Assembly: GCA_032986305.1 (NCBI GenBank)
Contig: GCA_032986305.1_3672.1
Reading direction: 5' to 3' (one strand)
Source of the DNA: a phage
DNA: 64,000 nucleotides
Positions 1 to 64,000 of the stretch are shown here, piece after piece. A model generated the notes under the pieces. That model was given only the letters and a program-made list of their open reading frames with translations. It did no database searches and was not told the origin of the DNA. Numbering within the stretch: the first letter of the stretch is position 1; each line of letters begins with the position of its first letter. The position numbers were made by a program, and so were the translations under genes.

Positions 1-372
1 ACGATCCACAACCCTGTCTGGAACATCATGAATGCTTTTATTACCATGGCGGTTTTCAACCACGATCACGGTATAACTATACCCATGACTGATCGCCATG
101 TCAATATATTCTTGCACATATTTTTCTTTTGTAAACGTATTACTTACCACGATACGGTCGTATCCCATACGCATCATATCTTCTACGTTATCTTTGCACC
201 ATTTTGCTGCAAGTGTTACTTTACTTGCATCCCAGTTATAATTTCCATCATCGTCGTACCAGAACATGTCGTTCTCAAAATGTGGATACAGACCGTCTAA
301 AGATAGCGCATTTGCCAGTGTTGATTTGCCAGACCCTGGCAGACCACGCACGATATATAGCATTTTAGACAT
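1..372 (-). CDS. P-loop kinase, polynucleotide-kinase-like (3' end outside window)
   Basis: Minus-strand ORF starting ATG at 372 with RBS GGAGG; N-terminus MSKMLYIVRGLPGSGKSTLANAL has Walker A; divergent from RNA ligase. Confidence 0.55.
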   Translation of the reverse strand, partial: MSKMLYIVRGLPGSGKSTLANALSLDGLYPHFENDMFWYDDDGNYNWDASKVTLAAKWCKDNVEDMMRMGYDRIVVSNTFTKEKYVQEYIDMAISHGYSYTVIVVENRHGNKSIHDVPDRVVDR

Positions 373-472
373 AGTAATCCTCCGTTTTAATTTCAACGAT
401 AGTATACCTGACTGTTTTGTTAATTTCAAGTGTTGACACTAGGTTATTTGTGTGGCAGGATAGGCTGACAAA

Positions 473-1408
473 ATGACAAATGAGGAACGTATGATGAAGT
501 ATTTTAATGCAGATGACCTAGTAGACAAAGGTCTTGTAACCAGTCGGTATTATCCAGATCTTGGATTAAAGATCTATAAATATGCCAGAAAAGTATTCTA
601 CAACAATCTGTGGCATTTGTCTCCGCGTTTACTGGAGTGCCGAGGTATTGTTGTTGGCAATGAGGGGAATGTTGTGGCATGGCCTTTCACAAAAGTATTC
701 AACTTAGGAGAAAACTCCACCAACCTACCGGACAGTAAACTTGTTACTGCGGTAGAGAAAAAGAACGGATTCCTTGGTGTGGTATCATCTCATAAAGGTG
801 AACTATTGTTCTCAACAACCGGATCTCTTGATTCTCCATATTGTAACCTCACAAAGGAAACCATCCAAGAGCAATGTGGTAATTTAGATCTTATCAAGAA
901 GGTTATGGGCAATGAAAACATGACATTCATGTTTGAAATTTGTCACCCTTCAGATCCGCATATTGTTCAGGAAGATCATGGCGCATATTTGATAGGTTGC
1001 AGATATAATGATTCTGGAATAATGCTGCCAGAAGCAGCTTTAGATGGGATTGCCAAATACCTTGGCGCAAAACGTCCTCACACTGTGCGTGAAATTCCGT
1101 TCAGCTATGCAAAAGAATTGGCTGCAGAAACAAGAGGTGAAGGGTATATGATTCGTAAGCCTTACTACCCTTATGATCTGCAGCTGAAGATCAAGTCTCC
1201 ATACTATCTGGCACGGAAGGCCGTAATGAGGGGTAAAGCTTGGAAGATTTGGGATGATGATATCTTTAAACGTGTTGACGAAGAGTTTTACGGCATGGTA
1301 AACTTCATTCGTAGCAATTACACAGAAGATGTGTGGAACTGCCTACTGGAGCAGGAACGCAGGGAGATACTCGACCACTATTTCCACAACGAGGACTATA
1401 TGCAATGA
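473..1408 (+). CDS. RNA ligase (T4 Rnl1-like)
   Basis: 311 aa; LECRGIVV segment matches recalled T4 RnlA ALECRGIMF region. Confidence 0.7.
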   Translation: MTNEERMMKYFNADDLVDKGLVTSRYYPDLGLKIYKYARKVFYNNLWHLSPRLLECRGIVVGNEGNVVAWPFTKVFNLGENSTNLPDSKLVTAVEKKNGFLGVVSSHKGELLFSTTGSLDSPYCNLTKETIQEQCGNLDLIKKVMGNENMTFMFEICHPSDPHIVQEDHGAYLIGCRYNDSGIMLPEAALDGIAKYLGAKRPHTVREIPFSYAKELAAETRGEGYMIRKPYYPYDLQLKIKSPYYLARKAVMRGKAWKIWDDDIFKRVDEEFYGMVNFIRSNYTEDVWNCLLEQERREILDHYFHNEDYMQ

Positions 1409-1755
1409 AGAAGTTGATTGTGTGGCTGGATGATTTGAGAGATCCGTCAAATTATGGACTCCCAGACGCTGTTTGGCTGAAGAATTCCTCCGAGTTTATG
1501 GATTTTATTAACGATAATGGAAAGCTCTACAGACGCGTTTCTGAGTGGCATATGGACAACGACTTAGGAGAAGTATTCGAAGGATATGATTGCCTATCCA
1601 TGTTGGAGGAAAAATTTGTATTCGGTAAGCCTCCCGTGGTTGACAACGTGAAGATTTTCGTACATACTTCTAATCCATCAGCGGCTCGTAAATTCATGCT
1701 TGCAGCTGACTCGTTTAAAAAGTTTGGAATAGAGATTAAACAAAACATCTACTGA
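1405..1755 (+). CDS. hypothetical protein
   Basis: ATGA overlap with RNA ligase stop; 116 aa MKKLIVWLDDLRDP...; no family recognised. Confidence 0.5.
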   Translation: MKKLIVWLDDLRDPSNYGLPDAVWLKNSSEFMDFINDNGKLYRRVSEWHMDNDLGEVFEGYDCLSMLEEKFVFGKPPVVDNVKIFVHTSNPSAARKFMLAADSFKKFGIEIKQNIY

Positions 1756-1763
1756 GGACACTT

Positions 1764-2525
1764 ATGCGACGACTGATTATTATCTCCGGTGCTGGTTTGA
1801 GCGCTGAATCTGGTATTCCCACTTTCCGATCTGGTAGCACTGCAATGTGGGAGAATTTCAGCATCGATGAGGTGTGCAACATCCACACCTTTGCCAAGAA
1901 CTACTATAAGGTGCATGACTTTTACAATGCACGTCGTGTAGCTCTGGGCAGTGTTGATCCTAACCTTGCACATCTTCGGATCGCTGAGTGGTATTCCCGC
2001 TGGTCTGGTCGTGTGATCAACCTTACCACCAATGTAGATGATTTGCTGGAGCGTGCTGGTGTAAAACATGAAGATATTTTACATGTCCACGGGTATTTGC
2101 CTGAAATCACCTACGAAGATGCTGAAGGTAATGATGTAATTAAAAATATCGGATACACGGAGGTAGATACAGGTAAGTATACCTGGGTTAAGCCCAATGT
2201 AGTGTTCTTCGGTGAGGTTGCTCCTAAGTATACAGACATGTATGACCTGTTGACATCTCTCACAAGCAATGATATGGTGATCCTGGTAGGTTGTTCTAAC
2301 ACAGTTATTAATTTTAACTGGGAATTGTTTCCTGCTACTTGTAAAGGCACAAAACTGCTGATTGTAAACAAGTATGATTCGCAGAGTGCAGATGGAAGTG
2401 GCATTTCACGTAGCGACCTTTATCAATATGAGGATCGCGGGATCCCTGTATGGTTTAACGGTGCTGTTGACGCTTTCTCTGATAAAGTATTTATTGAAAC
2501 TGTAGAAAACTTTATGGAACTTTAA
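1764..2525 (+). CDS. Sir2-family NAD-dependent protein (sirtuin-like, zinc ribbon absent)
   Basis: GAGLSAESGIPTFR NAD-binding motif, TTNVDDLLERAG, catalytic HG (HVHGYL); no CxxC pairs where sirtuin Zn ribbon normally sits. Confidence 0.8.
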   Translation: MRRLIIISGAGLSAESGIPTFRSGSTAMWENFSIDEVCNIHTFAKNYYKVHDFYNARRVALGSVDPNLAHLRIAEWYSRWSGRVINLTTNVDDLLERAGVKHEDILHVHGYLPEITYEDAEGNDVIKNIGYTEVDTGKYTWVKPNVVFFGEVAPKYTDMYDLLTSLTSNDMVILVGCSNTVINFNWELFPATCKGTKLLIVNKYDSQSADGSGISRSDLYQYEDRGIPVWFNGAVDAFSDKVFIETVENFMEL

Positions 2526-2538
2526 AAGGAGACCTTTA

Positions 2539-3252
2539 ATGCTGAATACTAAACTGATCGACAACCTGGAAAAACTGTCTCAGCCTGAAAACTACCTTTG
2601 GTCTGCCAACTGGGTGGAAAACTGGAACCGTGTGGCAGCTAAGGTGAAAAAATCATACACACCATTCGAATTACAGCTTAGCTTCATTGAGGAAGAGTTC
2701 AATGAAGTTTTGGAAGAGCTGGAGAAAGGTGATGGTGGAGATCACTTGCTAAAAGAGGCCTGCGATCTTCATGTTGTCACAAGTTATGCCGCTTATCTTG
2801 TTAATGACAATCACGAAAAGTGGTCAAACCTGTTTGATAATCCACGAGGTATTAAGTTCAAGATTGGTGAGTTCTATGATACACTGATCGCTGCGAAAAA
2901 CACCTCTAAGCAAAGAGCGTCTGCTTACCGCTTAGCAGAGTTGTCAACAGCTTTGCTGTTCCAGCTTCGCGGAGATGTGTGCGGGATGATGCGTAAGGTT
3001 CTCAAATCGAATGACAGCAAGTTTGCACGGGTCAACCATCTACGGTATTCACACGGTGCCAGTGCAGATATGCCTGCTGAACAACTCATCGAGTTGGAGA
3101 TTAAAGATCTTGAGCGACGCTTTGATGGTCGATATGAAGGTTTTGTTGCTAAGGAAGAATTCTACAACGGTAATAAAGTTATCATATTCCTTGACAGTAA
3201 AGGTAAGATCATGAAGCCTTCAAGCTTCAAGGATGTAACAGGGTATATTTAA
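2539..3252 (+). CDS. MazG-like nucleotide pyrophosphohydrolase (putative)
   Basis: EEEFNEVLEELEKGDGGDHLLKEACDL resembles MazG E-x2-E ... E-x2-D motif. Confidence 0.5.
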   Translation: MLNTKLIDNLEKLSQPENYLWSANWVENWNRVAAKVKKSYTPFELQLSFIEEEFNEVLEELEKGDGGDHLLKEACDLHVVTSYAAYLVNDNHEKWSNLFDNPRGIKFKIGEFYDTLIAAKNTSKQRASAYRLAELSTALLFQLRGDVCGMMRKVLKSNDSKFARVNHLRYSHGASADMPAEQLIELEIKDLERRFDGRYEGFVAKEEFYNGNKVIIFLDSKGKIMKPSSFKDVTGYI

Positions 3253-3258
3253 CAACAT

Positions 3259-3285
3259 AGCCGGGATCACCCGGCTTTACTTGTT
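3259..3285 (+). terminator. intrinsic terminator
   Basis: AGCCGGG-atca-CCCGGCT hairpin followed by T-rich tail. Confidence 0.5.
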
Positions 3286-3624
3286 GTGGAAAGTATGCAA
3301 GTGAGGCAGATAGTTATGTACAAGCACTCTAGAGATCTTGAAAACGATGCTGTGTTTGGGGATCAGATGAAAGAGTTGGTTAAACTCATAGGCAGGATAG
3401 AGGATAAGTTTGACACTAAGATCTACATCGACAGCAAAGTATTCAACCACAAAATATGGACAAATCTGTGTGTTGGACTACATGGAGATAAAGATGTTGT
3501 AAATTTAGTTGTAATTAAGTTCATAGTGTGGCAGAATAAGACTATACGTTATTCCGATCCACACTTACTTGTTTATCCTATAAAAGACCTACTACAGAAA
3601 GAGGACTGCAATGCCGTTATTTAA
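3286..3624 (+). CDS. hypothetical protein
   Basis: 112 aa ORF, co-oriented. Confidence 0.4.
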   Translation: MESMQVRQIVMYKHSRDLENDAVFGDQMKELVKLIGRIEDKFDTKIYIDSKVFNHKIWTNLCVGLHGDKDVVNLVVIKFIVWQNKTIRYSDPHLLVYPIKDLLQKEDCNAVI

Positions 3625-3880
3625 TCTTGCTAAACCTGTAGAAGCCCACCAGTTTGACGGAAGCTCTTCATCAGTATCTGATCTGCAACGGTGGATTGAT
3701 ACAGGTGTGTTTACATCGTCACCTGTTCGGACCAGAGATCTTCGTCGCATGTGTGAGCTTGTCGAGCCTTTTGGTAACCTTGTCTTGTACCAAGGAGATT
3801 GGCTAGTTGACTTTATGGGAGACTGGTTGGTAATGAGTAAAGAAGAGATGTTTAAAATTTTTAAGGAAGAGGCCGAGTAA
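3611..3880 (+). CDS. hypothetical protein
   Basis: 89 aa ORF; stop overlaps ligase start (TAATG). Confidence 0.4.
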   Translation: MPLFNLAKPVEAHQFDGSSSSVSDLQRWIDTGVFTSSPVRTRDLRRMCELVEPFGNLVLYQGDWLVDFMGDWLVMSKEEMFKIFKEEAE

Positions 3881-5163
3881 TGCATCAAATCAAAACAACA
3901 CTGTACGCACTGAACAAAGATGGCAGCTACCAACAGTGGAAAGTATTCACTGATGGCGAAAAGGTTATCGTAGAGTTTGGCAAGCTTGACGGTAAATTGC
4001 AGTACAAAGAGACGGTATGCACACCTAAGAACGTAGGTCGTGCCAATGAGACTACAGCTGAGCAACAGGCCGAGCTTGAGGCTATCAGCAAGTGGGAAAA
4101 ACAAGTCCGTCTGGGGTATGTTGAAAACATGGAAGATTGCGAGCAGGGTGTTGATCTTTTACCCATGCTGGTGCATGACTACCTGAAGCGTGGCAAGGCA
4201 CTTAAACTACCTTGCTGGATCTTGCGTAAGTTAGATGGCCTTCGTCTGCTTGTTGTTTTCCAAAATGGTGAGCCTAAATTTATTTCCCGTGGTAATAAGT
4301 CCTACCCTATTCAAGGAAAGCTTTTAGAGCAACTTCGTTCTTTCCATTCTACCACTGGGATTAAACAACTTGATGGGGAACTATACATTCATGGTCTTCC
4401 TTTGCAGAAAATAGTGTCTCTTGCTAAACGGTGGCGAACACAGGAAGAGATTCAGGCCGAGATCGATAAAGACTATGAGGCAGATAAAAAACGCCGTCAT
4501 ACCGCAATTAAGGCAGGCTTATCAACATACAAAAACTTCAACAAGGTAGATATTCCTGTCGATGTTGAGCCTGTTCGTGATGATTTGCGTTACGGTGGGT
4601 ACTGTAGCTACGATCTTGAGTATCACATTTTTGATATTCCTAGCGACAAGGTGTGGTGGGATCCAGAAACAGAGTCTGGACGCTGCAAGGATCTTATGGA
4701 TGCAGAGGATACCGTTACCACTCTGATGCTTGACCATATCAAGGTTGTTGACGCAGAGCTTGCGTACACAGTTGATCATTGCGAAGAATCTGTTGGTATA
4801 TTCATGTCCGAAGGATATGAAGGTACTATCATGCGTAATTTCTGCGGTAAATATGAGTATGGTCAGAGAACATCTGAAGCATTGAAATGGAAAAAGTTCA
4901 ACGACGCAGAGGTGAAAGTTATTGACGTTGAGAAAGATAAGAATGATGAAGGTGTTCTTATCTGTGTTGACAAGGAAGGTGTTGTTGTTAAAATGAAGAT
5001 GAAAGGCACGCACGAGGAGCGTAGCTATGACAGGATGCAGGAAATGATCGGCAAGTTTGTCACCTTCAAATATCAAGCAAGGACAGAAGACAACAACTAC
5101 CAATTCCCTGTCGGTATCTGCGTCCGAAATGTTAACCCAGACACTTGGGAGGTGCTGGAATAA
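3880..5163 (+). CDS. ATP-dependent DNA ligase
   Basis: 427 aa; nucleotidyltransferase motif I KLDGLR; EGTIMRN motif; resembles recalled T7 gp1.3 layout. Confidence 0.7.
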   Translation: MHQIKTTLYALNKDGSYQQWKVFTDGEKVIVEFGKLDGKLQYKETVCTPKNVGRANETTAEQQAELEAISKWEKQVRLGYVENMEDCEQGVDLLPMLVHDYLKRGKALKLPCWILRKLDGLRLLVVFQNGEPKFISRGNKSYPIQGKLLEQLRSFHSTTGIKQLDGELYIHGLPLQKIVSLAKRWRTQEEIQAEIDKDYEADKKRRHTAIKAGLSTYKNFNKVDIPVDVEPVRDDLRYGGYCSYDLEYHIFDIPSDKVWWDPETESGRCKDLMDAEDTVTTLMLDHIKVVDAELAYTVDHCEESVGIFMSEGYEGTIMRNFCGKYEYGQRTSEALKWKKFNDAEVKVIDVEKDKNDEGVLICVDKEGVVVKMKMKGTHEERSYDRMQEMIGKFVTFKYQARTEDNNYQFPVGICVRNVNPDTWEVLE

Positions 5164-5316
5164 TTTAGGTATGCTTAGTAGATAACGGTAGCCAATTGAA
5201 TAAGTGTTTTCAATTTGCACCTACATATACCCTGATGTATGCACTGTGCAACCTAGCCACACCACACAGTGGTGCTGATCGGGGCCTCGTTATGAGTGAA
5301 CTGGAGAGTATGAAAA

Positions 5317-5787
5317 ATGAAACTTGATAAAAATGTTCAACGAAAAGCTTTCTTGGATATGATCGCATATTCGGAAGGCACAGATAATGGTAGACAACCA
5401 ACTAAGGATCGGGGATACGATGTCATAGTTGGTGGCAAGCTGTTTAGCGATTACAGCAAGCATCCAGGTGTGTACGTTAAGCTAAATGCTAAACTTACCT
5501 CCTCCGCTGCTGGGCGTTACCAGGTTTTGGAGAAGTTTGCTAAACACTACATGGAACAGTTAGGATTGCCAGATTTTGGCCCTGCCAGTCAGGACAAGAT
5601 TGCGTTGCAACTGATCCGTGAGTGCAAGGCTCTCTCCGACATTGACGAAGGGCGTATCCACGAGGCTATCCATAAATGCCGTTCCCGCTGGGCTTCGTTA
5701 CCTGGTGCTGGATATGGTCAGCATGAACAGAAGATCGAGAAGTTGATCGAGGTGTTTAAAAAGGCAGGCGGTGTTGTCCTTGATTGA
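5317..5787 (+). CDS. endolysin, lambda R-type lytic transglycosylase
   Basis: QRKAFLDMIAYSEGTDNGRQ...GYDVIVGG...RWASLPGAGYGQ closely matches recalled lambda R. Confidence 0.85.
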   Translation: MKLDKNVQRKAFLDMIAYSEGTDNGRQPTKDRGYDVIVGGKLFSDYSKHPGVYVKLNAKLTSSAAGRYQVLEKFAKHYMEQLGLPDFGPASQDKIALQLIRECKALSDIDEGRIHEAIHKCRSRWASLPGAGYGQHEQKIEKLIEVFKKAGGVVLD

Positions 5788-5850
5788 TCATTGACATAAC
5801 CACACGGACGTGGTATTGTTACCTCATAAAATGTTTAGCAGGGTTTAACC

Positions 5851-6057
5851 ATGAAAGATTTTCTGTTGGCAATTTTGTTCATGGCAGCATGTCTGGCCTG
5901 TGGTGTCGTGTTTGCAGGTGAAACAGCGTATCTTGTCGATGTATATCGGGACAATGGTAAACGTATTTGCCTTTATGAGACAAGTCAAGGTGAGCTCTAC
6001 GAGCTTGTGAAACAAGGCGAGGCTGGATCTTGTCCTCGCACCCATTTCTTTGAATGA
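5851..6057 (+). CDS. small secreted or lipoprotein (possible spanin-like)
   Basis: 68 aa; hydrophobic N-terminus with lipobox-like LAC; immediately downstream of endolysin. Confidence 0.4.
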   Translation: MKDFLLAILFMAACLACGVVFAGETAYLVDVYRDNGKRICLYETSQGELYELVKQGEAGSCPRTHFFE

Positions 6058-6066
6058 GGAGAATAC

Positions 6067-6531
6067 GTGGAAGACGGACGTTTAATGAAGTCTGAACGCA
6101 GGCTTATTGTGCAACTGATCCCAGAAACAGCTTGGTATAATAACCTCCGAAACGCTGTGAAGAAGAGTGAGTGGGATAAGATCCGTAAGAAGTGCTACAG
6201 AGAAGCCAACTACACTTGTGAGGTGTGCGGAGGCAAAGGCAGCAAACACCCTGTGGAGTGTCATGAACTTTACACTTTCGAAGAGGGAGTGATCCGGCTT
6301 GTCGGACTGATAGCGTTGTGCCCGGATTGTCACACATCGGTGCATCCTGGGTTAGCAAATATCCGTGGGAAGTATGCTCAGGCAGTTAGTCAGTTAGCTA
6401 AGGTGAATAAGATCACCAAGGGTATGGCGGAGGCCTATTACCGAGACTGCTTTGCAGAGTGGCGTGAGCTTAGTAAAGTTCCAGAATGGAAGACTGACTT
6501 TTCGTGGATAGAGGGTTACCTTGATGGCTAA
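6067..6531 (+). CDS. HNH-like nuclease domain protein (putative)
   Basis: CEVCGG...H...CPDCH metal-finger pattern; GTG start at 6067 or ATG at 6085. Confidence 0.4.
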   Translation: MEDGRLMKSERRLIVQLIPETAWYNNLRNAVKKSEWDKIRKKCYREANYTCEVCGGKGSKHPVECHELYTFEEGVIRLVGLIALCPDCHTSVHPGLANIRGKYAQAVSQLAKVNKITKGMAEAYYRDCFAEWRELSKVPEWKTDFSWIEGYLDG

Positions 6532-6814
6532 GAAACCTGTAAAAGAGAAATTTGATAAGACAGCTTTTGTATTCGATACACCTTTGGACGATATCATCAG
6601 AGGTATGCAAGACTTGTATCGGAAGGCTGAATCTGAGCAGCTGTCAGAATCAGAGCTTTACTGGTTGGGTTGGTGGGAGCTTAATCTACCTAAAGCTGAA
6701 AGATCTGATCTAAAAACCGTTAAAACGTGTGCCCAAGAAAATGCTGCACTTGGAATTTACCACAAAAGAAAAAGATCAACAAAAAGCTCTCCAAGAAAGA
6801 CTAAAAAGTCTTGA
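6521..6814 (+). CDS. hypothetical protein
   Basis: 97 aa ORF, basic C-terminus. Confidence 0.4.
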   Translation: MMAKKPVKEKFDKTAFVFDTPLDDIIRGMQDLYRKAESEQLSESELYWLGWWELNLPKAERSDLKTVKTCAQENAALGIYHKRKRSTKSSPRKTKKS

Positions 6815-6840
6815 CAAATGAGTCTCTGATCTGATATTAT
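6811..6840 (+). promoter_or_regulatory. sigma70-like promoter
   Basis: TTGACA - 18 nt - TATTAT. Confidence 0.4.
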
Positions 6841-6873
6841 CAGTTAACTATTTATTAACTAGGAGAACTAGGT

Positions 6874-7182
6874 ATGCTTAAAATTTTTATTGTTGAAGAT
6901 AAAGATATCGTCCAGTTGTATGCAAATGAGAATCACAAAGGTATGATTCTGAAGAAGGCAAAAAACCTTCATGAAAACACAATTCAACCGGGTGATGTAA
7001 TTAAGATCTGTGGTTATATGATACCAGACTCCTTGATGAAAATAACCCACCACTGGGGGTCTAATCCGTTCCTTTTTGAAAAGTATTGGGATGTTGAGTC
7101 ACTTATTGCAGAGAGTGATGATGCATTTCATTACAGCATCCAACCATCTTGCAGAATAACTAACAGGAGGGGCTTTGAGTAG
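6874..7182 (+). CDS. hypothetical protein
   Basis: 102 aa ORF with RBS AGGAGAA. Confidence 0.45.
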   Translation: MLKIFIVEDKDIVQLYANENHKGMILKKAKNLHENTIQPGDVIKICGYMIPDSLMKITHHWGSNPFLFEKYWDVESLIAESDDAFHYSIQPSCRITNRRGFE

Positions 7183-8314
7183 AGAATATCCACTTATTGA
7201 ATCTGTAGATTGTCTTGCTGATCTTCTCGAACCTGACGCTATAGTTTATTATGACTTCGACCAGGTTGCATATCAAGCTGCGGCAAGTTGTGAAAAAAGG
7301 ACAATTGAGGTAACACACAAAGCCTCCGGACGCAAGAAGATGTTTAAAACACGAACAGAGTTCTGGGGGCGGCAGAAAAACACCGTTGGTGGTTGGTTAA
7401 AAGCTGAGAATACCAACCGTGAAGCCGCATGTAAAAAGGCTGGAAAGGAGTTTATTCCGTGGACACGCGAAGATTTCGATGTCTTGGATATCCAAACCCC
7501 TGATCCTGTAGAGAACTGCTTACACACAATTAAGTGTAAAGCTAATGCAGTTCTTAACTATCTTGGTATTCCGGAAGAGCGATGTGTCGGGGTGTTGGGA
7601 GGCACAGGTAACTTCAGACTAGATCTTCCAATGCCGGAAAGATACAAAGCCAACCGTAACAATACTCTTCGACCACTGCTGCTTGGAGATGCAAGACAGT
7701 ATCTCCAAAAGCAGTATAATGCTCAAGTGATCAACGGTATCGAGGCTGACGACTGGTTAGCTATCCAGCAATTTGAAGGTTGGAACCACTACCAAAAAAC
7801 AGGAAAGTTCAACAAGTTTATTATCTCTATTGATAAGGACCAAAGAACACTACCGGGGCTTGTGTTCGATCCTATGCGAAACGATAAGGGAGATTTTGTA
7901 AGGGAAACCCCTATGCTGATCGATAACGGTATGGGGAACATCTTCATGAAGCCTAATGGAGAGGTTGGTGGTTACGGAATGCTGTTCTTCGGATACCAAA
8001 TGCTGTGTGGTGACTCTGCTGACAATATCAAGCCGTATCAAGGACTTATCGGTAAGGGTAAGTTCGGGGATGCCTCAGCATTCTACCTACTGTCTCAGTG
8101 CAGCACTCCAAAGGAGATGTGGGTGGCTATTATTGATCAGTACAAGAAGTGGTTCCCGAAAGGTGTTGTTAAGTACACTGATTTCAATGGTATTGATCGT
8201 AGAATTTCCGTAGGTCAATGGATGAGTATAATTTTTGACTGTTTGTATATGAAGCGAACATTCAATGATCAGACAAAACTTGTTAACGTTCTTAGAAATG
8301 TTGGAGCAATTTGA
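7175..8314 (+). CDS. 5'-3' exonuclease / flap endonuclease
   Basis: IEADD and GDSADNIKP motifs typical of FEN/Pol I 5' nuclease family. Confidence 0.7.
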   Translation: MSREYPLIESVDCLADLLEPDAIVYYDFDQVAYQAAASCEKRTIEVTHKASGRKKMFKTRTEFWGRQKNTVGGWLKAENTNREAACKKAGKEFIPWTREDFDVLDIQTPDPVENCLHTIKCKANAVLNYLGIPEERCVGVLGGTGNFRLDLPMPERYKANRNNTLRPLLLGDARQYLQKQYNAQVINGIEADDWLAIQQFEGWNHYQKTGKFNKFIISIDKDQRTLPGLVFDPMRNDKGDFVRETPMLIDNGMGNIFMKPNGEVGGYGMLFFGYQMLCGDSADNIKPYQGLIGKGKFGDASAFYLLSQCSTPKEMWVAIIDQYKKWFPKGVVKYTDFNGIDRRISVGQWMSIIFDCLYMKRTFNDQTKLVNVLRNVGAI

Positions 8315-8646
8315 TGACTAAAAATTCTGTAGATAGTGCAATTATGGAAGCTGTTTTTGAGGATGATCATACAACAGGGACCATTAAAACAAAAAATACA
8401 TTTATTGTTGCCACAGGTATGTGGCGGTTGTATGAAGATGACACTATTGCATACATCTTGTATACTGATGATTACGCAGATGATCGTGTATGGTCTGCTG
8501 TTTTAAAAGAGGATTGTGAGCTGATTGAGGGCGAGCGGTTATGCATGTTCACCAGTGTGGAAACAGATGTTAAGCTTTGCTCTCTCGTCTTGTTCAAAGA
8601 TAAGGCTTATGCTCCTGATGAAGGAGAGGAGGATGAGGAAGCATGA
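8311..8646 (+). CDS. hypothetical acidic protein
   Basis: 111 aa, ATGA overlap with upstream gene. Confidence 0.45.
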   Translation: MMTKNSVDSAIMEAVFEDDHTTGTIKTKNTFIVATGMWRLYEDDTIAYILYTDDYADDRVWSAVLKEDCELIEGERLCMFTSVETDVKLCSLVLFKDKAYAPDEGEEDEEA

Positions 8647-9272
8647 GAGAGCGCCTATTATCCATAGACCAGTCGTTGACACACACAGCTTGCGTTGTAT
8701 GGGACGATGGAAAGCCTGTTCATAAGGTTGTGTTACGAACTCAAAGCTCATCTGCAAAAGAGAAGAAACCAGGGACGGTTTCTTTTGCAACAGCTGCTGA
8801 GCGTATTGACTGGATCTGCAAACAGGTCAGATATTATATCCACACGCACGGAGTTGACACCGTGGTTATGGAAGGGCTTTCCTTTGGATCACGCGGAGAT
8901 GCCACACGTGAACTGGCCGGGTTGTTTTACGGTCTTGAAATTATGCTTTGGGATGCCTTAGCTGATTGTGAAAATGACGGCCTGTTTAAGGTCCACACAG
9001 TGACACCAACAACTGCCAAAAAGTTTGCTCGCAGTCATCTTCCTGAAGAACTTGCTTTTGAGGAGAAGAAAAAGCTTGACAAAAAGACAGGTAAAGAGCA
9101 TACTGTGAAGAAACCTGTTACAATGGATAAAAAGTTGATGGTTAAGGCCTGCGAAGTATCTGAACCGGGGTTCCTAGACGGGATCAATTTGGTACAAGGT
9201 AAGGCCGATCTCGCAGATGCTTATTGGATAGGCAGGGCTCATCTGGAGGGATTATCGCAAAGCGTAAAATAA
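8643..9272 (+). CDS. RuvC-like Holliday junction resolvase (putative)
   Basis: N-terminal LSIDQSLTHTACVV and VVMEGLSFGSRGDA resemble RNase H-fold resolvase acidic motifs. Confidence 0.5.
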   Translation: MRERLLSIDQSLTHTACVVWDDGKPVHKVVLRTQSSSAKEKKPGTVSFATAAERIDWICKQVRYYIHTHGVDTVVMEGLSFGSRGDATRELAGLFYGLEIMLWDALADCENDGLFKVHTVTPTTAKKFARSHLPEELAFEEKKKLDKKTGKEHTVKKPVTMDKKLMVKACEVSEPGFLDGINLVQGKADLADAYWIGRAHLEGLSQSVK

Positions 9273-9829
9273 GAAAGAAAGCTGTCAAAGCCCCAGTTCA
9301 TAACGGGTGGTTAAAAGATTCTAAGGACATAGCCAACTTTCGAAAAGAATTGTCAGAGGAGCAGGATGGTCTTGATCCGATCTTGTGCGAGCCACTTCGT
9401 AAGCCTTGTTTAGATCATGATCATCTGACTGGTCGTTGCAGGGGTGTTTTGTCTCAGTGCACTAATACCTTTGAGGGGTATGTGCTTAAATACTGGATGA
9501 AATACTGTAACGAGTATACAGATTGCAGTTTATCAGAGGCGTTGCGCCGGATGGCTGACTATTTGGAGAAAGACTACAGCGACTTCCCGCTCCACAAAAA
9601 CTACAGAGATGATATGACAAAGTTCTTGAGGAGATGCTCTAAAGCTACGATTATTGCACGAGCAGAATCAGATCTCAATCTTGTCATTAATCCGGAGTGC
9701 ACCAAGCATGAGGCTATTGAGTTCTACATGCAGGAGTTTATAAAGAAAACTGAGGAGAGAGATTTCTATGGGGATGAAAAAGGTATTCAATCCTTGCGAC
9801 TCAGTCCTGATCAGGATGAAATACCGTAA
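9224..9829 (+). CDS. endonuclease VII-like HNH protein
   Basis: CLDHDHLTGRCRGVLSQCTN matches recalled T4 endo VII CVDHCHKTGKVRGLLCNRCN; exact start uncertain. Confidence 0.6.
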   Translation: MDRQGSSGGIIAKRKIRKKAVKAPVHNGWLKDSKDIANFRKELSEEQDGLDPILCEPLRKPCLDHDHLTGRCRGVLSQCTNTFEGYVLKYWMKYCNEYTDCSLSEALRRMADYLEKDYSDFPLHKNYRDDMTKFLRRCSKATIIARAESDLNLVINPECTKHEAIEFYMQEFIKKTEERDFYGDEKGIQSLRLSPDQDEIP

Positions 9830-9989
9830 CTGGAAAGGTGTTGTTGCAGATCGCTGCGTTACTGAGCCTAATTTATGGTTTGGCTCTACAGAGTATCATA
9901 AAGAAGAGCAGTGGTTGATGCGTGCCTTCGATGTAGACAAGGGCGAATATCGTGACTTCGCTTTAAAAGACATTCTTCAGTTTTACTAA
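9768..9989 (+). CDS. hypothetical protein
   Basis: 73 aa ORF overlapping end of previous gene. Confidence 0.3.
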   Translation: MGMKKVFNPCDSVLIRMKYRNWKGVVADRCVTEPNLWFGSTEYHKEEQWLMRAFDVDKGEYRDFALKDILQFY

Positions 9990-10001
9990 GGAATCTTAAC
10001 G

Positions 10002-10985
10002 ATGATGACAAAGTTAACTCTTGAGCAAATTTTAACACTAAAGCAACAGGGATACACTAATAGACAAATTGCTCGTGAATTTTTAGGCCGTGAGTCACGT
10101 GAGAGCTGGATCCGACTACAGCTTAAACGTGCACAAGAGAATATGTCAGAGATTGTAGGAGAAGCAACGGAGCGCTTCCTTGAAGAGCACAAAGGTGCTA
10201 AAGTTTGGGTGTATGATACAGAGACATCCCCAACAAACGGCTGGTTCTTTGGGCACTATAAGACCAACATTCAAACCTGTGGTATTGAAGTTATGCCTTA
10301 TATGCTAACTTTCGCAGGTAAGTGGTTAGACAGCCCTAGTGTGGTTGACTGCGCTCTTCCAGATTACAAAATGTGGGATGAGGATATTCACAATGATCTC
10401 GAATTGATTCAGGATTTGTGGTATTATCTGGATAAATGCGATGTCGCAGTAGCCCACAATTCAGGTTTTGACTGCGGGTGGGCCAACCAACGATTTGCAT
10501 TTCACGGGTTGCCTCCAACAAGCCCCTACAAAGATGTTGACACCCTTAAAATGATCAAAAAGGCATTCCGTTTGAATGCAAACACTTTGGAGTATGCATG
10601 CAAATACTTCCAACTGGCCCGACAGAAACTGATTGATCACACATTTGAAATGTGGATCAAGTGTGTCCATGGCGATCTTGAGGCATTTAAACAGATGCGG
10701 GAGTATAATGTTGGTGATATCCTGTCTCTGGAAGGACTGTATTTGCTGGCTCGCCCGTTTGCTAAGCAGCACCCAAACATGTCATTGTACTACCAGGACG
10801 AGGAGCCAAAGGTTCGTTGCCCACGCTGTGGTGGAGAACACTTTCACGAGGAAGAAGCTTTGGCATATACTCAGCTGAGTGCATTTAAAACATACCGCTG
10901 CGAAGGTTGTGGATCTGTTGTTCGTGACCGTAACAACATCCGTACCAGAGAAGAAATGAAAAACACCCTGATTCAGATAATCTAA
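10002..10985 (+). CDS. DEDDy-type 3'-5' exonuclease with N-terminal HTH
   Basis: Exo motifs YDTETS, HNSGFD, YNVGD; C-terminal CxxC...CxxC. Confidence 0.55.
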   Translation: MMTKLTLEQILTLKQQGYTNRQIAREFLGRESRESWIRLQLKRAQENMSEIVGEATERFLEEHKGAKVWVYDTETSPTNGWFFGHYKTNIQTCGIEVMPYMLTFAGKWLDSPSVVDCALPDYKMWDEDIHNDLELIQDLWYYLDKCDVAVAHNSGFDCGWANQRFAFHGLPPTSPYKDVDTLKMIKKAFRLNANTLEYACKYFQLARQKLIDHTFEMWIKCVHGDLEAFKQMREYNVGDILSLEGLYLLARPFAKQHPNMSLYYQDEEPKVRCPRCGGEHFHEEEALAYTQLSAFKTYRCEGCGSVVRDRNNIRTREEMKNTLIQII

Positions 10986-10992
10986 CAATTAT

Positions 10993-11022
10993 AGGGAGGC
11001 TTGCGCCTCCCTTTTCCTTTTG
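10993..11022 (+). terminator. intrinsic terminator
   Basis: GGGAGGC-ttgc-GCCTCCC then TTTTCCTTTT. Confidence 0.55.
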
Positions 11023-11030
11023 GAGGCACT

Positions 11031-11849
11031 TTGAGCAAGAAAGAGTCCAACGACAAATATTACACAAACCCTGAGTATGCAGAATATCTTGTTGGTAAAG
11101 TAAAAGACAAGTATGGGAATTGTGCATACGTTGAGCCTTCTGCTGGAAGGGGTTCTTTTTCAAAACTATTTTCAAAGATACTGTCGTACGATCTAGTACC
11201 AGATCCTGAATTTGAAGGACCAACACAGTGCATTCAGGCAAACTTCTTGGAGGTGCATCCCAAGGCAGATGTCTTCATAGGTAACCCACCATTTGGCAAG
11301 AATTCATCTTTAGCTTGCAAATTCTTTAACCATTGTGCATCATTGCTAGAGCTTGGCGGGGCTATAGCCTTCATATTGCCACGGACATTTGAAAAAATAT
11401 TTTTTGCAAACAAACTGGACATGTCTATGCACCTTGTCTACAGCGAAAGGTGCCCTAAGAACTCGTTTTTACTTAATGGCAAACCTTACGACGTGCCATG
11501 TGTTTTCCAAATTTGGGAGAAAAAGGCGTGCAATAGGGATCCTGTAGAGATTGGAGAGAATAAGTTATTTTCTTTTAGCACTCCAGATGACTACGACTTC
11601 TGTGTAAGACGTGTTGGGTATAATGCTGGAAAAGTATTGGGGGATGATGACCCAAAATCTGAAGAATCGACATATTTCATAAAATCTTTAGTTGACGGTG
11701 TTGACAGAGTGTTTGCCGAATGCTATTCTTCTTTTCAAGAAGAAGCAGGTAAGACTGCTGGAATGAAGAGTATAGGCAAGAAAGAACTACAATACATTTT
11801 GGAGACCCGGTATGATCAAAAGCATAGACTTGACCAAAGAACTTACTGA
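11031..11849 (+). CDS. DNA N6-adenine methyltransferase (putative)
   Basis: Motif I VEPSAGRGSF and motif IV GNPPFG; probable TTG start after RBS GGAGG. Confidence 0.6.
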   Translation: MSKKESNDKYYTNPEYAEYLVGKVKDKYGNCAYVEPSAGRGSFSKLFSKILSYDLVPDPEFEGPTQCIQANFLEVHPKADVFIGNPPFGKNSSLACKFFNHCASLLELGGAIAFILPRTFEKIFFANKLDMSMHLVYSERCPKNSFLLNGKPYDVPCVFQIWEKKACNRDPVEIGENKLFSFSTPDDYDFCVRRVGYNAGKVLGDDDPKSEESTYFIKSLVDGVDRVFAECYSSFQEEAGKTAGMKSIGKKELQYILETRYDQKHRLDQRTY

Positions 11850-12270
11850 TGCAAAAGCTTTTGGTGAGACAGCGGTACAAAGAGGCCAGGCGATGGGACT
11901 GGCACTACCTTTCGTCTTAAAAGAGCACTTTACAGATTTTCAACTTATCAAAGGTGATAAGGGAATGCTTATCCTGGAGCATAAGTTGAGTAAGAAACGC
12001 TACAAAGTTGTTTTTAATTCTAAAGCCCCAACAAAACTTGGATTCAGAACTTACAATCTCAACCCATCCTATACTAAGGGTGTTGGAAGGGTAGAACAAC
12101 AGCATTTCAGTGCTAGAGCTTCTTTAGCCCCTTTGATGCTAAATTTCTCAGGGGTGGCTTTAGGATACCTTGATAAGAAAAGAGTTCTTCATGTCCGTTT
12201 CACAGACTTTGTAACGCTTTTAGCTAACAACGAAGTTGATGAAAAGGGACGTGTAAAAACAAACTTCTAA
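11812..12270 (+). CDS. hypothetical protein
   Basis: 152 aa ORF. Confidence 0.4.
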   Translation: MIKSIDLTKELTDAKAFGETAVQRGQAMGLALPFVLKEHFTDFQLIKGDKGMLILEHKLSKKRYKVVFNSKAPTKLGFRTYNLNPSYTKGVGRVEQQHFSARASLAPLMLNFSGVALGYLDKKRVLHVRFTDFVTLLANNEVDEKGRVKTNF

Positions 12271-12285
12271 TAACGCATAGTATGA

Positions 12286-12489
12286 TTGGAGACCGCAATG
12301 ACACTAAAGTTAACAATTACAGACAGCTTTTCAGAAAACTTTATCCCAGAAATGATGGGTAAGATGCGATCATTGCTTGATCAGATTGAGGAAGCTGTTT
12401 GGGAAGACGATGCTGTAGTGGCTAACGAGCTAGTAGATAAGTGTAAAAGTATTATTGATGCAGTTGAAGAATATCACGGAGGTTTTTGA
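12286..12489 (+). CDS. hypothetical protein
   Basis: 67 aa acidic ORF. Confidence 0.35.
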   Translation: METAMTLKLTITDSFSENFIPEMMGKMRSLLDQIEEAVWEDDAVVANELVDKCKSIIDAVEEYHGGF

Positions 12490-13103
12490 TGGATATTATT
12501 GTTCTTAACGCCCCACCTAGCAGCGGCAAGGATCACATTGCAGATCTCTTGTTGGAAGCTATTCCTAACTCACACCACCGTGAGGTTAAGGAGATGCTCT
12601 TCAGTGTGGCAATTAAGGCAGCTGGTGTAACTCCTCAACTCTGGAATGCACTTTATGACCGCCACTACAAAGAAGAGCCTTGCCCTTTCTTAATGATAGA
12701 CGGCAAGCATGTTTCTCCGCGAGAGTGGATGATCCATTGTAGTGAAAATCTGATTAAACCTATCTTTGGTGAAGATGCTTTCGGTAAGGCCGCAGTCACA
12801 TCCTTGAAGAAAGATTTCCCTAAAGGTAAAGGGGTTGTTGTTTACTCCGATGGTGGATTCAAAGAGGAGCTGGCATGCCTTAGTGAGTACGCATACAGCA
12901 CAGGTGGAGATCTGTTGTTGTTCCGTATTCACCGTGTCGGATATGACTGGGGAAATGATTCCAGAACCTATCTAAGCCTGGAAAAGAACGGAATAAAAGG
13001 GATTGAGTTCGATGTTGTAAATCCTGAAGGTGCACCTTGGGAATGTGCATCGGAGATTGTGTGCAAGTATATTGATGCTAAAGAGGCCCAAGAAGAATGT
13101 TAA
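12486..13103 (+). CDS. P-loop kinase, dNMP-kinase-like (putative)
   Basis: NAPPSSGKD Walker A-like; ATGA overlap with upstream gene. Confidence 0.45.
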   Translation: MMDIIVLNAPPSSGKDHIADLLLEAIPNSHHREVKEMLFSVAIKAAGVTPQLWNALYDRHYKEEPCPFLMIDGKHVSPREWMIHCSENLIKPIFGEDAFGKAAVTSLKKDFPKGKGVVVYSDGGFKEELACLSEYAYSTGGDLLLFRIHRVGYDWGNDSRTYLSLEKNGIKGIEFDVVNPEGAPWECASEIVCKYIDAKEAQEEC

Positions 13104-13690
13104 TCGGAATTGATGTAGATTTGACACTGGTAGATTCAGGAACAGCATGGTGGGAGTGGTTGGAGCGTTTGTATGGTCCAGCCAGTAAGACAGTCGTTAA
13201 ACCTTCTAATGGGCTGATGTATTACGATCTGTCAAAGTATTGGCCTGATCGCCCCAAAGAAAACATCATAGGACCTTTTGATTTCTGGAGTGATCCGTTC
13301 CTCTACGACTTTCTTAAGCCTGAAGAGGGGGCTATTGAGGTTATGAAAGATTTGGTGGCTCGCGGTCACAAGCTCGCATTTATCTCGGTATGCAAGAAAG
13401 GTCACCTTGCATCTAAATCAAGGTTCTTAAAGCGCTGGACCAGTGATTTTATGGATCTGGATGATCACACCCAGGGTCACGGCTTCTACGCCACACATTT
13501 CAAAGGTAATGTGGCTGTAGATGTTATAATTGATGACAGGCATGAATACCTGAACCAATTCGCTTCACGACCTGAAGTTATTAAAATCCTAAAAGACACG
13601 CCTTATGAGCAATTCGAAGAGTTAAAGGTCAGTGTTGACTATACCGCTAATAGCTGGTATAAAATAGGAAAGTTTTTAGAAGGTATTTGA
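13097..13690 (+). CDS. HAD-family 5'-nucleotidase-like hydrolase (putative)
   Basis: N-terminal GIDVDLTL (DxDxT) and downstream IIDD. Confidence 0.45.
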   Translation: MLIGIDVDLTLVDSGTAWWEWLERLYGPASKTVVKPSNGLMYYDLSKYWPDRPKENIIGPFDFWSDPFLYDFLKPEEGAIEVMKDLVARGHKLAFISVCKKGHLASKSRFLKRWTSDFMDLDDHTQGHGFYATHFKGNVAVDVIIDDRHEYLNQFASRPEVIKILKDTPYEQFEELKVSVDYTANSWYKIGKFLEGI

Positions 13691-13691
13691 A

Positions 13692-13892
13692 ATGGGCAGA
13701 TGTTCTAAAGGTGGCGATCCTGTAGTCAGATACGGTGACTGGCTAGAGGTGTATGATCTGGGAGGTAAGCTGGTGTATGCCTCCAGGATCACCCAAGACA
13801 TGTGCTCCGATATGTTCAACAGATACCTTGCATTTAAGGCTAACATAAACCCAGACGAAATTTCCAAAATTAAAACAAGGAGAGCTAAATAA
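13692..13892 (+). CDS. hypothetical protein
   Basis: 66 aa ORF. Confidence 0.35.
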   Translation: MGRCSKGGDPVVRYGDWLEVYDLGGKLVYASRITQDMCSDMFNRYLAFKANINPDEISKIKTRRAK

Positions 13893-14875
13893 TGCTAAAA
13901 CTGTGCACTGCAAAGATCATTGCTGACAGCATTTCCGAGAAAGGTAAGCGTATCACCACTTTTGAGCTAGAGTATCCTCGAATTATTCACTCAGAGCTTA
14001 TGACACATCGAGTGTTCAGCCGAAACGCCATGTCTTCCCGTGCAGTGCCTGTAGGCAAGATGCTACAACAGATTGTGGAGAATCCGGCAATGCCAGTTCG
14101 CTTCGGTGTAAATAAGCGAGGGATGGAAGATGGTGGGAAGCACGATCAAAAGATCCGTGTAGAGTACACCGACATGGAGCTAACTCCTGAAGAGTTTTGG
14201 AAAGAAGCTGCAAAAAACGCCGCTTGGCATGCAGAGAAGTTCGCCCTTGCTGGTTACCATAAGCAAGTATGTAACCGCTTAGTGGAGCCGTTTCAGCGCA
14301 TGAAAACAGTTGTAACAAGCACAGAGTGGAATAATTTCTTCCATCTCCGTTGTTGGCACGATGCTGACCCTACTATTCAGATGTTGGCTAATTGCATGTG
14401 GGAGGCTCTTATGAATAGCACTCCTGAAATCCTTAAACCGGGTCAATGGCACACTCCATATGTAGAGCACGTTTATTTGGACGGAGAGTTTAACTACGCT
14501 GTACGTGACACAGAAGGAAAGCTCTGTATTCTCGATACTAAAGAAGCTCTGTCTATTAGTGCTAGTTGCTGTGCACAAGTATCTTATCGAAATATTGACA
14601 GCACGTTTGAAAAGGCAGATAGTGTGGCTAAAAAATTGATTGGTGGGGATCGTATTCATGCAAGCCCTTACGAGCACCAGGCAACACCTATGGATCACGA
14701 TAACGCAATGGAACGTTTAAACTACTATCTATCTTCATGTGAAATCACACAAGACAGCTGTGTTTGGCAGGAAGGTGTAACCCATCAAGACCGTGATGGT
14801 AAATTCTGGTCTGCCAACTTTTGTGGGTGGGTTCAGCACAGACAACTGCTTAATAACCACTTTGTGAAAGGTTAA
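13892..14875 (+). CDS. thyX: flavin-dependent thymidylate synthase ThyX (putative)
   Basis: SELMTHRVFSRNAMSSR resembles ThyX RHR-x7-S signature; RBS AAGGAG. Confidence 0.65.
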   Translation: MLKLCTAKIIADSISEKGKRITTFELEYPRIIHSELMTHRVFSRNAMSSRAVPVGKMLQQIVENPAMPVRFGVNKRGMEDGGKHDQKIRVEYTDMELTPEEFWKEAAKNAAWHAEKFALAGYHKQVCNRLVEPFQRMKTVVTSTEWNNFFHLRCWHDADPTIQMLANCMWEALMNSTPEILKPGQWHTPYVEHVYLDGEFNYAVRDTEGKLCILDTKEALSISASCCAQVSYRNIDSTFEKADSVAKKLIGGDRIHASPYEHQATPMDHDNAMERLNYYLSSCEITQDSCVWQEGVTHQDRDGKFWSANFCGWVQHRQLLNNHFVKG

Positions 14876-14904
14876 TCCTATCACAGCGATAGGTAACTTT
14901 TGTG

Positions 14905-14933
14905 TTGACTAATAGTATCAGATAGTCTATAAT
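14905..14933 (+). promoter_or_regulatory. sigma70 promoter (near consensus)
   Basis: TTGACT - 17 nt - TATAAT. Confidence 0.55.
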
Positions 14934-14973
14934 AATGGCTCACTTTGTTGGTGAGCCAGAAATGGAGACAGAT

Positions 14974-15435
14974 ATGAGTAATGTTATGATTCCTAAAAAG
15001 ACATTTATTTCAGTTACTTTAGATTTCCTAGCTACCGTCCCTGGGTTTAACGTTCGCACACGAAACGGTCTCCGAGCTGCACTCTTCACCGTAGGGTTTG
15101 ATTTAAAAAATATTGATGTTCTTCGTGGAAAAAACGTTAGATGCAAAAATAAGCCAACCCATTATCGAAAGGCAGATGTATTTGCTGGTGTCATGCGTGC
15201 AGACTTTAGATACCCACAAATGTATAACGGTGTAGATATTTTAGATGTAGATAAAGCACCTGGTGAGGCAATGCTTGTTCAAGATCTTCCGTATGATATC
15301 TCTGTAGAGGATCGTGTTAATGTAAGAAAGTATACAAAACAATCTGAAAAGGCTGAAGATATTCATATTGTTGATGAACCTTTCAATTTTGAAGATCTGC
15401 ATCGCCTGGAAAAATTATTCGGTATTGAAAGCTAA
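14974..15435 (+). CDS. hypothetical protein
   Basis: Start moved to ATG with RBS GGAGA because the promoter -10 lies upstream of the tracked start. Confidence 0.4.
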   Translation: MSNVMIPKKTFISVTLDFLATVPGFNVRTRNGLRAALFTVGFDLKNIDVLRGKNVRCKNKPTHYRKADVFAGVMRADFRYPQMYNGVDILDVDKAPGEAMLVQDLPYDISVEDRVNVRKYTKQSEKAEDIHIVDEPFNFEDLHRLEKLFGIES

Positions 15436-15445
15436 GGTGGTGAAG

Positions 15446-15676
15446 ATGAGTCATAACTCCAAGTGGAAGGATCTTGGTTTTGCAAGTCGGGCAGAATATG
15501 TTGGTTGGCTTTGGTTCAACGGCCTGACAAACGATATTAAAATGTATGATGATGTTTATTATGATGAGTATACAGGTAAAATTATAAATATCTCTGTAGA
15601 AGAGGATACCTTTATTCAGCAAGATACTGATACCTGCCTTGATAAATACGTTAATGAAGTGGAGGAAGCAAATTGA
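15446..15676 (+). CDS. hypothetical protein
   Basis: ATG after RBS AAGGTGG; 76 aa. Confidence 0.4.
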   Translation: MSHNSKWKDLGFASRAEYVGWLWFNGLTNDIKMYDDVYYDEYTGKIINISVEEDTFIQQDTDTCLDKYVNEVEEAN

Positions 15677-17988
15677 TCACCAAGGTAATTAAAAGCAACG
15701 GATGTGAAGTGGCATTCGACCCAGAACGTTTAAATAAGGCAGCTATTTTCGGTGACGACGGTAACGGCAATTGGTCACACATTGCACTGGATGCATACAA
15801 ACGACTGTATGATGGATGTACAACCAAAGAAGTTAACCAAGCTATCATAGACTCCTGTGTTAGCCGTAAAGACGAAGCACATTCCCGTATGGCTGGTCGT
15901 GTTCTTATTGGTCAGATTTATAAAGAGGCTTTTGGAGGGTTTACAAAGATCCCTTCCTTACCATCATTTTACAACGACATGGTTGAGAAAGGGTATTGGG
16001 AGGATATGGGTTATAGCTTTACCGAGCTAAATACTTTAGACGCTGTTATTGACCACAGCAAAGATCTCGGTTACGGCTATGCAGTCCTTAAACAGTTTCG
16101 CGACAAATACGGGATCAAGGATACTCTTAAAGACACCCTGTTTGAATCTCCCCAGATGATGTTTATGGGGATAGCAATGGCTGTCATGAAGAATATGCCG
16201 AAAGAACGTCGTATCAACGATGTTGTAAAATTATACACTTATCTGTCCGACTTAAAGATCAATGCTCCGACACCGTACTTAAACGGGCTGCGCACAGGTA
16301 AGACAGGGTATGCATCTTGTTGTGTAATAAAAGCGGATGATACAGCAAAATCTATTGGTGTGGCACGTGAAGTTGCGTACACAATGACGGTTAACCAAGC
16401 AGGTATCGGCTACTATTTATCATCAAGATCTGCAGGCGATGGTGTTCGTGGTAACACTATTAAACACATGGGTAAGATTCCATATTATCGAGGTATTGAT
16501 GCTGGGGTTAAGGAGAACAGACAACAATCGCGTGGCGGTTCTGCAACAGTATCATTCCTTGCACTAGACCCGCAGATTGATGAGCTAATCCGTTTGAGAA
16601 ACCCTATGACTGTTGCTTCAAAAAGAATCAACACCATGGACTACTCTATAGGTATTAATAGGTCGTTTATCAACCGTGTGGCTAAGAATTTAGATTGGAT
16701 GCTTGTTTCTTATAAGCACGCTCCTCAACTGCATGAAGGTATCTTCACCATGTCTATGGAGGAGTTTGATGCAGAGGTTGATCGTATCGCTAAAGATGAC
16801 AGTATTCCTAAAACATGGATCCGAGCTAGAGATCTTGCTGTTGAGCTGATCACGCAGCGTACCGAAGTGGGGAGGCTGTACGTATACTGGACAGATGAGA
16901 TGAATAGACATACACCTTTTAAAGATGTGATCTACTCAAGTAACCTGTGTGCAGAAATAGCCCTCCCGACAAAAGGCTATTCAGATATGCGTAATATCTT
17001 CAAGTACGATGCTGATGATGGCGAGGTTGCATTGTGCTTCCTGTCATCTCTTGTAGCTGGAAGGGTTACCCCAGAGGAGTATGAGGATGTTGCATACTAC
17101 ACGGTGCTTATGATTGACAATGTTATGGAAATCATGACATATCCGTATGAAAATATGGAGAGCACTGTTAAAAAACGCAGATCCATCGGGGTTGGCCTTA
17201 CCAATGTTGCACATTTTATTGCCAGCCACAAGGTTACTTACGGATCTCCTGAAAGTAAACAGCTTGTTCACGATCTTGCAGAACTTCACAGCTACAGCTT
17301 GCATAAGGCAAGTTTACGGTTGGCAAAAGAGCGTGGTGTCTGCGAGTGGATGCATAAAACAAAATATCCAGAAGGTTGGTTACCAATCGACACCTATAAC
17401 AAAGAGGTAGATAGCGTGGTGAAAGATCCTTCTCTTAAACAGGATTGGGAAGGGTTACGTAAAGAAATCATTGAAAATGGTGGGCTACGTAATAGCGTTC
17501 TTGAAGCATATATGCCTAATGAAAGCTCTTCGCTGGCAACAAACACCACTAATGGGGTTTATCCTGTCCGTGAGCACATTATCTTTAAAAAATCGCCACA
17601 AGGGCAGGTGCTGTTTATCGTTCCTGACTATGATGAGTTGAAAGAGTATTACACCTCGGCTTGGGACGTTGATACTAACGACATGATCGATATGTATGCT
17701 GTGATTCAAAAATTCACAGGTCAGGCAATCAGCGCGGATTTATACATAGACTACACCAAGTTGAAAGATGGTAAAATTTCAATGAAGGAGCAGCTAGGGT
17801 ACCTTATCCGTGCCACTAAATTCGGGATGAAGACATGGTATTATTTAAACTCTAGGGTTGGTGCTGGTGACTCCTTGGCAGAGGAACTTCATGCCAAGAA
17901 ACAGGCTGAAGATGAAACCAGAAAGAACTACCCTTTGATTGCAGATAGTTCAGTTGAAGATCCGTATTGCGAAAGCTGTGCACTATAA
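15673..17988 (+). CDS. nrdA: ribonucleotide reductase class Ia large subunit
   Basis: 771 aa; N-terminal ATP-cone-like; SSNLCAEIALPT active-site motif; apparent TTG start. Confidence 0.9.
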   Translation: MITKVIKSNGCEVAFDPERLNKAAIFGDDGNGNWSHIALDAYKRLYDGCTTKEVNQAIIDSCVSRKDEAHSRMAGRVLIGQIYKEAFGGFTKIPSLPSFYNDMVEKGYWEDMGYSFTELNTLDAVIDHSKDLGYGYAVLKQFRDKYGIKDTLKDTLFESPQMMFMGIAMAVMKNMPKERRINDVVKLYTYLSDLKINAPTPYLNGLRTGKTGYASCCVIKADDTAKSIGVAREVAYTMTVNQAGIGYYLSSRSAGDGVRGNTIKHMGKIPYYRGIDAGVKENRQQSRGGSATVSFLALDPQIDELIRLRNPMTVASKRINTMDYSIGINRSFINRVAKNLDWMLVSYKHAPQLHEGIFTMSMEEFDAEVDRIAKDDSIPKTWIRARDLAVELITQRTEVGRLYVYWTDEMNRHTPFKDVIYSSNLCAEIALPTKGYSDMRNIFKYDADDGEVALCFLSSLVAGRVTPEEYEDVAYYTVLMIDNVMEIMTYPYENMESTVKKRRSIGVGLTNVAHFIASHKVTYGSPESKQLVHDLAELHSYSLHKASLRLAKERGVCEWMHKTKYPEGWLPIDTYNKEVDSVVKDPSLKQDWEGLRKEIIENGGLRNSVLEAYMPNESSSLATNTTNGVYPVREHIIFKKSPQGQVLFIVPDYDELKEYYTSAWDVDTNDMIDMYAVIQKFTGQAISADLYIDYTKLKDGKISMKEQLGYLIRATKFGMKTWYYLNSRVGAGDSLAEELHAKKQAEDETRKNYPLIADSSVEDPYCESCAL

Positions 17989-17992
17989 TTTT

Positions 17993-18016
17993 AAAGGGGC
18001 TTCGGCCCCATTTTAG
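17993..18016 (+). promoter_or_regulatory. hairpin between nrdA and nrdB (attenuator or partial terminator)
   Basis: GGGGC-ttcg-GCCCC then ATTTTA, 10 nt before nrdB RBS. Confidence 0.35.
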
Positions 18017-18026
18017 AGGTAGAATA

Positions 18027-19115
18027 ATGGCTGTATTTAATGCTGAGAACACCGCTCATAAAACTGGTGACTATCCGCTGTTTCTGGGACAGCAAATGGG
18101 TATGTACGACTCTATCAACAAAAAATATCCACAACTGTTCGAACTGTACAAAAAACAAAAAGAACAAGACTGGGCAGAGGATGAAGTGGATTTGTCGCAA
18201 TCTATTTCAGATTTTGTAACATGCTCCAAGTCAACTTATGATGTGATGGTGCAGACCTTGATGTGGCAATGGGAGGCTGATAGCGTTGCGGCAAGATCGA
18301 TCATCTGCCTCTTTTCACCATTCATCACTAATAGTGAGCTTTTCACTCTATTGATGAAACAGTCAGAGATTGAAGTTCTTCACGCGCTAACTTACTCAGA
18401 GATTGTTAGACAATGCCTCCCCAATGCCCGTGAGATTATAGAAGAGATTCAGGAAAACCAAAACGTTCTGAGCAGATCTGGCGTTATTGTCAAATACATG
18501 CAAGAGCTTGAGGTTATTGGTGCAAAATACCGACTGGATCCTTCTAGTGTTGAAGAAGATATTGTGCGGAAATGCATTCTTAGAGCGCTTTTTGCACTTT
18601 TAGCCCTGGAAAGTATTGAGTTTATTGCAAGTTTTGCATGCACTTTCGCAGTAGCTGAACAGGGTATTTTTGTTCAGGTGGCGCAGCTTGTTCAAAAAAT
18701 CATGCTTGACGAAATGCTACATTCGAAAGGTGATTTTGCCATCATTGATATCCTGCTTAATGATCCGGCATGGGAGAAAAGCTTCCTTGAGATAAAAGGG
18801 GAGTTAAAAGAGATTCTTGATGAAGTACGAACCAAAGAGTACGGTTGGAGTGACTATATTTTCAGCGAAGGAAGAGCGATTATAGGTCTTAACTCACCAT
18901 TGCTTAAAGAATGGGTTGACTATAACTGCTCACCGATTTATGATTACTACGGCATCGACAAAGACTTTGTGCCGCCAACAAAGGACCCTCTACCGTTTAT
19001 GCAGGTGTGGATGAAACCTTCATTGCAACAGACGGCGAACCAAGAAATGTCGAACACTGACTACCGCGTCAACACAACTGTTAATGACGCTGAAGAAGAA
19101 ATTTGGGAGTTTTAA
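18027..19115 (+). CDS. nrdB: ribonucleotide reductase small subunit
   Basis: ATG at 18027 after RBS AGAGGT; sits directly after nrdA. Confidence 0.85.
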   Translation: MAVFNAENTAHKTGDYPLFLGQQMGMYDSINKKYPQLFELYKKQKEQDWAEDEVDLSQSISDFVTCSKSTYDVMVQTLMWQWEADSVAARSIICLFSPFITNSELFTLLMKQSEIEVLHALTYSEIVRQCLPNAREIIEEIQENQNVLSRSGVIVKYMQELEVIGAKYRLDPSSVEEDIVRKCILRALFALLALESIEFIASFACTFAVAEQGIFVQVAQLVQKIMLDEMLHSKGDFAIIDILLNDPAWEKSFLEIKGELKEILDEVRTKEYGWSDYIFSEGRAIIGLNSPLLKEWVDYNCSPIYDYYGIDKDFVPPTKDPLPFMQVWMKPSLQQTANQEMSNTDYRVNTTVNDAEEEIWEF

Positions 19116-19118
19116 TAC

Positions 19119-19397
19119 ATGAGCTGTGAAAAATCTTTTTTCTTTATTATTTACGGTAAAGATAACTGCCCACATTGTGTAAGAGCAAAAGAATTTGCAG
19201 TCAGTAAAGGTCTGCCTTTTGTATATAAGACACTTGGCGAGGGTTACACAAAAGAAGAGCTTATTGAGAAGTGCAGTCCAATCGTACCCAGAACGTTGCC
19301 GCAGATCTTCTTAGAAAGCAATCTTGAAAGTGCCCATATAGGCGGTGCCGACGATTTCATCTCTTTTGTTAAGAATGGTTTTGGAGAGAAAAAGTGA
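19119..19397 (+). CDS. glutaredoxin/NrdH-like redoxin
   Basis: 92 aa; CPHC redox motif; between nrdB and nrdD. Confidence 0.7.
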   Translation: MSCEKSFFFIIYGKDNCPHCVRAKEFAVSKGLPFVYKTLGEGYTKEELIEKCSPIVPRTLPQIFLESNLESAHIGGADDFISFVKNGFGEKK

Positions 19398-20254
19398 AAG
19401 TTGTAAAACGGGACGGTAGAGAAGAGGTCTATAACGGAATTAAGGTGATCAAGGCGGCAGAGTCCGCCTTACTTGAGTCTGGACATACTGAAGAAGAAGC
19501 TTACCGGATCGCCTGCGCGGTTAATGAAGTTGTTGCTAACAATCTACCAACCGACCAGTGCACGATCTCTGTAAAAAATATCCATATCCTTGTTGAAGAC
19601 GCTCTTATGGATATGGGTTTAAAATGTGCAGCCAGAGAATACATCCAGTATAGGCAGACAAGAGATAATAACAGAGAGGCAGGTGGAAAACTGCTTGCAG
19701 ATATTAGTGGCTTCTTGGATCGCACTTGTGATGAATTTACAAAAGAAAACGCAAATAAGCCTACCAATCATGTACACACTCATCGTGACCTGCTTGCAGG
19801 CATCCTTAGCAAACACCTTGCATCAACACAGATCCTGCCAGACCGTGTCTCAGAAGAGCACAATAAAGGCTTCATCCATGTGCATGATCTTGACTACTTG
19901 ATCAGTCCGTTAACAAACTGTTGTTTGGTAAATTATCCAGATATGTTGGAAAACGGATTCAACATTGGTAACGCCCATGTCAGTAAGCCGAAGTCAATAG
20001 GGGTTGCAACAACAATCCTTAGCCAAATTTCTAGTGCAGTAGCTAGTGCTCAGTATGGGGGTCAGACTATGAGCCATATTGATCATTATCTGGCACAGTA
20101 TGCTGAGGCGACCTATGAGAAGAATCTTAAATTTTGCCAGGAACACTGGTTGCCAGATGCTGAGACTGTTGCAATGCAAATGACAGATAAAGACGTATTT
20201 GACAGCATGCAGACTTTGCTCTATCAAATCAATACGTTAACCTCTGTCAACGGT
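19394..20254 (+). CDS. nrdD: anaerobic ribonucleotide reductase NrdD, exon 1
   Basis: GFIHVHDLDY...TNCCLV...GNAHVSKPKSIGVATT matches recalled T4 NrdD; ends ...NTLTSVNG then in-frame stop. Confidence 0.8.
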
Positions 20255-20511
20255 TAACAAACTGGCCGTTTTAAAACTCTGCTAACCTCAGTATGAGGGG
20301 TCAGCTGATCGCTGGCTAACGGGGAACGCTAAGGCGAAAGCTATGCCAATCCCGTGACTAGCTTCACAAGGAGTGAGGCGGTTGTAACGACTAACCTTTT
20401 GGTGTAGGGATTATGGAAGATTCCGAAACGCAGAGGTCTGATTAAGAATCACACGGTGTGATTTCAGGCAAGAGATAGTCTGGCCTTGTGGAAACATAAG
20501 GGTGGGGACCG
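20255..20511 (+). mobile_element. group I-type intron 1 in nrdD (ORF-less, 257 nt)
   Basis: Interrupts NrdD between SVNG and QTPF; upstream exon ends in U, intron ends in G. Confidence 0.6.
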
Positions 20512-20811
20512 CAAACCCCTTTTATCACATTAAGTTTAGGTCTGGACACCTCAGTATTTGGTAGAATGATTACCAAAAACTACTTGAAAGTCCACAAAAT
20601 GGGTCTTGGTGAAGAATGTATCACACCTGTGTTCCCTAAAGTGCTGTTCTTCCTAGAAGAGGGTGTCAACATGAACCCTGGAGATCCTAACTATGATTTG
20701 AAACGTTTAGCTCTGGAATGCTCTGCAGAGCGGATTTATCCTGACTTTGTTTCTGTTCCACTAAATCGTAAAGTGACAGGCTCGACAGATGGCAAAGTAA
20801 CGAGCATGGGT
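20512..20811 (+). CDS. nrdD: NrdD exon 2
   Basis: QTPFITLSLG...ITPVFPKVLFFLEEGVN...DPNYDLKRLALEC continues the T4 NrdD alignment. Confidence 0.7.
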
Positions 20812-21573
20812 AAACTATAACTGCTCATGTAAAATCTATCTAAACGGGGAAACTCCAGAACGGACAATCCCGTGCTAAACGTAACAGAACTCCTGACCAA
20901 GAGGAGTCCTGAAATGAGAAAACAAATTCGTGATTTTGAAGGTTATGAAATTGACGAGATGGGCAATGTTTATTGCACCCGCTACGAAAATGAAAGAATT
21001 ATTCATTCGTGGGAAGAGATAAACACAGGTTACCGTCTTGTTAGGATACGCAAGAACAAAAAGACTGTTTGCCTAAGGGTTCACAGACTTGTTGCTGAAG
21101 CGTTCTTACCAAATCCAGACAATTTACCCTATGTTAAGCACAAAGGGGACAACAGGAAAGATAACAGTGTATACAACCTTGAGTGGGGAGCTTGCCCAGA
21201 CAATACGCAAGAAGGATACAACAACAACTGTTATGCTTTTTACACAAGATGCCACGGTGTGAAAGCCACCAACAAATTAACTGGTGAGGTTTTCCACTTT
21301 AAAAGTCTGAGATGTTGTGCTGATGTTTTAGGAGTGGATAGAAAAAGAATATCTGCTATCCTGAAACGTGGTGCGCCTAATAACTATGATTACGAGTTCT
21401 GTTACGAAATGCCTAACGACTAACCGTGATGAATGTAGCGGTGTAGGGTGTAAGCCGATGACACTCGAAATGGTAGACACACTAAGTGTGAAGATATAGT
21501 CTGATCTGCATGGGAACATGCAGCAGCACGTAAAGGTGCGGGGGTGGACTTGCGAACCACCCTGAACATAATG
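20812..21573 (+). mobile_element. group I-type intron 2 in nrdD carrying HNH endonuclease ORF (762 nt)
   Basis: Exon 2 ends ...TSMG (last nt U); exon 3 resumes CRSFLS; intron ends in G. Confidence 0.6.
20914..21423 (+). CDS. HNH homing endonuclease (intron-encoded)
   Basis: RBS AGGAG 7 nt before ATG; VHRLVAEAFLPNP...HKGDNRKDNSVYNLEW typical of phage HNH endonucleases. Confidence 0.7.
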   Translation: MRKQIRDFEGYEIDEMGNVYCTRYENERIIHSWEEINTGYRLVRIRKNKKTVCLRVHRLVAEAFLPNPDNLPYVKHKGDNRKDNSVYNLEWGACPDNTQEGYNNNCYAFYTRCHGVKATNKLTGEVFHFKSLRCCADVLGVDRKRISAILKRGAPNNYDYEFCYEMPND

Positions 21574-22536
21574 TGTAGAAGTTTCTTATCGAAATATAGC
21601 GACCCTGTAACAGGCGAGGAGAAATACCTTGGCAGATTTAACTTAGGCGTTGTTAGCCTTAACCTGCCAATGATTGCGGCAAAAGCCAAGACGGAAGGTG
21701 TTGATTTCTTTGCAGTTCTTGACGAATACTTGGATCTTGCATACGAGGCTCACCTTGTAAGGGTTAATCGTCTAAAAGGAACAAAGGCAGGGCAGAACCC
21801 CATCATGTGGTGTGAAGGCGCTCTTGCTCGCCTGGATCCTGAAGAGAGTGTTGATAAACTCTTCTATGACGGGTACGCTTCCATCAGTATTGGGTATATT
21901 GGTGTGTATGAAACCTGTCAGATTTTGGGTAGAGAGGGTGACAAGGCTTTAGCTCTTGGAATCCTTCAGCACATGAGAGATGCTTGTGAGCGATACAAGA
22001 AGGAAAGTAGACTAGCGTTTAGCTTGTACGGCACTCCTTCTGAGAGTCTATGCTATAAAGCTGCAACCTGTCTGGATCGTGAATATCCGGAAGTGTTGAA
22101 GCACGAGCATGAATATCTCACCAACAGTTTCCATCAGCCAGTATGGATAAATAGCTCTCCTTTTGATAAGTGGGAGTATGAGGAAGGTTTTGCTATGATC
22201 TCCTCTGGTGGCAACATCGGATACGTAGAAACACCTAACCTGAAAAACAACCTGGATGCTTTAGAGGCTCTTGTTGACTTCGGGTATAAACATATTATGT
22301 ACTTCGGTATAAACCAGCCTGTTGACCAATGCTTCAAGTGCGGTTTCCAGGGAGAATTTAAAGCCTCTCCAAGAGGTTTTATATGCCCTTGTTGTGGAAA
22401 CCATGAGGAGGGAACGATCAGTGTAATTAGACGTGTGTCTGGATACCTTTCCAGTCCTAACTCCCGTCCTTACAATAAAGGTAAGCAAGCGGAAGTTATA
22501 GAACGGGTTAAGCACTATGGAAGTTGTAGTTGCTGA
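21574..22536 (+). CDS. nrdD: NrdD exon 3 (glycyl-radical domain)
   Basis: C-terminal Zn site CPCCG and glycyl radical motif RRVSGYL. Confidence 0.8.
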   Translation, partial: CRSFLSKYSDPVTGEEKYLGRFNLGVVSLNLPMIAAKAKTEGVDFFAVLDEYLDLAYEAHLVRVNRLKGTKAGQNPIMWCEGALARLDPEESVDKLFYDGYASISIGYIGVYETCQILGREGDKALALGILQHMRDACERYKKESRLAFSLYGTPSESLCYKAATCLDREYPEVLKHEHEYLTNSFHQPVWINSSPFDKWEYEEGFAMISSGGNIGYVETPNLKNNLDALEALVDFGYKHIMYFGINQPVDQCFKCGFQGEFKASPRGFICPCCGNHEEGTISVIRRVSGYLSSPNSRPYNKGKQAEVIERVKHYGSCSC

Positions 22537-22602
22537 TACTTGACAGAAGCCACAAGGATGTGGCATACTTGGCTAATCTATGAGAACCAAGAGGGATCAA
22601 AG

Positions 22603-23559
22603 ATGCCTAGAGGAAAACAACTTACAACTGAAGAATTTACAAAAAGAGCTAGAGAAGTACATGGCGATAAATATGACTATTCAAAAACCGTATATAAAAC
22701 TGCTAAAAGTAAGGTTGTAATTGTATGCCCTGTTCATGGTGAGTTTACGCAGATCGCTGGACATCATATCCTTGACGGTAGTGGGTGTCCTAAGTGTGGT
22801 AGAGTGCCAGTAGGCAATAAGCTTAGAAACGATTCTAGTGATATTATCAAAAAATTTGTAAAAATCCACGGTGACACCTATGATTATTCTAAGGTTGAAT
22901 ATGTTAACTATAAAACTCCTGTAAAAATTGTATGCCCTGAGCACGGAGTGTTCTTGCAATCCCCATCTAACCATTTGAAAGGCCAAGGGTGCCCTGAGTG
23001 TAGTAAACTCATTAGCGCAGCAAAAAGGAATAAAGGCCCTGAATTCATAGAAAGAGCCAAAGAAATCCATGGCGATAAATATGACTACTCTTTTGTAGAT
23101 TATATGACTTGCGAAGATAAGGTAGAGATAATCTGCAACACTTGTGGAAATCACTTCACCCAGACACCTTCTTGCCACCTGTCTGGTCGTGGATGCCCTA
23201 AATGTGCCAAAAACGGTTTCTTATCTCACAACTATGGGAAGCTTTACCTCATGGTTGATAACTTAGAAGCGCCAACACTTATGAAGATTGGTGTGAGCGT
23301 CAATGTAGAAGCGAGGAAGGGAAGGATATTAAGAGCATCCAAGAAGGCTGGTGCAGGTATTTATGATCTCCACATAGTAAAAACATGGGGCGGATCGACT
23401 GAAAACATGCTGAGTGTAGAAAAATCTGTGCATGAAGCCTTCAATAAGTATAAAATAAACTTCTCTAAAGTATTTAGTGGAAGCACTGAATTCTTTCACT
23501 ACAGACCTGAAGTGTTTAGCATAGTGGAAGCAGTATACAAAGAGATCTGTGGTAAATGA
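22603..23559 (+). CDS. T5orf172/GIY-YIG-like protein with three tandem Zn-binding modules (free-standing homing endonuclease candidate)
   Basis: Three repeats of HGDxYDYS...C..HG.F.Q....HL.G.GCP.C, then KLYLMVDN...KIGVS...R core. Confidence 0.55.
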   Translation: MPRGKQLTTEEFTKRAREVHGDKYDYSKTVYKTAKSKVVIVCPVHGEFTQIAGHHILDGSGCPKCGRVPVGNKLRNDSSDIIKKFVKIHGDTYDYSKVEYVNYKTPVKIVCPEHGVFLQSPSNHLKGQGCPECSKLISAAKRNKGPEFIERAKEIHGDKYDYSFVDYMTCEDKVEIICNTCGNHFTQTPSCHLSGRGCPKCAKNGFLSHNYGKLYLMVDNLEAPTLMKIGVSVNVEARKGRILRASKKAGAGIYDLHIVKTWGGSTENMLSVEKSVHEAFNKYKINFSKVFSGSTEFFHYRPEVFSIVEAVYKEICGK

Positions 23560-23611
23560 TCGTAGAAAGATACACATGTCTTAAATATGCTATTAACTAA
23601 GGAGGTGCAGT

Positions 23612-23728
23612 ATGTCATCGGGTATCTATAAAATCTGCAAGTGCGGTTGTCATTGTAATCTTCGTTGGTGCAAGGCACTGGACGATTTTATTTGGCATTG
23701 CCCTAAATGTGATGCGGAGTATCTATGA
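23612..23728 (+). CDS. small Cys-rich protein (zinc-ribbon-like)
   Basis: 38 aa with RBS AAGGAGGT; CKCGCHC...CPKC; ATGA overlap with nrdG. Confidence 0.3.
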   Translation: MSSGIYKICKCGCHCNLRWCKALDDFIWHCPKCDAEYL

Positions 23729-24198
23729 ATATTGCCGGATACACAGAAATATCTTACACCGAAGGGCCAGGTATTAGAACTGCCTTATGGGTATCTGGGT
23801 GCCCACACGCTTGCCCTGGTTGCTTTAATCAGGCATTTTGGTCAAAAGATAAGGGGAGAGAGTTTACTGAAGAAGACTTGCAAAAAATCTTGTCAGATTT
23901 AGATAACCCGTCTGTGTGCGGTATCTCTCTGCTGGGTGGAGAACCCTTAGCATACTATAATGAGCCAGATATTATTAGCCTGATGGAGAAAATTAAGGAA
24001 AAATTTGGTGACAAGAAAACTATTCTTGTATATACTGGGTTCACATTTGACCATATCTCTAGTGATGTTCTTAAACTGGCTGATATCATCATTGACGGTA
24101 AGTATGTAAAAGATTTACCAACCAAGAAACCGTTCCGAGGTAGTGATAACCAAAGAATGTTTAAAAAAGTATCAGGCGGTTGGGTTCAGGTAGACTAG
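23725..24198 (+). CDS. nrdG: anaerobic RNR activating protein (radical SAM)
   Basis: CPHACPGC cluster; directly downstream of nrdD. Confidence 0.75.
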   Translation: MNIAGYTEISYTEGPGIRTALWVSGCPHACPGCFNQAFWSKDKGREFTEEDLQKILSDLDNPSVCGISLLGGEPLAYYNEPDIISLMEKIKEKFGDKKTILVYTGFTFDHISSDVLKLADIIIDGKYVKDLPTKKPFRGSDNQRMFKKVSGGWVQVD

Positions 24199-24201
24199 TT
24201 G

Positions 24202-24231
24202 TTGACAAAGCTTTGTTAAGTTGGTTATAAT
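24202..24231 (+). promoter_or_regulatory. sigma70-like promoter
   Basis: TTGACA - 17/18 nt - TATAAT. Confidence 0.45.
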
Positions 24232-24260
24232 TGTCGTAATGAAAGCAGAGGAGGTGCCAA

Positions 24261-24374
24261 ATGGCTAAAAAAGCCTTGAAGAAGGCGTACAAGAAAGAGA
24301 TTGCGCTTGAGCTTAAGAAAAAACACAAGCGTGAAAAGAAACATCATGAGGATGAAGAGGGGGTGCAACAGTGA
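24261..24374 (+). CDS. small Lys-rich protein
   Basis: 37 aa with RBS GAGGAGG. Confidence 0.3.
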   Translation: MAKKALKKAYKKEIALELKKKHKREKKHHEDEEGVQQ

Positions 24375-24721
24375 CACAAGAACGTATCGATTTGGCTAAT
24401 AAGTTTGTAGATCTCATTTTGCCACGGTTAGTTACTCAACATGCAGACGCTATTTCTACTAATCTTGATGGCTTACGCCTAATGCTGAATCGCACAGATG
24501 ACCCTCGTATTCGGGCTGATTTAGAAGCCTCTGCCAACAAACTGGAAAAGTTCTTGCAAGTAGATACGCAAGAGGCCTTACACAAGATTATGGTGGAAGG
24601 TTTCTCTAAAGAATTTACCATTAAAGAGCTTAAGGAGCTGATCCACCAAGAAGAGATGAATATCCGAGTTCAGGCTGTTGCAAGCAGCATGGAAGCGGCT
24701 ATTGAAAAACTGTTGCAGTAA
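24371..24721 (+). CDS. hypothetical protein
   Basis: 116 aa, GTG start overlapping upstream stop. Confidence 0.4.
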   Translation: MTQERIDLANKFVDLILPRLVTQHADAISTNLDGLRLMLNRTDDPRIRADLEASANKLEKFLQVDTQEALHKIMVEGFSKEFTIKELKELIHQEEMNIRVQAVASSMEAAIEKLLQ

Positions 24722-24759
24722 AAGTGCTTGGTACATCTCAATCTGAAAGGAGTCCCAAC

Positions 24760-25548
24760 ATGGGTCGAGCTAAAGAAACAAAACGCATGCGTGATGAAGC
24801 TAGAGAGGCTCGCAAATCTGATCGCCTGCGTAAGGCTGCTGAGAAATTTGCTGACGAACGAGAGCACACCGCTCCAGCTCTCCGACCAATGAATAAGAAG
24901 CAGCAAAAGTATCTTGATTATCTAGGGTCACGTAAGATTATTATTGTAAACGGTGTGTTTGGATCCGGTAAGACATTCATGGCATCTGCATATGCAGGTG
25001 ATCTTCTGCGTAAGAACGAGATTGATAAGATCATTGTTGCACGTCCTTATGTACAGACCGGAAAATCAAGCGGATACAAACCGGGAACGTCAATGCAGAA
25101 GCTTTGGCCTTACCTTCGTAGTATGATGGACACTATTTGTCGTCGTGTTGGCAAAGGTGCTTTTGCCGCAATGCTAGGAGACGGTCAGAACAGCCGTATC
25201 GAGATTTGTGAAGTTGAAAGCATTCGTGGTCGTAGTTTCGATGAGCGATGCTTTGTCCTGATTGACGAGGCACAGCAAACTAACCCTGAAGAAATGTTGT
25301 CAATTATCACAAGGATCTCTGATCAGGCAACCCTTGTAATTATGGGCGATAATAGCCAACGTGACATCCCTGGTAAATCTGGCCTTGCATGGGTGACGGA
25401 TTTCTTTACTCGTCATCCAGATCCTGAGGTTGGAATGATCAGCTTTGATAGTCCAGACGATGTCGTTCGTTCCGGGTTGGGTCGTCAGATTGCACTCAAT
25501 CTTATTGAGGATCGTGCAAATCATATTTGGACCCCTGTTTCCGAGTAA
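24760..25548 (+). CDS. phoH: PhoH-like ATPase
   Basis: GVFGSGKT Walker A, LIDEAQ Walker B; start set at ATG after RBS AAAGGAG. Confidence 0.85.
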   Translation: MGRAKETKRMRDEAREARKSDRLRKAAEKFADEREHTAPALRPMNKKQQKYLDYLGSRKIIIVNGVFGSGKTFMASAYAGDLLRKNEIDKIIVARPYVQTGKSSGYKPGTSMQKLWPYLRSMMDTICRRVGKGAFAAMLGDGQNSRIEICEVESIRGRSFDERCFVLIDEAQQTNPEEMLSIITRISDQATLVIMGDNSQRDIPGKSGLAWVTDFFTRHPDPEVGMISFDSPDDVVRSGLGRQIALNLIEDRANHIWTPVSE

Positions 25549-25592
25549 TACAGAAGGGTGGTTATTCCACCCTTAAATATCTAAAACAGTTG

Positions 25593-25621
25593 TTGACAAA
25601 TAGGCAAGCTTTAGATATTAT
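25593..25621 (+). promoter_or_regulatory. sigma70-like promoter
   Basis: TTGACA - 17 nt - TATTAT. Confidence 0.4.
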
Positions 25622-25649
25622 TATCGGACAAAACAAGGAGGAGGACAGT

Positions 25650-25961
25650 ATGGCTACAATACAAGAGAAACTGAATAAAATATACTGCCTGTTTGTCTAT
25701 AACGGCGAGACAATTTTGGCAAATAAAGGATCCAAGAATGTGTGGATCAAGGACAGTGGTGGTAATATAATCAACTTAGCGTTGCTACGTGAGCGCCGAC
25801 ACAGATTCTTTATCGAGTCTCGGATTATTGAAAGCAGCACCTGCTACAGAACAGGCGATAAAGTAATTGTTGACAATGATACGTGGTATGTGGTAGACTG
25901 GCAATCATTGAGTTGTGATGCTTCTGACAATCGTAAGTATTCCATAGTGATTGCTAAATAA
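25650..25961 (+). CDS. hypothetical protein
   Basis: ATG after RBS AAGGAGGAGG. Confidence 0.45.
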   Translation: MATIQEKLNKIYCLFVYNGETILANKGSKNVWIKDSGGNIINLALLRERRHRFFIESRIIESSTCYRTGDKVIVDNDTWYVVDWQSLSCDASDNRKYSIVIAK

Positions 25962-26021
25962 AGGTAAATGTGAATCAGGTTTAAATAAATAGCTTTCAAC
26001 TTCCAATATTAAGGATTTCTC

Positions 26022-27071
26022 ATGAATTTAACACCTCGCAGCACCATGGTACACGGCATGAAAGAAAAACAGAACGGTTTCGAACCTATGAGTAATAAAA
26101 TGTTTGGTATGCCGGGCGGTATCATGGAAACATACAGCTACCCAACACCTGTTGTTGACCACGTTCTTTATATCGACGATTTGGAAGACCTACAGGATCA
26201 TATGTCTCGTCTGCAGACGATCCGTATGGCTCAGCCGGAAGAAAGCATTCGGGTAATCATCAATAGCCCTGGGGGTTGCGTGCACATTGCAATGGCTTAT
26301 CTGCAGGCATTCCGCGAGTCTCAGGCAAGCGTTGTTGCACATGCTGAAGGGATGTGCTGCTCTGCTGGAACAATCCTATGGCTGGGTTGCAAAGAACGCA
26401 CCGTGGCTCCGGACACAGAGTTTATGTTCCACTACTATCAAGGCGGCACTTATGGTAACGGTGTGAACATGAATACTCAGGTCAGCTACTGGAAAAAACG
26501 TTTCGAACGCCTGATCGAAAAATACTACGGTGGGGTGCTTACAGAAGATGAGATCGCATCCATCACAGCTGGTGGCGAAGTGTGGTTGGACGGAGAAGAG
26601 CTGGCAGCACGCACTGGAGCTATTATTCTGGATGAAGGCAACATACAACGCATCCAGAACGGACAAAAACCGAAAAAGCTTCTGGCAAAAGGTGATGAAG
26701 AAGGCGTGTTAGGTGAAGCAGGTCTTCCGGAGATTCACCAGTGCACATCTTTAGATGAGTTAGTTCATGCTGTTGAATCTGCAAAAGCGGGTGGTTCGAA
26801 AGGTGATGTTCACACTGTGTTCCTGAATCTGCAGATGGAGAGTGGCGAGACCGTCAGAATTGCCCTGGGTGAGATTACTTCAGAAGATCTGCAGAGATTC
26901 TCTGTCGTTGAACTTCAGGATATTCTGTCTCAATTGAAGACTACTCTGAACGGCGGTGAAGAGGTTAAGGTGAAAGATAAGACTCGCAAGCGTCTGGTGG
27001 ACAATATTATTAAAACAGCAAAAGAGCTCAATGAAAAAATCCTGGGTGCAGGAATTGTCGAAGAAGCTTAA
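26022..27071 (+). CDS. ClpP-like serine peptidase with C-terminal extension
   Basis: INSPGG, GMCCSAGT (Ser), MFHYYQ (His) in ClpP order; about 150 aa extra acidic tail. Confidence 0.6.
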   Translation: MNLTPRSTMVHGMKEKQNGFEPMSNKMFGMPGGIMETYSYPTPVVDHVLYIDDLEDLQDHMSRLQTIRMAQPEESIRVIINSPGGCVHIAMAYLQAFRESQASVVAHAEGMCCSAGTILWLGCKERTVAPDTEFMFHYYQGGTYGNGVNMNTQVSYWKKRFERLIEKYYGGVLTEDEIASITAGGEVWLDGEELAARTGAIILDEGNIQRIQNGQKPKKLLAKGDEEGVLGEAGLPEIHQCTSLDELVHAVESAKAGGSKGDVHTVFLNLQMESGETVRIALGEITSEDLQRFSVVELQDILSQLKTTLNGGEEVKVKDKTRKRLVDNIIKTAKELNEKILGAGIVEEA

Positions 27072-27083
27072 ACATTAATTCTA

Positions 27084-27108
27084 AAGCCCTCTTCGGAGGG
27101 CTTTTATG
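27084..27108 (+). terminator. intrinsic terminator
   Basis: AAGCCCTC-ttcg-GAGGGCTT then TTAT. Confidence 0.5.
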
Positions 27109-27122
27109 ATCTGGAGATTTGC

Positions 27123-27656
27123 ATGACTTGTGCTAGAAAACCTGATGAACAACGTAACGCCTACGATGAGTATGTGACACCGGAGTGGTGTGCAGAAGGG
27201 CTGTATGACCTTATTCCGTTCCCAGAAGACTGGACCTACTTAGAGCCTTGCAGGAATAGTGCCTCAGGTGTGTTCTACTCCCGTATGCCGTTAGGATCTG
27301 CATGGGGAGAAATCCAAGAAGGTGTTGACTATCTGAATACAGAATACAACCATGTTGACTGTATTATCACCAACCCACCATACAGCCTGGCTCGTGAGTT
27401 TGTAGACAAGGCGTTGAAAGATGCTGACGTAGTTATTATGCTTTTGCGTCTTAATTTTCTGGAAAGCAAAACCAGATTCGAATGGTGGCTTGATAATGCA
27501 CCTACCACTGTGATCACAATATCTAAGCGCCCGTCATTCCAATCCAATGGTAGAACGGATGGGCAGGCATATGCATATTTTGTATGGGACAAGAAAAACC
27601 GTCTAGACTTGCCGCCATTTATGTGGTTGGCACCACCAGAGGCAGACTTGAAATGA
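27123..27656 (+). CDS. DNA N6-adenine methyltransferase, small phage Dam-like (putative)
   Basis: YVTPEW and IITNPPYS motifs. Confidence 0.55.
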   Translation: MTCARKPDEQRNAYDEYVTPEWCAEGLYDLIPFPEDWTYLEPCRNSASGVFYSRMPLGSAWGEIQEGVDYLNTEYNHVDCIITNPPYSLAREFVDKALKDADVVIMLLRLNFLESKTRFEWWLDNAPTTVITISKRPSFQSNGRTDGQAYAYFVWDKKNRLDLPPFMWLAPPEADLK

Positions 27657-27937
27657 AAATGAGTGCTAAGGACAAGTTGCACCAGTTAGCGCTAAAACGT
27701 CCTGTAACGCTCCCTGACGAGCTTAACTCCATTTATGATGCGATTGTAGGGGAGATACAAAATAAAGCGTTAGCAGGCTTTCTGGGATGCGGATTTTCGA
27801 TAAATCTACCCTCACATCTCTCAGATTACTTCCCACACATTGTTGGGGATTTGAGGGCAGGAGGTCTGCAGGTGGATGTTGTTGGCATCTCTCCGGAGAA
27901 AAATAACACAGTTGCCTACTTGACAGTGACCTGGTAG
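27653..27937 (+). CDS. hypothetical protein
   Basis: ATGA overlap with MTase stop. Confidence 0.4.
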   Translation: MKMSAKDKLHQLALKRPVTLPDELNSIYDAIVGEIQNKALAGFLGCGFSINLPSHLSDYFPHIVGDLRAGGLQVDVVGISPEKNNTVAYLTVTW

Positions 27938-27974
27938 TAGTGTATTTTGTTTTCAACAAGAGGGGGGGTCATCC

Positions 27975-28214
27975 ATGTATAAGTCATTTTCAATTTACTC
28001 AAGACAGGCAAAACACTACACAGAGATTCTGATCACTCAGAAAAAATCTGTAGAAGGTGAGTGGGAATATCATCATAAAATGTTGCGTCCAGACTGGGTT
28101 TTTGATAGACTTATTGCTATGATCCCTCTTGGAGAAGTATACCCTATGACAGGCCATAGGGATGCTTGGGATTTAATTGACTATATAGATTCATTTAAGG
28201 AGCCCAGTGTATGA
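27975..28214 (+). CDS. hypothetical protein
   Basis: 79 aa ORF. Confidence 0.4.
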   Translation: MYKSFSIYSRQAKHYTEILITQKKSVEGEWEYHHKMLRPDWVFDRLIAMIPLGEVYPMTGHRDAWDLIDYIDSFKEPSV

Positions 28215-28609
28215 AGATTGAGATCACTAAAGAAGGTAAGAAAGTGTCTGGAGACTATGCAACAGTAATTCGAGATTTAATGTTTGAAACCACCAAGTTC
28301 GGCACATCTAAAGTTGGTCAAACTGTTAGTGTGCAAGGTAATATCGTCTCAGGAGAGAAGATAATCATCGTAATAAAAGGCCAGGACCCTGTAGAAGGGA
28401 CAGTGGGCCGAGGAGGCTACCTGTGTATCTCTGAAGAGCCTCGTATGCTAGTTGCTGATAACTCTACAGGTAAAAAGCGGGTATGTAACACGGACGAGGT
28501 GATGATTATCTATCCAGTCAACCCAGATGATCCGGCAACATGGATTGTGGGAAATGAAATCTTCTCTTTAGAAGAGTTATCCTTCCCAGCTCCGCGCTCT
28601 GTTCAGTAA
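28211..28609 (+). CDS. hypothetical protein (MKIEIT-type small paralog family)
   Basis: 132 aa, begins MKIEITKEG. Confidence 0.45.
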   Translation: MKIEITKEGKKVSGDYATVIRDLMFETTKFGTSKVGQTVSVQGNIVSGEKIIIVIKGQDPVEGTVGRGGYLCISEEPRMLVADNSTGKKRVCNTDEVMIIYPVNPDDPATWIVGNEIFSLEELSFPAPRSVQ

Positions 28610-28648
28610 TAATTTATCTTACCAGGGACGGTAGAAGTAGGAGGTAGC

Positions 28649-28882
28649 ATGAAAGTTAAATTTCTTACAGATTTAGGGTACCCTTCCTTGGTTGACTGCA
28701 TTGGTAAAATTGTGGAAGCAAAACGGCTATCTGCAAACGATAATGTTGTCATGGTTAAGGGAAAAGATTTATTAGCTGCAGGTGCAGAGTCTGGCAGGAT
28801 CTCTCCTGACTATACATATTACCTATCTTTAAGTAATCTACCAGAACGAGGTGGCAAAGGCCTTGAAGTTGTGGAGGAGTGA
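28649..28882 (+). CDS. hypothetical protein (small paralog family)
   Basis: MKVKFLTDLGYPS...LLAAGAESG shares motifs with ORFs at 32323 and 32537. Confidence 0.45.
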   Translation: MKVKFLTDLGYPSLVDCIGKIVEAKRLSANDNVVMVKGKDLLAAGAESGRISPDYTYYLSLSNLPERGGKGLEVVEE

Positions 28883-28887
28883 CAGGT

Positions 28888-29412
28888 ATGCTTCTTATTA
28901 ACTGGGAAGACCTCTATGGGGACAAAGACCCTGTTGCGTTTGTTGATCGTAGATGGAGATATACTGAAGAACAACTGGCTGCAAAAAATTTAACTGCGAA
29001 ACGCAGAAAGATCATCCAGTGCAAGTATAAATACGCACAGTTTGCTGCAAAAGTGTCTCCACAAATCGAGAGCTTTGTGCTTAAATTGTATGACGAGTAC
29101 CTCAAATTCAGATTGGATTTTGTACAGGTATACCGTACACAGTTGCGCCCAGATACTAGCATTTGTAGATGGAAGGTTGTTTGTGACGGTAAAGATTTGC
29201 CGCTCAGCTTGACAATTGAGCAGCGTTGTGGGTATCATGAGTGCGGTCTGTATGAGACTTGGGATGTCATTGTAGATCCTGCTAAGTACCTGAACACGGA
29301 GGAGCTGGAATATATCAATAAGGTTATTCTAGATATGTTTTTCAGCTACACCTGTGAAAACTCCAAGAAAGAACGGGATACTTTTCTTGACACCATAAGC
29401 AACCATCTGTAG
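28888..29412 (+). CDS. hypothetical protein
   Basis: ATG after RBS GGAGGAG. Confidence 0.4.
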   Translation: MLLINWEDLYGDKDPVAFVDRRWRYTEEQLAAKNLTAKRRKIIQCKYKYAQFAAKVSPQIESFVLKLYDEYLKFRLDFVQVYRTQLRPDTSICRWKVVCDGKDLPLSLTIEQRCGYHECGLYETWDVIVDPAKYLNTEELEYINKVILDMFFSYTCENSKKERDTFLDTISNHL

Positions 29413-29442
29413 TATACAATTTAACCTACAAAGGGAGGGCTA

Positions 29443-29679
29443 ATGAGTATAAATGTTGTGTTAATAGGTTACCTGGTAATATCCGTTATAACAGCGGTAT
29501 TCTTGACAGGTATATGCATCGTGTCCAGACGAAGGGTGAAGTTTGATGATTTTATCACCATCATCACTGCTGCACCTTTTTGGCCTGTTGTTATCTTCAT
29601 AGTGATAATGTGTCTGGTTGATTACTACAAGAATATCCGTAAGGAGAAAAAGGAGAGTAGAGATGGATACCGCACCTAA
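29443..29679 (+). CDS. small membrane protein
   Basis: Two hydrophobic helices, basic C-terminus. Confidence 0.4.
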   Translation: MSINVVLIGYLVISVITAVFLTGICIVSRRRVKFDDFITIITAAPFWPVVIFIVIMCLVDYYKNIRKEKKESRDGYRT

Positions 29680-29815
29680 AACTATCTATGCTGTTCTTAA
29701 AGAGATTGCGTTCTACGCAGATCTTAGCAAGGCACCTTTATGGGAAAAGAGCATGTATTTAAAATGGTGCGTTAATTTAGGGAGACCTTCTAGTGTTTCA
29801 AGCCATGTTTATTGA
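29663..29815 (+). CDS. hypothetical protein
   Basis: ATG after RBS AGGAGAG. Confidence 0.3.
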   Translation: MDTAPKTIYAVLKEIAFYADLSKAPLWEKSMYLKWCVNLGRPSSVSSHVY

Positions 29816-29898
29816 GATGCTATCCGGGGTATTGTTACTGGTAGCCATCTTAGGTGGTGCAGTTCTGATGTATAACTATCTTGAAAAAGGAGACAGCA

Positions 29899-30084
29899 AT
29901 GGTAAAAAATAAATCTTTAGAGCAGGCTGAAAACCTTCTCCACGAGCTGGTAAAGGAGTGGAAAGTTGAATACTCAGATTTTAATGCACGAGAGGGTGAA
30001 GATTATTGGCCTACGGAGCGCTCAGAGGGAGAGTGGTATCAAGATTTTATAGAATGGCTATATCAGACGTGTGATGAGGGGTGA
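29899..30084 (+). CDS. hypothetical protein
   Basis: ATG after RBS AAAGGAGA. Confidence 0.4.
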   Translation: MVKNKSLEQAENLLHELVKEWKVEYSDFNAREGEDYWPTERSEGEWYQDFIEWLYQTCDEG

Positions 30085-30086
30085 CG

Positions 30087-30542
30087 ATGTTTGTTAAATA
30101 TGTAAAAACGTGCCTCAACAATCTTGGTAGAGAGCATTGGTACACCTTGCTTGAAAAAGGAGAAATTTTAACAAAATCTGGAAAGATAACTTTGATACCC
30201 TTGGACGATAAAGATCCGTCACTACTTATCATAGATGATTACGTTACAGGTGTGTCGTACGAGGTCTCTGTGGAGAGGTTAATACGTAGATCTGGAGGTC
30301 CTTATGACCGAAGAGAGTATGTTTTCGATTCTGTTACAGAGAAGGAAGATCCGTCTCTAATGTTTAGGATGGTAATCAGGGATATGAAATCATCTATAAA
30401 TAGGATCGTAAAGGACATTAAGGAGCCTTTTAGGGTAAAAGTTAAGAAGTTTTTTGATTCTAAGATTAACATACTTGCCGTTGTGCTAGGCGTAATTCAA
30501 CTTCTGTTAATTTTGCACTATCTTGAACTGTTGTTTAAGTAG
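30087..30542 (+). CDS. hypothetical protein with C-terminal TM helix
   Basis: 151 aa; C-terminal ILAVVLGVIQLLLIL. Confidence 0.4.
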   Translation: MFVKYVKTCLNNLGREHWYTLLEKGEILTKSGKITLIPLDDKDPSLLIIDDYVTGVSYEVSVERLIRRSGGPYDRREYVFDSVTEKEDPSLMFRMVIRDMKSSINRIVKDIKEPFRVKVKKFFDSKINILAVVLGVIQLLLILHYLELLFK

Positions 30543-30602
30543 CGTGCAATAAGGCACAAAGGATGTGCCATAATTAAATAGGTTAAGAAAGAGGTAGAGA
30601 GA

Positions 30603-30968
30603 ATGACAAATATTAAATCGATATTAAAATGGGTAGCTGCTATGGGGCTGGTAACCGTCGTGGCTTTTATAGGGTACTGGGTTTGGGAAACTGAATTAAA
30701 AGATATCGGATATACCAGTCTTGAGAGCAAGGCGTGTATTGGCATAACCGATGCATTCAGGCAAAATGCCATGGATCACGAATGTGTCGATGCAGATATA
30801 GATGAGAAACTGTCTAAGGACAAAGATTTTTACCATGGTCATGCCTTGCTTGATAGTGGTGACACTGTAGAATTCTGGTCGTGGTTCCGTGAAGATGGAA
30901 CAATAAAGACAGCAGTAAAGATTTCCAACAAAGAGTTAATGCTGTTGCAGCAGAAGGAGGTGCAATGA
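30603..30968 (+). CDS. hypothetical protein with N-terminal signal anchor
   Basis: RBS GAGGTAGAGAG; hydrophobic N-terminus. Confidence 0.45.
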   Translation: MTNIKSILKWVAAMGLVTVVAFIGYWVWETELKDIGYTSLESKACIGITDAFRQNAMDHECVDADIDEKLSKDKDFYHGHALLDSGDTVEFWSWFREDGTIKTAVKISNKELMLLQQKEVQ

Positions 30969-31252
30969 TTTGGATATCCTACACTGATGGCACCATGCTG
31001 TATACTGCAGGTACTAGGTATGAAGTCCAGGAGGACGATAAAAAATTTATCGTAAAAACATTTGACAAGGACGACAACCTTTTGTTAGAATTGACTTACA
31101 AGGTTGGGGAGGTATCTAGCATCCAATTGGATTGCGGTCATAAAGATAACCCGCTCAAGAAACCTGGGGTAGGTAAAGCTTCAGAAGAACGCCTGTCTCG
31201 TATTGCAGAAAGCGTTTCTGCACAAAAATCTAAGAAGGGGACTAGAAAATGA
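30965..31252 (+). CDS. hypothetical protein
   Basis: ATGA overlap, 95 aa. Confidence 0.4.
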   Translation: MIWISYTDGTMLYTAGTRYEVQEDDKKFIVKTFDKDDNLLLELTYKVGEVSSIQLDCGHKDNPLKKPGVGKASEERLSRIAESVSAQKSKKGTRK

Positions 31253-31443
31253 AAAACTTACGTTTTAACACTTATTACTACAACACTTTGAATGATTTGT
31301 ATTATATTATTCGAAGTAAAAGTCCTGAAACAGTCCTATTCTGCCGCGAACCTTTCAAAGGAGAGGAAGTAGAGTCTGAGATGAATGTTAGCCATATTAC
31401 CTCTTTGTTGCTCTCAGGTGCAATGGAAGAAGCAATATTCTAA
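31249..31443 (+). CDS. hypothetical protein
   Basis: ATGA overlap, 64 aa. Confidence 0.35.
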   Translation: MKNLRFNTYYYNTLNDLYYIIRSKSPETVLFCREPFKGEEVESEMNVSHITSLLLSGAMEEAIF

Positions 31444-31460
31444 ACCGGGCGGGAGGGTTT

Positions 31461-31646
31461 ATGAAGCACTATTGCCTGTTTGGTAGGATGGGTGTAGAGT
31501 GTGATTGGGTTTTCTTAAAACTTGTCAGCATCCGAGAGTCAATCCCAGAGGAAGAGCAAGAAAGTGAGCTGATGTCATGGATCAACTATTACGGCAACAC
31601 TTTCCGGTATGTCAAAATGGAAGGGCTGCCAAGCGAGGATGATTGA
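31461..31646 (+). CDS. hypothetical protein
   Basis: 61 aa after RBS GGGAGGG. Confidence 0.35.
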   Translation: MKHYCLFGRMGVECDWVFLKLVSIRESIPEEEQESELMSWINYYGNTFRYVKMEGLPSEDD

Positions 31647-31741
31647 TTATGATTGCATCAATATTAACGTTTATGGGTGGCGTGGCAGTCGGATTCATTA
31701 TTTGCCTGTTTATAGTGATTATGTCTATGCGAGGCTGACTT

Positions 31742-32026
31742 ATGAAACTGTTCGAGTGGTTTAAAAAGTTTAAATATCGGGCCGTTGCTGTATCGAAATG
31801 GACCGTCCGCTGGGTGGACAATGATGGAACACAAATTCCCGGTGATCAGGATACCGGATACTGGGTTATGATGGAGAACGGATTTGGGAAAAGGAAGTTT
31901 AAATGTGTTGGTGCTCCTACTCTTTTAAATGTTAGAAGTGTGCCAGGGTACAGCACTATGGTTGTTTGGGAGCTATCCGGTGTTCCTCCTGCCAATGTGC
32001 AATATCTGCCAAACCCAGAAAAATAA
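31742..32026 (+). CDS. hypothetical protein
   Basis: 94 aa ORF. Confidence 0.4.
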   Translation: MKLFEWFKKFKYRAVAVSKWTVRWVDNDGTQIPGDQDTGYWVMMENGFGKRKFKCVGAPTLLNVRSVPGYSTMVVWELSGVPPANVQYLPNPEK

Positions 32027-32038
32027 AAGGAGAAGATA

Positions 32039-32323
32039 ATGAGCAATGGTGTTAGCAATAGTGCTGCAGAGTTTAAAGTGATCTGTGAAGGAACTTATTG
32101 GATAGTGAAACAGAAAGTGTACCTATTCGGTTTCATACCGTTTTGGCAGAGATTTTGCTGGGGAGCTAACGAGCTTAAAAGATACGCCACCAAGTCTATG
32201 GCACTTATTGGTATAGCTGAATACATTGCTGCCAGAGACAGAGAGGGGAAAACTTGTTACTACACTGCTGACGAGATTCGTAACAGTGTTTACGTTCCAC
32301 AGCCGCCCGATGGAGACCGCTGA
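32039..32323 (+). CDS. hypothetical protein
   Basis: RBS AAGGAGAAG; 94 aa. Confidence 0.4.
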   Translation: MSNGVSNSAAEFKVICEGTYWIVKQKVYLFGFIPFWQRFCWGANELKRYATKSMALIGIAEYIAARDREGKTCYYTADEIRNSVYVPQPPDGDR

Positions 32324-32547
32324 TGAAAGTGAAAGTTTTAGATTCAAACTTCTATATTGGTCAAGAGCCTTTAGTTGGAAAAGTGTTTACCGCTATCCCT
32401 AACGAAGATTATCCTGACCTTTTAAAAATAAAAGGGGCAGATCTTATTGCCGCTGGCGCGTCTCAGGAATGCTTTGACAGTCAGTGGGCCTACAACTTTG
32501 CCCTAGGGGAGGATGTGGAGATAGTGGAGGACGATTATGAAGGTTAA
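32323..32547 (+). CDS. hypothetical protein (MKVK paralog)
   Basis: MKVKVLDSNFYIGQ...DLIAAGASQ; paralog of 32537 gene. Confidence 0.5.
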   Translation: MKVKVLDSNFYIGQEPLVGKVFTAIPNEDYPDLLKIKGADLIAAGASQECFDSQWAYNFALGEDVEIVEDDYEG

Positions 32548-32791
32548 AATTCTTGACTCTAACGTCTACTTGGGACAATCATTCCTGAAGGGAAAGGTAG
32601 TACCTGCTGTATACTTCGAAGGGTTGCCGTGGGATGATCCTGTGCGGCAAAATCACAGCTATGTAGGCCACAATGTGGTGTTCATTTTGGGATCAGACCT
32701 GATCGCGGCTGGTGCTCCGGAATATTATTTCGGAGAGGACTCGTATTATGCCTTTGGGGTAGGGTCAGATGCAGATATTTTAGAGCCGTGA
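32537..32791 (+). CDS. hypothetical protein (MKVK paralog)
   Basis: MKVKILDSNVYLGQ...DLIAAGAPE; tandem paralog. Confidence 0.5.
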   Translation: MKVKILDSNVYLGQSFLKGKVVPAVYFEGLPWDDPVRQNHSYVGHNVVFILGSDLIAAGAPEYYFGEDSYYAFGVGSDADILEP

Positions 32792-33202
32792 TTGGGGACT
32801 GTTGTGAAAAATAAACTGTTCAAAGTTACAATGAAAATTCGCGGAGCTTGGAGCGTAAAGCAAGGGCGTATCCCAGAGTTTGAGAAAGACTTCTACGTAG
32901 TCTCCACCTCTAAAGAGGCTGCATGCTGGCAGGCTGGATATGCCTATGCAAGAACCTGGTACGAAGGATACCAGACTGGAGGCTATGACGGAGAAATTGT
33001 CAGCAAGGGTGTGGAAGAAATTAATGTGTTGACAAGTGAAAAAGTTTTTGTTATAGTGCATCCTGATTCCAGAGTGAAGCATTACTGGAATGCCAGAACA
33101 AAAACTTGGACACCGTTTGCAGATTCTGCTACACCACTTTTAAACCAAAAAGCTCTTGACTCTGCCCCGAGCTATGGGGTTGTTGAAGAAAAGCTAGACT
33201 GA
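32792..33202 (+). CDS. hypothetical protein (paralog of 35012 gene)
   Basis: Shares VxHPxSxxxYW...WTP C-terminal motif with 35012..35407; start uncertain (TTG/GTG/ATG). Confidence 0.4.
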   Translation: MGTVVKNKLFKVTMKIRGAWSVKQGRIPEFEKDFYVVSTSKEAACWQAGYAYARTWYEGYQTGGYDGEIVSKGVEEINVLTSEKVFVIVHPDSRVKHYWNARTKTWTPFADSATPLLNQKALDSAPSYGVVEEKLD

Positions 33203-33219
33203 AACAGTGAGGTGCCACT

Positions 33220-33510
33220 ATGATGGATTTAGTTCTGAATATTGATAACGCAGGAGAGGTTAAAGACGATGGTGTAACAAGCATGGACCAACCATGCCCT
33301 GCCAAGATTGACTCAAAATGGACATATAAGTTTGACGGAGAGATCTTTGCAAATGATGAAAAGGTTGTAGATGCTGCAGCCATTTTGAACGCTCTAGGGT
33401 ACGACCCTGTGAATTCTTTGATCAAGGATCCTGTTGAGTTTGCAGAGTATGTTCGAAAAATGGCAGATCTTGCTGTAGATATTTTAGATACTATCGACAA
33501 CAATCTGTAA
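33220..33510 (+). CDS. hypothetical acidic protein
   Basis: 96 aa after RBS GAGGTG. Confidence 0.4.
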   Translation: MMDLVLNIDNAGEVKDDGVTSMDQPCPAKIDSKWTYKFDGEIFANDEKVVDAAAILNALGYDPVNSLIKDPVEFAEYVRKMADLAVDILDTIDNNL

Positions 33511-33516
33511 AAACTG

Positions 33517-33545
33517 TTGACACAACGCTTCAGCTATAGTATTAT
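33517..33545 (+). promoter_or_regulatory. sigma70-like promoter upstream of HPF homolog
   Basis: TTGACA - 17 nt - TATTAT. Confidence 0.5.
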
Positions 33546-33592
33546 TGTTTTCAAAGAGGGTTTGGTTCCCTCTTCTTTAAAAGGAGCACGTT

Positions 33593-33910
33593 ATGCAAAT
33601 TGAAATCACTGGCAACGTAGAAATCACTGAAGGCATGGTGTCTTTCATTTCCCACAAAATGTCAAAACTGGAGCGTCTACATCCTTCTGTAAATCATGCA
33701 CGTGTAAGTGTAAAAGTTGAAAATGACCACCAGGAAGTTATGGCGTTCATTTTTGACAATTCTGGAAAAGAAGTTATTGCCAAAGCTAAAGGTAGTGATG
33801 CTTACGAGGCAACTGACCGTATGGTAGATGTTGCAGCACGTCAGCTGGCTAAGTGCGGTGGAAAGAAAGGTAAGGGGAAAGGCAAAGTAAAGATTGACTT
33901 TGGAGAATGA
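33593..33910 (+). CDS. ribosome hibernation promoting factor homolog (HPF/RaiA, S30AE family)
   Basis: MQIEITGNVEITEGM...KLERL...VSVKVE...GSDAYEATDRMVDVAARQLAK aligns along length with recalled E. coli HPF. Confidence 0.7.
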   Translation: MQIEITGNVEITEGMVSFISHKMSKLERLHPSVNHARVSVKVENDHQEVMAFIFDNSGKEVIAKAKGSDAYEATDRMVDVAARQLAKCGGKKGKGKGKVKIDFGE

Positions 33911-34047
33911 GGTGCTATAATGGGAGTGATTAAGAAATTAGTCCCAAATGTAGAGATTGCATGCTTTGAAATTATGTTTGCAATCGCAGTTGTAGTTAAT
34001 GTGTTAGGTTACGGCTATTAATATCAAATAATTGAGGAGACCTCTAA

Positions 34048-34317
34048 ATGAAAATTAAATTATTCAAAACTGAGCTGGCAGACAAAAACTGTGGACTGGT
34101 TGAAGGCATGATTGTTGAAGCACAACCAGTGGACTATATGAAGGTGGTTCGTGATGCACTGGGTGAAGGCTTTGATCTGATGGAGCCAGCTCTGCGAGAA
34201 GATGTTATCGAGATGGCTAAAAAGCACACACCTGAAGGCTTGGTGGTGTTTGTTGCACCAGGTAACGGAGAAGAGTTGATTGTAACTCCTGATGTGTATG
34301 AGATTGTAGAAGGGTAA
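34048..34317 (+). CDS. hypothetical protein (small paralog family)
   Basis: MKIKLFKTEL..., RBS GAGGAGA. Confidence 0.45.
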   Translation: MKIKLFKTELADKNCGLVEGMIVEAQPVDYMKVVRDALGEGFDLMEPALREDVIEMAKKHTPEGLVVFVAPGNGEELIVTPDVYEIVEG

Positions 34318-34411
34318 TCCTGCTTGGATTAGCATACTCCCTCAATAAAAAGAAAAGTTTGTAATTATTTGTGGGAAAGGAATCCCCATCTCTTGCCAGA
34401 GGTGATACTAT

Positions 34412-34675
34412 ATGATTGTTTATTTTAAAACTTCAGGTGGATACCCTGATTCTCAAAGCTTGATCGGAAAAACGTGCACAGCATACTCACCTCTTGATGA
34501 GGAGGTAAGCGATATCCTACGAGATATGTATCGGATTGATCCCCAAGAAGCTTTTGATCAAAACCTTGTATTTGTCAAGGGCTCAGACATGAAGTCTTTG
34601 GGAGCATTTCCTGAAGCAGATGATGATGCCGTTTATTCGTTCATGACCCCTTTTGAAGCTATGGTTGTTGGGTGA
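34412..34675 (+). CDS. hypothetical protein (small paralog family)
   Basis: 87 aa, acidic. Confidence 0.4.
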   Translation: MIVYFKTSGGYPDSQSLIGKTCTAYSPLDEEVSDILRDMYRIDPQEAFDQNLVFVKGSDMKSLGAFPEADDDAVYSFMTPFEAMVVG

Positions 34676-34679
34676 GAAT

Positions 34680-35012
34680 ATGAAAGTACGATTTATTGGT
34701 GAAACAATTCCTGTGCATCTCCGGTCTCCTGAAGATTCTGCAGATCTTGCATCTCAGAAGGCGAGAGGTTATGATAAGAAAGTAATCTCAACCGATGTAG
34801 AACTTGAGGCTACTAGTTTACCTGACCCTGCTGCATTCTTTAATCATTATGGATACTATTTCAGCAATCTTATGAATATCGGTGAGCTTGTGTTTATTAG
34901 TGGTGGAGAAATTGTTAGCAAGCTTGGCGGCGATCCGGATATCTTTCATGAAACCTGTCCTTTTGCATTTGTGGTGGGTTCAGATGTGGAAGTTATTGAG
35001 GAGGTGCGGTAA
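34680..35012 (+). CDS. hypothetical protein (small paralog family)
   Basis: MKVRFIGET...; ends ATGA-type overlap at 35012. Confidence 0.4.
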   Translation: MKVRFIGETIPVHLRSPEDSADLASQKARGYDKKVISTDVELEATSLPDPAAFFNHYGYYFSNLMNIGELVFISGGEIVSKLGGDPDIFHETCPFAFVVGSDVEVIEEVR

Positions 35013-35407
35013 TGGTAAGCCTATACCGTGTTGAGTATAGCTCAGATACTGTATACAACGTAAGAAGCAAAGATCGCAGCGACAGAGTGCAAGAAATGTA
35101 TGTTCTTGCCGACAGTCCGTTATCTGCAGCGTTCAAGGCAGGGGCTCTTGCATCTCGTTGGAAATTTGAAGGCGGATCTTTCTATGAAGAAACCCTTGAA
35201 GATTCTGTTGTTATTTCTTCTGTAGAGGTTTCAGATGACTACGAAGGGAAAAAGTTCGTAATGCGGCACCCACACAGCAACATTGCGTACTACTGGGATG
35301 TTCTGAACAACGAGTGGACCCCAGATCTTCAGAAGGCTACTGTGCTAACACCGTTTTTGGCAGATAAGTTTCCACCAGAAGGTAATTTATCCGCACTGTT
35401 TCAGTAA
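35012..35407 (+). CDS. hypothetical protein (paralog of 32792 gene)
   Basis: MRHPHSNIAYYWDVLNNEWTP matches VIVHPDSRVKHYWNARTKTWTP. Confidence 0.45.
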   Translation: MVSLYRVEYSSDTVYNVRSKDRSDRVQEMYVLADSPLSAAFKAGALASRWKFEGGSFYEETLEDSVVISSVEVSDDYEGKKFVMRHPHSNIAYYWDVLNNEWTPDLQKATVLTPFLADKFPPEGNLSALFQ

Positions 35408-35425
35408 TTTTCTTGCACACAGGTG

Positions 35426-35454
35426 TTGACAACGCCAACCCTGTGTGAAATAAT
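35426..35454 (+). promoter_or_regulatory. sigma70-like promoter
   Basis: TTGACA - 17 nt - AATAAT. Confidence 0.4.
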
Positions 35455-35486
35455 ACCTTCATCTTAACAAGACAGGAGACCGATTG

Positions 35487-35744
35487 ATGAAGATTAAATT
35501 GAAAAACCTTGAAACGGCAGAGATTCAGGACGGTGTGGATTTCCGTTCTAAAGATGGTGACATCTTAGAGGTAAATATTCCAACCTACGAGCTGATCAAA
35601 GGTTTTGGCAACGTCCCCGAGGAAGGTATCGCAGACGTTCTTCTAATGTTAATCGTTAGTGGGACAGTGTTCTTGGGGGAAGGTGAGAACGCTATTGCAA
35701 TCCCAAGCCATTTTTATGAAGTAGTTGACGAAGAGGTGCTGTAA
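35487..35744 (+). CDS. hypothetical protein (small paralog family)
   Basis: MKIKLKNLE..., RBS AGGAGA. Confidence 0.45.
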   Translation: MKIKLKNLETAEIQDGVDFRSKDGDILEVNIPTYELIKGFGNVPEEGIADVLLMLIVSGTVFLGEGENAIAIPSHFYEVVDEEVL

Positions 35745-36095
35745 ATGAAAGTAGAAATTACTGGTTTTGATGTGAATGTGGTTCCGGAAGATATTTTAGC
35801 TAAACTCCCGGAAGGTTTTGGTAACGGTGTTGTGGTGGATGCTGTTCCTCCTACCAAAGACATTCTGCTGCAGTATGGTGTAGCAGAGGAAGATGTTGAT
35901 AAAGTTCTTACAATGATGGCAATCGATCGTGTTGTCGTTGTTAAGGGTCTCGATAATTTTGAGAGTGATCCCCTGATTATTCGTGGAGATGACTACAAAG
36001 TCATCGATAATGAAGGCCAAGAGTTCTATGAGCCTTGTGCAGAAGATATTCTTAACTTATTACTGGAAGCAGGCACCGAAGAGGAGGACGAATAA
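35745..36095 (+). CDS. hypothetical protein (small paralog family)
   Basis: MKVEITGFD..., acidic tail. Confidence 0.45.
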   Translation: MKVEITGFDVNVVPEDILAKLPEGFGNGVVVDAVPPTKDILLQYGVAEEDVDKVLTMMAIDRVVVVKGLDNFESDPLIIRGDDYKVIDNEGQEFYEPCAEDILNLLLEAGTEEEDE

Positions 36096-36424
36096 TGAAG
36101 ATTGACCAGTTACTGAAGGCTCGTGCAGAAAAAGCTTACACCATTAAGCTTACCAACCTGGTCCCTACTTGTCATCCGGATGTAGGTTGGCCCGAAGGTT
36201 TGGTGGAGGGAACTGTAACAGCTGCATACCTTCCTAACATCAAATACCTCATGGAGATCTTAGAGATGGATGAGGAAACTGCAGAACAGTTCCAGTTGGA
36301 TATGAAACAGAGTGGGACTCTGGTTATTCACGGGTGGTATAATACTAAAGATGCAGAAGACCCTCTGGTAACTTCTAATCTGGCATATGAAATCTTAGGG
36401 CCTTTGAACCTGGAGGAAGACTAA
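36095..36424 (+). CDS. hypothetical protein
   Basis: ATGA-coupled, 109 aa. Confidence 0.4.
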   Translation: MKIDQLLKARAEKAYTIKLTNLVPTCHPDVGWPEGLVEGTVTAAYLPNIKYLMEILEMDEETAEQFQLDMKQSGTLVIHGWYNTKDAEDPLVTSNLAYEILGPLNLEED

Positions 36425-36711
36425 TGAAAGATCTGGTTAAGATTAAGATTAAAGATACCAATGGGGAGCTCAGCCATTTTGGAATTAATGATGGTGACGA
36501 GCTGATCGCACACCTGCCTACCAAGGAGGTTGTAAGCAAAGCAGTTGCCGGAGAAGAAGCTGCAATGCAGGCTGCAGGTGTGGATGAAAACTATGTAGCT
36601 ATGTGCATGTGCCGAGATCAGGTTGTTCTGTATAAAGCGTATCGACCAAGCGGAGCCACGGAGTGGCTTGTATTCCGACCCGAAGGGTATGAAATCTTAG
36701 AGGCACTATGA
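36424..36711 (+). CDS. hypothetical protein
   Basis: 95 aa, coupled to upstream gene. Confidence 0.4.
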   Translation: MKDLVKIKIKDTNGELSHFGINDGDELIAHLPTKEVVSKAVAGEEAAMQAAGVDENYVAMCMCRDQVVLYKAYRPSGATEWLVFRPEGYEILEAL

Positions 36712-36800
36712 TAAATCTTGCCAAGGTTGCAACGGCACTGCTAATTATTTGCTGGTCAGTAACCTTAACACTGTGTCTTGTATTTCAGTGAGGTGCTTGT

Positions 36801-37064
36801 ATGAACATCCTGATGTGGGTTATAGCAGTGGCGTTTGTTGCATGTTTTTGCTGCTGGGTTGCGGTGAGGATTTCTGTAGCTACCCTTCGGAAGTTAGGGT
36901 TCTCAGAATGGGATATTAATATCCTTTCTTTTCGCAATGAGACAATATCAGCCGCCCTGCTTTGTAAGAAATTCAAGTGGGAACCTTGTGAGGTCATGAA
37001 CTATCTAAGAACTGGAGATATCCCTGAAAGATTTAAAAAAGTTCTTGACGGTAAGGATAAATGA
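36801..37064 (+). CDS. small membrane protein
   Basis: N-terminal hydrophobic helix ILMWVIAVAFVACFCCWVAV. Confidence 0.4.
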   Translation: MNILMWVIAVAFVACFCCWVAVRISVATLRKLGFSEWDINILSFRNETISAALLCKKFKWEPCEVMNYLRTGDIPERFKKVLDGKDK

Positions 37065-37219
37065 TAGTATAGTGACTAACAAGAGGTGAGGAATGACAGA
37101 TTTTACTGAAGCTTTAATGATGGCCTTGTCTGTTTTAGCGCTATCGGTGTGTTTTGGGGCGTTATTCACATCTCTGGTTAAAGTTTTACATACAGTATTA
37201 TTACCCAAGGAGCGCAGTA

Positions 37220-37471
37220 ATGACGAAGATTGACTTGAATGCTGGCGACCATGTTGTTGTCAAATGCATCGGAGATTATCTTGGATTCACAATCGGCAAT
37301 ACTTACGAGGCGGTAGTGGCGAAGGTTTATCATGATAAAGTCCTCAGTCTTGTATTTGACTGCGATGATGATGGGGATGACCGATACGTTTGTGAGGTGC
37401 TGGCACGAGACGATAGTGAAGACCAGAAATTCCTGGTTATTGAACTGAACGGTATTTTTGTAGAACGTTAA
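37220..37471 (+). CDS. hypothetical protein
   Basis: MTKIDLNAGD..., 83 aa. Confidence 0.4.
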   Translation: MTKIDLNAGDHVVVKCIGDYLGFTIGNTYEAVVAKVYHDKVLSLVFDCDDDGDDRYVCEVLARDDSEDQKFLVIELNGIFVER

Positions 37472-37499
37472 TTTAAAACAACATAAGGAGACTCTTACT

Positions 37500-37805
37500 A
37501 TGGCTAAATCTAAAGTTGAACTGTTCACCTCTCTTCCTTCTGACACTGCAGAGCGTGATCGCCTTCGCAAGACAATCGAAGAACTGGTTGAACTCCAACT
37601 TCAGATTAAAGATCTGAAAGATGCCATTAAGGATATCATTCTCGTTGAGAAGCAGGATCATCTGTATTCTCCTAAATTCATCAAATCTCTGGTGGCTACC
37701 GAGTTCGATATTCGCTATGAGGCTGAAAAACGTCGAGCTAAAATCGAAGAAGAGGTTGAGCACATGTCTGAGGCAGACATTCTGTTCAAACGCTCTGTAG
37801 AATAA
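37500..37805 (+). CDS. hypothetical coiled-coil protein
   Basis: RBS AAGGAGA; charged heptad-like sequence. Confidence 0.45.
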   Translation: MAKSKVELFTSLPSDTAERDRLRKTIEELVELQLQIKDLKDAIKDIILVEKQDHLYSPKFIKSLVATEFDIRYEAEKRRAKIEEEVEHMSEADILFKRSVE

Positions 37806-37811
37806 TGACAA

Positions 37812-37838
37812 AGAGGGGCTTTGACCCCTCTTTTTACT
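37812..37838 (+). terminator. intrinsic terminator
   Basis: AGAGGGG-ctttga-CCCCTCT then TTTTAC. Confidence 0.55.
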
Positions 37839-37858
37839 ATCTATGAAGGAGATTTGAG

Positions 37859-38185
37859 ATGGGTATACCGGTCACTGTAAAAGAATTGAATGAACGTGAT
37901 GCAGGTGGTCTATGGCCTGCACGAAAAATACGCTGCGTCTACATGAAAGAGAACCTTGAACATCTTGATCAACAGATCAAGGTCGGTGATATTTTCGAGG
38001 TCTTCTATTCCAATCGTCGCAACTGGGAAACCATTCAGCCTTCTGGTTTTGTTCTTGCCAAACTTGACACTGGAGAAGTGATTATTCCAGGGTTGGATAT
38101 TGTCTTCGAAATTATCCAGGAGTGGGATCCGGATAAGATTAGATACGAAGAGTTATTCGGTAAAGGTATTATCAAACCTGTGTGA
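37859..38185 (+). CDS. hypothetical protein
   Basis: RBS GGAGA; 108 aa. Confidence 0.4.
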   Translation: MGIPVTVKELNERDAGGLWPARKIRCVYMKENLEHLDQQIKVGDIFEVFYSNRRNWETIQPSGFVLAKLDTGEVIIPGLDIVFEIIQEWDPDKIRYEELFGKGIIKPV

Positions 38186-38193
38186 GGTGGATT

Positions 38194-38493
38194 ATGTCTA
38201 CAAAGGCGGCTAAATACTCTTACATGCCATCAACCTCTGCAGAGGTAGACTTTAGTTTTGATGTGTTTCCACTGTTCGAGGTGGTTCTGGCATACCCAAC
38301 AATACTATCTACCCCTGAATCACTTGTGCCTGTTAAGTTGCAGAACGCTATGCATTCTATGCATTACAACAATAAATGTAGGCACAGATGGTGTCAGGAC
38401 GAGGAAAAGGATCTGGACAGTTTGAGAGATTTTGACAATCACCTTTTGACACCTTTCAGCTACTCCAACCTTGATAAGCCCTCATGGATATAG
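38194..38493 (+). CDS. hypothetical protein
   Basis: ATG after RBS GAGGTGG. Confidence 0.4.
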   Translation: MSTKAAKYSYMPSTSAEVDFSFDVFPLFEVVLAYPTILSTPESLVPVKLQNAMHSMHYNNKCRHRWCQDEEKDLDSLRDFDNHLLTPFSYSNLDKPSWI

Positions 38494-38517
38494 CAAAATA
38501 TCAAATTTAAGACACCT

Positions 38518-38550
38518 AGGACGCTCTGTGGCGTCCTTTTCTTTATTTAG
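38518..38550 (+). terminator. intrinsic terminator
   Basis: AGGACGC-tctgtg-GCGTCCT then TTTTCTTTATTT. Confidence 0.6.
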
Positions 38551-38706
38551 TGCACGATTGCATACCTTGGACAGATAATCTCATTACAGAGCGTTTAAGA
38601 GCTTCCTGCAAACAACTCCATATTTCGAGCGTAGCGAGAACGCACGTCCGTTTTGACCAAAATCACCATACGCTCGGATTTTAACCAAACCCTCGCGGCG
38701 TTTATG

Positions 38707-38735
38707 TTGACACATTACCGCTCTCGTGATAGTAT
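38707..38735 (+). promoter_or_regulatory. sigma70-like promoter
   Basis: TTGACA - 17 nt - TAGTAT. Confidence 0.5.
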
Positions 38736-38853
38736 CCACACATAGTTTGTAGAATATGGAATACACAATGAAAACATTGTCCGAAGTTTTGGTAGTGATC
38801 CTGATGATCATTACGTCCATAGCAGCTGTTGCCGGAATACTCACGGGTGGAAC

Positions 38854-39066
38854 ATGATCAACACACATGTATCTGAAGAGACATCCAAAGGGGTGACCAT
38901 CTGTCACTTGGCTGAGCCAGTGCAAGAGGAAAACTTCGATTCTGAAGATTCTCCATCTTCGCTACAGGTAGATCCTGAGGCTGATGACCTGACGTGGGAG
39001 GACATCGTAGATATCTGGTTCTCTATTATGCCTGAGCACGAAGAGTTCAGGGGTGGTAGACTATGA
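38854..39066 (+). CDS. hypothetical acidic protein
   Basis: 70 aa; preferred over antisense ORF 38584..38925. Confidence 0.35.
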   Translation: MINTHVSEETSKGVTICHLAEPVQEENFDSEDSPSSLQVDPEADDLTWEDIVDIWFSIMPEHEEFRGGRL

Positions 39067-39187
39067 AGCACCGAGCCCACACAGGTTCCTCATGCTAAAG
39101 CATGGCCTGAAGAGGCAAACGTGCATAATTCCTGTGCATTGGAACGTATGAAACCCTGTTCACACTCTCATTTCCAGAGGAGATTTC

Positions 39188-39403
39188 ATGAAGATAGAAA
39201 TATTTGGTGGAGCTGACAACACTCGTGGCCTGATTTACCTTGAATTCGATGAATCATACCTGCCAGAGGTGTTAAATATAAACTCTGTTGCTGAGGCTTT
39301 GGGAGTAAACCCTAAAGAACTCCACTCTTGTGCTGAGATCGATGGTTGGGAAGAGACCATGAACATTGATTTCAGTGAAGTAGAGGATGAACCGCTGGAC
39401 TGA
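39188..39403 (+). CDS. hypothetical protein (MKIEI small paralog family)
   Basis: MKIEIFGGADNT..., RBS AGAGGAGA. Confidence 0.45.
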   Translation: MKIEIFGGADNTRGLIYLEFDESYLPEVLNINSVAEALGVNPKELHSCAEIDGWEETMNIDFSEVEDEPLD

Positions 39404-40985
39404 CACACAATTAGCTGCCCGGCTAAAGTGCTGGAAGCACCTATAACACATCTTTCAACTAAATTTCCCACCACCACAATCACTTACCTCCCACACATGA
39501 CTGTTTGCTTGTTTAGTGAGCAGTCATGCCTTGACATTCTTGCCTATCCTGATAAAATTAAGTTCTTCTCTTTTCTTTTACCGAGTAATTCGGGTTTTCT
39601 GTTCTCTTCGGTTTGAAGAGGTATGGAGATACACCTGAGTGAACAGGGTGAACAACCGAACCATTGGCTATGGCATTAGCATGGCGAAGCGGACGGGTGA
39701 CGAAAGAGGGGCCGGAGGACACCAGTCACTGCCATATGATATACGGGTGATAACCTGAAGAGTCTGAATAAGTGTTTAAGTACCAGTCAGAGGAAAAGGT
39801 GAATGGTAGCCGAAGGGGGAGGGGGGTTTCTTGTATCTTTAATTTGTATATTATGTATACACTTGTAAACCAATCTCATCTGAATCTGTTTACTACACAA
39901 AGCTGATAGGGACAAATATTACCTATTAAACTTGAATTATTTATAGAAAATACCACAACACAACTTAAGTCTTTGATTTTACACACAAATCCTGCAGATA
40001 TTCACCCTCCATATTTAACATACTTGTAACATATTCCATACTCTACCTACCTGATCAATTTACCCACCAACATCCTCCATATTTTCCCTGTCTGTACCAC
40101 CCCTGCCCCGCCGGGAGTCCCGTCATATCTGGCTTTCCAGCAAATATCACACCCACAAATATCATTGCCTGAAGAGGATTTCATCTCATAATACATGCCT
40201 TGCCTGAAGAGCGCTTCATACACCACGTAAATTTTTTAATTGACCCCCTCCCCGCCGCCGGAGAGGTTGGCTTTTCCCACACAGACCTGAAGAGTCAGCC
40301 AGAAATATCTGAATGGACCCAATTCTGCCCTGTTATGAGCCGTAGCTACTGGAGTGCTGCCAGGCGGACGAAATGGGAATACTTCTCATTCTTATAACAA
40401 TTCTCAAATATCAAGGCAGTGAGTCAAATTAATAGGCGAGGCCGTTCACACAGTGGCACAACATTTGCAACCTATCTTGTGGGGGTGAATGAGAATACCT
40501 ATCATTGTGAGAATAGTTATCATTACGGGCAATTTAACATAATACCCATTATGCGCACCACTGGCGATACATACAGGGATTGATAACATGAGTTACTGTT
40601 TACGCATATAACAATTATATTTCTTACTATTTGTGTGGGATATAGTTAGCAGCCAATAGATTAGATATTGACCTGTAGACTTCCAACCGTCTAGACGTCT
40701 AAACGCCCACACAGCAAGGGTTATACATACACTTCTGAATGTAAACAGGGCCGCAAAAATGCTACCATACCAGTTTGTAAATTTTTCATGCAGCACTTGA
40801 CAAAGAGGAGAAAAACTTGTCTGACACTTTAGACACAATAGTGACATACTATGACACCTTTGACACTTTTGCATACCTGATTGTTTGCATGTCTAATAGT
40901 TTACATGGATAACTGTTCACATACTTATCATTTACATGATTGACTGTTTACACAAATATGATAAGCCATGACATTCGTTTGCATG

Positions 40986-41045
40986 AAAACAATTAACAAG
41001 ATAACAATTGACAAGCTAACAGCCAACAAGCTGACAATTAACAGG
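40986..41045. repeat. four tandem 15-bp iteron-like direct repeats
   Basis: AACAATTAACAAG / ATAACAATTGACAAG / CTAACAGCCAACAAG / CTGACAATTAACAGG. Confidence 0.6.
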
Positions 41046-41056
41046 TTAATAATATA

Positions 41057-41229
41057 TGACATAATATAAAAGCAGGGCAACTATTAGCAGATCTATAGTT
41101 GCCTTGCTTGTTATGTCATGATTAACTAAATACAAGGCAACTATGATCTGATTAATAGTTTGCAGACAAACTATCACGGGGGTGATTGTTACTGCTTTTA
41201 TATTATGTCGCGACTCCGTCGCGACATGT
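41057..41229. repeat. nested inverted repeats (cruciform-capable locus)
   Basis: 19-bp arms TGACATAATATAAAAGCAG and CTGCTTTTATATTATGTCA; inner hairpin GGCAACTAT...ATAGTTGCC; 10-bp palindrome ATGTCGCGAC..GTCGCGACAT. Confidence 0.6.
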
Positions 41230-41854
41230 CATTCGTTTGCATAGTTGCCTTATTGTTACGGATAAAATAATTGTATTGTTAATTATTTCTTATCTTTCTC
41301 TTAGTCATCTAATGATTCCAGTCAGTATAGTAATGTACAGTAAACATTAGACGACTAAATATTTCTCTGATTATAGTAACCTATCGTGACAATTTCGGAC
41401 TGTTTACGAAAAATGTTGACACCTGGGCAGGTTTATGTTATGCAGTTTGTACGAATAATTATTTTATACAGGTATTGACTATTCCGTTATTCTGTGGTTG
41501 GAATAAATACTTTGCAGGCTATAGAATGATGTTCGTACGTGAATTCTGAGATCTGTCGGCTATAGTTACACCCGATTTTTCACGTAGGACACGCTTTTTG
41601 GTTTGTGTAAGTGTATGACTTATAAGGGTTTTTAATTGTTGACAGTATGCTGAAAATGTGCATCAGGTTAAATTTTGTGCAATAGCTGCATTACGTGCGT
41701 TTTTGGAAGGAAAAACGTGTAAAAATGACCCTGCTACCACAAGATGAAAGATTATGCAATAGTTATTTTATATGTATATTTGTACAGTGTGCGGGATTAA
41801 TGGCTCGTCAATTATTCCACTTGCCAGGTAGGGCCGTTTATGGTAGGAAAAGAG

Positions 41855-41883
41855 CAAACAAAAAGAAAGGGGCCTAAGCCCCT
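41855..41883 (-). terminator. intrinsic terminator for leftward gene block
   Basis: AGGGGC-cuaa-GCCCCU hairpin; on minus strand followed by UUCUUUUUGUUUG. Confidence 0.6.
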
Positions 41884-41895
41884 TGATAATGTTTA

Positions 41896-42243
41896 TTATT
41901 TGTTTCTCATCCAGCTTTCCCAAGCTGCCTGATAATCTGCCTCACTGCGGCGGATCTCTTCTTGCTCTTCAAGCCGGATCTCTTCTTCCAGGTACCCCAG
42001 GATATCAGCCTTTTTGGTCTGGCGTAACATCCAATCATCTTTTTTACGAGTAAAGATCTTGTACGCTTTCTCGCAAACCTCCTTTTTACTACCTTTTTGG
42101 ACTTCAATAACTTTGTAGGCCATGTACTGAACTAGTTTGAGCTGATCAAGGCGTTTCATGATGTTTTCCTCTTTATGGGGTTCTGGTTTGGTGGGCCTTT
42201 TGGCCCGTGTCATTATCTTATTACTTACGGCGGCAAAATTCAA
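41896..42243 (-). CDS. hypothetical protein
   Basis: 115 aa, basic/charged. Confidence 0.45.
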   Translation of the reverse strand: MNFAAVSNKIMTRAKRPTKPEPHKEENIMKRLDQLKLVQYMAYKVIEVQKGSKKEVCEKAYKIFTRKKDDWMLRQTKKADILGYLEEEIRLEEQEEIRRSEADYQAAWESWMRNK

Positions 42244-42493
42244 GTGTTTTTAATTGATAATCTTCTTCAGCCTGAAGTACAACCGCTTCAATCATTTCGT
42301 TGGCATTGTTGAAGCCATACCCTTGAGCGAACTCATCCGCGCCACCTTTGTGATCATGTTCTGCGTTCATCGCTTCCACAAAATGGAATTCAAGATTATT
42401 GAGGTAAGGGCTTGATGTTCCGTCCTCTTTTTCGATGAGATCCCAGATAGCATTAAAACGTGATTCAACTTTTTGATTAATCCAGCTTGACAT
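42221..42493 (-). CDS. hypothetical protein
   Basis: 90 aa; own promoter and RBS AGAGGAAA. Confidence 0.45.
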   Translation of the reverse strand: MSSWINQKVESRFNAIWDLIEKEDGTSSPYLNNLEFHFVEAMNAEHDHKGGADEFAQGYGFNNANEMIEAVVLQAEEDYQLKTLEFCRRK

Positions 42494-42547
42494 AATGTTT
42501 TCCTCTCTTCTGGTTGTTGTGTGGGCACTTTTGCCCCTTCAAGATAA

Positions 42548-42576
42548 ATGTTACCTAACCACCTGGCAGATGTCAA
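42548..42576 (-). promoter_or_regulatory. sigma70-like promoter (minus strand)
   Basis: Minus-strand TTGACA - 17 nt - TAACAT, followed by GC hairpin then RBS. Confidence 0.45.
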
Positions 42577-42696
42577 CTGTTTTTATAGTTTTTATATAAC
42601 GGGCACCCCCGGTGATTGTCTCCCCCCCGTCGCCAGGTGCCACCCGTGAGATAAGTATAACAAAAAACAGGACCATTGCAAGCCCTGTTTATTATC

Positions 42697-42831
42697 TTAA
42701 AACCAGTTGCCAACCGTTTCCAATAGATCACTGACTATCAGGACAATACTGATCAGCACATACCTAACCATAAAGGGAAAGATCGCCAACATTGCCGCCA
42801 CGATCCCTATGGTGATAATTATCTTTCTCAT
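42697..42831 (-). CDS. small membrane peptide (44 aa)
   Basis: MRKIIITIGIVAAMLAIFPFMV...; co-oriented, below ORF-track cut-off. Confidence 0.3.
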   Translation of the reverse strand: MRKIIITIGIVAAMLAIFPFMVRYVLISIVLIVSDLLETVGNWF

Positions 42832-42921
42832 GTTTTTGTATTCTCTTTCTGTTGCGTTCAAGGCGGTCACCGCCGCCTGCTTATGCTTTGTTAGTTAATG
42901 GGGCGTACGGTATAGATTAAA

Positions 42922-43146
42922 CTATGCTGTACGCTCAACTATAACAACGGCTTGAGGGATCTCACCTTCCACCACTATCAAGGCTTTTTTCTGCGTGATA
43001 GATATCTTTACCCGCTTCAGCGTGGCGGTAAAATCTTTCATTTCGTCACGTGGTGTTTTAGTGCAATACCAGATCTCAGGCTTACCTATTTGCAAGCCGC
43101 GTAAAAATTCCGTTTTGCCTGTTTTGTTCGTGATCATTTGTTTCAC
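42922..43146 (-). CDS. hypothetical protein
   Basis: 74 aa ORF. Confidence 0.4.
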   Translation of the reverse strand: MKQMITNKTGKTEFLRGLQIGKPEIWYCTKTPRDEMKDFTATLKRVKISITQKKALIVVEGEIPQAVVIVERTA

Positions 43147-43324
43147 CTTACCCGATACCGTGGGGAGATAGGATCATGTTAGCCATAGTTGCAACCACTC
43201 CAACCGATAATGCCATGCCAACTACTACAACCGTGAAAATTTTTTCTAACATGATTCCACCCTCATTAATGGGCGTTGCCTTATTGCCCCGCCCTATGTC
43301 GTACACTTTTCTTCTGATCCTCTG

Positions 43325-43588
43325 TTAGCATACGATAGCGATCACGCCGCCACAAATAAAAGGTAAATCAAAACGGTCTACCTTGCAAGCTATTTTTAAA
43401 CGAAAGGCAACATAAAAGAAAAGTTGCAAACAATCGATCATTGTGTTAGCTGTTGAAACACTGCCAGCATTAAACACCACCCCGCCCACGGCGTTAAACG
43501 TTGCGTTACTCACGAAAGCGAAAAGGCAAGCGATCACGGTGGCGATCATGATGTTGCGTTTTGTCAATCTGTAAATGATGTTTTTCAT
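43325..43588 (-). CDS. small membrane protein
   Basis: 87 aa with hydrophobic segments. Confidence 0.4.
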   Translation of the reverse strand: MKNIIYRLTKRNIMIATVIACLFAFVSNATFNAVGGVVFNAGSVSTANTMIDCLQLFFYVAFRLKIACKVDRFDLPFICGGVIAIVC

Positions 43589-43658
43589 TCTGTCATGTTG
43601 GCGGCATCGCTGCCGCCTTATGTATTATGCTTTGTAAGATGGCTGTTGTCAAACTATT

Positions 43659-43838
43659 TTAACGATAATCATCGTACGCTTTATTAACCTGGCGGATATA
43701 ACATTCAAAAGCCAGATCAATGGATTTATATTCACGGGTATATTCACCATAGGAAACTACATACATTTCTATAGCTTCCTCATATGCGAGGAGAATAGAA
43801 TCCAAGCCTACGATCTCAGTCTTTGCAATAATAGCCAT
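43659..43838 (-). CDS. hypothetical protein (59 aa)
   Basis: MAIIAKTEIVGLD...; N-terminus resembles that of 44203..44487 product. Confidence 0.35.
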   Translation of the reverse strand: MAIIAKTEIVGLDSILLAYEEAIEMYVVSYGEYTREYKSIDLAFECYIRQVNKAYDDYR

Positions 43839-43913
43839 GATTTTTTATCCTCTTTGTGGTTGGTGGGGCTTGTTGCCCCCTTGATTTATATATTACAGTC
43901 TTATATGGTCATG

Positions 43914-44147
43914 TCAACTATTTTCAAAAAATTTTTCTGCTGTGATATTCTTCCCGGTAGGGTTCGCTACTTTCAAAATTTTATCATGCACTGGACGCCC
44001 AAAAGAATAAGCGCCGTACACAGTAAACCAATAATCGCCGTCAGGTTGTACTATTACTGCCGCATATGGTACGCCTTTTTCGTTTTTGCTGACAGAATAG
44101 ATCACGTTGCCATTAATAGCCTCGGCGCGTTTAATTTGTTCCATCAT
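43914..44147 (-). CDS. hypothetical protein
   Basis: 77 aa ORF. Confidence 0.4.
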   Translation of the reverse strand: MMEQIKRAEAINGNVIYSVSKNEKGVPYAAVIVQPDGDYWFTVYGAYSFGRPVHDKILKVANPTGKNITAEKFFENS

Positions 44148-44202
44148 GATGATTTGCCTCTCTTTATTTTCATAATTGGGGGCCTTTTCGGCCCCGCCAG
44201 GT

Positions 44203-44487
44203 TTATTTATTGATAGCGTGCAGCGGGAAAGGTACGCCAGGTTGATAGATAACTTTTACAACCTCATCAGGGCAAAAGAAGTTGCAGAACTCACCGCAAT
44301 AGGCCTCATCCTCTTTCAACTCTTCATCAACATACTCAAAAAAGTAGTCGATGCTTGGATAATCTTGCCCTGGGTTATAGTCAACCATTGTCAGGACTAG
44401 TTCAAGATCGTTGCGTAGGATATGCATACCCGCTTTTAAGTATTTTGCTTCCATTTCTACTACATCGCCAACGGTAACAATAGCCAT
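44203..44487 (-). CDS. hypothetical protein
   Basis: 94 aa acidic, MAIVTVGDVVEM... Confidence 0.4.
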   Translation of the reverse strand: MAIVTVGDVVEMEAKYLKAGMHILRNDLELVLTMVDYNPGQDYPSIDYFFEYVDEELKEDEAYCGEFCNFFCPDEVVKVIYQPGVPFPLHAINK

Positions 44488-44712
44488 GATTTTAACTCCT
44501 ATCTATCCGGTTAATGATTGGGGGCCGCCCCCCTGACACGTCCTATTATCCATATTGTAGGGCTTGATGCAAGTACTTCTTTAAAAATTTTTTAAGCGCC
44601 TTGGGGGCCGCTGTAGCGCCAAAATAATAAAGGCCATGCAACCGCATAGCCTTTATGTGATTATATCGCTGCAGGCCCTGCCATGGGCCTTATTTTGCAT
44701 CATTTGCTGGAA

Positions 44713-45012
44713 TTATTCAGAGAAAACATCGTTCACAATAGCGATCACAATGCCGCCCACCTTGTCACGGTCAACAATGCACAAATCACCATAGATCATG
44801 TGGTAGTCTGGATGATCTTTCACGGAATAGTCAATGAGTGTTTTCTTATCGTCCAGCTTCGTAACTTCCATTCTCATAACGATATGAGAATCATCAAAGG
44901 CATTATTGCGAAAAGTCATAGCCTGACCGCCAGGGCACCCGGTGATCTCCACTTCCACACCGTCTACGATCTGACCATCAAAGAAATAAAGATTATTGGC
45001 GGGTATAAACAT
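44713..45012 (-). CDS. hypothetical protein
   Basis: Start set to downstream ATG because upstream codons AAAGGAG read as the RBS. Confidence 0.4.
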   Translation of the reverse strand: MFIPANNLYFFDGQIVDGVEVEITGCPGGQAMTFRNNAFDDSHIVMRMEVTKLDDKKTLIDYSVKDHPDYHMIYGDLCIVDRDKVGGIVIAIVNDVFSE

Positions 45013-45060
45013 GATCATTACTCCTTTTTGCACTGATTATTTTAACAGGGTTTAAATTTA

Positions 45061-45101
45061 CTTTATTGATGGCCTTGGAGTCAAGGCCATCTAAAAATAA
45101 A
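45061..45101 (-). promoter_or_regulatory. 45-bp repeated promoter/operator element, copy 1
   Basis: Minus strand: AT-rich, GATGGCCTTGACTCCAAGGCCATC palindrome containing TTGACT, then TAAACT; near-identical copies at 48780 and 49371. Confidence 0.5.
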
Positions 45102-45103
45102 TT

Positions 45104-45304
45104 TTACAGGCCTACAATCTCTTTGATTCGTTTTACTGCTGCCTCAGCGCCTTGAGGGTAGAAATTATGATAACCAATCACGCGGGTAATACTGATCGCC
45201 GCTTGGTGGTCCTCGTAGTCGCCTTTGAATATTTCTTGACCATCAACCAGCACAGCAATTTTTTCTTCTTTTTTGAAGTTAATAACGCGGATATTGTTGC
45301 TCAT
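45104..45304 (-). CDS. hypothetical protein
   Basis: 66 aa ORF. Confidence 0.4.
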   Translation of the reverse strand: MSNNIRVINFKKEEKIAVLVDGQEIFKGDYEDHQAAISITRVIGYHNFYPQGAEAAVKRIKEIVGL

Positions 45305-45361
45305 TTTGTTTCTCCTTTGGAACTTTGTCTGTGTGGTGGGGAGTGTCTCCCCGTTGATTGT

Positions 45362-45390
45362 TATTATCCATATTCAGGACCGGATTGCAA
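45362..45390 (-). promoter_or_regulatory. sigma70-like promoter (minus strand)
   Basis: TTGCAA - 17 nt - ATAATA, then hairpin GGGGAGACACTCCCC and RBS. Confidence 0.4.
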
Positions 45391-45589
45391 CACCCCGGAA
45401 GAAAAATTTTTTTGAAAAAAGTTAGGCCCCCAGGGATCGGGGGCCGTTATCAGGTGCGTACAGCGATAAAATACATCCCTACGCCTAACAATATTTCAAG
45501 GGCGATAATCTCCAGCCATACCATAACACGGCGCGCCTTATCGGTGCGGGGCTTATCCTTGGGTGTCATCGTCTCCCCCTTTCCTCCTG

Positions 45590-45811
45590 TTAGTAGTGAC
45601 GTGGTTTACAATGGTCCCCAGGAGTACTATCGCCACGCACATTACGAGAAAAATTATTTCTTCCGTTGTTCGGTCCATTGTTATAAAACCTCTCAAGATC
45701 AGGTCTAAAAGTAAATCTTTCGTTATTGAATCCGTCACGCCAGGCGGCTGGCTTCAAATCTTCACTAAATGGATTAATTAACGTGGCATTATTTAAACGG
45801 TTGGCCCACAT
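45590..45811 (-). CDS. hypothetical Asn-rich protein
   Basis: ATG after RBS GAGGA; 73 aa. Confidence 0.3.
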   Translation of the reverse strand: MWANRLNNATLINPFSEDLKPAAWRDGFNNERFTFRPDLERFYNNGPNNGRNNFSRNVRGDSTPGDHCKPRHY

Positions 45812-46160
45812 ATTTTCTATTCCTCTCAAATAGGCGATCCGCCTCAGTTAAACATATCTCATGGGCGTGATCTCTGGTTTTAGCTTCATCGAAAACCTGT
45901 TGTGCAAGGCTGCAACGTAGGGAGACTGGAAGATCACTATAATAGGCGTTGACAAACGTTTGAGCGTCGTACAGGTCTGAAAATACTTTACCCTTTCTAT
46001 TATTTCCCTTGTCAACAATTGCAAGGATAACCAATACAATAGTTGCAACCACCCCCAGGAAAATAGATATAATAAACCATAAAAAGGCGGATCTCCCCAT
46101 CTTGCCAGCGATCCAGGCGTTAAACAAGGCAACCAATATAGCCAAAATAATAAATTCCAT
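45789..46160 (-). CDS. membrane protein (two TM helices)
   Basis: MEFIILAILVALFNAWIAG...FLWFIISIFLGVVATIVLVILAIV. Confidence 0.45.
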   Translation of the reverse strand: MEFIILAILVALFNAWIAGKMGRSAFLWFIISIFLGVVATIVLVILAIVDKGNNRKGKVFSDLYDAQTFVNAYYSDLPVSLRCSLAQQVFDEAKTRDHAHEICLTEADRLFERNRKYVGQPFK

Positions 46161-46224
46161 TCTATGTACCTCTTTTACAGTTCTGATTAACAATAAGGCG
46201 GCAAATATGCCGCCTGTTACCTGA

Positions 46225-46605
46225 TTAAAAATTATCGCCGTAAATCTTTCCGCTTTCTACCCATACCACCACGCGAGGCATACTATCCCACACGTCTTGT
46301 TTTAGATTGAGCGCGTGCAATTCTTCGGTGGTGCTCATACCGGGCACGGGCTGATTGTATACTGCAAAACGACCGCCTGCATAATCATAGGCCAGGGTTA
46401 AATCACACTGGATCATCTTTTTGATCATGGCATTAAGCATGGCGTTAGCCGCATATTGATCACGTTTTAAAGGCAACTCTTTGATTAGTTTGCGATAGTT
46501 TTCGATATGGTCGCACACTGTTTCACGAGGAAGATCTTTCATATCCTCGCGAAAGGTAACCAGGTTAAACATAACGGTGTCAATGGCCTTGGTAGTGTTT
46601 TTCAT
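46225..46605 (-). CDS. hypothetical protein
   Basis: Start at ATG after RBS AGAGGA. Confidence 0.4.
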   Translation of the reverse strand: MKNTTKAIDTVMFNLVTFREDMKDLPRETVCDHIENYRKLIKELPLKRDQYAANAMLNAMIKKMIQCDLTLAYDYAGGRFAVYNQPVPGMSTTEELHALNLKQDVWDSMPRVVVWVESGKIYGDNF

Positions 46606-46694
46606 AATGTTATCCTCTCTGTTTTGTGTTGGGCAAGTCATCTCGCCCCTTGAGTTTTAATATAGCAGGTTTTTAGATTATTGCAACACTTTAT

Positions 46695-47318
46695 TTATGA
46701 AAAACTCATCTCCCCATATTCATCCACATCAAACCGCCAATCATTGGCTTCAATAAGGCCGATCAGGTTTTCGGTAGTAAACTGTTCAAGATAGGCCCCC
46801 TCCAGGTCTACGTAAACCTTGCGGGATAGCTCCCGTACCGTCTCGGTGATCAGCTCTTCCAGCTCTTCAACTTTATCCTCTTGCTTGGTGGTCAGGTCTA
46901 GCCAATTAGTATCGATGCACCCTCCTATTGTGTTTTCGTGGTGATAATGGCTAAACGGGATACGTTCAACACTAGCTGATAACTCGCCATCGTGCATTGT
47001 GCCGAACAAGTGACGAATTGATCGGAACTTGGTCAGGGCCTTGACTTTACGCAAGAATTTTTCTAAATCCACGTTTTCAGCACTGATTGACGCGCCATCG
47101 CCTTGACACCAAAAGCCGGACCAACGTACTTCGGTATCTTCAAGGCCGTACTCTGGAAAGACATATTCTTTATAGTGTTCAATTACGCTTTCTGCAAAAA
47201 AATTATCCCCGCTGTGTTCTTCTCTTTCGCGTACCATTTCAATGGCTTTTTCTTTTTGTTCGTCGGTCAGCACATCGAAAGATAAATTGTAACCTGTGGT
47301 AATGTTAACGGTGGTCAT
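46695..47318 (-). CDS. hypothetical acidic protein
   Basis: 207 aa, strongly acidic; consensus promoter upstream. Confidence 0.5.
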   Translation of the reverse strand: MTTVNITTGYNLSFDVLTDEQKEKAIEMVREREEHSGDNFFAESVIEHYKEYVFPEYGLEDTEVRWSGFWCQGDGASISAENVDLEKFLRKVKALTKFRSIRHLFGTMHDGELSASVERIPFSHYHHENTIGGCIDTNWLDLTTKQEDKVEELEELITETVRELSRKVYVDLEGAYLEQFTTENLIGLIEANDWRFDVDEYGEMSFS

Positions 47319-47346
47319 GATATTTTCTCCTGTTTTCTTTGTTAGT

Positions 47347-47365
47347 GGCGGGAAGTTTTCCCGCC
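47347..47365 (-). promoter_or_regulatory. 5' UTR stem-loop
   Basis: GGCGGGAA-gtt-TTCCCGCC between promoter and RBS of 46695..47318. Confidence 0.45.
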
Positions 47366-47375
47366 TGTGTGTTTA

Positions 47376-47403
47376 ATTATACTTATTGAGATTTACTTGT
47401 CAA
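47376..47403 (-). promoter_or_regulatory. sigma70 consensus promoter (minus strand)
   Basis: TTGACA - 16 nt - TATAAT; -35 abuts stop of upstream gene. Confidence 0.6.
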
Positions 47404-47653
47404 CACTATTTTTTAAATTATTGTGGCGCAAAATGTTTAAAATCTCTTCAACGTCATCAACACGGCGGCAATTTTTAAACGCTACCAATTGCCCCATGAT
47501 TTTAATCACTGGGCGGCCTTGCCAGTGCCCTTGGAGAAAGCGCGCCTTGACTTTATCGGTGGAACTATCACGCCACCAAATAGCCTTGTTGTTGCAGTAG
47601 TAAAAATTATTCAGGATAACATCAACTTTATCAAAATTTTTTAATTTACGCAT
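47393..47653 (-). CDS. hypothetical protein
   Basis: 86 aa ORF. Confidence 0.4.
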   Translation of the reverse strand: MRKLKNFDKVDVILNNFYYCNNKAIWWRDSSTDKVKARFLQGHWQGRPVIKIMGQLVAFKNCRRVDDVEEILNILRHNNLKNSVDK

Positions 47654-47871
47654 GGCGTTTACTCCTTCCTCTCTTTGATGTGGTTAGTATAGCTAACCTG
47701 TTGACGATGTCAATGATATTTTTAACGCCATAAAACGGCCCTGGGCGATGTTTTCAGGTTAAAGGGGGCGATTGCATAGGTGGGGGCCTTTTTGGCGCTT
47801 ACAGGGCCAACCAGGGGCGCTATTCGTATGATAGAAATAAAAAGCCCCGCACAATGGCGGGGCGTTGGTTG

Positions 47872-48069
47872 TTATTTGTCTTTATGGCGGTATCGTTCTG
47901 CCTGTCGTTCACGTTCCAAAAGTAGGCCGGGCAATTTACGATCATAATGATTACGCCAGATCTTCCCAAACCTTTTTGGCTTATTCAGTTTATTGTTACG
48001 CTGGCGGCGTTCTGGCAGCTCTTCGGAATCATGAGGGCGCTTTACAATTTTCTCGAAATTAATTTTCAT
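47872..48069 (-). CDS. hypothetical basic protein
   Basis: 65 aa, Arg/Lys-rich. Confidence 0.35.
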   Translation of the reverse strand: MKINFEKIVKRPHDSEELPERRQRNNKLNKPKRFGKIWRNHYDRKLPGLLLERERQAERYRHKDK

Positions 48070-48413
48070 ATATTCCCCCCCTTGCTAACTTCAATATTGG
48101 CCTGAATAGCTCGGATACGGCGCTTTATAACTTCCTGATCTGTGTGGTCGTATCCCCAAAAGTCTACAATTTTTGCGCCCCCCGCCTCCAGGCGGTATAG
48201 TGTTTCCTGCATTTTGTAAGCCGGGATCGGGCGCGGTGTTACTTGGTCACCTTCTTTATTTTTATACTTTATAATATAATCTTCGTTATCGTTGAATGCC
48301 CAAAATGGATATTCTGCAAGGGCGGTACTTCCTCTTTCCTTTTTATCCTGGATCTTATTTACAATTAAAGCCGTAGCAATAGCGCCAATAATAAAACTAG
48401 CCCCGCTAATCAT
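48066..48413 (-). CDS. hypothetical protein with N-terminal TM helix
   Basis: MISGASFIIGAIATALIV... Confidence 0.4.
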   Translation of the reverse strand: MISGASFIIGAIATALIVNKIQDKKERGSTALAEYPFWAFNDNEDYIIKYKNKEGDQVTPRPIPAYKMQETLYRLEAGGAKIVDFWGYDHTDQEVIKRRIRAIQANIEVSKGGNI

Positions 48414-48489
48414 GTGTACTTTCTCCTTTCATGGTGTTAATAAATTATCTTTATAGATGGCCCTGCAACCAGGACCACCGAAAAAATAA

Positions 48490-48735
48490 CTATTTCACAA
48501 TGCCTACAAAACAGATCCCGCCTTCACCTATGTAAGCAATATCGGTAACTTTATAATTTGTCAAGATCTGTTTATTTAGTTCATTAATAAAATCGGTCAT
48601 TGCGTTGGTGTAGTTGTCTTCCATATCTAAGGCATAATCCCAGGCGTAAACCTTTTTACGTCCGAAGCCTTTTACCATGATACGGGCGCTTTTGGTGTTG
48701 GTGGGCGCATAATATTTTGTGATTAGTGCTGCCAT
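48490..48735 (-). CDS. hypothetical protein
   Basis: 81 aa; RBS GAGGAG; preceded by 45-bp element copy 2. Confidence 0.4.
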   Translation of the reverse strand: MAALITKYYAPTNTKSARIMVKGFGRKKVYAWDYALDMEDNYTNAMTDFINELNKQILTNYKVTDIAYIGEGGICFVGIVK

Positions 48736-48779
48736 GGTTTTAACTCCTCATTAGTTCAGTGTTAACAGTGTAAAGTTTA

Positions 48780-48820
48780 CTTTATTGATGGCCCTGGAGT
48801 CAAGGCCATCTAAAAATAAA
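48780..48820 (-). promoter_or_regulatory. 45-bp repeated promoter/operator element, copy 2
   Basis: Near-identical to 45061..45101. Confidence 0.5.
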
Positions 48821-48822
48821 TT

Positions 48823-49134
48823 TTACTCGTTTTCTTCCAGCTCTGTCTGCAATTCCTGGTATTCTTCATCGTCCTCAATATCCAGGCTGTCGATGTAGTC
48901 GCTAAATCCGCAGCGGTAAGCGATAGGATCTAACTCCTTGAGGATACGCGACGGAAGAAAAGAAATGTTTCCGATCATAATTTCGCCGTAGATCTCGTCT
49001 AGCCATTCGTCATAGTTTTCGTCGTACTTGTCCTCGTCGATTTCAAAGTTATCGATCTTGTTCTCAAGGTCTGCGATCTGTTTTTTCAGCGCGGCGATCT
49101 GCATAGCTTTTTCTGCGGCGGTCATAGTAGTCAT
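48823..49134 (-). CDS. hypothetical acidic protein
   Basis: 103 aa, coiled-coil-like N-terminus. Confidence 0.4.
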   Translation of the reverse strand: MTTMTAAEKAMQIAALKKQIADLENKIDNFEIDEDKYDENYDEWLDEIYGEIMIGNISFLPSRILKELDPIAYRCGFSDYIDSLDIEDDEEYQELQTELEENE

Positions 49135-49370
49135 GGTGTTTTCTCCTTTTGTGTGTTCTGGGAAGTTTTCCCGTTTACGTGTTTAAGTATACCGATTTGG
49201 GTTAGCTTGTCAATTAAAAATTTAAGAAAAATTTTGCAAAACTGTTGGCGCTACTCATTAACATTTGCGCCAGGATGTAACCGACAACGCAAACGATAAT
49301 AGTTACCTTTGTGTATTGGCGTGTAGTGCTCATCTTAAAGCCCCCTTTTCGCTTAGTTGAGACTAGTTTA

Positions 49371-49411
49371 CTTTATTGATGGCCCTGGAGTCAAGGCCAT
49401 CTAAAAATAAA
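49371..49411 (-). promoter_or_regulatory. 45-bp repeated promoter/operator element, copy 3
   Basis: Near-identical to 45061..45101; upstream of a 39-aa membrane ORF. Confidence 0.5.
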
Positions 49412-49412
49412 C

Positions 49413-49817
49413 TTAATAAGTTTTCAGTACTTTACCGTCCAACCTGTCAAGCTGGATCTCAATAGCTGCAGAAAACCTATTGTACACCACGTCGCCCATA
49501 GAATCCAACCAATCTATGACGTTATATACCTGCTCTTTATTCTTACAGGTCCGGATCCGTTTCATGATGTAAGCCGGATCAATATTGGTACTCTCGTTGG
49601 TGTTCCCCTGTACCTGGTTTGCCGTATTAGTTACATCTTTAATGGCCTTTACCACCACCTGGAATGGCTTTAAGGTGCCTTTTGCGTTCATCTCACGCGC
49701 TTTTGCGGCGCGGTTGTTATATGTTACACAACGGCGGCAAATATTGATCAAATGCATGTCAATAATTTTTTCATCGTTTGCCAACTCGTTCATGATGCGG
49801 CGTACGTTCTTATTCAT
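49413..49817 (-). CDS. hypothetical protein
   Basis: 134 aa ORF. Confidence 0.4.
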   Translation of the reverse strand: MNKNVRRIMNELANDEKIIDMHLINICRRCVTYNNRAAKAREMNAKGTLKPFQVVVKAIKDVTNTANQVQGNTNESTNIDPAYIMKRIRTCKNKEQVYNVIDWLDSMGDVVYNRFSAAIEIQLDRLDGKVLKTY

Positions 49818-49899
49818 GGTCTTTTTCCTTTATGTTGGCGGGAAACATTCCCGCCTTTTGTGCCCAGTTTACTTGAATTTTGCAGCGTGTCAACAATTT

Positions 49900-50298
49900 T
49901 TATTCATGGGCGCATGTTACAATGTGCTTTTTATAGCCCAGGCGGTCAGCAAGTGCCGACAAAAACTCTTCTTCGTAGATCCAGCCGTCGGCAGTGATCC
50001 CCATAGTATTTAATGCGCTCTCAAGTGCTGCGTTGGCCTTATCATAACCGTGACCGCTCGCCTTGCCGCCAGTATAGCCGTACTTATTGTTCTTGTTGTC
50101 GTGTATCCAAAAAACGCAGTAGTAAGTGTTCCCGCTGGCGGCGGCATAGTACCGGATCTCCGCTACTTCGTGCAAATTATTATCATCGTCCAGGCCAACC
50201 AGATTATAAGCCTTGTAAAATCCACGATCACGGCGGCAATTTTTAACATCAGAAAAAGAGAAGTCGGCATTGTCAAAATTAAAGGTTGTGGTTTTCAT
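49900..50298 (-). CDS. hypothetical protein
   Basis: 132 aa ORF. Confidence 0.4.
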   Translation of the reverse strand: MKTTTFNFDNADFSFSDVKNCRRDRGFYKAYNLVGLDDDNNLHEVAEIRYYAAASGNTYYCVFWIHDNKNNKYGYTGGKASGHGYDKANAALESALNTMGITADGWIYEEEFLSALADRLGYKKHIVTCAHE

Positions 50299-50362
50299 GA
50301 TTTTATCCTCTCAGTGTCTTTTTTGATTTCAGTATATTTTGTGTCAGGCCATATGTCAATAC

Positions 50363-50560
50363 TTATTTTTTATTAAACCAGTGGTTGATCTGGCCTTTTG
50401 TCAGGGCGCAACGATTAAGTTGGTGCCGTGTATAGCTCTGACCGCGACGGAATTTATAAAGGCCTTGCCCGTTGTTGATGGTTACATCCACCCGGCAAAC
50501 CATTTGATCGGTGACCACCTGGCGAGTGTTGCGACGTACTTTGATTCCGTAGGCGTTCAT
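50363..50560 (-). CDS. hypothetical protein
   Basis: 65 aa ORF. Confidence 0.35.
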   Translation of the reverse strand: MNAYGIKVRRNTRQVVTDQMVCRVDVTINNGQGLYKFRRGQSYTRHQLNRCALTKGQINHWFNKK

Positions 50561-50645
50561 GATTTTTTATCCTCTCTGTTAATTGGTGTGGTGTTGTTCA
50601 CCTTGCGAGGATAAGAATAACAATAACTGTACGAGCTGTCAACCA

Positions 50646-50822
50646 TCAGTTAAAATTATTTTTTGGGTAGAATTCTCCAGCCGCCGCCCCTGCCAGGTTA
50701 ACCATCATTTTTTCGTACTCTTCTTTATGTTCCAACGCTCCCGCCATAGCCTTTTCAACCAGGGCGATAGCCTCAGCGTCATTAATAGCTACATTTTCCA
50801 GGGGGATCATGTTACCTTTCAT
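50646..50822 (-). CDS. hypothetical protein (58 aa)
   Basis: RBS GGAGGT then ATG; MKGNMIPLENVAIND... Confidence 0.35.
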   Translation of the reverse strand: MKGNMIPLENVAINDAEAIALVEKAMAGALEHKEEYEKMMVNLAGAAAGEFYPKNNFN

Positions 50823-50869
50823 TTTTGTACCTCCTCTTCAATTGTTACCTATCCTATAGCATAGGCCCA

Positions 50870-51838
50870 CCAGGTTTGCAAGCCTTCATTCTCTCCTACC
50901 TGGTCAGTTAGGTCCTACCAGGCTGGCCCCGCCAGGTTGCAGCGGTTAGCGCATCAGGTTAGAAAATTTTTTTGAAAAGTGTTGACAGCGGCCCAGCCAG
51001 GTGGCACAATATACCTATCGAAAGGACGGCAGGCACCGGTGACGGGGGAGACAACCACCGGGGATGGGCGCTGCATAAAATGAGAACGGTTATCATTATC
51101 CTTTAAAAATTTATGCAAAAATCCTTGCTTTCTTTGTCCTGTGTGATACTATAATAACAAGCCGGGGCAACAGGGGCCGGGAGACAATCACCGGGCCTGC
51201 CCGTTATTCTGCAAACGAGAATGATTATCATTCAAAATTCTAAATGAGAACTCCTCGCATTTAATAAATTTAATTAGCATGCTAATTACCCTCCGTAACA
51301 ATTTCCTATAAAACAGTATCCCATAAAATATTCCCATACAGAAATTTTAAAAATCCATTTCTGAAAACGAAAAATCGATTTCGTCCCCAAAAATTTCAGG
51401 TCGAGATCCGGAACGATTTCTAGAAAATCCGATTTAGAAAACGAAAAACAGATCGAGTACTGAGAAATTTATCGAGAAAAATTTTCAGAAAATTCAATCT
51501 TTGAAACGAAAAACAGATCGAGTACCTGGAAAGCTGCACTGCAACTTCAAGATAGTGGTTAGATTATTACCATAGAAGGTCAAGGGTAAGTGGAGGAAGT
51601 TCTAGTAGAAGGATGTGAGCATGTGTGGGAAATCTGTAATGGTGGCCTGAAATATGGTGCAAACGATAGGATGAGTGATTCAGCTTGTCGCGCCTACTCT
51701 GAAAAAATCCATTTTAGTTTTCGATCCATTTTCTGATTTTCTAAGGATTTTAAAATATCCGGCCCGGTGAAATATCAAAAGGAGGAAATCCATTTTAGAA
51801 ATCCCCCTTATACTTGATATGCCAGGAATTTTCAAGTA
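50870..51838. other. non-coding repeat-rich region
   Basis: No ORF of 60 aa or more; two paralogous promoter-hairpin units at about 50980-51240; direct repeats AAATCCATTT (x5) and GAAAACGAAAAACAGATCGAGTAC (x2). Confidence 0.5.
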
Positions 51839-52168
51839 TCAGCTGTCTTTGTTTTTAGGTTTGTACATGCGCAGAGGTATGGTCTTTGTAACATTCCATT
51901 TCCTCAACCCTTCCCAGCTCCAGTTGTGGGCGTGATACCCGGTTATGCATGCACTGCTGGCGTGATCATAAGCATAAGAGAACGCTATGTGCACCAGGTG
52001 GGGCCAGTCCTTCCACGGCTGTGGACCGTAAGCCTTTCTCCAACACCGACACAAACTAATTGTCTCAAGAATAGGGAGAATAACAATTCCATATACCACC
52101 ACCAGAATGGTCAGTGCAATGATTGTCAGGAACACATACCCTGCAGTTGAAATGATGATCTCTGTCAT
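51839..52168 (-). CDS. membrane protein
   Basis: N-terminal long hydrophobic helix. Confidence 0.4.
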   Translation of the reverse strand: MTEIIISTAGYVFLTIIALTILVVVYGIVILPILETISLCRCWRKAYGPQPWKDWPHLVHIAFSYAYDHASSACITGYHAHNWSWEGLRKWNVTKTIPLRMYKPKNKDS

Positions 52169-52368
52169 TTGTCGTCCCCTTTCTTACGAATATAGATGTG
52201 AGAGCCTGCCTGTATATAAATTTCTCGACCATCCTCTGCAAAGATATGAAATACACGATCACCTTCGTACTCGATACGAGATATCTTCATAATGGTCTTT
52301 CCACCTGGGGTACGGATCTCGTCCCCCACAGCGATGTTCCATGCAGATTTAAGCTTAAACATCTGCAC
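52165..52368 (-). CDS. hypothetical protein
   Basis: 67 aa, ATGA overlap. Confidence 0.4.
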   Translation of the reverse strand: MQMFKLKSAWNIAVGDEIRTPGGKTIMKISRIEYEGDRVFHIFAEDGREIYIQAGSHIYIRKKGDDK

Positions 52369-52600
52369 CCTCCTTTGGGAACTTGAACTCTGGCATAGCC
52401 ATATACGCTACAACAGGGTTGTGATCAAAGTAGAACTGACCGTTAATTATCCCGGTTTTGTCCACATAGTTACCAGATCCTGCAAGAACAACCTCACAAG
52501 CTCCGAAATCTACATTGCCATCCTCATCAGCCATGGCTACGATATACTTTCCAAGAGGCATGTTTTTAACGCCGTCTACAAATGTCCACCCTTTGCTCAT
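52355..52600 (-). CDS. hypothetical protein
   Basis: 81 aa ORF. Confidence 0.4.
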   Translation of the reverse strand: MSKGWTFVDGVKNMPLGKYIVAMADEDGNVDFGACEVVLAGSGNYVDKTGIINGQFYFDHNPVVAYMAMPEFKFPKEGADV

Positions 52601-52620
52601 ACTTTATCTCCTGCGCTTTC

Positions 52621-52953
52621 TTAAGGTAACCAGTAAACAATCTCGCCTTTCAGCTTCATGTCGTTTCCAACATAAATTTCCCAGCCATCCATCTTAGCAA
52701 CTGTAGGCCCAAAGTCATCCGCACCCCTTACCTCTTTCCAGGCTCCGTAGTCAGGTTGCCAGATATAGAATCCACCTTCTTTGTCCCATGCTCCGTACAC
52801 TACGTTTAACAGGTTTCCCATTGCAACAATGGTGGGCCGTGGGAATAATACATCTACAGATGCGCCACAATTTCGAGTATCTTTTAAGTTGCAATCCCAA
52901 AAGATGTCTGCCAGTGTGGCGGCAATAGCTTTACGTCTTTCCAATGTTACCAT
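52621..52953 (-). CDS. hypothetical protein
   Basis: 110 aa ORF. Confidence 0.4.
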   Translation of the reverse strand: MVTLERRKAIAATLADIFWDCNLKDTRNCGASVDVLFPRPTIVAMGNLLNVVYGAWDKEGGFYIWQPDYGAWKEVRGADDFGPTVAKMDGWEIYVGNDMKLKGEIVYWLP

Positions 52954-52963
52954 GGCACGATAC

Positions 52964-53155
52964 TCACTTGTTGTTAATAAGTTCTAAAACTTTCTGTCTT
53001 ACTTTGTCAAGGTCTGTTGATTCAAAAACTGTGCGATATCCCCAACTTTGCCCATAAGAGTGACTGCAATCCCCGTAGCACCATTGCTCAATTTGATAGT
53101 ATTCAAGGAATGGGTGCTGCCTGACTATGATACCGTCTCGATTAAAAATTACCAT
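52964..53155 (-). CDS. hypothetical protein
   Basis: 63 aa ORF. Confidence 0.35.
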   Translation of the reverse strand: MVIFNRDGIIVRQHPFLEYYQIEQWCYGDCSHSYGQSWGYRTVFESTDLDKVRQKVLELINNK

Positions 53156-53218
53156 AATATATCCCTCTCTGCTAGTTTATGTTTGTACTATACCCCGCAG
53201 TTTTCAGATGTCAACCTC

Positions 53219-53413
53219 TTACAGATTGCTCCAGTACAATCGGCATTTACATTTTGGGCAATGAGGTTCTTTTATGTAATAACCGTCAGTCTTTGGAACA
53301 CTTTTTGGTGCAGTTTTAAGATTGTACCTGGTAAAACATCGGAAGCAGGTTACCTCTCCCACCTGTTGATCGTTGATCCACTCACCAGAGTAAAGCTCTT
53401 TCTTGTTTCTCAT
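53219..53413 (-). CDS. small Cys-rich (zinc-ribbon-like) protein
   Basis: CFRC...CPKCKC; start set at internal ATG with RBS GGGAGAG. Confidence 0.35.
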   Translation of the reverse strand: MRNKKELYSGEWINDQQVGEVTCFRCFTRYNLKTAPKSVPKTDGYYIKEPHCPKCKCRLYWSNL

Positions 53414-53664
53414 AATTCTCTCCCAAATCCTCTGCAATCTTATACCAAAATCTCCAGCCAGAAAGCACACGGGAACACCTTGAGGATTGAATCTTTACTT
53501 GGCTCGGAAGTTCTTTTTCCGTATGGTAGGTAGAAATACCCCCCTGCAGATTCGAATATAGCTCCTTCGGTTGTATCTACCACAGCAAGAATTAAGATTT
53601 TAGTCTCCACAGTGCTCTCCTCTCTTAGTTGTTGTGGAAACTATATCACCTCAGAAGATGGTCG

Positions 53665-54129
53665 TCAACACTTTTTGTACTCTACTACAACCACATCAAT
53701 ATCTGTGGTTGCAAGATTAATTACATCTTCTACATGTTCCCACTTTAGACCGCCAATACCGCATCCAATTTTAGGAATGTAGAACGGCAATGACACACCT
53801 TTGAATACCTCGTTGACTCGCTCAAAACCTTTCATTATTGAGAAGTATTCAGCATTGGGCCCTGGGTAGAACTGGGTATACAGGTTGATTCCATATACGA
53901 CCCTGTTCTTGGCAAAATGCTCCCAACAAGAAAACATACCCAGCTTGTCCAGATTACCATAGGCAGTCTCTTTGTCGGCTGCCAGTGCTTGAGGGAACTC
54001 ACGGGCAATATCTTTCGCTATGCCTGCACCCATTGTATGAAAGCAGTTACAACCGTGGATCAGGTGACCAGCACCGCTCTTAAAAAGGGAGATTAAATCT
54101 CCCGCTACAGTATCAATAATCGCGGTATG
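53665..54129 (-). CDS. macrodomain protein, TARG1/OARD1-like ADP-ribosyl hydrolase (start codon unclear)
   Basis: GDLISLFKSGAGHLIHGCNCFHTMGAGIA...PKIGCGIGGLKWE resembles recalled TARG1/DarG macrodomain; reading frame opens at 54129 without ATG, first ATG is internal (54033). Confidence 0.6.
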   Translation of the reverse strand, partial: HTAIIDTVAGDLISLFKSGAGHLIHGCNCFHTMGAGIAKDIAREFPQALAADKETAYGNLDKLGMFSCWEHFAKNRVVYGINLYTQFYPGPNAEYFSIMKGFERVNEVFKGVSLPFYIPKIGCGIGGLKWEHVEDVINLATTDIDVVVVEYKKC

Positions 54130-54538
54130 TCAGCTCCTCTTCCGCAATTTCAAAAAACTCATCCCAACCTTGTGGCATATTTGAGTTGCCGAAGTGGCTT
54201 TCATAGTAAAGGTTCTCACCACTTGGGAGATAGAAATCTGTTACCTCGTAGAATCCACAATCGTCGCACTCGCCTTCTTCAAACTTGGCCTCAACCTTAA
54301 TACCTAGGAAGGTGAAAAGTTTATGGATATCTTCAGTTTCGAACTCCCAGCAGATATTGTTTTCCGCATCGGTGTAGAACTGGATCAGCAGACCATTATC
54401 CAGTTTACCAAAATATTCTGTGAAGTAACTACCTTCCCAGAAATCTTTATGACAAATAATATCCATGCGCTTGCCCATGATAAAGGTGTGGGCGTTTTGG
54501 GCATCGTCACGAATCAGTTTTGGCATTTCATAGATCAT
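54113..54538 (-). CDS. hypothetical protein
   Basis: 141 aa; 3' end overlaps open frame of macrodomain gene. Confidence 0.4.
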   Translation of the reverse strand: MIYEMPKLIRDDAQNAHTFIMGKRMDIICHKDFWEGSYFTEYFGKLDNGLLIQFYTDAENNICWEFETEDIHKLFTFLGIKVEAKFEEGECDDCGFYEVTDFYLPSGENLYYESHFGNSNMPQGWDEFFEIAEEELTYRDY

Positions 54539-54606
54539 CTTAGTTCTCCGGGTTCAACAGGTGGTGGTGCTACAGGAAGATCATAAAACATAGCTATCAC
54601 AGTCTC

Positions 54607-54804
54607 TTACACAGGAATTGCTTCAAACAGGCCGTTATCTATACCGTCCTTCAGATAGAGATTATATTCTATGTCGGTATCTGTATAAAGGGCAGCATCC
54701 AGCATTCTATCTGTGAGTCCATCCATTGGGTGGAGAAACCACCACCCACGCCAGTCAAAGTAACAGCCTGGTGCATCTTCTCTTACACGGATTCGATAAA
54801 TCAT
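54607..54804 (-). CDS. hypothetical protein
   Basis: 65 aa ORF. Confidence 0.35.
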   Translation of the reverse strand: MIYRIRVREDAPGCYFDWRGWWFLHPMDGLTDRMLDAALYTDTDIEYNLYLKDGIDNGLFEAIPV

Positions 54805-54900
54805 GGGCAGTGGCCTCCTGTTAGTTATACATCCCAGTTTTCTTCGTTCATCACGTCCTCCCGTTCTATGAAGTTATAATTGCACACCTTTCCACCTGTG

Positions 54901-55317
54901 TCAACAGAAAACTTCAACAAACTCTTCCACAGTTTTAATGTCGTGGGAAAAAGGTTTACGGCTATAACGGGCAATAGCACTATCAACCACCGCCCGGTAC
55001 TCCAAATCTTCAGAATATTTCATGAAGCATTGCAGCGTCTCTGGGCAGATAGCTAAATAGCTCCACCACCCTTCTTCAGATTGGTAGTCGAATCCCATAC
55101 TTTCCAACCATGAAGCATATACTCCTGCACCCTCAAGCCAGTGAGTATTTTCATCCAGAAACTTGTTAATAGACATGTGAGCTTCTAAGCATTTATCCAG
55201 CTCTTTTCCGTTAACCAGCCACGCACTGACCGTGGCGCATCCAAGGTCTACAGATTGAGTTGACAGGTTGTATTGGTCATAGTTCTCAGGTTTAACAATG
55301 ATATCTTCTAATGTCAT
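54901..55317 (-). CDS. hypothetical protein
   Basis: 138 aa ORF. Confidence 0.4.
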   Translation of the reverse strand: MTLEDIIVKPENYDQYNLSTQSVDLGCATVSAWLVNGKELDKCLEAHMSINKFLDENTHWLEGAGVYASWLESMGFDYQSEEGWWSYLAICPETLQCFMKYSEDLEYRAVVDSAIARYSRKPFSHDIKTVEEFVEVFC

Positions 55318-55328
55318 TTTTCAGATCT

Positions 55329-55364
55329 CCTTATACAAAAATGCCCCACCCTTTCGGGCAGGGC
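55329..55364 (-). terminator. intrinsic terminator downstream of SSB-like gene
   Basis: Minus strand GCCCUGCCC-gaaa-GGGUGGGGC then AUUUUUGUAUAA. Confidence 0.55.
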
Positions 55365-55379
55365 TATGTTAACTAATTG

Positions 55380-56606
55380 TTAAAAAGGGATGTCATCATC
55401 AAAGGAGTACTGTGCTGGATTCTGATCCATCGGGTCATCTTCCCCATCATTTACAGGAGGAGCGTCTACAGTGTTTTGCTGTGGAGCTGCTTCCTGTTTG
55501 GCAGCCTTAGGTTCTTGATGGTCAGTTGACCCAGCACCGTTCTTGATCCAATCGTACAACGGCTCAGCCAGATTAGTCAAGACATCTTTTGCTTCTGCAG
55601 TAATTGCCGCTGCAAAATCATCAACTTTCGTTTTCTTGTCAATACGGCGACAAGCGTTCAACACCGCATTACCGACACTGGCACCTACTTCATCTTCAGT
55701 TCGGTTGGTGGCTTGAGCATACTCTTTCTTAAGCTCAATGGTGACTACGTGCAGTGTTTTAGCCACGCCCAGTGGGTCGTCTACCTTAAACCCGCGATCC
55801 AGGATGATCTGCAACGCATTGATGCTATGCCCCGTTTCCACACCGATAGGGTCGTAAGAGGATTTACGCTTGCCACCAGAGCCTTGAGTGCCGTTCTCTG
55901 CCTTAGGAGGATAGGCCTTGAAACCACTGATAATGTTTCCGGTGTCTTTGTCAACAATGGCTGCAACACGACCACCTACCACCAGGTCTTTAAGCTGCTC
56001 ATCAGTTACAACCATAGCACCTTCGCCAATCTTGTGGTCATTAACAGTAACCACGTTGCCAACAATCTGAGTCACATCACCATAGATGCGTAAAACGTCC
56101 TGATTGGCATTCTGCTGAGGTTTCTGCTTCTGGCCTTGTGATTGTGCACCTTGTTGCTGTTTTTGCTGCTGAGTCGCTGCTGGAGCCTCTCCTGCACCCA
56201 GCTTGACCATCTTAGCCAGTGAGCCTTTGTAATAGGTCTTACCGTTATGCTCGTTTGCCTTCAAAGGAATATTTACGATCCATCCCGGCGTTACGGTTTC
56301 CCACTTGTCATCAATTTTAACAGAGACAGAGTCTTGATGACCAGGTTTAAGCAGCTTATCACCCATGCTGATCCAAACTTCTTCACCACCTTGAAGCAGG
56401 TTATCAGAGGAATCCAGTTCAGAAATCAGTAAAGAGATGGTGTGGCTGGATTCAATTTTCTTACCTTGCCACACAGTGGTTTTAATACCTGTTGTAGGAT
56501 CAGCACCTTTGATAGGCTTGATGCTGACACGTTTAATCATGCCGTGAGCCAGTAAAACAGTTTCACGCGGATTCATCGGGTTAGCGAATTGTTGAATAAC
56601 GCTCAT
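55380..56606 (-). CDS. SSB-like protein with host-SSB-type C-terminal tip
   Basis: 408 aa; Gln-rich linker; C-terminus ...YSFDDDIPF identical to E. coli SSB tip DDDIPF. Confidence 0.55.
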   Translation of the reverse strand: MSVIQQFANPMNPRETVLLAHGMIKRVSIKPIKGADPTTGIKTTVWQGKKIESSHTISLLISELDSSDNLLQGGEEVWISMGDKLLKPGHQDSVSVKIDDKWETVTPGWIVNIPLKANEHNGKTYYKGSLAKMVKLGAGEAPAATQQQKQQQGAQSQGQKQKPQQNANQDVLRIYGDVTQIVGNVVTVNDHKIGEGAMVVTDEQLKDLVVGGRVAAIVDKDTGNIISGFKAYPPKAENGTQGSGGKRKSSYDPIGVETGHSINALQIILDRGFKVDDPLGVAKTLHVVTIELKKEYAQATNRTEDEVGASVGNAVLNACRRIDKKTKVDDFAAAITAEAKDVLTNLAEPLYDWIKNGAGSTDHQEPKAAKQEAAPQQNTVDAPPVNDGEDDPMDQNPAQYSFDDDIPF

Positions 56607-56971
56607 TATTTGTCTCCTTGTTCTTCGTTAGTGTTTGCCGTGTGTGCAAACCCTGCTTGAATTAATTTGTCCTGAACTTGAGCCAACAGCCCCATTGCAA
56701 AACTTGTGGTCCCAGAGAGGGCCATCAGCATATCTCGTTGTTGAGCTACCCAACCTAAGGCATAGTCCAAACGACGATATTTTTCTTCTTCACGCAGAGC
56801 TTGAAATAATTGTTCAGCCTCTGGTTGTTGTGTGAGCTCCTGAAGTCTTCCCATGAAAGAAGAAAGCACTAGTAGAAGAGACACTTGATCTTTACTTAAC
56901 CCTAAGAAAAATTCTTGAGGTTGTTCTTGCTCGTTCATCGCAACCGACGCTTGATCGTTCATTTGTTCCAT
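56606..56971 (-). CDS. hypothetical protein
   Basis: 121 aa; stop overlaps SSB-like start. Confidence 0.4.
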   Translation of the reverse strand: MEQMNDQASVAMNEQEQPQEFFLGLSKDQVSLLLVLSSFMGRLQELTQQPEAEQLFQALREEEKYRRLDYALGWVAQQRDMLMALSGTTSFAMGLLAQVQDKLIQAGFAHTANTNEEQGDK

Positions 56972-57054
56972 TATGGAATCTCCGATTTTATTTGAACAAC
57001 ATAGAAGGAGACACTATTTTAGCATCCCCTTCTGCAAATTACAATAGGTATTTG

Positions 57055-57300
57055 TTAGCCAATCACTTCGAAAGTTCCCCAATTCCCGTCCAGCAGGCAG
57101 GTGATCGGATCCCCATCGTCGTCAAAGATTTCAAAGTTTTCAGCATCCAGGATGTGGCCCTCGAACACAATACTTTCGTCGCCACCACCAGAAATAACAG
57201 CGTATTCCTTACCTTCAGTCAAGTTTTGACACCCTTTGCCACCAAAACCTACTTCAACACAACGTACTTTCTGTCCTGCGCGAGCAACTACTTCAGTCAT
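57055..57300 (-). CDS. hypothetical protein
   Basis: 81 aa ORF. Confidence 0.4.
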   Translation of the reverse strand: MTEVVARAGQKVRCVEVGFGGKGCQNLTEGKEYAVISGGGDESIVFEGHILDAENFEIFDDDGDPITCLLDGNWGTFEVIG

Positions 57301-57317
57301 CTTAAGGTCTCCTGATA

Positions 57318-57638
57318 TTAATCGTCAAGTTCAAAATAGATTTTAACAGCTTCATCAAAGATTGGAATCCCAATGTTGTTGATAAGCTGCCAAACTACCA
57401 TATCTTTACCTGGATCTGGGAGAATGTCAACCTTTCTCCATGCGCTGTATATCCAGTTCGGACCACCTTCTGCACTAACTGGCAGATTTTCACCAGCCTC
57501 CTGCAGATACTTATACAGCAAAAGATATTCTGGATACTCTAGAACACTGTCCTCTGTAGTATATAGCAGTTCACGGTATACTTTTAAGAACCCTGCTGGG
57601 GTAATGTTTTCAGTCTTCATTTGCCGCTTCTCCTGCAT
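57318..57638 (-). CDS. hypothetical protein
   Basis: 106 aa ORF. Confidence 0.4.
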   Translation of the reverse strand: MQEKRQMKTENITPAGFLKVYRELLYTTEDSVLEYPEYLLLYKYLQEAGENLPVSAEGGPNWIYSAWRKVDILPDPGKDMVVWQLINNIGIPIFDEAVKIYFELDD

Positions 57639-58002
57639 TCATCAGGTCTGCCATAGCGTCACCTACGAAGAGAACAACCACATCGTTGACAGCGTCAGCA
57701 TCATCTTTATTGACGTTGCTGAATTTAGGACACACCGCAATGATCATATAGACACCGTTACCAACCTGAACTGTCCGTGTGGTGCACATCATGGCGGTAT
57801 TTGTGCCTTCTTTGAAGGCGAAGCCTTGAAGACGCTCCTCTAAAGTGTTACCGGTAGATTTCAGAAGCGCCAGCTCGTCCAAGGCATAGATGATATCTCC
57901 GGAAGTTAGTGTTGCCTTGCCATCAGACACCATAATAACTCCATCAGCACCGTCAAGCTTAGAGGCTTCAAAGATATCAATATCCCAAATATTTTTCATC
58001 AC
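57610..58002 (-). CDS. hypothetical protein
   Basis: 130 aa ORF. Confidence 0.4.
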   Translation of the reverse strand: MMKNIWDIDIFEASKLDGADGVIMVSDGKATLTSGDIIYALDELALLKSTGNTLEERLQGFAFKEGTNTAMMCTTRTVQVGNGVYMIIAVCPKFSNVNKDDADAVNDVVVLFVGDAMADLMNAGEAANED

Positions 58003-58319
58003 GCTTCCTCGTCGTCTAAAGAGTTGAAGATTTCACCGAAGTATTCTAAGACTTCTAGCTCCCGTGTGGTGCAGAAAACACAGTCACCGTTGTCATCCTC
58101 GATAACGGCCTCTTTACCCAGCACATCTACTTCAAGTTTATCGTTCAACAGGACAGCCCCTGTGTAAACTTTGTCGGCTGTGCAGTCCCGAAAAGCAGAG
58201 TCTTTCTCCAGATAGTCTGGCTTAACCTTGGCTTTAATTCGTTGGTATTGTTTGGTCATTGCTGTGGTCCCCTTTCGTTTTGATAGGGCCATTATATTAG
58301 GCCCCATCACTGTTGTCAA
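57999..58319 (-). CDS. hypothetical protein (paralog of 58323 gene)
   Basis: KPDYLEKDSAFRDCTADKVY...DDNGDCVFCTT parallels 58323 product. Confidence 0.4.
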   Translation of the reverse strand: MTTVMGPNIMALSKRKGTTAMTKQYQRIKAKVKPDYLEKDSAFRDCTADKVYTGAVLLNDKLEVDVLGKEAVIEDDNGDCVFCTTRELEVLEYFGEIFNSLDDEEA

Positions 58320-58322
58320 GTA

Positions 58323-58577
58323 TTAATGTTCAGGTTTTACAAAAACTACTTCATTAACAGTGCACCAGACAGAGTCTCCTTCATCATCTTTAAAGGTAAG
58401 GCACTGTGCTGAGTTTTCCAGCTCATCAATCTCTTCTTGTGATAAAGGGGCCCCTTCTTCCAAAAGGGCTTTTACCAAAGGGTTCTCACAAAACTCTGCT
58501 TCATAAATAGTGCCAAGTGTGCAATCTTTAAAAGCTCGGTCGTTTGCAACGCATTCTGGTTTCAACATGATTTTCAT
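58323..58577 (-). CDS. hypothetical protein (paralog of 57999 gene)
   Basis: KPECVANDRAFKDCTLGTIY...DDEGDSVWCTV. Confidence 0.4.
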   Translation of the reverse strand: MKIMLKPECVANDRAFKDCTLGTIYEAEFCENPLVKALLEEGAPLSQEEIDELENSAQCLTFKDDEGDSVWCTVNEVVFVKPEH

Positions 58578-58653
58578 CTTGGAGGTCTCCTTAATTATTT
58601 AACAATCAATACTCTGTTTGTGGGGAGTATCTTACATCTAACCTTACTTCTTG

Positions 58654-59052
58654 TCAACGACTATTTTCAATCATCCACCAAGGATCAAGGTAGGTTTGTT
58701 GACTTTTTGCCCACTGGCAAACATCTTCGTACATCTGAACTTCGTTTTCAGTCAGTTCACGAATAGGCTCATCTATACCCTCATTTTTGTGGTAATCCCA
58801 GTCGGCATCGATCTCCCACAACCACGACTTGTTGTCACCACGCTTACGCACACAGAAGTCACCGGGACGGCCTGCCAATGCATTTAAGAACTCGTTCTCC
58901 GCTCGCTCCTGAAGAATACTAAGGAGCAAAACGTTGGAGCATGACCGTAAAATATGCTTCAGCTCACAATCATCAATCTCAACTTCAATACGTTGTTTGA
59001 CTGTGTGGGTACCTTTTACTAACATCCTACCTCCTCTAAACGAACTCTGCAA
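58654..59052 (-). CDS. hypothetical protein
   Basis: 132 aa ORF. Confidence 0.4.
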   Translation of the reverse strand: MQSSFRGGRMLVKGTHTVKQRIEVEIDDCELKHILRSCSNVLLLSILQERAENEFLNALAGRPGDFCVRKRGDNKSWLWEIDADWDYHKNEGIDEPIRELTENEVQMYEDVCQWAKSQQTYLDPWWMIENSR

Positions 59053-59230
59053 GAGTTGTGTTGTTCACTGCACCGCAGTAAATGGAGTATCCCAGCCCAT
59101 TAGAGTGCAGAAACCACGGCGTGCCGAAATTATCTTTCACGTAGACATCGCCGTTGTTTGTAAAGGGCCAATATTCTTCACCAAGGGTAAAATACCTATT
59201 CATATCTTCAGCAAGATACTTTACTTTCAT
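59036..59230 (-). CDS. hypothetical protein
   Basis: 64 aa ORF. Confidence 0.35.
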   Translation of the reverse strand: MKVKYLAEDMNRYFTLGEEYWPFTNNGDVYVKDNFGTPWFLHSNGLGYSIYCGAVNNTTLAEFV

Positions 59231-59454
59231 AGGTCCTCTTCAACAACTACAAACTTGGCAAGCAAAGTGGTTCCGTAGATATGATACTCACCGTTTGCCA
59301 GGTGAGAGATATACCAGGCAACCCCTTCCTCGTCTTTAATCATTTTGTTTGCACGAGCTTTATCGTAATAAACCTCGTAGGTCTTTCCTTCTTTAAAGAA
59401 GGACAGGTCTGTCATCTTTTCTTCTACAAAAGTAGCTTTAACCAAAGTTGTCAT
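59227..59454 (-). CDS. hypothetical protein
   Basis: 75 aa ORF. Confidence 0.35.
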   Translation of the reverse strand: MTTLVKATFVEEKMTDLSFFKEGKTYEVYYDKARANKMIKDEEGVAWYISHLANGEYHIYGTTLLAKFVVVEEDL

Positions 59455-59768
59455 TGATCGGTCTCCTTCTTGTTAAGTCTGAATACTGCAATAATAGCAT
59501 TCCCAAGGTGCAGTGTCAAATCATTTCCAAGATACCACAACATTCCACGGTCATCTTTAATGAAAGGGTAACAATCTGGTGCCTTCCAGACATTGTACAC
59601 TTTCCCAACCTGAAAGAAATCAGGCCCTGTTGGGATTTTGGTGCCAGGCCACACTTGAGATACCTGAACACACTCCACCTGCATAATAACAGGAATGGTC
59701 ATGGATGTAAATGTTTTTGTTGGCTCTACTACCATAAAAGTCTCCTCTTTGCTCAACAACACTTCCAT
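59451..59768 (-). CDS. hypothetical protein
   Basis: Start set at MEVLL... to avoid overlapping polymerase exon. Confidence 0.35.
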   Translation of the reverse strand: MEVLLSKEETFMVVEPTKTFTSMTIPVIMQVECVQVSQVWPGTKIPTGPDFFQVGKVYNVWKAPDCYPFIKDDRGMLWYLGNDLTLHLGNAIIAVFRLNKKETDQ

Positions 59769-59784
59769 GTGTTGATAGTTTACA

Positions 59785-60138
59785 TTAGTGACAATCACCC
59801 CAGTTACGACCACACAAGTATTCACCTGTGATCTGGAACGGGACTCCCATCATTTTAGAAGCTTGCCAGAAGCAATGCACCACCATTTCACCCACAGGGC
59901 TCCAGATAAGTTCAAGCTTTCCGTCATCGTTCAGGATAGGATCGTACACCGTGTTTCCGTCTCTGTCAACCACCTCGTTTCCGTTTTCATCCTTGCGTGC
60001 CTTTTTGTACTTATGACCGTCGAACACATGAAGTTTGGCTTCCTGCTCTGCCTTAAATGCTTCCAGTTCTTCAATTGTGTCGAAGGTGTACACAGTCTTA
60101 TACTTAGGTGTGTCAGGGACCTGAAGTTGGTACTCATC
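59785..60138 (-). CDS. DNA polymerase (family A, T7 gp5-like), exon 2
   Basis: Begins at motif C (H)DEYQLQV; ends ...GRNWGDCH resembling recalled T7 gp5 C-terminus GPNWAICH. Confidence 0.6.
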   Translation of the reverse strand, partial: DEYQLQVPDTPKYKTVYTFDTIEELEAFKAEQEAKLHVFDGHKYKKARKDENGNEVVDRDGNTVYDPILNDDGKLELIWSPVGEMVVHCFWQASKMMGVPFQITGEYLCGRNWGDCH

Positions 60139-60414
60139 CAATAGTTCAGGTAGGTCGTTAAGCTACCCCGCACCATTACGTGCATAGCCATACGTTTTCA
60201 CGTAGGATCGGACCATCTCATATTCCTATGATAAGCAACCACAGGAATCCTCCCATTTCGACCGCACTTGCTGGTCTACTTCCTTTCGGAATGGCCTCTG
60301 AGCGTTCGCTCTTTTGAGCGCTTCGTTGCGGATTACCTTGCCATAAGGTTTAGGCTTCCCGCAGTTAAAGAGGTTATTCGACATAGATTACTCTATGAAG
60401 CCACAATGTTATTT
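60139..60414 (-). mobile_element. group I-type intron in DNA polymerase gene (ORF-less, about 276 nt)
   Basis: Separates ...IIYYH from DEYQLQV at motif C; exon 1 ends in U, intron ends in G. Confidence 0.5.
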
Positions 60415-62838
60415 ATGGTAATAAATAATACGACGAACACCTTCATCGTACCACCCACGCTTCACCATTTGGTGGTGCATGAGTATCCCAACTAAGTCAC
60501 ACAGCGATGCACCACCATTCTGTTGGTATGCATTAAGTAAAGAGTGTTTAGATCGGGTCCAGATGGCATGACCATCAAAAGAGTAGATAAACTTCTTACC
60601 CGTTGCTTCCCAGAATTTCTCCAGATCCTCTTTACGCCCCTTAAGACCAGGGTTGGCATCCCAAAGTGCATCGATTACCCTTTGTCCCAACTCTGGAGAG
60701 ATGTCCAGCATATCTGCAACTTTATCTTTTTGTGCCCCGTACATAACCCCATACGTGATAGGTTTACCGTCGTTACGGGACACCTCTCTGCCTGCTACTT
60801 TTGTATATGCCTCAGCATTGTTTTGGTGTGCGTCTCCGTTACTTACAACATCGTAATACAGGCCGTTGTCGAACTCAAAGGCACCCCAAGCCCCGATAAG
60901 CTGCTCTAAGTTGGACCCGTCGATACCGATCTCAAAGTATCCTGGAGGAACACCCCACAAGCTACGCATCTCTTTACCCATAACCACTTTAGGAGAGGGT
61001 TTAGGCATGTTTGCACAAATACTGTGTTTCTGTCTGGAAGTGTTTGTTAATCCAGAGCTTTTAGCAGGAAGCTTATGGTCAATCTTCAAGCGTGGGTGAT
61101 TAAGAAGACCAGTATCAACCTTATCCTCCTTGATCGGATCAAGGACCGATCTGCGGTTTCGCAATGATAACCACAAGACGATATCTTTAGCCATCTCTCC
61201 GTTCAATTTTTCAAGATTCGGACATAGGTGTCCAAACGTATCTTTCAGTTGCGGAGAAGTAATAAGTGCCCTAGCTTTTCTACGTATTTTCCTGAATACT
61301 TCCTTTTTAATCCTTTCGGAGTTAGGAAAGCTTCGGAACTTGTGCACAGTTGTCTGGAACTTAGCATCAGTTTTGTTCCAGAAGTTGATAATTAGGTCAC
61401 AATACTCTGACTCCAAAAGCTCGTCCATATATGCATATACTCGTGCATCAACATCTGCATCAGGTAAAGCTTTCTTCTTGCTGTCTTTAGTTACATCCTT
61501 AGTTCTCCACATTGTCGGAAGCCAGCCAGCACTGATCAGGTATCGCTTAATGTCGTCCTGGTTGCTGATTTTCATAGGTATCTTGCAGTCCGGCATTCGC
61601 TTCTGCTGTAGATCACTTATTGCCTGATCCATCAACTCTTTAGGTAAAGGGTGTGGTGTGGAAGTGCCCTTAATATAGCCTCTCAAGAAATCAGCCATCT
61701 TATCGGGGTCTTTGCATCCCATCTCTTCACACCATTTTATCCCCATCTTGCTGACATCTCCTGTAGAGGTAAATGCTCTCTTAGGCGGGGCTTTGAACTC
61801 TAAAGCGCTCATGTCTACAGGATATCCAAGCTTATCTTTTAACCATTTCCAACCATTATTAGAGATTGTCCCGTCTTGGTTAAACGGCTTTTCAGGGAAC
61901 TTGGGCCGCTGAGACATTGACAGCTCTTTTAAAGGCAGTTGTGGTTCAACACGATCAGCGATTTCTTTCATCCACGCATCGCAACGGTCACGTAAAGCAA
62001 TAGCTCCATCTATGTCGAAATATACGCCCTGACGGGCCTGCAGCTCCATCAGGAAGTGCTGCAGCATACCTCGGCGCAATGCGTTCTTCCAGGTGATCTT
62101 CTTGAACCCTTTTGGCTTCTCTTTGGCAGGATCGTACATAAAGTTCTGCATGTCAGATTTGCCGTAGAATACACCTTTTGATTCCGCTACCAGCTCTTTC
62201 CAGAGCAACTCCTGGATGATAACGTCCTCGAATACACGATCCACATACTTCCACAACGGAAGATCGCGCCAGTCATCAATTTGAACTTTCTGGTTACCAA
62301 GGGCGTAGCCCCATGCCATAAGGCCGTGAGGACCAACAGGCTGCATTTTCTTAGTAACCGGGTTGAATACAGCGTCCGGACAACCTTTTGGTAAAGGGCG
62401 ATCAGGCCACAAGATTCGGCTCATCGCCAACGTATCAAACAGGTTAACCTGGTGGTCGTTGATAGTCCCCATACATTTAGGATCACGGAACATATCAAAA
62501 TGAATACCGGATAATCTCTCCATCAGCATAAAGTCATAACTATAGCAGTTATGGCAGTTCAAAGCTGTTGGTGACCAGTCGGAATTGCCTGTAAGCCAAC
62601 CTTCCAACTCCGAAAAATCTGCTATGCGAACTTCAAAATCTTTATAAAGAGCTTTCTTTGCCAGAATAAAGTTCTTAGCCTTCTCTATATCCTCCTCGGA
62701 GTAGTGTGTGCGGTCATTTAGAGGGAGGAACAGCATAAAACGGTTCTTATTCAGCTCTTTAAACAGGCCGCAGTGATAATAAAGATCTGGGTCTTCCAAA
62801 AGCCCGGAGGCCTCAAAATCGAAGCTATACATGCTCAT
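60415..62838 (-). CDS. DNA polymerase (family A, T7 gp5-like), exon 1
   Basis: N-terminal exo FDFEASGLLEDPDLYYHCG like T7 VSDIEANALLESVTKFHCG; motif A GIDGSNLEQL; motif B RNDGKPITYGVMYG. Confidence 0.8.
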
Positions 62839-62896
62839 AAAGTGTTCTCCTTAAAGGGGAGGCGGTTGTACTACCCCTCCCACTCTTGGTTAAACA

Positions 62897-64000
62897 TTAA
62901 AAAGGCGTTTCATCATCCTCAAAACCAGGGACAGGGTCAGAGGACGGATCATCGTACTGGAGGTCTTCCTGCGTGTCAACAGGCTTAACAGTAGGAGTTA
63001 CAACCTTATCAGCCACAACCTTGCCCATAGGTGTTTCTACAACTGCATGCTCCTGATCCTCAAACATAGCCTGAGGTCTCCAAACAACCTCCCCACCTTC
63101 TCCATCTGTAAACATTTGCATTTCTTTGTCCCAGTACCAATTACTGGCATCATGGAACTTACCTGTATGTGGGTCCATAACCAAAGTGTCTGCAATACCC
63201 AATGTTTTTGCTGGGCGGTTTTTAAGACCTACTAAACGGACACGCCCACGAGAACGATCCACCATTTCTTCGGCCTCAACACCTATGACTACCCAACTCA
63301 ACTGTTCAAGCCCAGCCGATCCTCGCAAATTCTCTTTTCGCACAGGATACCAGAAAGGTAATGGGTTACCATCCTTGTCCTTAGGAGGCACAATCTCTGT
63401 ACGTTTGAGGTGAGCGATCACCAAGATAAACACGTTAAACTGCTTACAAAACGCAGCCAGCTGAGTCATAGCCATGTCCAGTTCTTTTCGCTCATCTTTA
63501 ACATTAAGCCCTGAAATTACCATAGACAGGTGATCCAGCACAATATAGCGACAATGATACAGGCAGACCATTTGCTTAAGCTTGGTAATCAACTCGTCCA
63601 CTGGAATAGACCCGAAATGTTTGAACACTTTGATTTTTCCAGCTTTTGCCCATGATTGGTGAATCTCTGCGTGTTCTTGATCAGTTAAAAACTGGCTAGG
63701 ATCTTCAACAAACTCTTTAACATCAAACCCTAGCTGGTTTGCATACAAGGAGTTAATTGCTTCCTCTGGGTCCTCCTCAAGATGGATCATGCATAGACGA
63801 TCATCCTCTTCATAGTCATCGGCCTTCGGGCATGTCGGGTCCATCAAGTATCTTGCAATACAATGTTCCAGTTTTTTAGCTACAGTTGTTTTACCGCCCC
63901 CTGATGGCCCTGTAAGCATTACGAGTGTCCCTTTGTGCAAGCCTTTTAGCATTTTTTGCAGTTTTGGAAACTCTGCGCTGATATCTACCCCGTTGGAAGT
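62897..64000 (-). CDS. primase-helicase, helicase domain (T7 gp4-like; 5' end outside window)
   Basis: Walker A GPSGGGKT; acidic C-terminal tail ending ...FEDDETPF; frame stays open to window edge. Confidence 0.7.
   Translation of the reverse strand, partial: TSNGVDISAEFPKLQKMLKGLHKGTLVMLTGPSGGGKTTVAKKLEHCIARYLMDPTCPKADDYEEDDRLCMIHLEEDPEEAINSLYANQLGFDVKEFVEDPSQFLTDQEHAEIHQSWAKAGKIKVFKHFGSIPVDELITKLKQMVCLYHCRYIVLDHLSMVISGLNVKDERKELDMAMTQLAAFCKQFNVFILVIAHLKRTEIVPPKDKDGNPLPFWYPVRKENLRGSAGLEQLSWVVIGVEAEEMVDRSRGRVRLVGLKNRPAKTLGIADTLVMDPHTGKFHDASNWYWDKEMQMFTDGEGGEVVWRPQAMFEDQEHAVVETPMGKVVADKVVTPTVKPVDTQEDLQYDDPSSDPVPGFEDDETPF

Follow-up and report, generated by a model that had tools for sequence, protein, structure and literature searches.

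The closest described relative of the gene discussed here is tk.4 of phage T4, which was renamed adfM (anti-DarT factor Macrodomain; NP_049723) in a November 2025 preprint that found it to be the single T4 gene conditionally required on a host carrying DarTG2 (bioRxiv 10.1101/2025.11.20.689424). A clean tk.4 knockout is sensitised to DarTG2, and the gene is non-essential on K-12, where 45 of its 46 TA sites are disrupted (supplement of 10.1101/2025.11.20.689424). In bacteria, the housekeeping/stress macrodomain protein SCO6735 of Streptomyces coelicolor (PDB 5E3B) cleaves thymidine-linked ADP-ribose off DNA and confers protection against DarT, and its Gln85 is essential, the Q85A variant being inactive (PMC9411070). 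Further solved members of this fold class are the macrodomains of DarG (M. tuberculosis, 5M3I; T. aquaticus, 5M31/5M3E) and human TARG1/OARD1 (4J5R), whose ALC1-like catalytic type relies on a lysine (DarG K80, TARG1 K84), and yeast Poa1p (6LFQ-6LFU), an ADP-ribose 1''-phosphate phosphatase.

The phage gene and its family are already known, and the copy in phage rV5 has carried the label 'tk.4' since its first annotation. Whereas T4 tk.4 is expressed from an ATG start, we describe here a Vequintavirus copy that has lost its start codon, found in a 64,000-nt stretch of phage DNA (hereafter, the window). Start-codon loss is a mundane cause of a missing start. We consider it likely that this copy is a very recent start-loss allele (null or a strong hypomorph) of a dispensable, accessory tk.4/adfM-like gene, the loss being taken as very recent because the rest of the open reading frame (ORF) is untouched.

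A Tk.4-like macrodomain in a Vequintavirus

The 1.2 kb around the macrodomain gene match 121 phage records, almost all of them Vequintavirus (rV5-like E. coli myoviruses), with WalterGehring/Bas51 as the best match (99.9%). Over 24 kb, the window is at most ~94% identical to any record, which by these comparisons marks it as a distinct mosaic member of Vequintavirus. Sixteen records labelled 'Campylobacter phage' (MG0656xx; C5, C15, A12a, D1 and others) are 94–96% identical to the Vequintavirus region; at least one of these is marked UNVERIFIED and D1 is classified as Vequintavirus, and the probable explanation is mislabelling or contamination by E. coli phages.

Elsewhere in the window, the Sir2 protein proposed by the first-pass annotation is found as a Sir2-family ORF at 1764–2522 on the plus strand (PF02146, E 7e-28). 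On the same strand (19394–23556), the anaerobic ribonucleotide reductase gene nrdD is split: ORF 19394–20254 matches NRDD profile positions 1–154 plus the ATP-cone, ORF 21544–22533 matches positions 263–562 plus the glycyl-radical domain, and a T5orf172/DUF723-type putative homing endonuclease ORF (22540–23556) directly follows the latter. The arrangement resembles that of T4 nrdD and suggests that an intron or endonuclease has inserted here. A homing-endonuclease ORF is also present in rV5 and WalterGehring (rv5_gp208, bas51_0090), at or next to a 408-aa gene that is annotated in JLBYU08 as a putative ssDNA-binding protein and is uninterrupted both in JLBYU08 and in the window (55380–56606, minus strand).

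The macrodomain gene is annotated as a 459-nt CDS in rV5 (gp204, 'tk.4'), Murica (gp091), JLBYU08 (JLBYU08_122) and WalterGehring (bas51_0094). The 152-aa protein encoded in the window is homologous to the 155-aa T4 Tk.4 over its full length (residues 1–150 aligned with Tk.4 1–152; 39% identity, E 1e-43). Both fall into PHROG 335 ('phosphatase'; E 1.4e-59 for the window protein), share the motifs HGCNCFHTMG.G.A and NLYTQF.PGPN, consist of a single domain, and are encoded in an early/middle block of small phage genes, where they overlap the preceding ORF. The earlier idea that the protein might serve as an antidote to DarT has thereby gained experimental backing through its T4 homologue (10.1101/2025.11.20.689424); anti-DarTG2 activity is a genetic demonstration for T4 Tk.4 only, reported in a preprint, and may extend to the Vequintavirus protein.

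Profile and structure searches agree with the first-pass reading of the frame as a complete macrodomain. Pfam Macro (PF01661) scores 25.9 bits against a cut-off of 22 bits (E 1e-5), with only residues 22–53 aligned, which places the protein in the macrodomain superfamily, and a precomputed PF01661 match exists for most of the listed homologues. An AlphaFold2 model built from 84 homologues (pLDDT 96.6, pTM 0.91) predicts the three-layer alpha/beta/alpha macro fold. With this model, Foldseek returns 185 PDB matches at E<=1e-3, with a probability of 1.0 for macrodomains, and the best 50 of the 185 are macrodomains or designs on a macrodomain scaffold. The best Foldseek matches (Poa1p, TARG1, DarG, BT1257 and SCO6735) recur among the PDB sequence matches (Mtb DarG, Poa1p, SCO6735, BT1257 and TARG1).

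Poa1p gives the top Foldseek matches (E 3e-9) and has a similar N-terminal motif (H-S/G-C-N-C…G-G-G-I-A), at 23–24% identity and with an insertion of ~25 residues relative to the window protein. This likeness explains why relatives are annotated as 'phosphatase/Poa1p-like', and the relevance of the Poa1p substrate (Appr1p from tRNA splicing) to a phage is doubtful. The DarG macrodomain of M. tuberculosis is the best PDB sequence match (E 1.4e-5), and the DarG structures and TARG1 reach Foldseek TM values of ~0.73–0.76 with similar ADP-ribose-binding loops (G-x-G-I-A; G-C-G-I/L-x-G-L-x-W). SCO6735 belongs to the same macrodomain class, as indicated by a PDB sequence match (E 3e-5) and a Foldseek match, with ~27% identity over aligned columns; it differs in its longer mobile loop and in not being phage-encoded.

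The first-pass label 'TARG1/DarG-type' suits the fold class, whereas the catalytic residues do not bear it out. In the profile alignment, the position of DarG Lys80 and TARG1 Lys84 is occupied by Gln84, which is invariant across the 84-sequence alignment, and TARG1 Asp125 is replaced by Gly (GCG-L-D-R-LQW in TARG1 vs GCG-I-G-G-LKW here). With both Lys and Asp replaced, the protein would not belong to the TARG1/DarG catalytic type. When the family profile is aligned to the SCO6735 sequence by hhalign, NLYTQ84 falls on NMIGQ85 (probability 98.4%), a predicted match to the Gln of the SCO6735-type catalytic position. Because Gln84 aligns with the essential Gln85 of SCO6735, the AdfM family appears to most resemble a Gln-type DNA de-ADP-ribosylase. 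One relative, an ECD7-like Krischvirus contig of 164.7 kb (L009; IMGVR_UViG_2974573495_000001; 68% identity), encodes Lys at tk.4 codon 84 (NLYTKF), i.e. the DarG/TARG1 catalytic residue at the same position, where the 84 aligned homologues have NLYTQF; this suggests that Gln and Lys may be interchangeable at codon 84 within the family.

The protein is also not a DarG equivalog. It matches NCBIfam antitoxin_DarG (NF048014) with 47.3 bits (E 1.7e-12) against an equivalog cut-off of 250 bits, and the match is confined to positions 4–144 of the 338-position model, the macrodomain part. As a 152-aa single domain, it is without the C-terminal DarT-binding domain of DarG, and no darT is found near the macrodomain gene, whose neighbors are small phage ORFs.

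With dN/dS values of 0.07–0.19 against relatives, the gene is, by this comparison, under purifying selection across the family, and no further macrodomain that might make up for its loss is found in the window by tblastn. The 90%-identity protein cluster of the macrodomain protein (P0001) also includes the unrelated 141-aa product of the upstream ORF, perhaps chained via fusion proteins such as P0017 (see below); the 365 members of this cluster are therefore not a count of intact macrodomain genes.

The family start codon and its substitution

The macrodomain frame lies on the minus strand and is open from 54129 to a TGA stop at 53667–53665, with an in-frame TGA (54130..54132) closing it upstream; its translation reads HTAIIDTVAGDLISLFKSGAGHLIHGCNCFHTMGAGIA...PKIGCGIGGLKWE...KKC. 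The earlier observation that the frame opens at 54129 without a canonical start, and that its first ATG is internal, stands. There is no ATG, GTG or TTG in the frame between 54129 and the ATG at 54031..54033 (Met31), so that the program-made ORF list contains only a 122-aa ORF in this frame, starting from the internal ATG at 54033.

In the relatives, the 459-nt CDS starts with the codon corresponding to 54123–54121. The equivalent span in the window (53665..54123, minus strand; 152 codons plus stop) is intact save for codon 1, and has an 11-nt overlap with the end of the upstream ORF (54113..54538, minus strand), which encodes a 141-aa protein of PHROG 8157, function unknown. Alignment of the start region (relatives CCGTGATTATTGA vs window CCGCGATTATTGA) reveals a T->C change at 54122, which converts GTG into GCG in the macrodomain frame and is synonymous in the upstream ORF (CGT->CGC, Arg). 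In a position-by-position comparison, this is the sole mismatch with WalterGehring between 54735 and 53285 (1,449 nt); codons 2–152 share 100% nucleotide identity with WalterGehring (dN = dS = 0).

The position of the start codon is conserved. By alignment, all relatives have GTG or ATG at the codon homologous to 54123–54121, with GTG in at least 15 Vequintavirus-type sequences and ATG in other, including more distant, relatives. Eight further Vequintaviruses, in the 78–95% identity range, all combine GTG with an intact 152-codon ORF. A degenerate pattern with the start codon left free (NNN) retrieves two metagenome contigs, both with GTG, and has no match in IMG/VR. In distant IMG/VR relatives, among them T4-like and RB49-like phages, the homologous codon is either ATG or GTG, and the N-termini (M-I-[IVK]-…) begin immediately ahead of the first beta-strand. 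Likewise, T4 Tk.4 (MIVKYIKGD start) aligns from Met1 to residue 1 of the window protein, and DNA similarity (~67%) to Krischvirus tk.4 genes starts no more than 2 bases from the start codon (query 80; codon 78–80).

These alignments identify the codon at 54123–54121 as the family start, and they point to a single T->C in the ordinary GTG of the family, rather than an unusual initiation signal, as the reason for the missing start. A canonical start at the conserved N-terminus is a trait of the Tk.4/AdfM family from which the window departs, with GCG replacing GTG/ATG. Two other readings were rejected: an unusual start signal or recoding, as the relatives simply have GTG or ATG at this codon, and an indel or assembly frameshift in the window, as the ORF is co-linear with its relatives and gap-free.

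The GCG allele is rare. A 55-mer centered on the C, searched such that every 28-nt seed had to include the C, has no match in 50,697 phage records, among which its GTG version (the positive control) has seven; the GCG 55-mer likewise retrieves nothing from complete E. coli genomes or plasmids, and a GCG-containing 21-mer, required to match exactly, retrieves nothing from IMG/VR, GTDB genomes or JGI metagenomes. A look-up of the 122-aa internal-ATG product yields four contigs, including Logan contig SRR26490851_49 (133 kb), which shares 100% identity with the window across 3,369 nt and carries GCG, the only occurrence of this allele outside the window among the collections searched. The other contigs have GTG; in one of these, the gene caller preferred the ATG, and another contains a T5->T6 frameshift.

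Such uniqueness, at the one base that sets the region apart from WalterGehring, is also what would be seen if the C at 54122 had arisen in sequencing or assembly, or if the consensus had adopted a minority variant, with the phage really carrying GTG and a normal gene. We regard this as quite unlikely. Although the two assemblies with C at 54122 may derive from the same reads, the base recurs in an independently built Logan contig, and the window cannot be a simple sub-range of SRR26490851_49, as its coordinates would overrun the contig end by 49 kb; the two are therefore at least separate assemblies. Moreover, the region differs from its relatives by substitutions only, with zero indels, which argues against an error-prone assembly, and transitions in a consensus at good coverage are rare. 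A genuine start-codon loss thus remains the preferred reading.

Predicted effect on translation

The family start is located 10 nt downstream of a Shine-Dalgarno (SD)-like AGGAG (54134..54138, minus strand), which carries a ribosome-binding site annotation for the macrodomain gene in phage Murica (NC_041871). The stop codon that ends the preceding ORF lies 8 nt downstream of the family start. In E. coli, initiation at AUG, GUG and UUG amounts to 10–100% of that at AUG, compared to ~1–2% for AUA, AUC, AUU and CUG, and 0.1–1% or less for the other 57 codons (bioRxiv 10.1101/063800). We propose that the Vequintavirus orthologue of tk.4/adfM, a predicted single-domain ADP-ribosyl hydrolase of the Poa1p/TARG1/DarG/SCO6735 fold class, normally has a start codon of its own for translation, which is GTG among Vequintaviruses and ATG further afield in the family, and that one transition has moved this start into the weakest initiation class, while remaining silent in the upstream ORF and leaving the rest of the gene untouched. 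As the nearby ATT codons are weak and badly spaced from the SD sequence as well, synthesis of the full-length protein would probably be cut by one to three orders of magnitude. Its loss would be tolerated if the protein is an accessory counter-defense factor, needed only on hosts with DarTG2-type DNA ADP-ribosylation.

The internal ATG does not appear to offer a way out. The 122-aa product would be without the first two beta-strands, helix 1 and the invariant G24, N26 and C27 (AlphaFold2 model and alignment columns) and is therefore predicted not to be a functional macrodomain, and no SD-like sequence is seen ahead of the ATG at 54033–54031.

Of the three routes offered by the first-pass annotation (a non-ATG start, a frameshift from the upstream ORF, or a recent pseudogene), the comparative data favor the last, in the form of start-codon loss. 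The first route would make use of two in-frame, near-cognate ATT codons, codons 2 and 3 (54115..54120, minus strand), that directly follow the lost start. Enough protein might be made from the ATT at 54120–54118 or 54117–54115, possibly helped by termination-reinitiation at the upstream TGA, with which the second ATT shares one base (ATTGA). E. coli is proven to initiate infC and pcnB at ATT (10.1101/063800). In the AlphaFold2 model, the product would lose merely one or two N-terminal residues ahead of strand 1, and the enzyme may need few copies. However, the two ATT codons lie 13 and 16 nt from the GGAG, outside the usual SD spacing optimum of 5–9 nt, and belong to the class that initiates at 1–2% of AUG, so that only leaky expression is to be expected. 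No relative uses such an arrangement without GTG/ATG, and no conservation points to selection for an ATT start. The fully intact ORF, without secondary decay, fits continued function and a brand-new mutation equally well. Sufficient expression from the ATT codons is therefore, in our view, rather unlikely.

The second route, in which ribosomes would undergo a programmed +1 shift as they finish the upstream ORF (…TAT TGA T…) and so yield a fusion of 141 + ~147 aa, has a practically negligible chance of being correct and was rejected. The macrodomain frame is indeed offset by +1 from that of the upstream ORF, whose stop codon would serve as the shift site, but there is no slippery or re-pairing sequence, and tRNA-Tyr on UAU cannot re-pair on AUU. 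Furthermore, the relatives have their own SD sequence and GTG/ATG, and conservation of the upstream gene does not extend to more distant relatives: in three distant contigs (L007–L009) and T4, it is a different gene or does not overlap in this way. The sole fusion seen (P0017, in contig L047) results from a deletion that destroys the macrodomain.

Two further sequence elements may affect expression around the gene. A 7-bp hairpin followed by a T-run (GGGAGAT-TTA-ATCTCCC, then TTTTT; 54082..54103, minus strand) lies within macrodomain codons 7–14, 10 nt past the stop of the upstream ORF. It is intrinsic-terminator-like in a terminator scan (3 found vs 2.5 expected), is labelled 'terminator' in the Murica annotation, and could attenuate transcription or influence initiation. 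Its stem is kept in relatives, with one compensatory pair (A:T->C:G) in the Krischvirus contig IMGVR_UViG_2974573495_000001. Despite this maintained stem, the case for a conserved RNA element is not convincing, given weak covariation support (35/500 shuffles) and a T-run that relatives do not share. A sigma-70-like promoter match (TTGACG-17 nt-TATAGT, with an extended -10 TG; 53640–53668, minus strand) overlaps the macrodomain stop codon and could drive the downstream small ORFs independently of read-through. The substitution at 54122 itself has a small, uninformative effect on predicted local mRNA folding (-26.8 to -28.1 kcal/mol, same structure).

Recurrent lesions and their implications

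Start-codon loss is not the only lesion of this gene, as four other independent ones are present in related phage contigs. In L047 (Logan ERR11560567_708; 1501-1866), a deletion via CAGTTCTAC microhomology has fused the upstream ORF to the macrodomain C-terminus (P0017), and in L049/L050 (801-1079; two runs), 180 nt are deleted in frame between TGGGAGCAT/TGGGGGCAT repeats. The remaining two are frameshifts, caused by +CT in L051 (801-1094) and by T5->T6 in a T-run in L046 (433-801). Such repeated breakage is consistent with a loss that is tolerated on hosts without DarTG2. Separately, the tk.4 homologue of a T4-like phage (L042; IMGVR_UViG_2706796257_000001, ~585–615) shows an apparent 2-nt deletion just after its ATG (ATGATTAAA-ATATATC vs GTGATTAAAGAATATATC in L026) that leaves no in-frame start; this is possibly another start-region lesion.

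Five different lesions in independent assemblies (the start-codon loss, two microhomology deletions and two repeat-tract frameshifts) also bring up the idea that loss of the adfM-like gene is actively selected in Vequintaviruses instead of being neutral, as might happen if making the enzyme carries a cost or if a host defense senses it. Another idea is that the start-less allele is dosage-tuned, with translation via termination-reinitiation at the ATT codons. We consider these readings very unlikely.

The practical consequences of the start-codon loss are small, and the current understanding of translation and anti-defense is unchanged by it. For annotation, gene callers shorten the macrodomain gene to a meaningless 122-aa product, and its annotation should flag the start-loss allele. 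For the family, the invariant Gln that AdfM proteins have at the DarG/TARG1 Lys position, as in SCO6735, bears on the mechanism of phage AdfM. For the phage itself, the prediction is that it would be sensitive to DarTG2-type defense, unlike its near-identical relatives. Together with WalterGehring/Bas51, the window phage would therefore offer a naturally occurring, near-isogenic comparison by which to ask if the macrodomain of Vequintaviruses acts as an AdfM.

Follow-up and report, generated by a model that had tools for sequence, protein, structure and literature searches.

An SSB-like protein of the phrog_4477 family in a Vequintavirus genome: domain architecture, host-identical C-terminal tip and family-wide variation

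It is becoming apparent that bacterial immunity commonly uses phage SSBs as signals of infection, as in the case of retron Eco8, Hna, DARNA and DRT10. The closest described system is Bas52_0087 (QXV84166.1), a protein of phage RudolfGeigy/Bas52 (MZ501102), which a preprint of 30 April 2026 presents as SSB-like: it is said there to have two OB folds and to end in a disordered C-terminus whose FDDDIPF tip resembles that of E. coli SSB (bioRxiv 10.64898/2026.04.29.721553). According to this preprint, the protein is labelled SSB-like by Phold, and Bas52 escapes the DRT10 (UG17) reverse-transcriptase defence through either of two substitutions in it, D252V or Y351C; an oligomerisation interface at D252 and Y351 is inferred there (10.64898/2026.04.29.721553). 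The preprint also states that Bas52_0087 is needed for DRT10 activation, that supplying a wild-type copy strengthens the defence, and that the protein alone is neither toxic nor sufficient for defence and leaves E. coli viability unaffected. It further reports that overexpression of host SbcB (ExoI) weakens DRT10 defence, and competition with SbcB has been proposed by the authors (10.64898/2026.04.29.721553). The evidence given in the preprint consists of predictions and genetics only. Tail-mediated contacts have also been described for other phage proteins. In T7, gp2.5 and gp4 each have an acidic tail terminating in Phe, and both tails contact the gp5 polymerase. For the HK620 SSB (NDYPPF) with Sak4, the last six residues are needed to load the partner onto SSB-coated ssDNA (PMC5928155).

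The window analysed here, a stretch of 64,000 nucleotides, is a Vequintavirus genome of an rV5/Murica-like E. coli phage, and its SSB-like locus is 99.3% identical to that of phage Murica. The 408-aa reading frame named in the preliminary description was recovered in the ORF listing as a complete gene and lies on the minus strand, which had been left unstated; the translated protein ends in ...PAQYSFDDDIPF*. Alignment to Bas52_0087 gives 405 identical residues out of 408, and the three differences (K367Q, A369T and G388E in the Bas52 copy) all fall within the disordered tail. D252, Y351 and FDDDIPF are shared by both proteins, and the gene is flanked by the same genes in MZ501102 as in the window. 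The window ORF is orthologous to Bas52_0087, and the core observation together with its interpretation is thus already published, on the basis of prediction and genetics. The family survey, the helicase-tail comparison and the capped-tip variants given below do not appear in the available text of the preprint (10.64898/2026.04.29.721553), and the literature search returned no other publication on the protein or its family. In GenBank the gene is named "hypothetical protein" in nearly all records; an SSB label is given to it or its relatives in a few (JLBYU08, KP2025, ESCO5, Mt1B1_P17 and ESCO9). Records under the name "Campylobacter phage" (about 16-20, e.g. MG065654, MG065666) share 99% identity with this E. 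coli Vequintavirus and are likely mislabelled or contaminant.

Table 1. Features of the SSB-like gene, its product and its surroundings, in window coordinates.
Feature	Position	Strand	Remarks
SSB-like protein, complete CDS	55380..56606	minus	ATG start, 408 aa + TAA stop; ORF listing
OB fold 1, SSB-type, all-beta (residues 1-139)	56190..56606	minus	full-length and domain models; presumed ssDNA-binding domain
Gln-rich disordered linker (residues 140-169)	56100..56189	minus	pLDDT <50; 13 of 30 residues Gln
Second small five-strand beta-barrel, OB-like (residues 170-235)	55902..56099	minus	model and fold search
Short linker (residues 236-251)			between middle barrel and helical domain; AlphaFold2 model
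Conserved four-helix domain, four long helices (residues 252-356)	55539..55853	minus	AlphaFold2 model
DRT10 escape positions D252 and Y351	55851-55853 (D252); 55554-55556 (Y351)	minus	both within the four-helix domain
Acidic Pro/Gln/Ala-rich disordered tail (residues 357-401)	55404..55538	minus	pLDDT <50 and composition
Tip FDDDIPF (residues 402-408)	55383..55403	minus	identical to last 7 residues of E. coli SSB
Intrinsic terminator hairpin	55343..55364	minus	9 pairs, 7 GC, then T run; strong; 16 nt past the SSB-like stop
Upstream 121-aa helical protein, phrog_7310 (unknown function)	56606..56971	minus	stop overlaps the SSB-like ATG
Promoter-like site	57016-57044		upstream of the 121-aa gene; weak evidence
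Primase-helicase acidic C-terminal tail FEDDETPF	62900..62923	minus	protein ends ...GFEDDETPF

The full-length protein was modelled with AlphaFold2 on a 28-sequence alignment (mean pLDDT 76, pTM 0.37). The low pTM is expected, because the domains are joined by flexible linkers; a separate model of residues 1-140 reached a pLDDT of 91 and a pTM of 0.83. Structure prediction had been named beforehand as the check for an OB fold, and such a fold, with SSB topology, is indeed present in the predicted structure. The Gln-rich linker described earlier was located directly behind it and is predicted to be disordered. A second domain had been announced as well; a folded region does exist after the linker, but it consists of two further folded domains rather than one, namely the middle barrel and a four-helix domain with the motifs D252-x2-G-x3-G-H-x2-N and G308-A-S-V-G312-N-A-V-L-N-A-C. 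The fold search with the full-length model returned solely OB proteins among the best 60 matches listed. Some of these matches, namely RuvA domain I, the AspRS N-domain and HIN, cover 54-63 residues at 1.5-2.1 A and do not occur in the list obtained with the N-domain, whereas archaeal RPA (3e0e) occurs in both lists with different alignments (63 residues at 1.8 A for the full-length model, 79 residues at 3.0 A for the N-domain). These matches were taken as evidence that the modelled middle barrel is itself OB-like.

The host SSB tip noted in the preliminary description extends to seven residues, as E. coli SSB likewise terminates in FDDDIPF. Its PDB chain, 1eqq_A, aligns as ...pmDFDDDIPF (its residues 152-178), and in the hhalign comparison of the SSB-like protein with E. 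coli SSB the tail is the only matching part. The net charge over residues 358-408 is -10, and the arrangement characteristic of the SSB family, a disordered linker followed by an acidic tip D-D-D-[IL]-P-F at the C-terminus, is found in the protein. The window contains 1115 stop-to-stop segments with a length of 30 aa or more; only four of them end in PF, and the pattern DD[DE][ILV]PF occurs solely in the SSB-like ORF; from typical residue frequencies, the chance expectation for the tip is estimated at about 2e-5 per window. Across the family alignment of 131 sequences, 95% of the members share Phe408 and 93% share Pro407, and D403-D405 are conserved in 71-76%. A PF ending was also seen in 110 of 147 further representatives of 50%-identity clusters, the others being mostly fragments or ending in PF plus one residue, in DF or in PW. 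Some relatives carry PPMDFDDDIPF and thereby equal E. coli SSB over 11 residues. The rarity of DD[DE][ILV]PF in the window and the family-wide conservation of the motif mean that the tip match is not due to chance.

Profile comparison assigns the protein to phrog_4477 of PHROGs v4, annotated as "unknown function", with an E-value of 5.8e-173 (residues 1-408 against positions 1-393 of a 393-position profile), and all 131 aligned relatives match this entry too. At the sequence level the OB domain does not fall under the SSB family PF00436: Pfam, including this entry, gave no match for the query, for eight relatives or for any of the 131 members. The NCBIfam search gave no match to the family either, and PDB sequence searches with the single sequence and two profiles recovered nothing except the tail. 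An exhaustive profile search puts the family at about 249 clusters at 50% identity. Two architectures can be distinguished: (i) a core form, shorter at about 270-300 aa and composed of the OB domain, the helical domain and the tail (96 of 131 members); (ii) a long form of about 380-420 aa, to which the middle barrel is added (35 of 131 members) and to which the window protein belongs. The most conserved positions are G312 (99%), G308 (95%) and G259 (94%) in the helical domain, G108 and G22 in OB1, and the terminal Phe and Pro. In the same alignment D252 is conserved in 80% of the members and Y351 is not conserved. Among cultured phages, the family is found in Vequintavirinae (Vequintavirus, Seunavirus, Mydovirus, Certrevirus), in Stephanstirmvirinae (Phapecoctavirus, Justusliebigvirus) and in similar myoviruses of about 135-153 kb infecting Pseudomonas, Acinetobacter, Serratia and others, with no further groups. 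The extent of the family and its two architectures are new here.

The SSB-like gene is located in the replication module, downstream of and on the same strand as genes for a DnaB-type primase-helicase and a family-A DNA polymerase. It has its own Shine-Dalgarno site, AGGAGA, 7 nt 5' of the ATG, and its start codon overlaps the stop of the upstream phrog_7310 gene as TAATG; through this overlap the two genes are translationally coupled, and they are probably co-transcribed. The 121-aa phrog_7310 gene is kept in Vequintavirus and Seunavirus, not family-wide, and it was rejected as an obligatory partner, as phiTE and KP2025 carry other genes at that position. In one record its product is labelled "putative SSB", with no visible support. 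No second SSB is annotated in JLBYU08, a complete and near-identical genome, and a tblastn search for a canonical SSB with the E. coli protein recovered only the tail of the SSB-like protein.

The primase-helicase of the same module likewise ends in an acidic Pro-Phe tail. The corresponding sequence is FDNDTPF in Ro1 and EC152 (Mydovirus and Seunavirus), DQDGDEPF in the Vibrio phage ICP1 and DTDEDEPF in the Vibrio phage 184E37.1 (loci examined: L012-L015). That the primase-helicase of the phage has such a conserved tail, in the manner of T7, is new here. An acidic tail with a terminal Phe (...DAEEEIWEF) was also seen on the "putative exodeoxyribonuclease" of JLBYU08 (L003 3831-4970; window 7175..8314, plus strand, 379 aa), which could be one more protein in this tail-docking scheme. 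Two further observations concern the neighbourhood and the genome at large. A group I intron was detected at window positions 60189-60424 on the minus strand (Rfam RF00028; the model is matched over its full length at 64.7 bits, with E 3.6e-15 and a gathering threshold of 50). It is flanked by the two DNA-polymerase ORFs of 809 aa (60409-62838) and 118 aa (59785-60141), the latter identified by phrog_8888 as the C-terminal polymerase part; given this position, the family-A polymerase gene appears to be interrupted by a self-splicing intron that has no ORF. At this place two separate "putative DNA polymerase" CDS are annotated in GenBank records. No tRNA was found within the 64-kb window; outside it, a 100-nt "tRNA-Stop(tta)" is annotated in the tRNA cluster of JLBYU08 (L011 31477-31576, record 129476-129575), which is possibly an ochre-suppressor-like or an intron-containing tRNA.

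A variant of the tip has been identified in 16 of 204 family clusters, where it is followed by an extension of about 15 residues with the consensus A-P-[IV]-G-L-Q-Y-[GA]-x3-[ILV]-[HY]-x-[LMI]; a capped-tip peptide of this kind reads ...DDDIPFAPIGLQYG.... In MiataMamis (L007) and in contig L005 the extension arrives with a 638-bp insert inside the final Phe codon, and this insert carries an ORF for an HNH/EndoVII-type homing endonuclease which, in MiataMamis, fills nearly all of it. In phiTE a different HNH gene directly follows the normal stop, while SSE121 and the P0048 contigs possess the extension and lack the endonuclease gene. Over the first 8 extension codons, SSE121 and L005 differ by 6 synonymous and 0 non-synonymous changes, and this restriction to synonymous differences indicates that the cap is under constraint at the protein level. 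The extension was also considered as read-through into a group I intron; this was rejected, as no Rfam intron was found in L005 2600-4000 and the MiataMamis insert is almost filled by the endonuclease ORF. A second candidate, which equates the extension with the 5' UTR and Shine-Dalgarno region of the endonuclease gene and nothing more, explains a part of it, with GGGAGG placed 9 nt before the endonuclease ATG. It was rejected as the whole story, since the cap exists in SSE121 and P0048 without an endonuclease, and it is also countered by the synonymous-only divergence between SSE121 and L005. Homing-endonuclease genes have a hot spot at the 3' end of the SSB-like gene (L005 2893-3542, the L007 insert, L010 of SSE121 at 13183-13230, L009 of phiTE at 13218-13721, and L016-L018). 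ExoI, RecQ, PriA and the chi subunit canonically bind the SSB tip through the free carboxylate of its terminal Phe. The natural occurrence of capped variants therefore argues that either the free tip is not indispensable or the cap has a role of its own. Tip variants capped by the 15-residue extension are new here.

The reading of the protein as a phage SSB or a mimic of the host one, offered in the preliminary description, is supported by the OB fold, the replication-module context and the identity and conservation of the tip. We consider it likely that the ORF encodes the phage's own working SSB, a member of the non-canonical family phrog_4477. Judging from fold and gene context, OB1, aided in the long form by the small OB2, would coat the ssDNA of a phage replisome made up of the gp4-like primase-helicase and the family-A polymerase. 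The four-helix domain may serve in self-association or partner contact, since the family is best conserved in this domain and both substitutions that permit escape from DRT10 are placed there. The acidic disordered tail of about 50 residues would present the FDDDIPF tip as in the host SSB. Because the tip is identical and, in the preprint, SbcB dosage antagonises DRT10 triggering (10.64898/2026.04.29.721553), coated phage ssDNA might either recruit host SSB-interacting enzymes or vie with host SSB for them; such enzymes would include ExoI/SbcB, RecQ, PriA, RNase HI and the chi subunit. The conserved acidic Pro-Phe tail of the primase-helicase suggests, by analogy with T7 gp2.5 and gp4, that the tail could also dock on the phage's own polymerase. 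DRT10 exploits the protein as an infection signal, as the preprint describes for the 99%-identical orthologue (10.64898/2026.04.29.721553). The analysis and the preprint together establish the fold class, the gene context, the identity and conservation of the tip and a genetic link to DRT10 and SbcB; ssDNA binding, oligomerisation and partner binding are inferred.

The docking on the polymerase could also be the main business of the tail, which would then chiefly contact the phage polymerase and primase-helicase, the identity with the host tip being secondary. The replisome is T7-like, with a DnaB-type primase-helicase and a family-A polymerase, the helicase tail is conserved over Vequintavirinae genera and the Vibrio phages ICP1 and 184E37.1, and in T7 the gp2.5 and gp4 tails share one gp5 site, with the terminal Phe required for polymerase contact. 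However, the helicase-tail consensus differs, while the SSB-like tails match the host exactly, so that this wiring is ranked as complementary to the phage-SSB reading rather than a replacement for it; as the principal role of the tail it seems rather unlikely. The exact identity of the tip can also be read in the opposite direction, as the mark of a decoy that mainly titrates host SSB-interacting proteins (ExoI, RecQ, PriA and others) and so disables repair, restart or defence, with ssDNA coating secondary. The opposition of SbcB/ExoI dosage to DRT10 triggering and the competition with SbcB suggested by the authors of the preprint point the same way (10.64898/2026.04.29.721553). Yet one or two OB folds and a helical domain are kept over about 249 clusters, beyond the needs of a tip carrier, the gene lies in the replication module of a genome without another SSB, and natural tip-capped variants occur. 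The orthologue expressed alone left E. coli viability unaffected in the preprint, against strong titration of essential partners (10.64898/2026.04.29.721553). A protein acting primarily as a decoy is accordingly judged quite improbable.

An OB fold joined to helices also recalls RecO, and the protein might have another OB function, as a recombination mediator, an annealing protein or a helicase-loading factor. To our knowledge, however, recombination mediators bind the SSB tip and do not carry one. In the fold search with the N-domain model RecO aligns over its OB part alone (68-71 residues), SSB-type domains score slightly above it, and the Phold label of the orthologue in the preprint is SSB-like (10.64898/2026.04.29.721553). 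Such a function is therefore very unlikely to be the true one. Returning to the phage's own SSB, a broader scheme can be put forward as speculation that we would ourselves call doubtful. The tail might be a regulated dual-use connector, combining a T7-like polymerase link with capture or displacement of ExoI and other host partners; the cap might act as a switch or mask of the tip, for example in evading tip-dependent defence sensing; and the four-helix domain might constitute a novel module for SSB oligomerisation or partner contact, read out by defences such as DRT10.

The family is the SSB candidate of Vequintavirinae and Stephanstirmvirinae, which are widespread therapeutic phages of E. 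coli, Klebsiella and Salmonella. Its architecture and host-identical tip offer a testable route by which phages may engage ExoI or other host enzymes and be detected by DRT10. The value of the analysis lies in a better annotation of phrog_4477 and in sharper experiments, with the protein as a target for biochemistry, and not in a new discovery.

Compared to E. coli SSB (PF00436), the protein described here is considerably longer (408 aa against 178 aa) and has no detectable sequence homology to it beyond the tail; bacterial SSB lacks both the extra small OB barrel and the conserved four-helix domain. Two OB folds per chain are also known from the Thermus/Deinococcus SSB (2cwa), where they are tandem PF00436 domains. 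In contrast to that protein, OB2 of the SSB-like protein is a minimal barrel, set off by a Gln-rich linker and missing from about three quarters of the family. The HK620 SSB resembles it in the last six residues, which are similar to DDDIPF (PMC5928155). However, HK620 SSB is a distant sequence homologue of bacterial SSB, whereas the present family is not detectably so and possesses additional domains. No sequence or specific structural similarity to T7 gp2.5 (DUF2815) was found for the SSB-like protein. As in the T7 gp2.5/gp4/gp5 system, a phage-encoded OB protein whose acidic, disordered tail terminates in Phe is accompanied by a similarly tailed, gp4-like primase-helicase and a family-A polymerase.

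Follow-up and report, generated by a model that had tools for sequence, protein, structure and literature searches.

The family-A DNA polymerase gene of the phage studied here is, with high confidence on our part, interrupted between the His and Asp-Glu codons of catalytic motif C by a group I intron that contains no ORF and is predicted to be self-splicing. The window, by which we mean the whole stretch of 64,000 nucleotides that was analysed, belongs to an rV5-like Vequintavirus coliphage, and the polymerase gene spans 3054 nt of its minus strand (62838..59785) in the order exon 1, intron, exon 2:

60415..62838, minus strand: exon 1 of the polymerase, 808 codons, ending ...IIYYH, last base U60415 (ORF list, in-silico splice, T7 gp5 alignment, Pfam)
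60139..60414, minus strand: group I intron, 276 nt, subgroup IA2-like, no ORF, starting AAAUAA... and ending ...CUAUUG with terminal G60139 (Rfam, Murica gap, covariation, MFE fold)
60409..60411, minus strand: in-frame UAA stop, intron nucleotides 4-6, where translation of unspliced RNA ends just inside the intron
59785..60138, minus strand: exon 2, 117 codons plus stop, DEYQLQV...GRNWGDCH, starting with the catalytic Asp-Glu of motif C

A first-pass annotation of this DNA had noted that an 809-aa ORF terminates in ...IIYYHK-stop where motif C is expected, and that the frame resumes some 276 nt further on as DEYQLQV. Both observations stand: the ORF list gives a minus-strand ORF at 60409..62838 with the terminus ...RRIIYYHK-stop, the frame is regained at 60138, and the insertion measures exactly 276 nt. 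In-silico splicing yields a protein of 925 aa in which ...YYHDEYQL aligns with ...AWVHDEIQV of T7 gp5, placing the Asp-Glu pair at T7 D654/E655 and the insertion site between T7 H653 and D654, as the reading of a T7-like (family A) polymerase split at motif C had it. Along with the HDE of motif C, the spliced polymerase has the palm and fingers motifs of family A (T7-like). T7 gp5 structures match residues 633-813 (E=7e-16), as far as HDEYQL/HDEIQV. Pfam DNA_pol_A covers residues 620-822 of the spliced protein (E=9e-8) with a score just below the curated cut-off (31.9 against 34.3 bits), and the polymerase is therefore a divergent family-A enzyme. The C-terminus had also been called T7-like. 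The frame does reach GRNWGDCH, with the stop at 59785, but the likeness amounts to this short terminal motif, and a comparison of exon 2 alone with the PDB gave no significant hit to the end of the T7 polymerase. The evidence that exon 2 really encodes the polymerase C-terminus comes instead from homologues in other phages, where it is contiguous with exon 1 (Murica, JES2013, HdK5, GAP31, ICP1 and others). Upstream of the gene we considered a truncated primase/helicase (ORF listed from 63952) and rejected it: the reading frame stays open as far as the edge of the window, the rV5 gene is 2079 nt long, and the ORF simply runs off the window.

The placement of the splice junction can be read directly from intron-less alleles. 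Alignment to the intron-less Murica allele leaves a single gap of 276 nt, at exactly 60414..60139 with identical flanks, and Murica reads ...IIYYH/DEYQLQV... without a break. The peptide across the junction is contiguous and 100% identical in Murica, JES2013 and HdK5; the predicted tryptic peptide of the ligated exons is IIYYHDEYQLQVPDTPK, and the predicted exon-exon junction in the spliced RNA joins TATTACCAT to GATGAGTAC. Boundaries at 60415/60139 had earlier been proposed from the rule of a U before the intron and a G at its end, and they are the ones recovered here: U60415 forms the U•G pair of P1, the last intron base is G60139, and all homologues end ...UG immediately before GAUGA. At the other end, homologues start with AAAUAA, or with AAGUAA or AAACAA.

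The inserted RNA also has a clear identity. Rfam RF00028 matches over its full length (model 1-253) at 60424..60189 with 64.7 bits, where the gathering score is 50, and with E=4e-14 calculated over all 64 kb of the window, confirming the suggestion of a group I intron, and is the only Rfam match at gathering threshold at the polymerase intron locus. Might the insertion nonetheless have arisen by chance, or by a mis-assembly that broke the ORF? Its recurrence at identical coordinates in numerous genomes sequenced independently of one another, together with this E value and the clean Murica gap, already refutes such an artefact, to which we assign practically no weight. An intein was likewise rejected, given an in-frame stop 3 nt into an insert that is RNA-structured. 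The intron was previously described as ORF-less, and so it appears: Pfam gives no match for the sole ORF within it (52 aa, 60226..60384), which lies over the ribozyme core, so that no intron-encoded homing endonuclease was found in the 276-nt copy, and we accept neither this ORF nor one of 86 aa in or across the intron as a gene, for lack of a family match or on account of overlap with core helices.

The helices that make up the ribozyme, all on the minus strand, are as follows:

60401..60418: P1, in which CCAU/AA (60418..60413) pairs with the internal guide UUGUGG (60406..60401) (Rfam alignment, pair table)
60307..60363: P4-P5-P6 domain, with the P6 hairpin CGCUC-AAAA-GAGCG at the position of the HNH ORF in relatives
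60211..60296: P7 domain, GGCCA (60296..60292) with UGGUC (60215..60211) (pair table, covariation)
60291..60222, inside P7: P7.1 (60291..60280), a G-U-A linker, P7.2 (60276..60260), P3' (60254..60249) and P8 (60248..60222)
60149..60206: P9, P9.1 and P9.2, a 3' extension past the Rfam model, 100% paired, with two-sided changes in 5, 1 and 4 pairs, respectively

To judge this structure we aligned, with MAFFT, seven diverged homologous introns from Escherichia, Avunavirus and Vibrio phages, each of which sits at the same codon boundary and scores 65-91 bits in Rfam. Across this set 93.4% of cells are paired, compared to 34-40% in controls with slid partners; two-sided changes affect 30 pairs, compared to 1-7 in these controls; and the covariation score was reached by none of 500 shuffles. 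P1, where the 5' splice site is identified by the U60415•G60404 wobble, is invariant in all seven homologues; in P2, P3, P4, P7, P7.2, P8, P9, P9.1 and P9.2 pairing is complete (100%) and two-sided changes occur. For P6 the MAFFT alignment gives 57-81% pairing. P5 (33% paired) and P7.1 (73% paired) receive little support from it, probably because MAFFT misaligns regions of variable length; in the Vibrio copies P7.1 is poorly aligned or absent. The structure modelling that had been called for earlier independently recovers P1-P6, P7.1, P7.2, P8 and P9-P9.2 in the MFE fold (z=-2.7). As to P10, the window allows 4 bp between GAUG of exon 2 and CAUU (60410..60407); reading from the alignment, 3 bp are conserved in homologues and the fourth pair is not.

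Introns of subgroup IA2 are recognized by P7.1 and P7.2 lying between P7 and P3' and linked by G-U-A (PMC3428280). The window copy has UUCC-GAAA-GGAA, then GUA, then GACC...GGUC, with P7.2 backed by covariation and P7.1 by the fold only. P7.1 and P7.2 joined in this manner indicate subgroup IA2.

Taken with its homology to an intron that is known to splice (see below), these features lead us to infer that the window copy splices, and does so by the chemistry of its intron family. In this scenario the polymerase gene would be transcribed into a single pre-mRNA. Once the 276-nt ribozyme had folded (P1-P9.2), attack by an external guanosine after U60415 would release the 3'-OH of exon 1. This in turn would attack after the terminal G60139, and ligation of ...UAUUACCAU to GAUGAGUAC... 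would produce the mRNA for a 925-aa polymerase with its HDE motif intact. On RNA that remained unspliced, ribosomes would be expected to halt at the UAA three bases into the intron. The window copy would thus belong to a family of mobile introns as a member without an ORF; in relatives this ribozyme also holds an HNH gene, in a loop extending from P6.

How does this intron compare to those already described? LL12 (MH491969) and rV5 (DQ832317/NC_011041) carry an identical 276-nt intron at the same site, within the same 3054-nt gene span as in the window, although the exons of LL12 differ from those of the window by 3-4%. The LL12 record gives a two-piece joined CDS with the note 'intron-interrupted gene', at a splice site predicted by homology only, and the accompanying paper speaks of a polymerase gene 'disrupted by predicted intron sequences' (PMC6658697). 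In the rV5 record the intron is unannotated, with two 'hypothetical protein' CDSs placed in and around it; neither record holds a group I label, a structure or a demonstration of splicing. Such a demonstration comes from Pectobacterium phage CB7, a Certrevirus and hence of a different genus, whose HNH-carrying intron was shown to splice in vivo by RT-PCR and Sanger sequencing (PMC7344957). The CB7 intron (CB7_51/CB7_49) occupies the same site codon for codon (IIYYHK* / DEYQLEV), and its ribozyme core is homologous to that of the window (~75% identity over 73% of the query; 46.6 bits in Rfam). It differs in being 687 nt long with a 127-aa HNH ORF, where the window copy has 276 nt and no ORF, and the CB7 gene has a second intron further upstream.

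These comparisons bear on the possibility that the insertion stays in the RNA and that the two ORFs are translated separately, their products assembling into an active enzyme. Aeromonas phage Aeh1, in which NrdA is reported to be split by mobE (PMC7344957), provides a precedent for a split enzyme, and an HNH-containing insertion in another CB7 gene did not splice (PMC7344957). Most GenBank records annotate two separate CDSs, and an in-frame TTG at 60141 directly precedes exon 2. However, this TTG lies just 3' of the P9.2 hairpin with no Shine-Dalgarno-like sequence upstream, and counts in a promoter/terminator scan of 59500..63100 were no higher than in shuffles, giving no sign of separate exon 2 expression. 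A split at this point would part His from Asp-Glu within the catalytic motif, a complete ribozyme fold with compensatory changes would not be expected to persist without splicing, and the homologous CB7 intron does splice. We therefore regard separate translation as very improbable and retain the reading of a spliced group I intron.

With H881-D882-E883 as the HDE of E. coli Pol I, the insertion site in the window would probably be site 881, the position given for the introns of phages ΦI and W31. These introns, reported in 2004 from T7-like phages, self-splice, belong to IA2, carry an HNH ORF in P6a and sit at Pol I site 881 (PMC3428280). ΦI and W31 (AY769989/AY769990) differ from the window in their podovirus hosts, a true T7 polymerase and the presence of an HNH ORF; the HNH-bearing relative FFH2 likewise has its ORF in P6. 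Other phage group I introns are known from replication and nucleotide-metabolism genes of phage T4 (td, nrdB, nrdD/sunY) and from the DNA polymerase genes of Bacillus phage SPO1 and cyanophage Pf-WMP3; they lie at highly conserved catalytic sequence, often with an HNH or GIY-YIG endonuclease and often with a stop codon just inside (PMC3428280). Polymerase introns elsewhere in the gene are reported at Pol I 674 (SPO1 and Pf-WMP3) and 676 (phiL7) (PMC3428280), and the T4, SPO1 and Pf-WMP3 introns differ from that of the window in insertion site and host gene. Separately, we note two more group I introns in nrdD in the window.

Among relatives, the site is found empty or filled with an intron of 276 nt, ~328 nt or ~843 nt, the latter bearing an HNH gene within P6. 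Of 117 records, 60 were sampled evenly: 29 were empty, 10 had the 276-nt intron, 3 the ~328-nt intron and 18 the ~843-nt intron, and this presence/absence polymorphism extends to close relatives: Murica, LL12 and JLBYU08, all labelled Vequintavirus murica, exhibit three different site states. FFH2 has a longer stem and a 168-aa HNH ORF in place of the P6 hairpin.

One might ask whether the window copy is a decayed intron that has lost its activity along with its endonuclease gene, leaving the polymerase gene defective. It has no ORF, its P5, P6 and P7.1 are the shortest among the Escherichia-phage variants, and its 64.7 bits in Rfam are the lowest score among ORF-less copies. Yet no fewer than 23 isolated phages that propagate share the identical 276-nt sequence, the viable isolates rV5, LL12 and navn among them; all core helices are intact, both exons are open and conserved, and near the locus, the region covered here, no second polymerase gene was seen. 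Decay is consequently an account that we consider hardly credible, and we continue to view the insertion as an intact intron.

rV5, LL12, navn and the window share the 276-nt intron with 100% identity, whereas their polymerase exons differ by 2.8-3.9%. At that exon divergence one would expect 8-11 substitutions over 276 nt, and none is observed; exon mismatches start 18-67 nt from the splice sites. This contrast might hint that the ORF-less intron is now moving between Vequintavirus genomes rather than persisting as a passive remnant, an idea that we consider rather unlikely. Since the intron lacks a nuclease of its own, spread would need one in trans, with the HNH protein of the 843-nt variant and a free-standing HNH just upstream of the polymerase gene in some relatives as candidates. 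If true, this would constitute 'collaborative homing' with very short co-conversion tracts.

Overall, the polymerase intron is genuine but ordinary: close relatives already have it annotated or described, and splicing has been demonstrated for a homologue. It raises no new biological question, since SPO1 and ΦI/W31 already established that group I introns occur in phage polymerase genes at conserved catalytic motifs. Its main value lies in annotation. Most rV5-like GenBank records, among them the RefSeq entry of the type phage rV5, divide the polymerase between at least two CDSs and add spurious 'hypothetical proteins' within and around the ribozyme, when the correct product is one 925-aa enzyme. 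Beyond annotation, the site offers a natural series within one phage genus (empty, two ORF-less introns, an HNH-bearing intron) that could serve studies of how homing endonuclease genes are gained and lost.

The DNA at 59700..62900 of the window matches 136 phage records by megablast, the best at 96-98% identity; nearly all are rV5-like E. coli myoviruses of the genus Vequintavirus, and 115 have a query coverage of 80% or more. Here the family-A DNA polymerase gene lies on the minus strand, just downstream of the primase/helicase gene, with the following reading frames.

Reading frames at the polymerase locus
60409..62838, minus strand: 809-aa ORF, ending ...GVRRIIYYHK-stop (ORF list and sequence)
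59785..60141, minus strand: 118-aa ORF, (M)DEYQLQV...GRNWGDCH-stop (ORF list and sequence)
60226..60384 and 59931..60191, minus strand: two small ORFs in or across the intron, equivalent to rV5 'hypothetical protein' CDSs (ORF 226/227; 3018..3471 in the rV5 record, L001)

The first-pass annotation had read the two long frames, one stopping at ...IIYYHK and the other resuming with DEYQLQV and running to GRNWGDCH, as a T7-like polymerase split at catalytic motif C by an insert of about 276 nt with a U before it and a G at its end. All the sequence facts it stated are correct. Joining 62838..60415 to 60138..59785 in silico removes 276 nt, keeps the frame and yields a 925-aa product with the junction ...IIYYH/DEYQLQV..., where U60415 is the base preceding the cut and G60139 the final base removed. 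When the spliced product is compared with T7 gp5 structures (E = 7e-16), the alignment crosses the junction and sets YYHDEYQL opposite AWVHDEIQV, so that the Asp-Glu of exon 2 corresponds to T7 D654/E655 and the split does fall at motif C.

Searching by tblastn with a 168-aa junction-spanning peptide, we find it uninterrupted in 504 nt, at 100% identity, in Murica, JES2013, HdK5 and others, and contiguous in the more distant GAP31, Klebsiella phages, Vibrio ICP1 and Pseudomonas PAK_P5-like phages. When the window gene is aligned at the nucleotide level with the intron-less Murica gene, a single 276-nt gap opens at exactly 60414..60139, and the flanks are identical from -90 to +29. At the sequence level, the exact boundaries are proved by such empty sites, and they coincide with those inferred earlier (60415/60139).

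What kind of intron is this? The whole 64-kb window, scanned against Rfam at gathering thresholds, gives one hit of any family, and it lies on the insert: RF00028 (group I intron), 60424..60189, minus strand, full-length (model 1-253). Its score is 64.7 bits, where the gathering score is 50 (E = 4e-14). In the Rfam model alignment P1 pairs CCAU/AA (exon/intron) with UUGUGG, so that U60415, where the protein had put the splice site, carries the conserved U•G wobble. Between P7 and P3' there are 34 nt more than in the Rfam model, comprising two hairpins (UUCC-GAAA-GGAA and GACC...GGUC) and a G-U-A linker; P7.1 plus P7.2 with a G-U-A linker is the signature of subgroup IA2 (Pf-WMP3 paper, PMC3428280). 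The 50 nt from the end of the Rfam model to the 3' splice site contain two further hairpins, P9.1 and P9.2. A minimum free energy (MFE) fold of a 296-nt stretch, blind to the other data, recovers P1-P6, P7.1, P7.2, P8, P9, P9.1 and P9.2, and is more stable than shuffled sequences (z = -2.74). Family match and structure modelling, the latter proposed in the first-pass annotation, both uphold its group I claim. Its description of the intron as ORF-less also stands: the only ORF inside, of 52 aa, has no family match.

With the intron sequence as query, matches are found in 118 phage records. The diverged ORF-less copies that we compared (JLBYU08 and JEP1 from Escherichia, ~328 nt; Avunavirus 18-1-2; three Vibrio phages) are every one full-length group I introns at 65-91 bits, all inserted after ...Y-H and before D-E...; in each the exon ends in UUACCAU and the intron in a G followed by GAUGA. 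Helices written on the window row and projected onto a MAFFT alignment show standard pairs in 93.4% of cells, compared with 34-40% in slid controls, in which the 3' partners are shifted 1-3 columns; on this measure the projected structure has a built-in advantage over the slid versions, because it derives from one of the aligned sequences. Less exposed to this bias is the count of two-sided changes, which occur in 30 of 68 pairs versus 1-7 for the slid versions; the observed covariation score was not reached by any of 500 shuffles. Pairing is 100%, and compensatory changes occur, in P2, P3, P4, P7 (the pseudoknot), P7.2, P8, P9, P9.1 and P9.2; P1 does not vary across the aligned homologues; and alignment support is weak for P5, P6 (partly) and P7.1, which are length-variable and badly aligned by MAFFT (unrefined).

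Vibrio phage 424E50-1 (L011) carries two polymerase group I introns only about 97 nt apart (44..293 and 391..654; 93 and 65 bits), the second at the same H/DE site as in the window.

A UAA stop lies in frame three bases into the intron. The locus is best explained, we infer, by a polymerase pre-mRNA that splices itself in the ordinary group I manner: the intron would excise itself and restore motif C, and on unspliced RNA ribosomes would halt at the UAA. The strongest indirect evidence for splicing is that viable laboratory phages such as rV5 carry an identical copy, that compensatory changes preserve the fold, and that the CB7 homologue at the same site splices in infected cells, as seen by RT-PCR and Sanger sequencing (PMC7344957). 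Alternatively, the polymerase might be built from two separate polypeptides. This is unlikely: exon 2 has no ribosome-binding sequence ahead of it, its sole start codon in frame, TTG 60141, consists of the final three intron bases, just 3' of P9.2, and a ribozyme would not stay conserved in a never-spliced spacer. The intron is real and, in all likelihood, functional. The two small ORFs are almost certainly spurious gene calls, since 60226..60384 is contained within the ribozyme and 59931..60191 runs from the ribozyme 3' end into exon 2.

To describe occupancy of the site we took an even sample of 60 of 117 Vequintavirus-like records, sorted by the length that a spliced-exon query spans in each record: 29 are empty, 10 have 276 nt, 3 have ~328 nt and 18 have ~843 nt. 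Murica, LL12 and JLBYU08 have three different intron states under one label, Vequintavirus murica. Unlike the FFH2-type and CB7 copies, the window intron has no HNH ORF. The FFH2-type insert (843 nt, same site) matches the 329-nt intron of JLBYU08 at 98-100% identity except in a 528-nt segment, where a longer stem (GGUGUAGUU...AACUACACC) takes the place of the short P6 hairpin and a 168-aa HNH ORF, with a weak Pfam HNH_3 match, is looped out. In Pectobacterium phage CB7 the intron shares the window's insertion site and measures 687 nt; its 127-aa HNH, CB7_50, sits between CB7_51 (...IIYYHK-stop) and CB7_49 (...LLDEYQLEV...).

In navn and FFH2 (L003 and L004, 563..1297 in each) the primase/helicase and polymerase genes are separated by a free-standing HNH gene of 244 aa, which is absent from the window (62839..62896), rV5 and LL12; an analogous CB7 gene (CB7_54) lies at the polymerase gene 5' end. 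Sixteen unannotated 'Campylobacter phage' records (MG0656xx, host C. jejuni; H1-H5 and others), 96-98% identical to the coliphage locus, appear to be Vequintavirus coliphages deposited as Campylobacter phages.

The window's intron shows no substitutions relative to that of rV5, LL12 or navn, whereas exons differ by 2.8-3.9%, with the nearest mismatches 18-67 nt from the splice sites. At the exon rate, 8-11 differences would be expected in 276 nt (P ~1e-4 each, the comparisons not being independent). This identity could stem from strong constraint or from recent lateral spread of the nuclease-less intron, a reading that we rate as unlikely. Synonymous changes at exon 2 +6, +9 and +12 (window 60133, 60130, 60127; GAUGAAUAUCAGCUU versus GAUGAGUACCAACUU) accompany the FFH2/JLBYU08-type intron; they may stem from co-conversion or make the target site immune to the HNH enzyme.

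Group I-like sequence also occurs at nrdD.

Features at nrdD
19394..22536, plus strand: nrdD (anaerobic ribonucleotide reductase), three exons (19394..20257, ~20500..20817, 21544..22536)
20245..20501, plus strand: first gap, sub-threshold RF00028 match, 29 bits, ORF-less
21418..21523, plus strand: second gap, sub-threshold RF00028 match, 35 bits
20872..21423, plus strand: 183-aa HNH / I-HmuI-NUMOD-like ORF within the second gap
22540..23559, plus strand: 339-aa ORF directly 3' of nrdD; DUF723, treble-clef zinc finger, T5orf172/MUG113 (GIY-YIG-related)

The nrdD pieces abut on the Pfam NRDD profile (1-154, 153-263, 263-562) and the gaps hold these sub-threshold matches; two group I introns therefore likely separate the exons, and the window probably holds three, of which only the polymerase intron exceeds the Rfam gathering score. 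The 3' end of the second nrdD intron (GCACGUAAAGGUGCGGGGGUGG...) is similar to the polymerase intron's P9.1-P9.2. Introns in nrdD go unmentioned in the rV5 paper (PMC3606486). Within the window, the 183-aa ORF is the only HNH relative found, and it is 31% identical to the HNH of the FFH2-type polymerase intron; from its domains, the 339-aa ORF may be a free-standing homing endonuclease.

In substance, the polymerase intron is already known. H881-D882-E883 of Pol I we take to be the HDE of motif C. Site 881, where PMC3428280 places the IA2 introns of the T7-like phages ΦI and W31 (HNH ORF in P6a), would then be the window intron's site. The genome announcement of LL12, whose intron is identical to the window's, calls the polymerase gene 'disrupted by predicted intron sequences' (PMC6658697), and its GenBank record has a two-piece CDS of the same 3054-nt span ('intron-interrupted gene; intron splice site predicted based on homology'). 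In rV5 records the gene is split, with small hypothetical proteins annotated in and around the intron; the rV5 paper gives the polymerase as 775 aa and discusses introns in the terminase gene only (PMC3606486). Added here are the explicit assignment to group I and subgroup IA2, the structure and its covariation, the empty-site boundaries and the census of allele states, whose patchy site occupancy is the pattern that a mobile intron family produces.
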